A DNA stretch of 63,711 nt, filler included, from Collodictyon triciliatum (taxonomy: Eukaryota): the NCBI GenBank assembly GCA_043381765.1. It is 12 parts of 12 records of this genome, joined end to end, with 100 filler letters (N's around TTAATTAATTAA, not from the genome) between each part and the next. Parts side by side here need not be neighbours in the genome. Positions count along the whole stretch, not along the records: positions 37,251 to 42,463 come from JBHJMP010005379.1; 11 more parts are not named here. One strand, 5' to 3'. Shown one piece after another: positions 1 to 63,711 of the stretch. Each line of letters starts with the position of its first letter. Within the stretch, counting starts at the first letter, position 1. Below the pieces are notes generated by a model. That model made no database searches, was not told the origin of the DNA, and worked only from the letters and a program-made list of their open reading frames with translations. The translations under genes and the position numbers were made by a program.

Positions 1-697
1 GTCACAAGGCTGTTGTGTGCTTGGTCGGGTTGCTGTGGGCTTCCCTCGCCGCTCCTCTTCGAGTGCTTGCAGAGGTGAATTGGAACAACAACATCACTCT
101 ATGGATGCAGCACCCAAGCACACCAACTGCAATTGCTCAGTTCAATTTGTATGAATGATAGCCGAAATCAGCTAAAAAGAATGAGAGAAATATCAAAAGG
201 TGCGCGTGCCATCAATTTGACTTTCCAGCGCGCGCCTCCGCTGAATAATAAATGAACAGCTTCATAAATAGTAAAAGTTCCGTAAATTGCTGAGGTTTTT
301 AGGCAACCCTGTAGCACTAGGGTTTTAGTGCGAGCGCATCAGCATAAATCGTGCACGCTTGTAAGTTTCTTTATTTGGAAAAAATGTGCAATATGCAATA
401 TGCGACAGACTTTCAGCAGGACAATTTCATGCACATTAGCGGGCAAAGCAGAGCCCCTATATGATATCCCGAAATGGCAATACTTTTAATCTTGATATAA
501 TGCGATATACTATTCTTATATATATATTTATGTTCATATGTATTGTAATAAAGGCTTTTATATGAAATAAAGAAAGAATATGATATATTTTCCAAAATAA
601 AACTTTTAATTCTGGAATTTCTAATTTTTGTTTTTTAGAATCCCATTTCTGATTTTACACATATTAATAAAATATGATGTTCTATAATTAAATAATA

Positions 698-1907
698 TTG
701 ATTTCAAGTAAACACTTTTGTATTGTCGAAAACTCTGCAAGTTGCAGCCAGTTCTTCGATTTCAGCGTTGGTGCGGAGAACTCCCGAGTTGTTCGCAAGT
801 CTAGGAAGACTCGTGCAAGGAAGCCGCCTGCAAGTCTGTCTGAGCGAACAATAACTTTGCACGGAGTAGAGCAAGTCGTTTACAACAAGAACACGGCCCG
901 CAGGCTCACAGATGCGCTTGCCTACTTCTTGAAAGCGAACAAACTTTGGGAAGAGTCCATCCAATTGCGCTTACCGGACAGCGAAGGCCTTTGCCTGATC
1001 GCCTTCCGCACTGCAGAAAACGCCCGAAAGCTTCTGGAGCTGAGGCAGGTAAGTTTGAGCGATATTACGAGCAACTTCAGCAGAAGTAAACCAACAAAGA
1101 CCTCGTTGATGCTCCACCAACTACCGCTGGACGTGTGGCCGCAACTCCTTCGTGAGGAGCTGAAGCCGTTCAGACCGACATGCGTGGAGATCAAAAAGGA
1201 CAAAGGCTTATCCACAGACACGGCCGTGGTGAATCTTCTTTGCCACAACAACCAGCTCCCTGCAAAGTTTACGGTCATGGGCAAAAAGTGTCCAAAGCGC
1301 ATCCTCAAAGAGTATCCGCCAGCCGCGAACAACAAACGACAAGTAAAAACCCGCAAAACAAAACACCCGCCAAGCAGACAAGTAGCAACGGGTTCAAGGA
1401 AGCCAAGGCCAGGCAACAACAGGCCCGCAAGACTCACAGCAGATACGCGCATACAGCGACAGCAACTATGACATGGAAGGAAATCTCGGTTCCTCTTCAG
1501 AATCCTCGCCCTCAAGCCATCCAACGCCAACATTGGACAAGCCCGCACATCGCAAGACCCAAGAGCAGCGCATCTCCAAACCCCGAAAAAAATCCCCCCT
1601 TAAACTACCCATTCAGACTGACGTGAATATGGTTAGCATAGGAAGCATCAAGGCAGTCTTCGTTACATATCCGAAAGGATACTCAAAGCGAAGGCAACAC
1701 AAGAACCAGCGCCCACCAAAGATAGTCCGTTTATCCTGCCCCAGCCCGTCGCACGGTCAAGCGCCACTTCCGATAATACCAGACAAACAACGATGTATCG
1801 CTTTTTGTCAGAGTCGCCCAGCAAGAAACGCAAGGAAAGTGACCCGTTGTCTCCTCAAAAGACTCATCCTGTGGAATGAAATAGGATGTAAATCTTGTCT
1901 GAGATAG
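698..1907 (+). mobile_element. Degenerate non-LTR retrotransposon ORF1 (gag-like, RRM-type), apparently frameshifted
   Basis: Intronless. CLIAFRTAENARKLL...SLMLHQLPLDVWPQLLREELKPF...KGLSTDTAVVNLL resembles the RRM region of L1/Tx1-type ORF1. A basic low-complexity tail continues across three overlapping frames (698, 1180, 1473). No ORF2 is visible downstream. Confidence 0.55.
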
Positions 1908-2429
1908 ATGATTGAAAGGACTCGTCGGAATCGATTTTCGAAGTAATTGCCATGTGCGTACTTTCATCGACCCGACAACTTTGTCCGCTCTTCTATCAGT
2001 ATCGAATACAACCAGAAATCGCGTTGGAACTGAACCACCTCGGGTAGAATAGTTTGCGTGTGAGAACACTTCCTCTTCTCATTTCTATTTTCTTTTTCCT
2101 TTTCTTCTTTTTTTTCTTCCACCCAAAACACAAAAACTCCAACCACACAATCCGGGGTTTTCTACTGTCTTGTCCACAGCTCGTTATTGTCCTAGAGGCG
2201 AAGGCGGTTTCCTCGGCTTTGTTTTCTCTCAATAAACTGTTGAAAAGAAACCAAAAAAAAATTATTTTCAATACAAGCTCACAACCACATGCACTAGCAT
2301 GAAAAAAGAGCACTCATACATAAGCAGTGCCTGTACAAGTCTGGAGATGCCAGTCCACCCTGTCAACTGTCATCCTCCGTGACAGCCATCGCCCTATACG
2401 CCAGGAAATGAATCTGCAGCTCAAAATCT

Positions 2430-2494
2430 TTTTTTATTTTTTTTTTTTTTTATTCACGACAGACTTAGCTGTTGGCGCCCATGCCAACAATCAA
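2430..2494 (-). mobile_element. 65-nt 5'-truncated retroposon 3' end with poly(A) and 16-bp TSD
   Basis: Direct repeat CTGCAGCTCAAAATCT at 2414-2429 and 2495-2510 flanks poly(T) plus TTATTC plus a hairpin. Homologous to 52972-53018. Confidence 0.75.
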
Positions 2495-2661
2495 CTGCAG
2501 CTCAAAATCTCGCGGCTGCTGCCACACACTCGGGGAACAACTATCGGTTCGGTGCCCTGGGCGGAAACAAACAAACAAACAAACAAACAAACAAACAAAC
2601 AAACAAACAAACAAACAAACAAACAAACAAACAAACAAACAAACAAACAACAGGCCACATC

Positions 2662-3505
2662 ATGTTCCAATCCTTCCCGAGTACCGAAGCACACACTACC
2701 GTGACCTGTGATATCTGCAGCACATGTCCGCTCATCGGCCCACGCTTTGTGTGCCTCAACTGCCCCAACTTCGACGTCTGCCGCAGCTGCTACCGCCCTG
2801 GCGAGATGAACCACCCATCCAACCACCACTTTCTACTTTTGCGCCAGTCTGCCGCAGGCTTCATCGTCTCACAGACATGCACGCCCATCCAAACGCAAGA
2901 AACCCGCACACACTTGGGTATCACTTGCGATTTGTGCCGGTCAACTCCGCTCGAAAAAGTACGTCTCAAATGCTGCACCTGTCCAGACTTCGACGTGTGT
3001 GCAGCCTGCATCCCACGCCTGGCCCAGCCTGACTCCCACAACCCGGCTCACGCTTTTCTGCTACTGCACAGAAGGCCCAACTCGTCCGTAGGCTCACCTG
3101 AGTCCATGATAGCTAGAGGTTTAATCCCTAGAGAAGTCCTCACTATCCAGGTAAAAGCGTAGACTTACCCAAGTAGTCACTCCCACAATCAGTTTCAATC
3201 ACACACGCAGCCTTTCCTGTGCAAAATATATCAAACAGTACTGTTGATGCATTTTCTAGGTCGACACTGCTGCAGAAGCAGAACGAAAAGCCGAAGCAGA
3301 ACGAAAAGTCGAAGAAGAACGAAAAGTCGAAGAAGAACAAAAAGCTGAAGAAGAAAGAAAAGCCGAAGAAGAACGAAAAGTCGAAGAACGAAAAGCTGAA
3401 GAAGAAAGAAAAGCCGAAGAAGAACGAAAAGCCAAGGAGGCATTAACAGCTGTTGAGGTCAAACAAAACCTACTACTCGAAAGAGAGGTAAATGCACGAT
3501 ATTGA
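2662..3505 (+). CDS. Tandem ZZ-type zinc-finger protein with E/R/K-rich helical repeat tail
   Basis: Two ZZ motifs (CDICSTCPLIGPRFVCLNCPNFDVCRSC..H..H; CDLCRSTPLEKVRLKCCTCPDFDVCAAC..H..H). Intron 3151-3259 (GT..AG, phase 0) joins an exon encoding (EEERKA)n. The 3' end is uncertain because of an alternative donor at 3488. Confidence 0.8.
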
Positions 3506-4016
3506 AAAACAAGAAAATGTATCTGAAACCTAAGAAGATGAATAATAGGTTCAGTTCGTCCAGGCCAAAAGAACATTTCACCCAGGTTTGAATATCTTAC
3601 CCTAACTTCATAAAATTTTATTATTGAAGAATAAAGACGCCTATAACATCATGCCACGCAGATCGAACACAGAAAGGCTACAAACCGTTTACAGAGGGAG
3701 AAGTTTTCACTTTGTTGTCGCTTGACTCAGAAGAGTAAGCCTGAAACGAAGATACAAGATGAGGAGGATAATTTTGCCTTTTTTCTTCTTTTTTTGGAGT
3801 CATTGTGTAATTGATTCTAGGGCATTTAAAGTCAGCGGCACAGACGGCGACTTCTTCATAGAAAAGACCCATGCCAAGGAACTCAACCCTGGCTGTTGTG
3901 GAAACGCATCACCTAAAGGTTTATATATAAAACGGTTGTTATTATTTTGCGTGCCATTTTTTCTTAGTGAATTGTATTTCCTTCTTCCATCAGACCAACA
4001 AAAAAGAAGATACAAG

Positions 4017-5080
4017 ATGTCCAAAAGAGAACAGCCCATCTGCGCAAATGAACAAGATGAACCTCCTCAAACAATAGCGATGGACATTCCTGTAATTAGT
4101 CATTTTCCTTTCTTTATACTCACAACAATCAGAAGGAAATGACCAACCAATTTTAACCCAGAGCGAGCAGGAAGCCAGTGTCACTGAGACTGAAATCAAT
4201 GCATGCCTCAGCGGAGGTCTCTGCATCGTCTGTGTGGAAGAATATAACAGTCCGTGCTCTCTGCCGTGTGAGCACATATTCTGCTCTAGTTGCATCAAGG
4301 CGGTCTTTACCAATGCAGACGAGGAGCCACCGATACCATGCCCGCTCTGTGCTGAGCCTGCATATATAGATGGGAACTCTGTTGGTGAGTTGAAATCATA
4401 TTGTCACGATTCAGCTTCTTTAGGAGACACAAATGCTGCTATAGAAGCTGGGAAGGATGCTGGGATTACTGTGGTTCTCAAGTGTAAAGGAAGAAATTGC
4501 AAGGAGAATGCCAGCTATTATTGTGTTGTCTGTGCTGAGAAGGGTCTATTCTGTGAAAAGCATGGCGATATGCATATGGAATCGTTGGACGGGCATCTCC
4601 TCGAGTATATTTCGTTAGTCTATTCACGAATATCCAATTGTTTGAGACTATTGCCATCATTATAATAAATTTTTCTTTTCCTATTTATTTTTCTTTTTTC
4701 TATTTTCTATTTTCTATTTTCTATTTTCTATTTTCTATTTTCTATTTTCTATTTTCTATTTTCTATTTTCTTTTCTTTTTCTTTTTTACTTTTGAATTAG
4801 GCCACTCAATTTTGGGGCTCCGCCAAGTGCAAGAAAGACAGAGACCTGTAAGATTCATAATAACTTTCCAATCAGCTATTACTGTCCCTCGTGTATAGAG
4901 TCTCCATTAAAGTGTGCCGAGTGTGCTTTGAAAGACCGGAAACACCAAGAGGAACACAAGGAGCTTTTTCAGCAAGGATTCGACTTTGATTCCATTCTAA
5001 CCACCAAAATGCAAGAACTGCGCCACTCAGAGAGAAAGTTGGCACTAAACACCGAATCTGTCCAATTGAAAATAAGAAAG
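4017..5080 (+). CDS. RING-B-box-B-box-coiled-coil (TRIM/RBCC-like) E3 ligase, 3'-truncated by contig end
   Basis: C3HC4 RING CIVCVEEYNSPCSLPCEHIFCSSC...CPLC; B-box-like CKGRNC..YCVVC...FCEKH..H; second B-box CKIH..YYCPSC...KCAEC...H; helical region follows. Introns about 4099-4132 and 4614-4800. Confidence 0.8.
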
Positions 5081-5099
5081 GTTGGAGAACACCTTGTTA

Positions 5100-5221
<122 letters not shown>

Positions 5222-5321
5222 NNNNNNNNNNNNNNNNNNNNNNNNNNNNNNNNNNNNNNNNNNNNTTAATTAATTAANNNNNNNNNNNNNNNNNNNNNNN
5301 NNNNNNNNNNNNNNNNNNNNN
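5222..5321. other. Artificial contig linker N44-TTAATTAATTAA-N44 (11 copies in the window)
   Basis: Identical 100-nt blocks at 5222, 10542, 15880, 21199, 26519, 31837, 37151, 42464, 47779, 53093 and 58402; the 12-mer puts stops in all six frames. Confidence 0.98.
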
Positions 5322-6878
5322 TTTTTCTTTTTTCTTTTTTCTTTTTTCTTTTTTCTTTTTTCTTTTTTCTTTTTTCTTTTTTCTTTTTTCTTTTTTCTTT
5401 TTTCTTTTTCCTTTTCTTTTTCTTTTTCTTTTTCTTTTTCTTTTTCTTTTTCTTTTTCTTTTTCTTTTCGTTCGTTTGATTGTATATGATAGATCAAATA
5501 TAGCCAGTGTGTCATGGATCGAACAAGACGTGTATTGGAAGGCGTGGTTGGAGAGGAACCAGAGGCGATGAAGCGAGGGACAAACTTACACGAAGAAAGA
5601 GGTCGTTCTGCAGGGGAGCAAACTTCGACATGGTCTGGGAAAAGCTCTTTAGGAGGAGAATGAAGAAAAGTATATATGAGAACGTGAATTTGATCGGCTT
5701 CATGCTGCGCTGCAAAGAAACAGATCTGCAACCACGAGGGGCTTTGTCTTTGTGGACTGGAGGTGCGAGAGACGAAGAAGCGATAGGTGAATAATCCTGA
5801 ACTCTTCCTTGACCATGCACAGCACAGATCAGTTGGATATCACACGAAGCAGGCTGGGTCTGCCGATCATCCAGCAGCGTCTTTGGCTGCGACGAAGACC
5901 TTGAAACCTCATAAAAAGAAAAAGGGAAGGAAAAAGAAAAAAAGAAGAGGCGCATGATCGTCCAATGGCAACCACAACTAAATTAGGACGTGTGTGGTAT
6001 GGATGTTACGGTAAGTATAAATTATTTATACATGTTATTACATATATAATTCTATAAAATTGTCTATTTATATATAAATTAAAAATTTAAATTAGATAAT
6101 GAATCTTATAATCAAATAAAAAATAATTAGATAATTAATATATTATATATTCCACATATGATTTCATGTTATCCTAGAGGAATGGGACAACTGATATAGG
6201 TCAAAAATGGAATTAGAAGACATAGATTCAGCGAATTGCATCTAGAATGTATATTTGACGAAAATAATCCATATATAGAATACTGGTGATATATCTGGTA
6301 TGTTGTCGAGTCGAGATTTTTTTCTATTGGGTAAGGTGATTGCGAAAAGTCATGGCAGAAAATTATCAGAACCGTTGCGACAGGACTTCCAGATGTGTCG
6401 ATTGCGCACCTTTCCAGGCGATGTCGCGAGCTAAACGAGTCCAAATTGGGGATGCAGGCGCCCATATTCCAAGCATAGTAGCATGGGTCCATATTGGGAA
6501 ATACGCGGAGAGTTGAGTTCGAGAGATGGAAAACGGGTTGGTTGTTGCGAAAGGAAGACTGGTCGGGTTTGTTCCGGCCACAGAATGAGTGCCATGAGAC
6601 AGGCAGAATTTTTGCGGAAATGATGGTTTTCGAGGCACGATAATATATATATGTGGGTGAGTGCGTTTGAGTTTGCCAGAGTGTATATATCCAACTCTGA
6701 TGGTGAGGGAGCGAATGTCGTGGCCAGGGCTCATGGCATGGGCGATAGGCTTCCTGCCCAGAACACGGCGCCCAGCCGGCAAGCACGTGACAGATGACGC
6801 TGGAGTGAAGAGAAACTCACTGCGTGTCCAACGACATAGCACACAGCAACAGCAACTGAGACGCGCAAGACAAGGGCG

Positions 6879-7847
6879 ATGGATCTTCTTGCAATGGCCT
6901 CCACCTCAGCGTCCCTTGCGGAGCACACAAGACACCGACCAATCCACGCACAGACGGCCATGCTGATGACGCTGACGATGGCGCACGCGGCAGCAGGAGA
7001 GGCCGGCCCCTTGGCAGACGAGGAGGGCAGCAGCAGCCTCGTGCATCGCACGCACCACTGGACGCCGGAGGAGGACGCCCAGCTGGCGGTGGTAAGGCCA
7101 CAAGACTCTCCTGTCAAGGCGCTGTCACCCACGCGCGCTGTCACTCACGCGCACTGCCACCCACGCAGATCATGGAGCAGCGCGGCCCAAAGAGCTGGCG
7201 GCTGGTGTCCGAGCTGATGGGCGGCGTGCGGACGGCAGACCAGTGCTGCCAGCGCTGGCACCGCGTGCTGTGCCCGTCCATCAACCACCGCGACTGGACG
7301 CCCGAGGAGGACGCCCGCCTGCTGCATGCGCTGCGCGTCCACGGCGAAGGGCGCTGGCGCGAGGTTTGTGGCCCGTCCAGTCTGCCCCCTCGCACGCCCA
7401 CCACACTCACCGACACCCCTCCAGATTGCCCGCCTCACGCCCGGACGCACAGGGCAGCAGTGCCGCTACCGCTACCGCCACCTCAGGCGCCTGGACGACG
7501 GCACCGTGCGCAAGCGCCACAAGTCGCGCCATCGCCGGGCGTATCTGCTGTCCCACACGCCCGACCCCCACGCGCCCAGCCTCAGCCTTCGCCTCAGCCC
7601 CGCAGACGACACTGACGACACCGCCAGCAGCGCACTCACCGCCCCCAAGGCCGCCCCGTCCGCCACCGCAAATCCGGCCTCCAATGACGAGGCCAGCAAC
7701 CCCTCCTCTCTCTTGGACTCGGCCGTCGCTCTCCAGCAGCTGGCCTGCTGCGCCCTGCACCTCCCCCTGGCCCGCCCCGTCTCCGCTCCTCTCGACAAGG
7801 CATGTCTCCTCCCTGCTGAAAGCCTCTTCTCTCCGCCCTCTCTCTGA
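6879..7847 (+). CDS. R2R3-type MYB transcription factor (3 exons)
   Basis: WTPEEDAQL..GPKSWRLVSELMGGVRTADQCCQRWHRVL and WTPEEDARL..GEGRWREIARLTPGRTGQQCRYRY. Introns 7092-7168 and 7364-7424 with CTCAC branch-like motifs. Start could be 6879, 6894 or 6960. Confidence 0.9.
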
Positions 7848-8935
7848 TGCCTTCTGTCCTCCCTTTAGGCTCCGCCCCGGTCTGCAAACAGGATGTCACT
7901 CGACTGGATACTCAATTGACTCTCACCGCCTCCTGCCTCTCTGTCCCACAGGCACTTTTGTTGATGCCTACTCACACGCACCGCCCCATTTCCCTTACAT
8001 TTATTCATTTGAACCCAATATATGAAGCCCTTTCACTGCCTCACTCCACCAAAGAAAAAAATCACCACATTATGTATGTATAGTAACTCCATTCGTCGGG
8101 GTGTTTGGCGGTTGTACTTTTCCTCCTCAACAACATGCCTCAAAAGGACACCCGATTTCCAAGATACCTCTCCCTCCCTTTCTTCCCGTATGCCCTCACC
8201 TTGCGAGCTGCAACGTTTTATAAAAGTAACACTCGCTGTGTATACAGCAAAAGAAAAGCATTGTTACTCTGTGACGACTCGACCACACGACCTGGGGCTC
8301 TGTTCCCTCGTGGCGCGCACCCCGTCCGGGATTAGCCGCGCGATGCTTACATTTTTTTGTTTCCTAGGAATATTTGTTAACGAGAATCGGCGCGAGGGTA
8401 GAAGACACTAAGAATGATGGCTGTACCTTTTTCCCTCACCCTCCCCTCATTCTGAATATTCGGTTTCTCCTCAAAGTTGCCAAAAATACCACATTCGGTG
8501 CTTCGAAAGTGTCGCCCAGCTATTTCTCAGAACAAGATGTCTCGCTGCAACCTCTCACACGATAACCTTCCACGTTGCATAAGCTTATAACAATGACAAT
8601 AATGGTATTTAAAATAATGAATTTATGCCTCCCAATAATCACTACCCATAGACATATTTCTATAGTGGGATTTATCACAATTACCTACTTATGGTTGACT
8701 CTATTTGTCCTTTTATATTAAGATAAAGAGAAAAGAAATCAAGAGGATACATGCGAAAAACATTTCTAGTGACGCTATCCGAGGACACTTTGGAATATCT
8801 GAAACCCTTTGGAAGGGATTGGAGATACACAGGAAGAGATGAATGGAGGTGGAAAAAAAATTCCCCGGACTCCTGAATCATTGCACATACTTGACCATGG
8901 ACATTGATATTTGGTGATGGCAATCAAAAGGAACA

Positions 8936-9856
8936 TCAATTAATTGGGAGGCAGTTGGACCATCTATACCTTTTCGGCTTGGCTGTGGGGATTCGAGCGA
9001 TATTGGAATACATATCATGGAGCTCATTGTATTCTGAGCGATACCGAACTAGATGAATCAGCGTAAAGGAACCAATAATGTTCGAAACAATCAGAAAAGC
9101 CCAAAACATCCCAAAGTTCCTACCGCCTGCTTGATACTCATTGCCTGGGTTGTTGCCCGTTACGTACCAACAACCGATTAACACAGGCGCTGCTATAATT
9201 ATCCAAGCCAACTTGAGTACAGAAGATAAATTGTAAATAGGCCACGTTAAAAAGAGAACATATCGCCTCCGCAGGTAAGATCTACTTAGATATGTCTCCA
9301 GAAAACTGATGAGGACAGGAACCCAGTAACTGGAAACATGAAGGACCCACGCGCTTTCCTCGGATATGTCATCATGTTGGGCTCGATCTCGGATCAGATC
9401 ACCGTCTGTGGCGATGACAAAACCACCCACACTGAAAGAAACAAACGAGACAACAAATGAGATTGGGTGAGTGGCAACGATGAACACAGCATTGAGAGGT
9501 GCCTCTACGTCGAGCGAGTAGTAAACAAGATCGCAAAGCAGACACCAGAAGGCCAGGTCGCTATGCATTGAAGGAGCCTGACCAGGATAGACACGTAGAA
9601 ACCGTGTTTACTCCATACATTCATTATTATAATAATAAATATCCTCATCGATGTATGAATAAACAGGAAATGGAAAGTGTAGTGAGGCTTTAGGAAATCA
9701 ATAGCTAAGCGGTACCATAACAGAGACACTCAACACTGCGGACAGAATGAAGATAAAGCAGAACTTCCTCAGCACAAAAGTAAGCTTGTGGCGCAAGTGG
9801 TCCTCGTCCTCCAGAACATCCAGATCAAGGTGCGTCTCGATGGGTCTGTAGTCCAT
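8936..9856 (-). CDS. Multipass membrane protein, possibly FAR-17a/AIG1-like
   Basis: Exon 9716-9856 (47 codons from ATG) plus intron 9578-9715 (GT..AG) plus exon 8936-9577 gives an open frame with about 6 hydrophobic segments. The family call is tentative. Confidence 0.65.
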
Positions 9857-10836
9857 CCTTTGCGAAGGAGAATGTCTCGTCAGTGCGTGTTATGAGGTAA
9901 CTTGCAGTCTTTCAGATACCAACAGACTTTGCCTCTCAGAATTCCCCAATATCACAATAATTGTTTGCGAGTAGGGGCGTGGACACAGAAGACCCCGGAG
10001 TCACACTTGCCCTGGTGATGGGATTGCCTTCTTTTGTGAGGCCGTCTCCTTCGCTGTTTCGTTTGGGATTCGAGGCCGACGCATCCAGTTATTCCACATT
10101 AGAACAATAAAAATGGAATATACATTGATGTGTCTCAATATTGGTAGTCAATCTCTGGAAGTTCTTTAGCAATCAGGTTTTTTGAGTGCAAACTAATGTT
10201 CAAGCGAGCCGGTGCTTGTTTCATAAAGCCGTCTTTGGTCGGAGACCTTTGGACTTCTGCTTCCGCTCTGAGGTATGAGTTTGTGCGATCTCATGTCCTG
10301 TCACCATACTGAAACTCGGCAGTAAATATTTTGACCAAGGACAAAAATCAAAAAACAAAAAACAAACAACAAACAAAAACAACAACAAACAAACAAAAAA
10401 ACTAACTAACAAACAAAAAAACCAACCAACAAACAAAAAAACCAACAAACTAACAAAAACAAAAACAAAAACAAAAACAAAAACAAAAACAAAAACAAAA
10501 ACAAAAACAAAAACAAAAACAAAAACAAAAACAAAAAAAAANNNNNNNNNNNNNNNNNNNNNNNNNNNNNNNNNNNNNNNNNNNNTTAATTAATTAANNN
10601 NNNNNNNNNNNNNNNNNNNNNNNNNNNNNNNNNNNNNNNNNACATACATACATACATACATACATACATACATACATACATACATACATACATACATACA
10701 TACATACATACATACATACATACATACATACATACATACATACATACATACATACATACCAAACAAACCTGTCTGAAAAGAAGCAATCATTGTTTCTCTT
10801 TAACATTCATTTGATTATTAACCTTAAAAAAACAAG

Positions 10837-13800
10837 GCAAACACGCCAAAGAATCTGCCGAAAACTACGCGTCTGACGCCAAGGCCATCGCCCGCTACAG
10901 GTTTCCATGGATCAGACAGAGGCAAAAGAGGACCACGTAAGGCCAACTTCCAAGCATCATCCTTCTTCCCATCCAAAACGCGCAATCCAGAGAAAAGACG
11001 CCGCAAACTCACACACAGCCCTGATTGCAAACAGACAACCGCGAGCAACCAACAACCAAGCGCTGCTTTCTCTCCGCGCGCAGAGTCGTCCCAAACACAC
11101 TCCGATCATGGATCACACCACGCAAACGTCCACCAGGCACATCCGCTTCTTTACAACTTCGAGGCGGACCATTCTGCTCAGACCTTTGCGCGCGATTCCA
11201 TCGGCGATCCCCACAATCACCACACCCACTCGGCGCTGCCCAAAGTCGACGAACTGCCGCCGATCGATCTGGAAACCCACCACGCTCATCAGGTTCAAGC
11301 GCTCACACACCCGCGCATCGATTCCAACTCAGCGCCGCAGAAAGCATCCGGCTCGAGTTCACCGCCTCTGTCGCCTTCTGTCATTCGACCGCACCATTTT
11401 GCAGGCGATGAAGGTGATGATAATGATAATGATAATGATAATGAGGACGACGATGAAAATGAAAATGATAATGATAATGATAATAAAGCAACTGCTTCAC
11501 TTGAATATGCGGCACGAGACTCTGCAGCTTCGGAGAAATCTTCCATTACCCGACAGAGTGTCCAACATGTCTCGGGGTCTTCGGGTAGTCAGAAGCCATC
11601 GTCTCCTCCACGATGTAGAAAAAAGCTACCGCCCCAGCCGAAGAACGCTAATCCGCAGCATGCTTCTACAGGAGGTGCTGGTATGGTCGATGGCCAAGTA
11701 GCCTCCATAAACTATCCTGAACTCATCAGCAATGCACGGCAGCGATCCAGTTCCGGTTTTTCCTCCGGCAAAGGCTTTTCTTGGGGTGCCGGGCTTGTAC
11801 GGAAGCTGCGCTCATATTCGTGGGTGTTCAGATAAATACATGAAGCTATCTCCCAGTATATCTTCATTTTTCAATTTCTATTTTCTTCTCCAATAATATC
11901 AAATAAGGTAACAATATGATGCTGCAGCAAAAACTTATTCTCCTGTATAGTTTTATAATGACCAATTTTCTGTTCATAGCGTTCTTGATAGGATAGCATC
12001 GAGTTTTGCAAGTCCGACAGAGTCTGTGATAGACAGACTTCTGGAATCAGAGAATGTAGTTGTGGAGGACTTTCTCCTATATGAAGACCTTATGGTTGAA
12101 TTCACCAGCCACAACAAATCTCTTTTGCAATTGTAAGTTCACTGTCTTTCCGATATCAAAAGTCTAAACGTAGGACAATGACAACTTTTCTTACTTTGTA
12201 CTTTATTTTTTTTTCATGCTATGCAAGATTGGGAGATTCAGATAATGCATTCTAAATATCATAAACATGACTTCCATCATATGCTTAGTGACCTCATTTT
12301 CTTTTCGGAAAAAAAAAACTCTTATTATTCATAGCTTGAGCAGAATGGAAAGCCTGAGCAATTTGATTAGTTACGTAATCACACCATGCAACGACCAATC
12401 TCTCACTGCAAGGTTTGCAAATAGTGTTCATTTGTAGAATATGATTACACTGCTTATTTGTTTGCATAGTTGTCATGTGTACCCTGCATAGATATGCTGA
12501 TGTCTCCTTCGAGTTGCTTCACTCTGGAGATCTTGCCCTGTTGCATACTCTATTCCAGAATGGAACGTTATTGTGGGACTGCTTCCTGGCAGTGCTGACC
12601 ACCAAGGACCCTCTGAGTCCACGAGTAGCGTCTCAATTCACACGTCTCCTTTCAAAGTTCTTCTCTATCAAACCACGCGAGGTATAAATGACAAATAAAT
12701 GGTGAAGCAAAGCATAAAGTATCCATTTTTTGAAATTTTAATTGCTAAAGAGTCCTTGTGATACATGTTCATTCTATCAGACATGGTACCAAATTCGACG
12801 AACTGGAAGCTTCCGGTTGCTATTGAATCATATATCTGAGCCTGCAATGCTGTCTATGCTTCAATCTTTCGTCGTTGTGCTTCATTTGGTCCCTTCACCC
12901 GAATGTGTTGTCGTGATTGATGTATGTTTTTTTTTTAAAAAAAAAAATAAAAAAATTCTGGACAAAAGTCTTTTGAGCTTGAAAATTTCTATCGTTATTT
13001 TCTCGGTATCATGAGGAACGTCTGCTGACTGACTATTTCATACACTTTGTTTCATGAAACCCGAAGGAATGGAAGAAAGCCAATCCGATAATCGATTGCG
13101 TTCGCGCGTTCCATGATGCTACAAATGCTGAAGTACGCTATTAAATTTTACAACTTTTTGTATATACGCTCAAATTAAGGAAATAAAAGAAACTATTATC
13201 TTGTTTGTATTAGATACTTTAATTAATCTTCTTTCTGTAGGACCATACCAACCTCTGTATTTTGATTAAAGAACTACTGGAATCACATGGTCTCTATTCC
13301 AGCTCTGTTATGCATATGTGTTCAAAGGTCTATATGGACTTATTCTTGGAGGCAATTTTCACAGGCGTAAGTGCTCTACATATATTTGTGGGCGAAAAGT
13401 GTGCATTTTCTCTATCTTTTTTTCTCTTATTTTCTAAGGTTTACGGATAGCATATTCATACTGAATCCCTCTATTGAATAGCATGCTTAAATCGAGATTT
13501 CACACCTTGTCAATAAACAAGCTAATATAAATAAAAAAATACAACCGTAGCCATTCAGCAGCTTGAAAAACGGTTTACCCGTATTGTCCTTCTTAATGTC
13601 GAATTACTTCAAATTACAAAAATCCACGGAAGCTCCACCACATTTTGAATGTTTTGTACCTCATCTTCGCACAATATCAAATATGTTAGACCTTGCACCC
13701 ACCGTACGTATCCTATTAACAAATTTGCACAGAAAAAGCATTAAAAGAATCGCAAAACGAGTAAATTCGGTTTATATTGACAACTGTTTCTTTTTTTGCG

Positions 13801-15067
13801 TCCAGAAAAAGTTTACAAATTCTGTGGAAACTTATGACCCTCCACTCGGGTATAAATAATTTCAAAAGAATAAGATATTCTAAAATATGCATGATGCTTC
13901 TTCCGATTTATCTCTTTTTTCTTTGAGATAAACTTAAAAAATTGGGTTTGTATCGGTTTGTTTAAATGAGGAATTTCCCTCTTATAACAGAACTATCCGC
14001 TTCAATTTGATTGAAGTTGTGGAAATTCTGACAAGGTGTAACTCACCAAAAGTGCACGAGAAGATAATTGAATACAGCATTCTGGATAAGATAATAGTAC
14101 AATTTAATATATTTAAAAAGAAGTAGATAATCTAAAATATATAAGGGCATGATGTACTGAATGATATGCTTTTTTTTTGTTTTTGTTAATCTCTCCATTA
14201 TTCTCCTTCGAAAATAGAACAATCTGTATTGTTTATTTACTCTTAAGTCAAACTCGCATGTAGAATTTGTTCTTTAAATACACATGGAACAATCTCTTGC
14301 ACAATCGTGTTGTCTACATCATCCACCATGCATTCGAATATCAATATGAAGAAATCATTCCTGCGGTTTGTTATTTTTCCCCTCTTTTTCTCAGCTAGCT
14401 AAATTAGAACTATACAAATTTCCATTATATATATAAAAGAAAAGGCAAATTAGCCATATGAATAAATATAATTGCAAATTACATAGCTTTTTCGTCCGTC
14501 CCTTAATTTGCTCGAGCGGCTGGTTGACCACGCCACTATCCCAAGGTAAACCACACTATTTTTTTTTTAATGAATATATAGTATTCAGTCTTTTGTTTCA
14601 TCAATATGTCTGTTAACCTTTTTTCTTTATTTTTACCAAGGGTATGAAAATAAAAATTTAAAGATAAGTCAATCTTCAAACATGTATTTTAGAGGGAAAA
14701 GTGGTTGCGCTGAGCAAATTATGCAGATAATCGGAATAATAGAGACTGCAGCCGACGATAGCCAGCTGGTCTTGAAGCACACATCAGGCAATTTGATTCG
14801 TCTTGTTGAACAACCCAAGAAATAATTCAAAATATGTGATATCTTTTCTCTTTTCTTTTCTTTCCTCCCTTTCACTCTGCAATGGCTTTATATGAGCGCA
14901 CACTTACATGTCTTTAATGCACTCCAAAAGCAAATGCAAAGTGGACAAGGTTTGTGGAGTCTGTGGCCGAACGTGACGGGGAGGTTGATGAATCCGACAG
15001 TGGGAATCATCCGAAACCTGGGGAGCATCGGAAAAGCATCACACGGTTCACTCCTCCGCGGTGGTGA
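10837..15067 (+). CDS. SIT4-associated protein (SAPS/PPP6R family) PP6 regulatory subunit, 5'-truncated, many exons
   Basis: SPTESVIDRLLESENVVVEDFLLYEDLMVEFTSHNKSLLQF matches the SAPS N-terminus; ETYDPPLG..RFNLIEVV, LFFKYTWNNLLH and WTRFV are family-like motifs. Long His/Asp/Asn-rich N-terminal extension. Confidence 0.8.
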
Positions 15068-18000
15068 TTCGCATAGCGTGAATAGCAAAAAAATAATATT
15101 TTTCTTAAAAGATGTTCTTTTATCAATAACTTCATTCCTTCGTCAGCTCTTCCTCCTCTTTTGAATACAAATATTACCCTATCATATGATTCATATTTTT
15201 TTTTTTTTTTGCTTCAAACTTTACTCCATGATACCAATATTCATAAGGATGCATCCAGAGGAAAGTGACATGCGGATAGAGAGGAGAACATCCTCTTTCA
15301 TTTCCTAAAATTGCGCCATTAAAAAACCATTTCGTATCAAAATTCTTACAAATCTTGCATTTTCATATCCCTCTTCGCTGAAACACATATGAAAAAAATA
15401 AAATAAGAATAAACACACATCATCATATTTTTCTTCAAAAGGCTGCATATTTTACTTATCATTATCATATGAGAATTTATGTGCCTCTCCGGGTTCACAT
15501 GAATACGATTTGAAGGAGCAAAACCCGCAAGGAAGATAAGAAAATAAAAAAAAATGGCTTTAGGGTATGACTCATCAAAAAGCACGTCTGATGCATCTGA
15601 TGATATCGCCATTTCAAGTTTAACCAAAGTGTCGTGTCTCCTGCTATGCAGCCTATTGTGGGCAACTCCTTTCAAAAAGAAAAAGAAAAAGAAAAAGAAA
15701 AAGAAAAAGAAAAAGGGAAAGAAAAAGAAAAAAGAAAAAAGAAAAAAGAAAAAAAGGGAAAGTAATAATGGGCTCTAGATTCGCCCGTGTCCTTTCCCTC
15801 TAGACTTGATAGATATATAGGCAGTCTGATTACCCTTAGCGGCGTTTCTGAGAGGGGGAGTTGTGGTATTCGATGTAGTNNNNNNNNNNNNNNNNNNNNN
15901 NNNNNNNNNNNNNNNNNNNNNNNTTAATTAATTAANNNNNNNNNNNNNNNNNNNNNNNNNNNNNNNNNNNNNNNNNNNNTTTTTTATTGTTTTTTATTGT
16001 TTTTTATTGTTTTTTATTGTTTTTTATTGTTTTTTATTGTTTTTTTATTGTTTTTTTATTGTTTTTTTATTGTTTTTTATTTGTTTTTTTATTGTTTTTA
16101 TTCGACTCTATTGAATTCATAAATATTACTCTAAATCATCGCTCTATGGCTATTGAAATAGCACATTCAGAATTGCGAATACATAGAGTTGTGAAAAAAT
16201 TATTCATTATTCTTCAATTATCCAGTCTCCCAAAGAACGGGGACAACTCTATTGAGCACAAACATCTATATGAATTATCATCCCAAATCTATGTGACACT
16301 AGGGTGAGACTCTGCGATGCACTCTCGGGATTAGTGCAGCTTTCAGCTTATCCAAGAGATATTTGGACCCAGCATAAACGGTGTCCAGAAACAAAAGGCA
16401 CTATGTGGAGCCATGTTAGTTTTTTTTCTATCAAGTCCATAGATGGCTCATGCGTCTCCAAACCAACCTTCTTCAATCATACACCATATTTGATGACGAT
16501 ACGCTAAATTACATCAAGTAGACATTTTATCTTAATTGCTGTCTTGCTATCTTTATATGTTTAAACAATCATGGCAGGTAGCAATTAGGAAACCTGAGCC
16601 AAATGAATATTGATTTCCAAATAGATTCGCTGTTATTTACCCATATATCCTGTCGATATGTTGCCTCACTCGCCCAAATCCAATCGTCTCCGCTATTCCT
16701 CAATCGTCTTTTCTCTTCAATCATCAGGCACAAACCATCTACCATCTGTAATGCGCACAATTGCCTCTTTTTTTGTAAAAGTATTGATGAGGGTGGGGCT
16801 GTTTTAATTAAATATAGAAAGACATACAATATTGTTGCATCTAATCTACATATGATACGATACTCCATCGCGTGCTTTTGTAAATTGACAAAGAGTGGCA
16901 ACATTAATTGAGTGCAGTAAGGGTTCGCGAATATAAAAAAAGCATGAGATGAAATATTACGCTAGGTATATTTAATACATTTCTCAGGTCTTTGATTTCC
17001 TTAAATTTTAATATTACATTAGTTAAATTTTCCAATTTATAATATTTCCAGATTTGATTAGTTTCGGTTTTCTACGAGAATTCTTAGAATTTTTTCGAAA
17101 TAAGATACTAAAACTTATAATTCAGTAAAAACGAACCAATGCGAAGAAAGTTTTTTCCTAATTAGGGTGATAAATTAGCCACAATTCTTGAATCATTCAA
17201 AGAAATAGACCAAATTCTTAATAAAAGACACTGCACCTTTTAGATAACTAGCGCCATTTTAACCAACGTTGCTGTTCTGTTTCGGGTCATTAGCTATTTT
17301 TACTATCATCATAGCATTCAGTAGCCCCGATTCCTTGAACTTGTGGGTTGTTCTTGATTAGCGCATGCGGTGGATGTGTGCATTCTGAATACCGAACATG
17401 TAATGAAATTCTGTGAAATATGTATTTATAATTATTAATGCAACATGCGATTTAATAATTGCATCATAATTAATTAAATAGATTAATAATGTCAAAAAAA
17501 TTTAATGAACTATATAATATCCGCTTTTGTGTATTTTAGATCATTTCTATTTATGGAATTATTTGGATGCATTTGGCTCAGTTCAATCTGCTTTTGTTCA
17601 AATTTACGCATTATGGAAGTTTTTTTTAATTTGCCTTTCCCACTTACTATTATATCAACAAAGAAGCAAAGCTGCAGAGTTTCTGTCAGAATAATAAATA
17701 TGCTGCGTATGCCTCAGGGATGTATGGGCAATAAGGACGGAAATCAACGAGTGGCTGAGCAGAAGCCTCAAAACTCGCAAATTATAACAAATGAAATGAG
17801 AGATGGTTGGGAAATGCCGAGCTTGCGACTGTCTGGTCTCCTCTAATATTTGTTCAGCTTGCATGAGGAAGATCTTGAACTCTAATAAGAACCCTCACAT
17901 GCTCGTCGATGAGGATATCAAACTTGAGTCGCTTATTTCATTTGTATTTTCAGATTTGGACGCAACTTTGTAGTGGACTTCTCGAGATAAGTGACAAGCT

Positions 18001-18079
18001 CTACGGCTTTCGCGACGCTGACAAAGCCCATTCTTGGAGTGACCAGGATTACAACCGGTTTGATGGTGGTGAAGCTCTT

Positions 18080-18884
18080 TGAGCTCAGCCTTGATCTGTC
18101 GGGAATTGATGCGAGTGTCGTAGTTTCTATCCCAGCGTATGTGGTTCAGAACTGCGAGTCAAGAAGGACATGATGCGATGGGAGAGAGGAGGAAATTCAC
18201 CGCCCGTGGCTCTTGTGCTGACCTCATTCTATAGTGATGGCTCATACTAATATACTTTACTCAAGATAGATCAGAAGACCTCCTCATACGAGTTGATGTC
18301 ACTAGGCAGCCCAATACCTTTCCAATCTCGAAAGGCCTCGTGAGGCGACCAGTTCTTTGAGTCTTTGAAGCCACTCACCTAGTTGATGGACGCGCCAATT
18401 TTACAAGGCTGATGTCGTTCAGCTCGAAAATGCCGTTCACAAGCAGGAAGTTTTAGATCTTGAGGTCACGGCGCTGGATGAACCTTCGGCCATGTGAATG
18501 CAGGTATAAAAGGCCTTGGATTGTATGCAGGAAATATTTGAAGTGATGTCACCTCTAAGTGCCATGTAATTTTTTTATGAACAAGCAGAGCTCTTCGACT
18601 TCTGCAAACTCCATGGAAAGAGCAGGTCGTTGCCCCAGAATCCGAAGTCGTAGAACGCCATGTTGTTTGGGGGATGCTGCAGCTCGAACATGATGCTGCC
18701 CTTTTTCTCGGCCAGAGCCTTTGGCAGCTGCAAAGAGAGATATGTCACTCACCCTTCTTAACGGTAAAGAGGCTCTCCTTCGACTACACCTCAAGACCAA
18801 ACCAAAGGCAGCCGTGCCCAATATATTTTTCATGTTTCTCTCAAAGTATGTGGTCAAGAACTCCGTGTTTTTTCTGAGAGGCAT
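18080..18884 (-). pseudogene. Protein kinase pseudogene
   Basis: Kinase motifs occur in order across frameshifts and stops: LGTAAFGLV, TVKK, LQHP, MEF, IQGLLYLHSH..IQRRDLKI*NFLL, NDISLVK, WSPHE, SDINSY, WDRNYDTR. Confidence 0.75.
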
Positions 18885-20539
18885 GTAGTAGGTGATGGGT
18901 CGTATGAGTGAGATGTTTCATGGAGGGTAGTCAGGAAATGGATTGCGAAGGACGAAAAAATTATTAACTTGCTGATTCTTCGTTTTTATGCGTTTCTCAA
19001 TGTTGCAGGTTCTATCTGGGATATCGACCTGAGGGGAGTATGTTGGCCGTGTAGTATCTCGTATGTACGTGTGCCTACATGTAATAGATTTGTCAAGCGT
19101 GGTTGTGTTTCTAACTATCATATCCTATATTTTTTCGGAAAGAAGTGATGAGATGCCACACGATGCCCTTCTTATGGCTTGTCTGCAAGTGTGTTTCATC
19201 CATAGCTTCAGATTTATGGGCGCTTGAATTTGTGTTGTAAGGCTCTCCTTTTGCGCACATCACTGTACGGGTCTTTTTATTCCAACATCAATGAAAATAT
19301 ATCGTGTTGTATTAGACACCAAATTGTTTTAGTTTGTCAAAGATGGTTTTTCTTACGAGAATAAAACTTATTCCAAAGTCGCATTGCATTTATCTGTCAA
19401 CGGGAAAATCCTGGCTAGTATAAGGTTAACTTTTTTTTAATTTTTTAATTTAAATTGTAGTAGCTGTACAATCGCGGAGCCTTTAAAAGAGAAATTTCGG
19501 GAAACTACCAGATCTTTACAAGCTCTTCAGAAATATCTGTTCGGTTAGACGTCATGACAAGAATGAGGCGGGGACTGTGCAGGCGAGTGCGCTGGATTTT
19601 TGTGAGTGTCTTGCATACTTTTATTTGTTAAGTGAATGCGCGTGACAGAACACACAAAAAGAGCGGCACGGCTGCGTAAGGGACATAGATACTTATAAGT
19701 GTTGTTAGGGGTGGGACTGACTGTCGAAAAAGAAAAAAATAGTTGAACAAATCAGTCCGATACTCGTTTTTAATCAAAAAAAAAACCTTTCCTGGTGGTA
19801 AATGTTTAGCTCCGACCTGACATCAAAATATGCATACAAGTGGGTGTATTTTCATTCAGCCATTGTCCTACCGTGCTGTTGGTAGCAGCATGCCTCACAA
19901 TTTAACGGATATTTCGTGGTGATTGCTATGGTTAATGTAATTTGCTATTTAATGAATTTCAATATCTAATTAACTATCATATATATTTTTGCTTTCGCTC
20001 TGTGCAGGATGAGCGGCGTTGCTTTGGTTCGCTAGCCTTTATTTGGACGGACATCACTTGGACATGTCGGTGCACAAGTAAATATCTATCGATTAATTAT
20101 CATTTTATACACCCATTTCAATTTTTTTGACTATATATCAAAAACTCCTAAATTTTCTATCAGTCGGTTTTTTATCATTATGAATTTGGGTGGAATCGAA
20201 TGGGTTGTATCGCACGTGTGAACACTAAAATAATTTACTAAAGATTTTCCAACCCAATTGCACACTCGCATCGATTACGACGTGAAATCCAATAAATTGG
20301 TATTGAGCAAATGGAGGGATAAATGCATTTTTTCAACGAGTTCATCCCATTCGACCAGACAGACCAGTTAAGATTCTCCAATGTACGACTGAATGTATTA
20401 AGTTGCTTTTTTTTTTTACACCAAAGACGGTCAAACACACTCAACTGTCCGCATTTTCTCGATGACTATTCCATATTCCAAGCTGTTTCGATATGAAATC
20501 ACCAGTCCGAATCATTACATACTGTAGAAAATAAGTTGA

Positions 20540-20879
20540 TTGGCCGATATTATAGGCATTATTGAGCCGCCGATAGTCAAAAGCTGGAAGCAAGCCCGCA
20601 CGTCCCAGCTACTCTGACCGCAAGCGAAGGGAAATGTGGGAATGTGTCGTGCGATATCTCCCACAGTATATCCAACCCCTGCTACGCACGCAACCAATCA
20701 ACCACTTGGGACGCCCTCCTGACCAACTTGCTATCACCGATTTGTTTCCGGTACCATCATATCCATAGTTGCGTCTTCTCCTACTCGCGTTTGCTCTACC
20801 ATGCACAGCTATCTCGCCTCTTGTATGGCATAACCTTGTTATACTTTGAATCGAATAAAGGGAAGTAGTGAAAAAAAAA
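20540..20879 (+). mobile_element. Diverged LINE ORF2 C-terminus/3'UTR relic with AATAAA and A-tail
   Basis: LADII...HV.SYSDRKRREMWE aligns with LNDII...HVLYYSDPVRRDMWKE of the relic at 52297-52966. Its 3' end (TACTTTGAATCGAATAAAGGG) recurs at 58693-58713. Confidence 0.6.
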
Positions 20880-21298
20880 GGGCTATGTCGAGATATGCAA
20901 ATAAGATGGGCTTCACAAACAAAAACAAAAAATGCATTCTAATTAAAAAAAGATTTATCAACTCGCTTCAAAACTGAACCAAGTCGTGTCATTATGATGT
21001 AAAAAAAAATTATTAATGACACTTGCAAAGACTCCATCACACATAAACCACCGTTTTGTTGAGTTTGTGGTATCTCATAGGAAATGTAATCAACAGAAAT
21101 GCCAATATGTGCATTAAATATAACTACCATCATTATCACTCACTGCTGTGCGTTATGCTCTGTTCATTTATGCATCTTTCATATTTTTGTTATACTTTNN
21201 NNNNNNNNNNNNNNNNNNNNNNNNNNNNNNNNNNNNNNNNNNTTAATTAATTAANNNNNNNNNNNNNNNNNNNNNNNNNNNNNNNNNNNNNNNNNNNN

Positions 21299-21330
<32 letters not shown>

Positions 21331-21371
21331 GTCTACTATGCTCGACCAAAAAAAAAAGTAGAATATATAAA

Positions 21372-21717
21372 CTTTTCTCAACAAATATAACATGGCATAG
21401 TGCGGCAAGGGGAGTTGTCTGTAGAAAAAGCTTAAGGTTGTCAAAGTGTTTTACCCCCCGAAGAAGGTATCCTCTTTATCGGTGCCTGTGTTGTACAAGG
21501 CTGACGTGTCTAGTGAGATACAATCTGCAAGTTACATTCTTGCCGACGATCGCGGAGGGGACGCGAAGATGGGGAAAAAAAGGGAAAGGAAAACACGGCA
21601 AAGGAGGGAGAGTTGTGATCATGTTGCGACAAGAGTGGTCTAGATTTCCTTTGGATCATAGTACGTGTGCTATTCAACAGTAAAGCCGTGTGTCTTAGAC
21701 TTACTCAGCAGCTCCAT
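21372..21717 (-). CDS. Possible 5' exons of an unknown gene, divergent from the tRNA, truncated by contig end
   Basis: GT-AG splicing gives MELLNCISLDTSALYNTGTDKEDTFFGGQLPLPHYAMLYLLRK, with a strong GTAAGT donor after the first exon. No recognisable family. Confidence 0.3.
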
Positions 21718-21851
21718 CGTCGCTCCAGGCTTGCTTGGTTGTGGCGGAAAGATTAGCATTGTTGCCACAAATCAGTCAAATCAACAATCCAATTAAAGAG
21801 TTCGTAACATATATGATTCATATTGTTTAAATTCTCACAGACATGCGCGAA

Positions 21852-21923
21852 GGCTCTATGGTGTAACGGTTAGCACTCTGGACTTTGAATCCAGCAATCG
21901 CAGTTCAAATCTGCGTAGGGTCA
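21852..21923 (+). tRNA. tRNA-Gln (anticodon TTG)
   Basis: Acceptor GGCTCTA/TAGGGTC, D-arm TGGTGTAACGGTTAGCAC, anticodon arm CTGGA-CTTTGAA-TCCAG, T-arm CGCAG-TTCAAAT-CTGCG; T-run (Pol III terminator-like) about 11 nt downstream. Confidence 0.95.
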
Positions 21924-22063
21924 GATGGGAATCATTTTTTGTATCTTCGCACTTCGTGATTCTTCTCTTGGGCTGTGTGGTTTCTGTTGCGAGCCCCTGA
22001 ATCAGGCCTGATTGTGGGTGGCGGATTTTATTTTGTCGGTCCCTGGGCGATGCCGGGGAGATT

Positions 22064-22339
22064 TTATGCGCGCTTGACTTTCACTTTCTTTTTGGGTTCT
22101 CTTTTGTTCTTTGTATTCTTGGGGGCCTTGGGCTTATGTCCGGCGACATCCTCGTGGTCGCTGTCGTCACTGTTTTCATCTACCATGCTCATCTTCTGAA
22201 GGCTGTCCAAAACATCAGCCTGGGAAATGGGTGTAAAGGGGAAAGTTGGCATGTTTCTTGATCTAGGATGCGTTGTGGCATACGGAACCATTCTACTTTA
22301 TTTTTGTTTTTTTTTTTTTTGTTTTTTTTTTTTTTTTTT

Positions 22340-22383
<44 letters not shown>

Positions 22384-23929
22384 TTTTTTGTTTTTTTTTT
22401 TTTTTTTGTTTTTTTTTTTTTGTTTTTGTTTTTTTTTTTTTTTTGTTTTTTTTGTTTTTTGTTTGTTTTTTGTTTTGTTTTTGTATTGTATTGTATTGTA
22501 TTGTATTGTATTGTATTGTATTGTATTGTATTGTATTGTATTGTATTGTATTGTATTGTATTGTATTGTATTGTATTGTATTGTATTGTATTGTATTGTA
22601 TTGTATTGTATTGTATTGTATTGTATTGTATTAAGACAAACCTGTCTCTGGGTCACTTTGGTTGTACCGGTTCTAGAACTGAAACGTCTGAAGGTGGATA
22701 TAGATGCAGGATTTAGGTCGAGGAAAATCGTCAAGTCAAATGTAGCTTTGTATTATTGTTTTGTTTTTGTTTTTGAAAAGATAAACCAAATCAAACCAAA
22801 TCAAATCAAACCAAACCAAACCAAACCAAAACAAAACAAACCAAAACAAAACAAAACAAAACAAAACAAGAGAAACGAAAATATCACCACATTACCTCCA
22901 TACATCCCCGTTTTCCGAAGAATCCCAGACACGTGCTCCACGTTTTTCACCTCCCATTGCAATACAAAATGGGTTGTTTGGACAGAAACTGACAGAAAAG
23001 ATCGACCCCTGCCGTAATAAAACAGCAAAATTTAAGATGAGGGCTTGTGAGGGTTAAGTAAAAAAAAAAAAACTAGCAATTTCGTAACATTAATCATGAC
23101 CGCATTCCGCCTAAACACTGCCACGGCAGTATGTGCGAATTGTTACAATAGATGTGCCTTACCATATCCAGTTCTCGAGAAAAGACGCAAGTTGGGCGAT
23201 TGTCGAGAATATCCCACACTTTAATGTGTTTGTCGATAGATCTGATTGTTAAAAAAATCAATCAAATTTACCAAATTACAAAGTGATCATCAGTTTTAAG
23301 TCGCAACCCTATACCAGAATCATCTATGAATTAGAAATCAAGGTTTTGAGGTTTAATTACGATGTAACGAGCATCCCAGGTATTGTTGGGTTCAGCGATA
23401 TACTCGAGACTGCCTGGTTGTGGGCACTAATTATACGCCATAGTGAGTGTAAAGTAACATCCTGCAACAGTACATGATAATCAAGCTGAATGAATTTTGA
23501 ATTGATGCAAGAGGAAAACATCGAGCAGAAATATCTCGAAATGTACCTTAATGTAAAAAGTGGGGATGCGCCTGGTTTTCTTGCGTCACACAAGGTGACA
23601 GTGCCGTCTTCATAACTTACCTATGTGGAATAGAGAATGGACATTTATTATTTTGTGGTAACATACCAATAAAAATAAAACTTGCTGAAAAGGCTACGGG
23701 GAACATTCATTTCATATACTTTTATATATCAACCTTTGAGAAAATAAATGTATGCAGATTACCAAGAATTGCTCGGGAGAGTGAGGATTCCAAGCAAGGG
23801 ACTCAACATCAGATGTTCCTGTCCATCGGCCAACAGAATCAGGTGAACGACAATCGACAACGCAAACCTTTAATTTTTACAACAAATGTGTTAAATTCTT
23901 AAGACCTCAAAAAAAAATAATTTCGCTGT

Positions 23930-23978
<49 letters not shown>

Positions 23979-23979
23979 N

Positions 23980-24055
<76 letters not shown>

Positions 24056-38165: not shown

Positions 38166-41100
38166 TTACTGGATTGAACATCTTGGATTCTTCTGCGCAC
38201 TCGTCATTTGCTTTTCTGCATCTTTGGTCTCGGAATGGTCTGCACCATATACATGACCATACACCTCCTTGGCCTTTTGGTACATGTCCACAGCATCTTG
38301 GTATTTCTTCTGTTTCATGAGTATAATACCAATATTATAGTATGTATCCCCAACATCACAGTATATTTCTCCAAACACCTTCAGTCGAATTTCAAGTGAT
38401 TTGTGGTAGTATTCAAGAGCTTTTTCATACCTATTACAGAAATTTAATGAAAGGATAAACATGCTACATAATCAAATAAAAGATACTTTCCGAGTTCGCG
38501 ATATACTTCTCCCATATTATAATATGACGTCGCAACATCAGGGTGTATTTCTCCAAACACTTTCGGCCGGATTTCCAGTGATTTGTGGTGTAATTCAAGA
38601 GCTTTTTCATACCTATAACAAAAATTTAATGAAAGGAAAAGCACAAATACATAGTCTAATAAATATGCTTTTCGAGGATATTGTAAACCATCCCGATGTT
38701 ATTATATGACATCGCAACATCAAGGTGCATTTCTCCAAACACTTTCAGTCGGATTTCCAGTGATTTGTGGTGTAATTACAGGGCTTTGTCATGTCCATTA
38801 TATAATTATTAATGAAGAGATAAACATGCTACATAATCAAATAAAAGATAGTTTCCAAGTCGAAGATATACTCCTCCAATATTATTATATGACGTAGCAA
38901 CATCAGGGTGTATCTCTCCAAACACTTTCACCTTAATTTCAAGTGATTTGTGGTAGTATTCAAGAGCTTTTTCATACCTATAACAAAAATTTAATGAAAG
39001 GAAACACATAAGTATTAGTCATCTGAATCATACTTTCCAAGGCTATAGCAAACGATTCCGATGTTATTGTATGAAGTAGCAACATCAGGGTGCATTTCTC
39101 CAAACACTTTCAGTCGGATTTCCAGTGATTTGTGATGTAATTCCAGGGCTTTGTCGTGTCTATTAAATAATTAGTTAATTAAATGAAAAGCATAAATAAA
39201 TAGTCAACTAAATCATACTTTCTGAGGCTATAGTAAACCAGCCCGATGTTATTATATGACGTGGCAACATCAGTATGTATTTCTCCAAATACTTTCTGTT
39301 TGATTTCCAGTGAGTTGTGGTAGTACTCTAGAGCTTTGTCATGCCTATTAAATAATAGGTTAATGAATGGATAAAAGAAAAACATAATCAAATATGTAAA
39401 TACTTTCCGAGCTCATCGCAAACAACTCCCAGATTATTATATGAAGTAGGAACATCAGGGTGGAGTTCTCCAAACACTTTCAGTCGATTTTCTAGTGATT
39501 TGTGATAGTACTCCAGAGCTTTGTCATATCTATTAAATAATAAGTTAATGAAAATAAAAAACATAAAAACATAGTAAAATAACATACTTGCCGAGATTCT
39601 TGTAAATCAACCCAAGGAAATTCAGATTATTGCCATTAGAACCTAATACAAATGAACCAATATTAGCAACACTCACAAATATACAAATCAACTGACCAAA
39701 CCTTCATCCGTCTCAACAGAAATGCGGTGCTCAAGAATCGGAATCAAAAAGGTATTCTCTTGGATTTGTCGAAAGTAATCAATCAATGCAGAGCCAGCAG
39801 GATTCAGTTGCTGTTGTACATGCCCATTAAGATAAATTCAATATTGATATATGTAATTGATTTTTATCACCTTAGCCAACTCACAATAGACAGCTTTGTG
39901 GTCATATCCGTTCTTATTCAGCTCTCTCCAGCATTCATAAAACTTGAAGCGATAGTTGCCATGCAGCATGCTCACAATAACCTAAAAACTAAATTACAAC
40001 ACATATCATAGTAATATAAATGAAACCCGCAATCAAACCTTTTCATTCTTCATAAAATCCACCAGTTTATCATATTCGCTCTAAATCCTCAGATTGTGGC
40101 ATATTTCGGCAACAACATTCTTGTCTTCAGTGTCAGAGCGGTATTCACCCAGCAGCCACAATCCATATTCACGTGCTTCACTTGTTGTGTATGCTTCATC
40201 CTTAAAGTATCGCCATTTGATGGATTGTGTAAGCAGCTGATGAGAGAACGCGTATCTAAGATTAAATATTGATATTAACAATTACGACCATTGAAAATTA
40301 TTGAATAACCGTATTGCCTCCCGTTCCTAACAAAGAGAGAATCCAGCAAGACAAAGAGAAATGATTTCCTAAAATAAAAAATACGATTTATCAAAAGTGA
40401 CACATATGTATCATATGACAGGAATCGATATACCAGGTTGCATGATTGATTTGCATGTGAGTTTGGTTAAGTCGATGCTCCATGTATTTGTCCAGCTCAT
40501 TTTCATCAAGACCGATGCGCGACACATAAAGGACACTGATGGACAGGCGAACAATATCTTTTCCTAAAATTGCATTTAGTCAATAAAATTATTGAAAGTA
40601 CCAATTTAGATGTATCACAAAACCGTATTTCTTTTCCCAGCGAGTCATCACAAGGTCGAACAAATCGACAACTCCCTTTGTCTCCAACATTTCACGAAGC
40701 TCGGTGTCTACTCTTTCATACACTCCAAACACACGAAGCTCATCCAGCACAATCCGCAGGTAGAGTGGATGACCTATTATCGTATTCACAATTAAATATA
40801 TATATATATACTAAAAATAAAATATAAAATATTCGAATCATTAATACTACTCACCGGTATCAGCGCGGTCAATCAGTATCATTTCCATCTGTTTCTCGTT
40901 CAAGGTCTTGTTGTAGCGCTTGAAGAACGAGGTAGTTGCTTGTTTGATTCCGACATCGTCAAGCTTCGACACAGAAATGACATCTAGCCCTGCTGACTTG
41001 GCAACCTATTCAAAAGCGATTGGATTAATTCAAGCATAGTATATCCTCGAAAAAATTAACAAACATCGCATGATTCGTGGGTGTCGATGGTTGATGCGAC

Positions 41101-42463
41101 AATGGATATGTTCATTGGTGTCTTTTTGGGAAGCCATTCAAGGCGGTGGACGTGCTTATTTTGCTCCGAATTGACCAACTGGTTGAATGCATCGATGACC
41201 AGAATAATCCGCTTTTTCCTGCATTGATTGACTTGTCAGATAGTATATATTTTAATTAAAAAAGAGATATTTGAAATCGACTCGTTTATTGATACAAGCT
41301 TGAGTATGTGGTCTAGTCCCTTCTTCAAAGCTTCCTTCCCTGCAATAAGGCATAGAAACAAAATGAGTGCTCATTTAAATTGTTGAATTAAAGCTATAAA
41401 AAATAGATAAAAATTAATTATCATTTGAAATATAAACCTTCTTCGGAATCAAGTTTCAGCTTGATTGCTTCATTTTCAACAAGAACGCGAGCTACACGCT
41501 CCACCAAACTATGACAAAAAGGTGATTTATACTTATATGACCAATTAAAATATTCCACGTTACTATATTATTCGATTATTCTTACTTTTCCACATAGTTA
41601 CTCAGGTTTGAGCATCCGACGAAGTGGTAGATGACTACTAGATTCAACTTTTTGCTCGCATTCAGGTCACGAACCAGTCCGCTCATAATCGTCGATTTGC
41701 CAATACCAGACTCTGCTCCAACAACGATGATATCAGAACCGTCATTATCGAGTTGCAACATCGCTCTGTTTTTCAAAATGGCCAAAATGGTGTTTCTTCC
41801 TTCCAATCCAATCAGTCGATGTCGCATAAACTGCTCATGCGCCATGTCCTCAGGATGCTTATACTACAAGGTTATTTTATTATAATTAGAGAGCCAAAAT
41901 ATCGTAAGTTATCTTAATATTGATAACACTTAAAATTTCTTTGAAAACAAACATCTTGGTCGGGAAAATCCTTGTCGATAGCTTCCATCAAGTCATCAAC
42001 CATCATCGAGACGAGCTGCTGGGGTGTCTTGTATGGCTTGACTTCAAAGACATTTCCAATTTTTTCTTTCAATTCATCCTGGTTTTCTCTCTGAAATCAA
42101 GGTTCATATGAGTTTTTATATTATTGAAGAATTATAAAGAGAAATGGTCCAAAATTCTTTATGCGTACATCCTTTTCATTAACCGGGCGATATAATGCAC
42201 GCTCTGCATCGGTTTCAGCAACGTGGTTGACTGCATGTTCTTCATCTCGGGAATAGAAGAGTGCACGTCGGGCAACAGGATTTTCTTTCAGAGCACCGTG
42301 AACAATCTATTTGACATGAATGATGTTAGAGACTGATAGTGATAAATACAAATATTCGACTACAAGTGGATATACAGTATAAATGAACCTCGTAGTCAGT
42401 CACACTGAGACCCCGAATCTCCTTGAGGTATGGAAACTTCAAGTCCGTGTCTGGATGCCATTC
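38166..42463 (-). CDS. DUF4062-like/NACHT/TPR protein (NPHP3/TEP1-type STAND NTPase), 5'-truncated
   Basis: GLSVTDYEIVHGAL...ALFYSRD; Walker A GAESGIGKST; VVIYHFVGCS; Walker B IILVIDAFNQL; LEWLP; HPLYLRIVLDELRVFG; then 42-aa TPR exons; ends PRCSIQ*. Confidence 0.9.
38487..39529 (-). repeat. Array of six 126-nt TPR exon cassettes, two of them splice-defective
   Basis: Cassettes 39404-39529, 39219-39344, 39034-39159, 38852-38977, 38669-38794 and 38487-38612, all phase 2, separated by 56-59-nt related introns. Confidence 0.9.
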
Positions 42464-42563
42464 NNNNNNNNNNNNNNNNNNNNNNNNNNNNNNNNNNNNN
42501 NNNNNNNTTAATTAATTAANNNNNNNNNNNNNNNNNNNNNNNNNNNNNNNNNNNNNNNNNNNN

Positions 42564-42605
<42 letters not shown>

Positions 42606-42717
42606 AAAAAACAAAAAAAAATCAAAAAAAATCAAAAAAATCAAAAAATCAAAAACAAAAAACAATTAAAAAGGCGCTGGAAAGAATTGTGACTCCGTAC
42701 GCATAAACAGCCACACA

Positions 42718-44791
42718 ATGCCGAAACCGCGCCCTCTTGATAGACGAACTGCATCAAAAACAGCCACCGATGGAGTTAAAACAGGTTTGTAGACACCTTT
42801 TTTTTTTTACTCTCATTTCTCTAAGTGAGTCGCCTTGACAAACTATAATTGTGTCCTGTATAACCTCATATTTGTCACATTTGCTTTATCTAGAGACAGA
42901 CCCTCGTTATCGACAACTGAAGCGATCGACGCCGACAAGGAAGGAGCTTCGAAAAATGAAAAAAGAAGAGATAAAAAATCGCCACAGGGCATACACAGAG
43001 GTTTTTCATAAAGTCAAATAAACTACATACAAAACATTCAATATAAAGCCTGACAAACAACAAACCTCTATTTTTATTTTATTTTTACGTTCTCAAAATC
43101 TATAGAAGCGTGCTTCTGCGAAAGTGTCTGAATCCAAACCACAACCTCGAAGGAATCCTTCTCAAAAGCCTACCAAAGGAAAGGATACGAGTAGTATAAA
43201 AAAGCAAGAGAAGAAAAAGGACAATAGACAAATTCATAGGCCAACACATCCAGGAAAGAGAGAGCCATTCATTCCAGACTCTATGAAGGAGACGAATTTT
43301 TATAAACTTCTAGTCGAACAAGGCCTAGTAAAGGCAGATGCTACCAACCAGGTAATTTTTTTATTAGAAAAGAGAAGATTTCATTTTAATGAAGCTTTGC
43401 TATATAAGTTAATTGAAAAATGAATACTAAAAAACACAAAAAATGTAATAGAATAAAATAGAATAGAATTAATTGAATATACAAGAAAATAAAGAAAAGA
43501 TTTAAAGCAGTTAATTTAGAACCTGGGCCATGCTTATACTGCCACTTCAATTCATCTTAGAGTGCAGATTTGAAAAAGGACATGGATGAAATCAAAAGAC
43601 TAGAAAAGAAATTAAGAATTAAAAGCAAAGATGAATGGGACACTGACTGTAAATCGAGTGGACTTAGTGGTAAGAAGTTTCTGTAAGATTAATGGTGGCA
43701 ATATTAAAATAATGTTCATATAACTCGCCTTAACGGTATTAAGTACATTTCCTTTCTCTTTATATATTTTTCATTTACCATTTTCACTATTAGATATCTT
43801 GAAGGGAATAAGTTCAGGAAAACCATCGGAATCAAACCCCAAACCAAGTATTCAAAAAGAAATGGTGGTCAAAAGAAAAGCATCAAAAAAACCTTCTAAG
43901 GAGTCAATTTATGGAGACCAGAAATGGTTCAAAGGCAGTTTAGAGGAATCAGAAAAGCATCCAAACGCTAATAAATCGGATGAGATGGGTGATAATGATG
44001 TTGATCTGTGGGGCCTTGATGACCTCGAGGCTGGATTCGAATTTGAAGATGCCGATGAAGATGAAGGGAAAATGAATGATGAAATTGAGGAGGATACCAG
44101 CTTTCAAGAAGGTGACATTAACAAATCAATTAATGATGAAGATGAAGGGAATGAAGAGGGAGGACAAGGCAACGATAATGGCACACAAGAAAATGAGGAC
44201 AAAAATGACGGCGAAGACGGCGAAGATTATGACGACGAATATGATGTAGGTGATGAAGATGATGAAGGTGATGAAGATGATGAAGATGATGAAGGTGATG
44301 AAGATGATGAAGATGATGAAGGTGATGAAGGTGATGAAGGTGATGAAGGTGATGAAGGTGATGAAGCTAACGGGAAAGTAATTTCATATGCACCTACACA
44401 AAGTATAATCATCGCACCCAATACAACAACGCCTAAAGATTCTGGGGCGAAGAGGGATACAGAAAAAACTTCTAAAACCCCCGACCCCACCAAACCATCC
44501 TCAACGGAGACGAAAAAGGTCGGAAAGTATATTCCGCCTCATCAAAGAAATGATGGAAAACTGGAAGCAGTACGGAGAAAGGTCCGTGGCTTGCTAAACA
44601 AGATATCCGAAGGAAATCTGGAGCCGGTTTTTAATGATATAAATCAATTCTACAATACTTTTTCGAGGCATGGTGAGAATAATCAAGCTAGATGTGTTCA
44701 CACGAGTCTCTTTCGCCTCGTGATACATATATGACATTCAATTTACAATTTTTTTTTATTGATATACTTAACTTACAAAATGATTGACAGC

Positions 44792-44869
<78 letters not shown>

Positions 44870-47343
44870 AGAGATGAATTCGATCGTTTTCGAAGAGGTT
44901 ATTCGCCTCATCACAGACATTCGACAAATGCTACCCAGTTTTGCTATGGTCATAGCCGCGCTCCTCTCTTTGATTCATTCGCATGTGGGTTCTGACGTTG
45001 GTAGGATTTATACTCATTGCTAATATTTTTATCCCTATTTTATGATTCATTTATACATTTATCAAAATACTCTATTATCTTTGTTAAATCTTGACTGATA
45101 GATATTCCAATAGAAATACACATATTTTCAATTTTCATACATCAATTCACAGGTGCTCAATATTTGGAATGGATGATACTAAAGTTGAAGGATTTACAAA
45201 GTGAACAATCAAAAGTTGCCCTCAACGTCGCCTTGATTCTCTCTCAAATGTGCAATCTTGAGGTGGATACCATAAAATAGTCAATTCTCCTTCCCATATG
45301 CACAATTTCATTTTATGTATATATGATGGTCAAAATCTCATATTCACATTCAAATTGTCTAATGTGTCTGTAATTTTCTGTTTTTTTTTTATTTCTGATA
45401 GATGGTTCAATCAAAGATTGTGTATAACGTTTTAAATGTTCTATCTGAGGGATTCACAGAATTAGATATTGAAATGATTCTGAGTATACTAAAAAGTACG
45501 CATTTACCAATTATTTTTTTTTTACTATGAAGTTCATGCACTTACTGTAGAAAAGAAGTGTAATTATTCACCTCTTTTTGATTGAAAACTATACGAGTAA
45601 TGATAAGAAAATCTGTAAAATGAATTATTTAAAATTAAAAATCACCATAATATCTATTTTTGGGGGGTTTTGAACTTAGATTGCGGTTTTCAACTAAGAG
45701 GAGACGATCCTGCTGCCCTTAAAGATATAATCATCATACTTCAAACAAAATCCAAAGACCTCAAATCGTCGTTGAATGAAAAAGAGTACGCATTATATGT
45801 CAATAATTTCGTTTAGTTATGGATATAGCCGTTACAATATAAATGATACTGATGTTTTAATATGAACTCCCTGTAGTGAACTTCATGGGCGCATCATCTT
45901 TATGCTGGATACCATCTATGAAATAAAAAACAATAAGCGCAAGAAAGATTCTGACTTTGACCTTCTGGTTCAGATTAAGAAATCGATGCGCCATATTGAG
46001 TCAAAATCCAAGGTGACAAGACCTATCCGACTCAGCATTTCGTGGGATGACATTATTTATGCGAACCAAAGAGGTCGGTTAATAATTAATTTCCTTACTC
46101 CATAATAATTATCGATTAATCTCTTATACGTATGTTATTTTGCTTTATTGTGCATATTAATTCAAAATAAAATAGAAATAAGGCGAAATAAAAAAAACTG
46201 TGCATACTCTAGATACAGCTTTAGTTCTAACCATTAATTTTACATATCTAGGGAGATGGTGGCTTGTTGGTTCAGCATGGGCTGGAAATATCGGACCCTT
46301 AGAAAAAAAAGTCGCTGTTACTGAAAAGAAGGAAGAAAGCAAGGAATTAGAGATGGCAGATGGTTTATTGAAACTTGCACGTGACCAAAGGATGAACACT
46401 GAAGTTAGGCGGAATATTTTTATCGTGATGATGGGTAGCGAGGTGATTATATTACAATTATGTAACATCTTTTCTGACTTTTTCTGACTTTTTCTGACTT
46501 TTTCTGACCTTCTATGTTATTAAAAAAATAATAATAATTGTGAACAATATTAGGACTACATGGATGCTTTTGAGAAGCTTGTGAAGCTGAATCTTACTGG
46601 TTCTCAAGAGAAGGAAATAATCCACGTTTTGATTGACAATTGCGCCCATGAAAAGCTGTATAATCCATTTTATGCACACCTCGGTTCGAAGCTATGTGAA
46701 TACCAGAGGGAATTGAGGTTCACGATCCAAACATCCATGTGGGACTACTATAAGAGACTGTCTTCCTTGAGCCCGAGGTCTGTTTACAACATAGCCCATC
46801 TCCTTGGCCATTTGGTGTCGTACGGTTCAATTCCCATCACAGTCATCAAAGTAAGTAGTTTTTTTTTTTTTTGCATAATTTTCTTGTGATAGATATCACA
46901 TATTGTAAGTGTATCTAAATTCATAAATGCCTATCTTGTCTCTCTGGTGTAATGGATCTTAATATTCCTGATCTTGTCTATCAAACCCAAACCAACTATC
47001 ACGATGATTGTAATAATAATGATAATGATATTTCATATGCAACCAACCAATATGAATTGTGGCCTTCAACTAGAATGCTGAGCTTGAAGCACCGTCTGCA
47101 GCCACGATTATCTTCTTCCGAACATTTTTCATCTACTTTTTTGCCTCTGCGAATGACATGCAAATTCCAATCACCTTTCAGAAGCTGCAAAAGAAGGAAC
47201 TTCAGTCGCTACAGCTCTCTGTCATCAGCTTCGTTCGAACGTACGTTATCTCCTCTCCTCCGCCAGAAAAATTCAAGATATCCCTCGATCAGCTGAAGGC
47301 CAGATGGACCATGGCCCGCAACGCTATGGGGGCTCCCTCGTGA
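42718..47343 (+). CDS. NOM1: Nucleolar MIF4G domain-containing protein 1 (Sgd1 ortholog)
   Basis: KYIPPHQR, VRRKVRGLLNKISEGNL, LRGDDPAALKDII, RIIFMLDTI, GRWWLVGSAWAG, LARDQRMNTEVRRNIF..GSEDYMDAFEKL, EKLYNPFY; acidic (D/E/G) repeat near 44250-44365. Confidence 0.93.
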
Positions 47344-48633
47344 GTTGGATAAAAGCGAGACCCAAAGTGGCAGTGTGTGGTTCTGCGTGCGTGGGGTTTA
47401 CAGCTCCAAGAAAGGAGAAAGGAGGGAGCCGTTGCCTAGCCTAAAAAAGGGAAAATATACGGTATTAAGGGTACCGGGTATATTTCAACTAAAACAAATC
47501 AAATAGGCAATCTTCTTGCGATTCAATCATCGATTACAATCACAGCCCGTTTTTGGAGATGATAAACGGAAAAAAAACAATAAACAAACAAAGAGAAAGA
47601 GAAAGATACTGAGGATTGACTGATATACGTCGATCACTACCGCGCAGGACAATTCGTTGATCCAGACACAGAGAAACCCACGTCCGTCACAGATCCTCAG
47701 AAAGCGTGCCGGGGATGATCAACCCGAGCATGTCACAACAAGAAACTGATATCTTTTGCAACCAGCCACAAAAAAAAANNNNNNNNNNNNNNNNNNNNNN
47801 NNNNNNNNNNNNNNNNNNNNNNTTAATTAATTAANNNNNNNNNNNNNNNNNNNNNNNNNNNNNNNNNNNNNNNNNNNNCCAAGTAGTAGATCGAAACAGT
47901 TCCCTTTCCCACGGATTTTGTCTTTTGTCCCTCTCATTTTCAACTGTATCTGAGTTTTGCCCATGACTTTAGTTTGAACATTTTCCGATTGAAGATGAAT
48001 AACTAATGCTTAGTATGATAGATTGAATAAAATAATGCGATTTTTCAGCTAGTCTATGAAGTTGTCAGATTGAAACATTTATCAAAACGAGACCTAAATT
48101 AAGAATGAAGTTTGATTGATAATCTGCTAAAAATTAGGCTTTACACACACGTACTTAAAATGTGCGTATTTGGTTTCTCTATCGTTGAAAATCAAACATG
48201 TGGCGAATTTTCTGTCATATAAATTTAAAATTTTTCGTTCTTTTCAATCATGAAGGGGATCAGAAGGGAAAATTAGACAAGAATCATACTTTTTCACTGT
48301 CAGAATCTTGGTCAATCTGGCCCAAAGATTGCACTATTGTTTGTAATGCCCTCAAAGTTTTAATTATGAGTTTCTTTAATTATTATAAAAATTAGATTAA
48401 TGGAACTTGAAGCCTTGAAATAAATAAATTTCCTTTCGATACTATGAATCGGCTTGATTAATTTACTGTATGACTTGTTTATTACCAAAAAATGAGAGCC
48501 CCAGAGTTCCTTGTACGATAAAATGGGTGATAGATGGGCCCTTTCTGAAATTTCATGCAGTGCTATGATAAATGGTTTATTTTTTGAGTTCATCCTGAGA
48601 AATAATCAAAATTTAAATAGTTGAAAATTTTGT

Positions 48634-48818
48634 CCTGGTCTCTCTTATCCAAGCACAAGACCCAGGCTACAGGCCAAACCACAGGATGCAATTCCTGAAT
48701 ACCGATTACTTCTATGCCACTTGGCAACCAAGTAGCGCCCATACAAACGATGGCTAGCGAACCAAAGCCAACATCCCCACTGTCCTGCACAAAATGGAAT
48801 GGAAGAATAAAAAAAAAG
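48634..48818 (+). mobile_element. 5'-truncated LINE 3' end with A-tail and degenerate 14-bp TSD
   Basis: Encodes LVSLIQAQDPGYRPNHRMQFLNTDYF, matching LVSLMQAQDPGYTPNRRIQFLITDYF at about 52400-52480(-). Flanks GTTGAAAATTTTGT (48620-48633) and GTCGAAAATATTGT (48819-48832). Confidence 0.75.
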
Positions 48819-51800
48819 GTCGAAAATATTGTATTAATCATATAGATATTTTTTGTATCAATGAAACCCCCTTTAATATCGTTGAAATTAACTCATGATT
48901 GATTTTTCCAATTTGGCTATTTTTAATTCATACATCATTCAATATCATTTACGCCTTATGAAATGTAAGGGTAAAAATTAACTAGGATAGCAAATTATCA
49001 GAATCTACCGTTTATTTGGAATCATAAAAATACCTGTAGAGATTTTCCAAATATGTGTCATACCTGAATCTGGTTGATTAAAGTATGATTTTGAGTTTCA
49101 AGGAGTCGAGTTGAATGGACGACGGTCTTCAAACTATAAGAATGGATAATTCATTATTTATGTTTCCAAAATTGAGTAATACTGTAGTTGCTAATTAAAA
49201 AATAAAGGTATATTTCTTCGGAGTCTGCAAAAATAATTTACAATATTCTTACCGGTTCCGCTAATGCCTATGCTGAAGAAGTTATGCTGGTTTGCCGGCT
49301 GCTATATGTTCTCTGTTAAATATTAGACATATATAAGTCAAGGACATTGGATTTGGAGTCGAATAGAATGAACGAATATAAAGGAATCTGATAGTAAAGG
49401 AGAGCAGGTAGTCGCGTGCACTTTCACCCCAGGGAGAATTTGGCCTCCGATCAAATTGAAGTCAGAGTACTTGGTAGTCGCACCTCTTGAAGGTTGCAAC
49501 TATTCTCGACTCTATCAATTGCATATTGATGAGCCACAAATCCAGATTCCATACGCTGCTGGCCTGAACCCCTTAACCGACTCAAGTCACTGCTTTCAAC
49601 CAAGATGCAACAACTACGGCGTCCTGTAAAATTTCTTAAACCCCCATCATTCACTTGTATCGAATAAAGGAAAATATGCATAAACGAGGGATTTATTTTT
49701 TCCACCAATAGGCGAATCCCATGAAAAAGGCCGAGTGGAGAAGATAAAAGCAAACAGATAAAAAAACCAACCTGAAAGCAAATCCAAGATCTAAGAGACG
49801 TTCTTAAAGTCTACATTTGAAAGATCTGCATCGAAGTGATCTTACTGTGGGCAGAGCAGCCAGAGATTCAATCGCCCCGAAGCTCCTAGAAAGCATCACA
49901 AACTGCATGAGATTGGAATAGAATTCACTTAAAATTCTTAGTAACAGCGAATTGACAAATCAGCTAAAGCTTCGATAAAAAAATTATAATAGAATCAAGG
50001 GTATTTCATATAGTGTGTATGCATGGCCAACAATGCTTTGCGACAGAAAGGCTCGGAAAGCCGGATAGTCCCAGCTCTCCTTGGCTCTCGTATATTTGTA
50101 ATGAGAAGGGCCCTAAACCCTTTGCAGGAAGGAGGAATAGTTGAATTTATTGTTATTTGGGTATGTAAATAAGTTTTCATGTGTTTTGAGTTTTGGTTTT
50201 TGGTCGGTTCGTGTGCAACATAACCCAGGGATTATGCTGGGCAAGACTAGAGCCAATCACATAAAGTTTTGCTGAAGGGACTCATCTTTGGCCCGTTCTT
50301 GTTTCTTTCATTATATATTTTTTTGCCAGCTTTTGATAGACTACCCCATTCTCGATAAAGTCTTCTGACATTCTGACATAGGTAAAAGACTTACTTAGGT
50401 GTAAACCTCCGCTTTTTTTAATAGAAAATAAAGGTATGTTTTCATGTTGTATTATTCAGTTTGCTTGACCTTATGTTGATCGGTGGTTTTTATTTGTGTT
50501 GTTTAGTTAAAAATAATTAGTGTCCAAGCAAAAGGGATTCAATATATCACTTGTGTTCTGCTGGTCTTTGGCTTTTGTTCTTGGCTCTTTATGTGGTTGT
50601 GTCGATATGTTTGTGCTGGTGTTGGTGGGAAAGTGCTTGTTGAGGGTGTGTATTTAATGTGTGCTTGTGATTCGAGTCTGAAGTTGCTCTAGCCGATTTG
50701 AAAAAGACTTGTTCGGAGGTTGGAGGAGAAAGACATAGGTATATTTAGTTTTCTTATTACAAATTTTAGTCGAGCAGAGAAATCCAAAGCAAAAAGCATA
50801 GCAAAAATGATGGACGGAGCAAATATGGAAAAAATGGGGCTAGTGTTTTGGTTAACTGAATAAGTGGGTTAGTGATTGTATTCAAAATAAATATAGCTAG
50901 GAATATATATGATATCCAATACTGCAACCCAATCCATCTCTTCCATCACACTATCAACTCTTGGTCGATTTTTTTTATTTGTAACGGCCTTTGAACAGAA
51001 GGAAGTATTGCAACCGCACATAATAAATTGTGTACCTATGGAAAGTACATTAACATTAACATCACATAATCATATACATATCAAGAAACAAAAGCACCAG
51101 AACATCGCATGGTATTAGTTGAAGAGAAAAGCACATTGTGCGCATCAAACAGCCCACATATCGACCTTATCCATTCAGATATCTGATGGAAAGGGATGCA
51201 GTCCGTGATCTAAAAAACCAGTAAGTCATAGCACTTTGATACATTCAACTGCTGATTGTTGCTCTTGAAAGCACTGCAGGCACATATCGCTATTGAAATC
51301 CAAAGTCTAGTTTGCTAGCTTGTTACTTCTTACTTCTTTTCCTTCTTTTTTTCAGTAGTTTATTGATCAAACACATCGCCAAAGATGAAAACAGTTTCTT
51401 TTTTATTCTATGTTTTTTTGAAAAGGCTGATATTTGATGCGGGCTTAAGTGACGCGCACCACCTTTCGAGTATCTTTACTGACACATTGTAGTGGCTTAC
51501 AAAACCCAACACAAAGCAAAAGGTTTATGCTATAACCTTACTTTTTTTTTACTTTACAAAAGGAATACATGATATTATTGGATATTCTGTAAAAATAATA
51601 ACTTATTAGATCACTGCTAGAAATCTCTTTTTTTGTAAGTTACTGATCTCACACTGTCGCTAAGGTCAATGTGGCTCATTAATTATTTTCCTTTTATATT
51701 TTGTTTAAAGAAAGTGTTTTATTATGATTCTACAGCCCACCCTAGTTGTTGCGCCTTGGTTGAAAGCACCAACGCGTTTTGGATTCATATGCAGGTCGGT

Positions 51801-52296
51801 GTAGTATAGAAACAAAATTCATGACTCATCTAAATATATATCTATTGTGGGTCGAGCTTCATACAATCCTTAAAAGCTGTAACTACCAAAGGCCTGAGTT
51901 GGATTCAATCCGAGGCCTAACTTCCGGCAAAGTCCAAATGACGCAGCTGATTTAAATCAGACAATTAATGCGCAACCAGTAGACGCAAGATGTGAAAGTC
52001 GCTAATCTCATTTAAAAAAAAGAACATTCAATTTGTATATAGTGCTATATTTGATTTTTTGTATTGTTATTTGATTGTATGCCTTTAGCCTGCGATAAAT
52101 ATATGTATCTAAACTGTGCTGACGCACTACAACCCATTTCCTGAGTAACCTCATTTCACCATTTGTTACAAAACTCTGTTTAAGTGCATCGTTCAAAGAA
52201 TCCATCGCGTTCGTATATTTATTTTTTCCACAAAGTCCAAGTCAAAGCCAATTTACTTTGCTTCTAAACCCATCTTACTGGGTCATTCTTTGCCAT

Positions 52297-52966
52297 TTTT
52301 TATTTTGTTTAATTTTCTTTGCGTGTGGAAATAAATTTCCTGTCTCCAAGGTGCCAGCCTTCTTTTGCACTAACGCTACCTGGTGGCCGGGTGGCAGAGA
52401 AGTAGTCGGTAATCAGGAATTGAATCCTGCGGTTTGGCGTGTAGCCTGGGTCTTGTGCTTGCATGAGAGATACAAGGTGAGATTGAGTCTCTTTCTCAGC
52501 TTCTTTCCACATGTCTCTTCTCACAGGGTCTGAGTAGTATAGAACGTGCAGGTGGCGAAGGAAGCTATTGAGGAAAGAGATTTATATGATATCATTCAGC
52601 CTATTATCAGGAATAAGTGGCTGGTTGTCGAGTCTTGCTTTGCTTGAGTATATGCGCGCTATCCACATATTCCATAGCAAGTGGCCTCGCGTCACTGCCC
52701 AGAATGTATTTGCCTCTGGACGCAGCTGTTGCAGAGGCCCAAATATCGCCTGGATTGGGCCAACAGCCGCAGTCGTGTTGAGTGTCAGCCGAAAAATCTT
52801 GCTGGCTGCTTCGCGCAGGTTTTGAGCGAAGGGACATTGCACAAATGTGTGCTCTATGGATTCATCACCGTTGCTGCGCATATGCATTGTCGGGAGACTT
52901 TGCCAGCTTTTGCCGCGCATGTGCCTATCCATAGCTCCCTATTGGTGATATGAAGCAGCCAAAACA
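52297..52966 (-). mobile_element. LINE (L1/Tx1-like) ORF2 C-terminal relic with zinc-knuckle (zf-RVT-like)
   Basis: FWLLHITNRELWIG...RQCIC/DESIEHTFVQCPFA...LLWNMWIAR, with one frameshift and an internal TAA (52582-52584); ends in a stop and short A-rich tail. Confidence 0.75.
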
Positions 52967-52971
52967 ACATA

Positions 52972-53092
52972 TTTTTTTTATTCTTAAAGTCTGAGCTGTT
53001 GAGCCCGTCTCAACAATCTTTCATTCAACCATCAGGCAAGTAGTTCCAAAGTAGGTGGTGATGTGTGGGAGATAGAAAAGAAAAAACAGGGA
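52972..53092 (-). mobile_element. Second copy of the hairpin-poly(A) retroposon 3' end, abutting the LINE relic, cut by contig end
   Basis: GATTGTTGAGACGGGCTCAACAGCTCAGACTTTAAGAATAAAAAAAA aligns with GATTGTTGGCATGGGCGCCAACAGCTAAGTCTGTCGTGAATAAAA at 2430-2494(-). Confidence 0.7.
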
Positions 53093-53922
53093 NNNNNNNN
53101 NNNNNNNNNNNNNNNNNNNNNNNNNNNNNNNNNNNNTTAATTAATTAANNNNNNNNNNNNNNNNNNNNNNNNNNNNNNNNNNNNNNNNNNNNTTGTTTTT
53201 TTTGTTTTTTTTTGTGTGGGTATTTGATCGGTGTGCGGTTCTGGTGATCAAAGGGATGAATTAGACAGTATGATGTGAAATTCTGGACATCCGTAGCCGA
53301 AGAAGCGAAGCCCCATCGTATAGGGGCCAGGACGAAGAAAAGATACAGGTGGTACAGAATATTTGCGTAAGTGCCAATAAACATATGTAGGAAGATATTT
53401 AAAAGACAATTTTGGCAATAAATAGATTTTCAGATGTAACTGAGTATTTTTGTAACTTCAAAATTATGTACTCCACTTATATATATTCAAACGCGTTGGC
53501 AGCGTTGCAGCCGTTCTGCGGATTGGTGGTATATATACCTTGTCAAAAACCTTTCCCATCCGAAGTCCAGCGGACGACTCTTTAAAAGCCAACCACTAAA
53601 GCACCACTTGTCAACTGTTATATAAGGACTGGCCGCGCCGCCAACTTCATAAGAAGCAGTCAGAAAAACCCACATACAAGTCTATTGGGAGTCGGGCAGC
53701 TGAATCGACGGGGCAGAATACAATTGATGAATAGGGAGGCACGAGAGAGGACGGAACAGATACCGGGTCTCTCGAGTTCGCAAACAGATGGACAGTGCCC
53801 TGTGTGAGGGGGGAAAGCATAAGCGTGTCCACCTCGTCCTTTTTGTACCCCTCAAAGAACAGCGAATGAATGACATATGCTGACGCCATAACTCCCCGTT
53901 TCCTGCGCGTGGGATCATAGGA

Positions 53923-55222
53923 ATGAACCGCCTCACAGCCCTCGCCGTCTTTGTCTGCGTCGCTGTCCTTTCGGTATGTGCCTGACTCACCCACCCAACC
54001 TGCCTCTAATGCTCATGCCCGACCCTGTCTCCGTCTCCGCACTGTGCTGCGAACAACAGGTGCAGGAGTCGTTCTCCTCTGTCTTTGTTGTTCACTCTCG
54101 AAACCTTCCCATTTGCCACCCGCAGACCGCTGCGCTTGCTGCCCAGCAGGACACCGAGAATCAGCCAGGATCGGGAGAGCTCGTTCCCAGTAGGATACAT
54201 GATACGCACATACACACATACACACATACACACACACAAACGCATACAAACATACAGATATACATACACACACACACTCATATACATGCAAACTGAAATA
54301 CACACCCAAACCGCACAGCCAAGCCGCCCGTGACGTGGGCCCCTGCACACGCCAACAACTACAAGCCGGCCAACCGCGGCGTGGGCTCCATCAAGTACAT
54401 CGTGATCCACACAACGCAGGGCTCGTACCCGGGCTCCGTCTCGTGGTTCCAGAACCCGTCTGCGCAGGTCTCCGCACACTACACCATCAACAACCACAAC
54501 TGCGGCCGCTATGCCAGCTACAACCGCGGCTACCCGGACGGCCAGATCACCCAGTCGGTCTCGGACATCAACATCGCCTACCACGTGGCCAGCGCCAACA
54601 CCTACTCCATCGGCATCGAGCACGGTTTGCCCTTGCGTCCCGCACTCTGATTCTGACTGTGATCATGCCTGTGATTCCGACCATGGCCATGCCTAATTCT
54701 GACTCTCTGCAGCGGCCTACCTGGACCCCGCCAACGCATACCGAGGTGACCTCTGCCGCACATCCTCTCCTGCACCAGCACGCAAACAACCAAGGCGATC
54801 TTTACACTCGCACACTTACACTTACACTTACACTTACACTTACACATGCGCATACACATCCACATCCACATCCAGTTGTCGGCAGCTTCTCCACCGCCAT
54901 GTACGACTCGTCTGCCCGCCTCTCTGCCTACATCTGCTACGCCTACGGCATCGCTGTCAACCGCAACAACATCCTCGGCCATGTGGAGTCGTACAAGATC
55001 GGCGGCACCAGCGACCATCAGGTGGGCCCTCATTCTATCGCAAACCACACTTCACATATCGCGCGTGTGTCTGGATAATCTGTTCCTCACACCCCGAATC
55101 CCCACAAGGATCCCGGACCGTCGTGGGACTGGACAACATACATGAACCTGGTCAACCGCTACCGCAGCGCCTACGAGCTCGGCCTCATCGAGCCTCCCAA
55201 CGTCAAGCTCCCCGCAGCCTAA
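53923..55222 (+). CDS. Secreted N-acetylmuramoyl-L-alanine amidase (Amidase_2/AmpD-like), 6 exons
   Basis: Exons 53923-53973, 54126-54189, 54319-54624, 54713-54745, 54876-55021 and 55109-55222 splice in frame. Signal peptide MNRLTALAVFVCVAVLSTAALA; YIVIHTTQG, VSAHY, IAYHV, SIGIEH, ILGHVE, DHQDPGPSWDW. Confidence 0.92.
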
Positions 55223-55467
55223 GCCGGGCTGTGTGCCTGATAAATCGCGGCTGCGAAAGCCGTAGCAAATCGTGACAAAGAGCGACTCACCAGACAAAAC
55301 AAACAAACAAACAAACAAAAACAAACAAACAAAAACAAACAAACAAAAACAAACAAACAAACAAAAACAAACAAACAAGAAATAGAAACGGAGAGAGAAG
55401 GGAAAGGTGGGCCGAACTAAAGAAGGCAGGAAAGCAGGCACCAAGGCAAAGCGAAGCAGCAGAGGGC

Positions 55468-56635
55468 ATGAGCCAGCAGCAAGCGCAGCCGCCCAGCGCC
55501 ACGAGCACGGTCGAGTGTGCGAGCAGCGGGCCACAGGGCTACAGGGCCACTCCCGCCGCGCCGCTGCATCTCCAGACCCTCGCCCACCACGCCTACAGCC
55601 ACAGCCACAGCCACAGCCACAGCCACAGCCACACGACGTCATCCACGGCGTCCGTCGCCACAGCGGCCACCGGCAAAGCGCCCGCCGCCGCCGCCCTCAA
55701 GAGCCACCGCTGGCTCAGAGCCTCCGAGGCCGCCGACCTGATAGAAAGCATACACGCGCACGCCCCGTACCCGCTCCTGTCGAAGCCTCCAAACAAGCCG
55801 AAAGGTCTGCGGCAGAGCCCGGCAACAAAATCCCCCTCACTTGCCAATCCCACCCGCCTCCCCCGACAGACGCCCATCCCACCCACAGCACCTCTGTTCC
55901 TCGTGCCCAACACCCAACCGCCTTTTTTTCTTATTCTCCTCTTCTCTTATCCAAGGTGGGTCAATACTCTTTTACGACAAAACAAAAACCCGCGACTACA
56001 GAATCGATGGATATACATGGGAACGCAAGGCCAATATCAACGCTATCAAGGAATACCACGAAAAACTAAAGGTGTCTATTCACACCTCCCAAAATATGCA
56101 ACTGTTGCGCTCCGCCTTGATTACTTCTTATGTATATTCATATAATCACAGCTAAAATTCAGCATCGAATCTACTCTATAGCAAATCATCTCAAATGTCA
56201 GAATATAATAATTGTTTTACAACCGCCATGTGCCACATTCTCACAATTTTTTTTTTAAAAAATTGAACGAAACATAGGTAGACGGGCGAGTACTTATAAA
56301 CTGCACGTATAACTATCTCGAAGGAAACAGGTCTTTTCAAAGGAGGTTTTATTCTCTTGTTGAGCGCAGAACGCCCCAAATAGTCATTGCCCAATACATG
56401 AACGTCTCCACTCTGATAACCAATCCCAAGGAAGCTGCCCCAAAGCAATCACATGCTGATCCATACCATGAAATCTCTGGGTGCGCCCAAAATACCTTCA
56501 ATATTACATCGCAACACCAAGCAGAGAGCCACGCCGGCAGAGAATTAACCACTCAGCCGTAATATTCCGACACTATCCCTATTGATTCTTTTTCTCCCTT
56601 TTCTCAATATAAATAACCTTCCAACTTTTGTGTTA

Positions 56636-56701
<66 letters not shown>

Positions 56702-58123
56702 CTTTCCATTTTCTGTCGATTACTCATCATACAGAGTTTAGAATATGTAAGAATTTTTTTATGCGGTTCCATTCAAATTTTACATGATTTTAATCCAATT
56801 ACAAGGATAACATTATTTCCTGTAAATCATAGTAGGTCTATATTACAAGAATACTCTCTATTGGAGTCTTCAAAATTATGTTTTAGTGTAGAAAGACATT
56901 CTTCTGGTGCCGATTTCAATCACAGTAAAAATCCAACTACTGATGCATTCAACCCCATCAGTACTCTGTCACATGGACAGGTAAAAGATTCGGCTGGTAG
57001 TTTCGTGTGTAATCATGCGCTACCAATGGAATCTATTTCCCATGCCTCGTCACACAATTTGCTGTTGTCTGCGAAATATATGTCCCCAAACAAGCATACA
57101 ATATATTTTCATCCTACCACACACAACGAAATAAATGCAGCCGCTTCTCAAGAAAACGGCTGCACGACACCAGGAAGTCGTCAAACCAGTCTAAATCGAA
57201 ACACTTCCATTACAAATATCGGCAACACTTGTGCACCAAACACTTTATTGAATACAGACCAGATTCTGCAACGTGATAGCCACGAAGACGAAAATCAACC
57301 AGCTGAGAACGCAGTCCAACTGAATTTCCAAAATATGCAACCCGGTGTGAATGAAGATAATTGTACGCACGAAATGAATCAGAATCGGAATTTAAACCAG
57401 AATCACGTCGGACACCTGCATTCCTCTTCAATACTTACAAATCCACTTCTACAGCATCGATCGGGTGTTGTTCACGGTAAGGAGTTCTTCAGTCCATTTC
57501 ACTCACCAATATTTGGCGTTAAATATCGAGCGAAAAAAAAAAGCAGCACCAAATCTTCCACCTATATTTTAAAAAACCGTGTCATTTCTTTTAATCGAAT
57601 AAAGGGGAAAAAACATGTCATTTTTAATATATTTTAATACAAACCAATTCAACTTTCACGTTTGAATTTACCTCAAATATTTTATTTCAAAATTATAAGC
57701 ACCTCACCCCATTTCCGAGCCAAAGATTGGCCAGGAAATCCCCCCTAGCGACAATGATTTAAAAGCTCATAATAAAACTATTACATCCGAGCCATGTATT
57801 CCGCTACCCCCATCATGGGACTTTTCCATATTCAACCCGCAGTCCCAACGGTATAACCGAACGATGGATGGTATTCTTTTCCACCAATCCTTTTTACGCA
57901 AGTCCAATAGGCGAATATCATTAATATGCCAATATTTATGTAGAATCCCAAAGTATGTGGATGGGGGATTACTTCTACCACAATTCAATCGAACATGGAA
58001 TTTACTCTCTGGACGAGCTTGATCCGTTCGGATACTATGTCCAAAATGAGCAACCTGCTTTTGATATAATTCCAGCACAACCAATATCGGATGTCGGCGA
58101 CCAAAACCTGTCATCTTCTCGTG
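55468..58123 (+). CDS. CG-1 DNA-binding domain protein (CAMTA-like), 3'-truncated
   Basis: HRWLRASE...PPNKPKGGSILFYDK..RDYRIDGYTWERK....IKEYHEKLKVDG..LINCTY......FQRRFYSL......IVIAQYMNV matches the CG-1 consensus. Introns 55805-55955 and 56072-56277. Confidence 0.88.
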
Positions 58124-58686
58124 GTATGTCTGAGATATGCACTCTTATCGCGACGCGCATATTCTTTTTTTTTTTTATTTTGTCTTTTTTTTTTTCACTT
58201 GCTTAAATTTATTTGCCTCATTGGTTTGATCAAAATTTTACGAGAAACTTGCATTTTTACACAATCATGATTCGGTTATATATCTACTTATTTTTAATTT
58301 TTTTTGTATGTATGTATGTATGTATGTATGTATGTATGTATGTATGTATGTATGTATGTATGTATGTATGTATGTATGTATGTATGTATGTATGTATGTA
58401 TNNNNNNNNNNNNNNNNNNNNNNNNNNNNNNNNNNNNNNNNNNNNTTAATTAATTAANNNNNNNNNNNNNNNNNNNNNNNNNNNNNNNNNNNNNNNNNNN
58501 NAAAAAAGAAAAAAGAAAAAAGAAAAAAGAAAAAAGAAAAAAGAAAAAAGAAAAAAGAAAAAAGAAAAAAGAAAAAAGAAAAAAAGAAAAAAAGAAAAAA
58601 AAAGAAAAATCATAGAAATGAAAAGGAAGAAGAAAAGTATGATAGCGGGCATTACACTTTAGGAAAATCTAGCCCTCGTGCAACAT

Positions 58687-58711
58687 TTTTCCCCCTTTAT
58701 TCGATTCAAAG
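58687..58711 (-). mobile_element. 25-nt retroposon 3'-tip insertion with perfect 17-bp TSD
   Basis: TAGCCCTCGTGCAACAT at 58670-58686 and 58712-58728. The insert reverse complement CTTTGAATCGAATAAAGGG equals 20844-20862. Confidence 0.75.
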
Positions 58712-61083
58712 TAGCCCTCGTGCAACATAATAAGACCTGGATGGGTATCTATTCATTATCATCATCTATTTATCATTTCATGGTAACTCTTACAAAGACG
58801 TCCTGAGTGGAATGGGGGGTTTGACAAATTTCTTTGCAATCCCTCGCAAACGTCTTCGTGACTGGATGATTTTTAACTGTGGCTATGCACCTTTCAACCC
58901 AATCAATTTCACAAAATATCACACACCCGTCATATGGGGTTTCTTACATCAAAATAAGAGAGTAAAATAGATACAAGCTAAGAAAGAAAGAAGGAAAATA
59001 TAGGGATAAAGTAAACAAATGATAAAAATTCATATACAGAAAAACGATGTTTACTTATGTTTTAGTTCGAGCTTTGTTTTAAAACACTTTTTTATGCGAC
59101 TGATAATTTTACCCTTTTTCATCATCAAGAAAAAATAAAACAAACTGAAAGAGATTCACTACGAATAGTCATTCGTTTTGAGTCTTCATGTTAGACTTTT
59201 AAACCAATGACGATAGAATATTCCGTCTTATTTTCTGAAAAATACTCCTATCCTTTGGCTCATAAACAAAAACACATATGGCTTGGTTACCTACTCTTCA
59301 CAATACTCAACAGAAAAACCTCAGATTTCTAAAAGAAGATATAGAGAAAATCAACAACTTCCTTCATTCACTCATTGAAAGGAATAAAAAAGAATATGAA
59401 AAACATCAACCATGTTCCGTGTATTCATATCGAGGACTTATATAATATTGCCAACGAATTTTCTCCGCAGGGGTTTCAAGCGGGACTCGCCATACAGGGT
59501 TAATGGAGCCCCCTCCGAAAACGAGTTCTGCATCAACTCCTGGTGGAGCTGCGAACGAACCCAGAGCCTTGTGTCCCTCGCCCTTTTCTGGTGGAGACTG
59601 GAGAATAACTTGCGAGCCTTTTCTGGCGCAAAGCCAAACTCTCCGACGAAGGCGTTTCCAGGGCTCGTCAATTCATGTTAGTGTCTAACTAATTTTTCTA
59701 ACATCATGGAGGATTTACACTAATTCCTTCTACACAAAAGAAAAAAGACGAAAGGAAAGAAATTATATATACATATGTAGACACATTATTGGATATAATC
59801 ATGATTGCTCACTTTTTTTTTATCCGGTTCGATATATCATTCATTTTGCATTTGTAGCAATTTATTGAATAAATATAAAATAAACATTTGTGTAAATCGA
59901 TGAATAGAAAAATATACCTTTCGAAGCATTTTTCTAACAAAAACGCATTGAAATCATCCCAATAATTCCACTCTCAATGAACCAATGGGAAACATATGGA
60001 TTTTTGAAAGGAAGAACAAAGCATGTTATATAATACTTTCCTTAACCTTATATCAAATGATAAGGGGCTCTTCTTTACAGTAACCTAAAATTACACTGTA
60101 TTGTTAGACCTTGAACGAAGTTATATTTAAAAATAATAAGTATTGNNNNNNNNNNNNNNNNNNNNNNNNNNNNNNNNNNNNNNNNNNNNNNNNNNNNNNN
60201 NNNNNNNNNNNNNNNNNNNNNNNNNNNNNNNNNNNNNNNNNNNNNNNNNNNNNNNNNNNNNNNNNNNNNNNNNNNNNNNNNNNNNNNNNNNNNNNNNNNN
60301 NNNNNNNNNNNNNNNNNNNNNNNNNNNNNNNNNNNNNNNNNNNNNNNNNNNNNNNNNNNNNNNNNNNNNNNNNNNNNNNNNNNNNNNNNNNNNNNNNNNN
60401 NNNNNNNNNNNNNNNNNNNNNNNNNNNNNNNNNNNNNNNNNNNNNNNNNNNNNNNNNNNNNNNNNNNNNNNNNNNNNNNNNNNNNNNNNNNNNNNNNNNN
60501 NNNNNNNNNNNNNNNNNNNNNNNNNNNNNNNNNNNNNNNNNNNNNNNNNNNNNNNNNNNNNNNNNNNNNNNNNNNNNNNNNNNNNNNNNNNNNNNNNNNN
60601 NNNNNNNNNNNNNNNNNNNNNNNNNNNNNNNNNNNNNNNNNNNNNNNNNNNNNNNNNNNNNNNNNNNNNNNNNNNNNNNNNNNNNNNNNNNNNNNNNNNN
60701 NNNNNNNNNNNNNNNNNNNNNNNNNNNNNNNNNNNNNNNNNNNNNNNNNNNNNNNNNNNNNNNNNNNNNNNNNNNNNNNNNNNNNNNNNNNNNNNNNNNN
60801 NNNNNNNNNNNNNNNNNNNNNNNNNNNNNNNNNNNNNNNNNNNNNNNNNNNNNNNNNNNNNNNNNNNNNNNNNNNNNNNNNNNNNNNNNNNNNNNNNNNN
60901 NNNNNNNNNNNNNNNNNNNNNNNNNNNNNNNNNNNNNNNNNNNNNNNNNNNNNNNNNNNNNNNNNNNNNNNNNNNNNNNNNNNNNNCAGTTAAAATTATC
61001 AGAATCGTATTAAGAGTTCAAATAAAACACATGCAGCAACAGCACTAGCATGTGTGGGTTTATCATATTAACAGAAATTACAG

Positions 61084-63313
<2,230 letters not shown>

Positions 63314-63711
63314 CTTCTGCTATTCTTACCTGCTGCAGAAAAGAGGCGGAATCAAGCTAAAGAATGGGTTTGATCAATAGTTCATCTCAGCGCGAGGAGA
63401 AGTTAACTCTATGCTTGAAGCAACACGCAACCGTAATTCTTTCTTTCATTGTGTTGATCTTGTTGTCTGCGAAAGCAGCAGAATCGCGTTTCCTTTTTCC
63501 TACGATTTTGTGCTGTATTTTGTTTTTCTTTTCTTTTCTTCTTTTTTTTCTTTCCCCCTCCATAGGCGGTATATGAATACTTTCAAGCCATGAGTAAAAC
63601 GGAACAAGAAAAGAAAGGGTTTGTGTTCCTATAGCCATGATTAAAGAACGATATCAATGGGATATCGCATCCCCCGGCGATTATCATAGTTGGCAGCATC
63701 ATGTTATTTAT

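Follow-up and report, generated by a model that had tools for sequence, protein, structure and literature searches.

A 5'-truncated NACHT-TPR gene with repeat-per-exon cassettes, probably an inactivated copy, in the protist Collodictyon triciliatum

The window analysed here is a stretch of 63,711 nucleotides from Collodictyon triciliatum (GenBank assembly GCA_043381765.1). It is made up of contigs, each roughly 5.2 kb long, and every separator of 100 bases consists of 44 N, TTAATTAATTAA and another 44 N. Because the contigs are joined by such linkers, neighbouring sequence is unrelated and gives no genomic context, and the gene which is the subject of this report therefore stands alone on its contig (Table 1). 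The contig has low-complexity repeats at one end, and at the other the 5' end of the gene is cut off. The gene lies on the minus strand and spans at least 42463 to 38166; the 1.5-kb range given for it in the initial annotation is merely its 3' third. The gene model has 22 exons and 969 codons, with the frame kept throughout. Its 21 introns are 56-98 nt long, 18 of them GT-AG, two GC-AG and one CT-GG.

Table 1. Coordinates of the contig, of the exons of the gene model and of the other features discussed in the text (positions in the window).
Feature	Position	Strand	Remarks
Contig with gene	37251..42463	.	100-base linkers at both borders (N-run table)
E1	42463-42389	-	truncated by contig end
E2	42306-42169	-	joint 42306>42389 in spliced contigs of relatives
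E3	42090-41953	-	joint 42090>42170 in spliced contigs of relatives
E4	41586..41863	-	Walker A P-loop GAESGIGKST
E5	41508-41438	-	part of E5-E11 block 40318..41508
E6	41339-41282	-	part of E5-E11 block
E7	41218-41065	-	Walker B ILVIDAFNQL
E8	41005-40855	-	part of E5-E11 block
E9	40773-40624	-	GHPLYLR
E10	40563-40434	-	part of E5-E11 block
E11	40368-40318	-	donor GC
GC-AG intron E11/E12	40256..40317	-	donor GC 40317-40316; loose ends in spliced contigs of relatives
E12	40039..40255	-	conserved helical part of NOD module
In-frame TAG	40083-40081	-	in E12, model codon 523; upstream of TPR array
E13	39981-39871	-	joint 39810>39871 to E14 in relatives
E14	39810-39702	-	joint 39639>39699 to E15 in relatives
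E15	39642-39588	-	first half-TPR; end in phase 2
C1	39529-39404	-	126 nt, intact, GT-AG introns phase 2
C2	39344-39219	-	126 nt, intact, GT-AG introns phase 2
C3	39159-39034	-	126 nt, intact, GT-AG introns phase 2
Two-exon tandem duplication	38431..39159	-	unit about 365 bp; TRF and pairwise identities
C4	38977-38852	-	126 nt; open frame, acceptor AG, donor CT 38851-38850
C5	38794-38669	-	acceptor GG 38796-38795, in-frame TAA 38778-38776, donor GC 38668-38667
C6	38612-38487	-	126 nt, intact; duplicate partner of C4
Terminal exon	38430-38166	-	last TPR and C-terminal tail; stop TAA 38168-38166

The positions of the introns can be compared with spliced contigs from two small public runs (X1 and X2), which gave 230 and 244 related contigs with a likeness of 88-99+ % to the locus. 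Introns of the model match the joints of these relatives at 42306/42389, 41508/41586, 41338/41437, 41002/41062, 40771/40853, 40562/40623, 39810/39871 and 39639/39699. The analysis supports the view that the related contigs represent an expressed multigene family with shared intron positions. The four runs which were compared contain relatives of the locus only, and coverage or gaps over C4-C5 in them consequently say nothing about the locus itself; no sequencing run contained half or more of the sampled words.

The GC-AG intron between E11 and E12 is a feature absent from the initial annotation. An apparent frameshift at this place, obtained with a GT donor at 40309, was discarded, as the GC donor at 40317 restores a conserved motif and agrees with the loose ends which the spliced contigs of the relatives show at 40257 and 40318. 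The protein over the junction then reads SLFVRNGRYAFSHQLL, and the motif, SLFVRNGRYxFxHQLL, is conserved in all relatives. Since this donor must splice for the motif to be made, GC donors may work in C. triciliatum, and the GC donor of C5 may therefore not be a lesion.

Relatives of the gene were sought in a HMMER scan with the P-loop exon E4 across 1.84 billion representatives. The scan gave only 15 matches: 11 Diphylleia rotans proteins, three fragments and one spurious match, an ostracod AIG1 protein which matches at the P-loop. The long relatives thus come solely from the EukProt transcriptome of D. rotans, where they form 11 clusters. Environmental or NCBI contigs are the source of the three fragments, each of which is a single exon; one is 87 % identical, and in two the exon gives way to an intron at the same end. 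A word-index search of longer proteins with E4 gave no match, a miss due to the method, since HMMER later detected relatives. The model can be aligned end to end with the 11 Diphylleia proteins, over 465-948 residues with 32-48 % identity and 391-624 bits. These proteins carry DUF4062, NACHT, NPHP3_N, nSTAND1 and TPR_12, in one of them (P0002) together with WD40. Another, P0007, has structural matches in two parts: for its N-terminal DUF4062 region a solved domain of TEP1 (11gz_A, E 1.6e-17), and for its TPRs structures of the kinesin light chain (E 7e-18). We found no literature which links NACHT-TPR genes with Diphylleia. Literature on DUF4062, NACHT and TPR together deals with unrelated taxa.

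The nucleotide-binding part of the gene has motifs typical of these relatives. Its Walker A sequence aligns with GxSGxGK[ST] in 11 of 11, and its Walker B strand ILVID is followed by AFNQL, which is not acidic. As DAxNQL is found in eight of the 11 relatives, and nearly the same in three, this is a trait of the clade and not a sign of decay. Walker A, the DAxNQL Walker B, STIDTH and GHPLYLR are all intact and clade-typical. When the gene was scored exon by exon against the Pfam families NACHT (PF05729) and NPHP3_N (PF24883), the single exon E4 stayed below the gathering cut-offs (22.2 vs 24.8 for NPHP3_N and 17 vs 26.7 for NACHT). Relatives do pass them: P0005 has 35.4 bits for NACHT, and P0014 has 34.0 for NACHT and 35.9 for NPHP3_N. 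NB-ARC reaches only 13.4 bits on E4 (cut-off 23.5), and NPHP3_N and NACHT match best. Exons E1-E3 (41953..42463, minus strand) are the linker region which would connect the DUF4062 domain, missing here, with the NOD. The model starts at the residue corresponding to residue 121 of P0007, just past the DUF4062 domain of that protein (33-118), and the DUF4062 part would be upstream of the contig end at 42463.

The array of cassettes makes up the 3' part of the gene. The initial annotation had reported six exact 126-nt cassettes, all in phase 2, and its coordinates are right to the base: each of the six internal cassettes has exactly 126 nt, and the seven introns that flank them are all in phase 2 and 56-59 nt long. 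Independently, TRF found a period of 182 (6.8 copies) and a period of 365 (3.3 copies). The lesions described in the initial annotation are seen in the sequence as well, that is, the CT donor on C4 with its intact reading frame and acceptor, and the acceptor GG, donor GC and in-frame TAA of C5. All lesions are known from the assembled sequence alone. The cassettes match the 42-aa period of the TPR half a repeat out of register, the introns sitting in the turn inside a TPR repeat. They score over the threshold for Pfam TPR_12 (36.3 bits for C1, 37.3 for C4 and 49 for the terminal exon, with a cut-off of 30.1) and enter the profile at position 19, from which it follows that one exon comprises helix B of a repeat, then the linker, then helix A of the following repeat. 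The terminal exon also gives 50.7 bits with TPR_10. Because the exons are symmetric in phase 2 and hold helix B and the next helix A, duplication, loss or skipping of a cassette keeps both the frame and the alternation of helices. The suggestion that cassettes can be skipped in frame holds: the model has 927 codons without C5 and 885 without C4 and C5. The frame of C4 is open and consensus-like; if its donor is read through, NYLLFDYVACLSLH is appended and translation stops after 14 codons.

The sequence supports the description of the gene as a STAND NTPase of the NACHT type whose TPR array consists of skippable cassette exons. The best explanation of the locus would be a 5'-truncated copy of a STAND NTPase gene of the DUF4062-NACHT/NPHP3_N-TPR_12 type.

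The spliced contigs of the relatives show other arrangements of the array. A terminal-type exon follows immediately on a C5-like end in X1 as well as in X2 (joint 38429>38669), and in X1 a C2-like cassette follows immediately on exon E15 (joint 39343>39591). As these contigs are possibly paralogs or orthologs, the joints indicate that arrays vary within the family; they are no sign that this gene is alternatively spliced. Among 40 of the 237 differences between the locus and its expressed relatives 30 are exonic, 14 of them synonymous and 16 not, a split which shows constraint in the family without dating the death of this copy. None of 11 pairs of Diphylleia Trinity isoforms differs by an internal 42-aa block. 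In three pairs there are short hydrophobic tails which start at most two residues from positions homologous to introns of the gene; these tails look like retained introns.

Paralogs had been proposed as something to search for. Related genes were found as transcripts, namely the 230 and 244 related contigs and the 11 Diphylleia clusters. In the rest of the window, which comprises 11 contigs, there is no paralog: neither the model nor the cassette region gave a tblastn or blastn match outside 37251-42463. The cassette pattern had 0 matches in metagenome contigs, and the E4 profile matched eight loci there over the P-loop stretch only; neither probe retrieved a paralog locus from these contigs. 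A lake metagenome has two contigs of 151 nt which are identical to C1 and to the C2/C3 border and do not cover the lesions; these two contigs may not be independent of the assembly. With the Diphylleia matches they make a freshwater protist akin to Diphylleia (CRuMs) the most likely source of the gene.

The history of the array can be read from the copies. The period of 365 bp is due to C3 and C4, each with its following intron, being duplicates of C5 and C6 with theirs; the identities between [C3-intron-C4-intron] and [C5-intron-C6-intron] are 88.1, 80.4, 84.9 and 86.0 %. It is thereby shown that the array expanded when a 365-bp unit comprising two exons was duplicated in tandem. The pre-duplication order was an H-type cassette followed by a Y-type cassette, and as the dead cassettes C4 and C5 are the inner pair, skipping both recreates this order. 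Of the six suspect sites four lie within 185 nt (38667-38851), from the donor of C4 to the donor of C5, which fits with C5 having been freed from constraint before the rest. Besides its stop, C5 is changed at the repeat positions P24, T28 and G41. The dead cassettes show no measurable excess of decay over their duplicates (six derived changes in C5 vs seven in C3, eight in C4 vs seven in C6), and there are no frameshifts or indels at the locus. This speaks against an inactivated copy, and any inactivation must be recent.

Upstream of the array the model contains an in-frame TAG, which lies outside the range of the initial annotation and is not mentioned there. The codon sits inside the conserved block VVAEICHNLRI-x-SEYDKLV, where each of the 10 homologs covering the site has a residue (G, S, C or A). 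A mini-intron of 36 nt around the TAG was considered and rejected, as the conserved VVAEICH block would be lost with it and the shortest intron of the model, at 56 nt, is longer. No plausible intron is able to remove the TAG. An error of sequencing could account for it, or it could belong to one allele. Lying in a conserved NOD exon, it points to a whole-gene pseudogene, the outcome which the initial annotation had set against its own interpretation of the locus as a modular, diversifying sensor. Of that interpretation the NACHT-TPR cassette gene stands, and the gene belongs to an expressed multigene family; the activity of this particular copy is put in doubt by the TAG.

We estimate, with a probability of roughly 0.55, that the locus is a recently inactivated paralog carrying an in-frame pseudo-exon. 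The copy is judged to be inactivated because of the TAG in a conserved NOD exon and the dead donor on an otherwise intact C4, and the intact, family-typical NOD motifs fit with a recent death. The order of events might have been the following. The acceptor of C5 would have been lost first, and C5 would have been skipped in frame, which would be harmless. The skipped C5 could then have gained its TAA and the T>C change of its donor. Two damaging events would have come later, the change of the C4 donor and the TAG. In STAND proteins in general a sensor arm keeps the NOD closed pending ligand. By analogy the intact members of the family may be NLR-like switches, in which the TPR arm would keep the NOD closed until a ligand binds.

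The gene might instead be alive, with C4 and C5 as silent pseudo-exons in one intron of 421 nt from the C3 donor to the C6 acceptor, five cassette-derived repeats in the protein, and the TAG a sequencing error, a null allele or a codon which is read through. The 885-codon frame obtained in this way is open but for the TAG and has the H-type and Y-type cassettes in the order they had before the duplication, the NOD motifs are all intact, and Ectocarpus is described as having inactivated TPR exons in the introns of otherwise intact genes (PMC3341825). The TAG, however, lies in a conserved block and splicing cannot get round it, and the distance from the C3 donor to the acceptor of C4, which is still strong, is only 56 nt; as the introns of the model are 56-98 nt long, C4 would likely be recognised and then be without a donor. 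We regard a live gene as unlikely, if still worth serious attention. It is clearly improbable, in our judgement, that the lesions are an artefact of sequencing or assembly, the 5.2-kb orphan contig being a collapsed or chimeric consensus of paralogs and the lesions never having been together on one real molecule. The contig indeed belongs to a large set of unplaced pieces, all about 5.2 kb long and ending in low-complexity repeats, and a tandem repeat of 182/365 bp with 72-88 % identity in a multigene family is a setting prone to mis-assembly. Yet every lesion is a single-base substitution inside an otherwise coherent unit, and the exon lengths, the phases and the structure of duplicate pairs are perfectly regular, which a chimera would tend to disturb. 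The exact matches of the two lake contigs, with the reservations given above, also speak against an artefact.

The dead cassettes might also be kept as a reservoir, serving as donors in gene conversion or unequal recombination which diversify the TPR arms of the gene and its paralogs. Such a role would be favoured by cassettes which are symmetric and interchangeable, by related transcripts with other cassette orders, and by the fully open consensus frame of C4 despite its dead donor. Against it, the one locus examined shows no direct sign of conversion tracts, C5 has its stop and the changes at three repeat positions, and paralogs were found neither on the other 11 contigs nor among the metagenome contigs, and we consider a reservoir of this kind very unlikely. 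A variant genetic code of the ciliate type, with TAA and TAG as sense codons, would mean that neither stop is a lesion. Both in-frame stops are indeed TAR, the TAA of C5 stands for GAA in its duplicate C3, and the 969-codon model has no in-frame TGA. The gene nevertheless ends at a TAA where its homologs end (19 residues past HSET, compared to 20 in P0023), and TAA is therefore a stop in C. triciliatum. TAR is found only twice in the 969 codons and is absent from an open frame of 1126 codons on another contig, which is rich in glutamine encoded by CAA and CAG; the only tRNA-Gln found has the ordinary anticodon UUG. As a variant code would also leave the CT donor and the GG acceptor unrepaired, we give it hardly any weight.

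TPR exons of 126 nt with inactivated copies among them are already known from the brown-algal NB-ARC-TPR genes, according to the account in PMC3341825, and the precedent of one repeat per exon to which the initial annotation had referred is thus a real one. Ectocarpus has 13 NB-ARC-TPR genes (Zambounis et al., 2012, PMC3341825); in that account, out of 24 loci, five are probably pseudogenes and half occur in clusters, and the inactivated TPR exons have nonsense mutations or have lost splice sites. The likeness to these genes, as they are described there, comprises a STAND NTPase whose TPR array is C-terminal and has one 126-nt exon for each 42-aa unit, dead repeat exons among live ones on the coding strand (here C4 and C5), and an exon border near a GKY turn. 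The NOD differs, being NB-ARC in Ectocarpus and of the NACHT/NPHP3_N type here, where the relatives match no NB-ARC. Ectocarpus is also a stramenopile, whereas we deal with a CRuMs-like protist and one probably dead locus on an orphan contig. From its sequence the locus would work like the Ectocarpus NB-ARC-TPR genes, and it is not a member of that clade. The brown-algal LRR-ROCO genes (PMC3341825, PMC11378527) are similar in having one repeat per exon and pseudo-exons, and exon shuffling is described there as an LRR-ROCO feature. They differ in having LRR exons of 72 nt and a ROC-COR GTPase where the present locus has TPRs and NACHT. For tandem LRR exons of brown algae alternative splicing has been reported (Teng et al., PMC11378527).

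The DUF4062-NACHT-TPR_12 proteins of D. rotans (P0002-P0014) are true homologs over the whole model. They share with it the Walker A, DAxNQL, STIDTH and GHPLYLR motifs and have 42-aa TPRs like those of the kinesin light chain. They are open where the locus has its TAG, and some have an extra WD40 arm (P0002). These homologs are known from transcripts alone, and the exon structure is here seen only at the present locus. The relatives also match the Pfam families NPHP3_N and TPR_NPHP3, the latter in most cases below the cut-off of 100 bits. In animals NPHP3, TEP1 and kinesin light chain have housekeeping or ciliary roles and are single-copy; unlike these, the locus belongs to an expanded family.

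The locus is probably dead, and its worth is that of a pointer to a family, not that of a functional gene. One may speculate, and we hold this to be rather doubtful, that the Diphyllatea (CRuMs) have lineage-specific NACHT-TPR receptors whose phase-2 cassettes are duplicated, silenced and exchanged between paralogs, silent cassettes like C4 being the reservoir. If this is true, diversification of receptors by cassettes would have arisen independently of the brown algae in one of the deepest eukaryotic branches. Should the family behave as this locus suggests, repeat-per-exon STAND receptors with pseudo-exons would not be a peculiarity of brown algae but a recurrent solution, to which a deep-branching lineage of protists came with another nucleotide-binding module, which bears on how repertoires of intracellular receptors diversify outside animals and plants.

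The window is made up of contigs of about 5.2 kb (5209-5238 bases each) placed end to end, and because the contigs are merely concatenated, a gene-neighbourhood finding which spans one of the linkers listed in the table is not valid. Two of the contigs (window 6001-9000 and 54001-57000) have a G+C content of about 50 %, compared with 32-36 % in most of the remaining ones, and carry long open frames that overlap on both strands, an arrangement typical of GC-rich DNA. These two contigs may represent heterogeneous compartments of the genome or foreign DNA in the assembly.

Features of the window outside the NACHT-TPR gene
Feature	Window positions	Strand	Remarks
Linkers (11)	5222-58501		each 44 N + TTAATTAATTAA + 44 N
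tRNA-Gln, anticodon UUG	21852-21923	+	sole RNA-family match in the window
Gap of 841 N	60146-60986		within the last piece
Open frames with cysteine/histidine patterns	2383-5221	+	ORF list, by eye
Open frame, ~1126 codons	26619-29951	+	mostly tandem 16-aa units (EEEQRQQAEIARLAAI), 48-nt period; opposite strand also open, ~900 codons
Open frame, 336 codons	43724-44734	+	long acidic D/E-rich stretch

To the eye, the cysteine/histidine patterns resemble zinc fingers of the ZZ, RING and B-box types in a TRIM-like layout. The frame with the acidic stretch lies on the contig which in the window adjoins that of the NACHT-TPR gene, and its C-terminal part appears to resemble the beginning of a nucleolar protein of the MIF4G type.

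The model of the NACHT-TPR gene contains a GC-AG intron between exons E11 and E12, with its GC donor at 40316-40317 (minus strand), and splicing at this junction is required for a conserved motif to survive. Together with the donor of C5, one of the six TPR cassette exons, this gives GC donors in 2 of the 21 introns, a high proportion for a gene of a eukaryote. Such donors are either frequent in Collodictyon triciliatum or, in both of these introns, a product of T-to-C decay.

Relatives of the gene model are found among the transcriptome proteins of Diphylleia rotans, and in three pairs of Trinity isoforms (P0007/P0023, P0021/P0020 and P0014/P0028) the shorter isoform is closed by a short tail rich in F, C, I and L. 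These tails start 0-2 residues from positions homologous to introns of the gene model, and they look like the translation of retained introns. The tails thus point to cassette intron positions common to Diphylleia and the Collodictyon gene.
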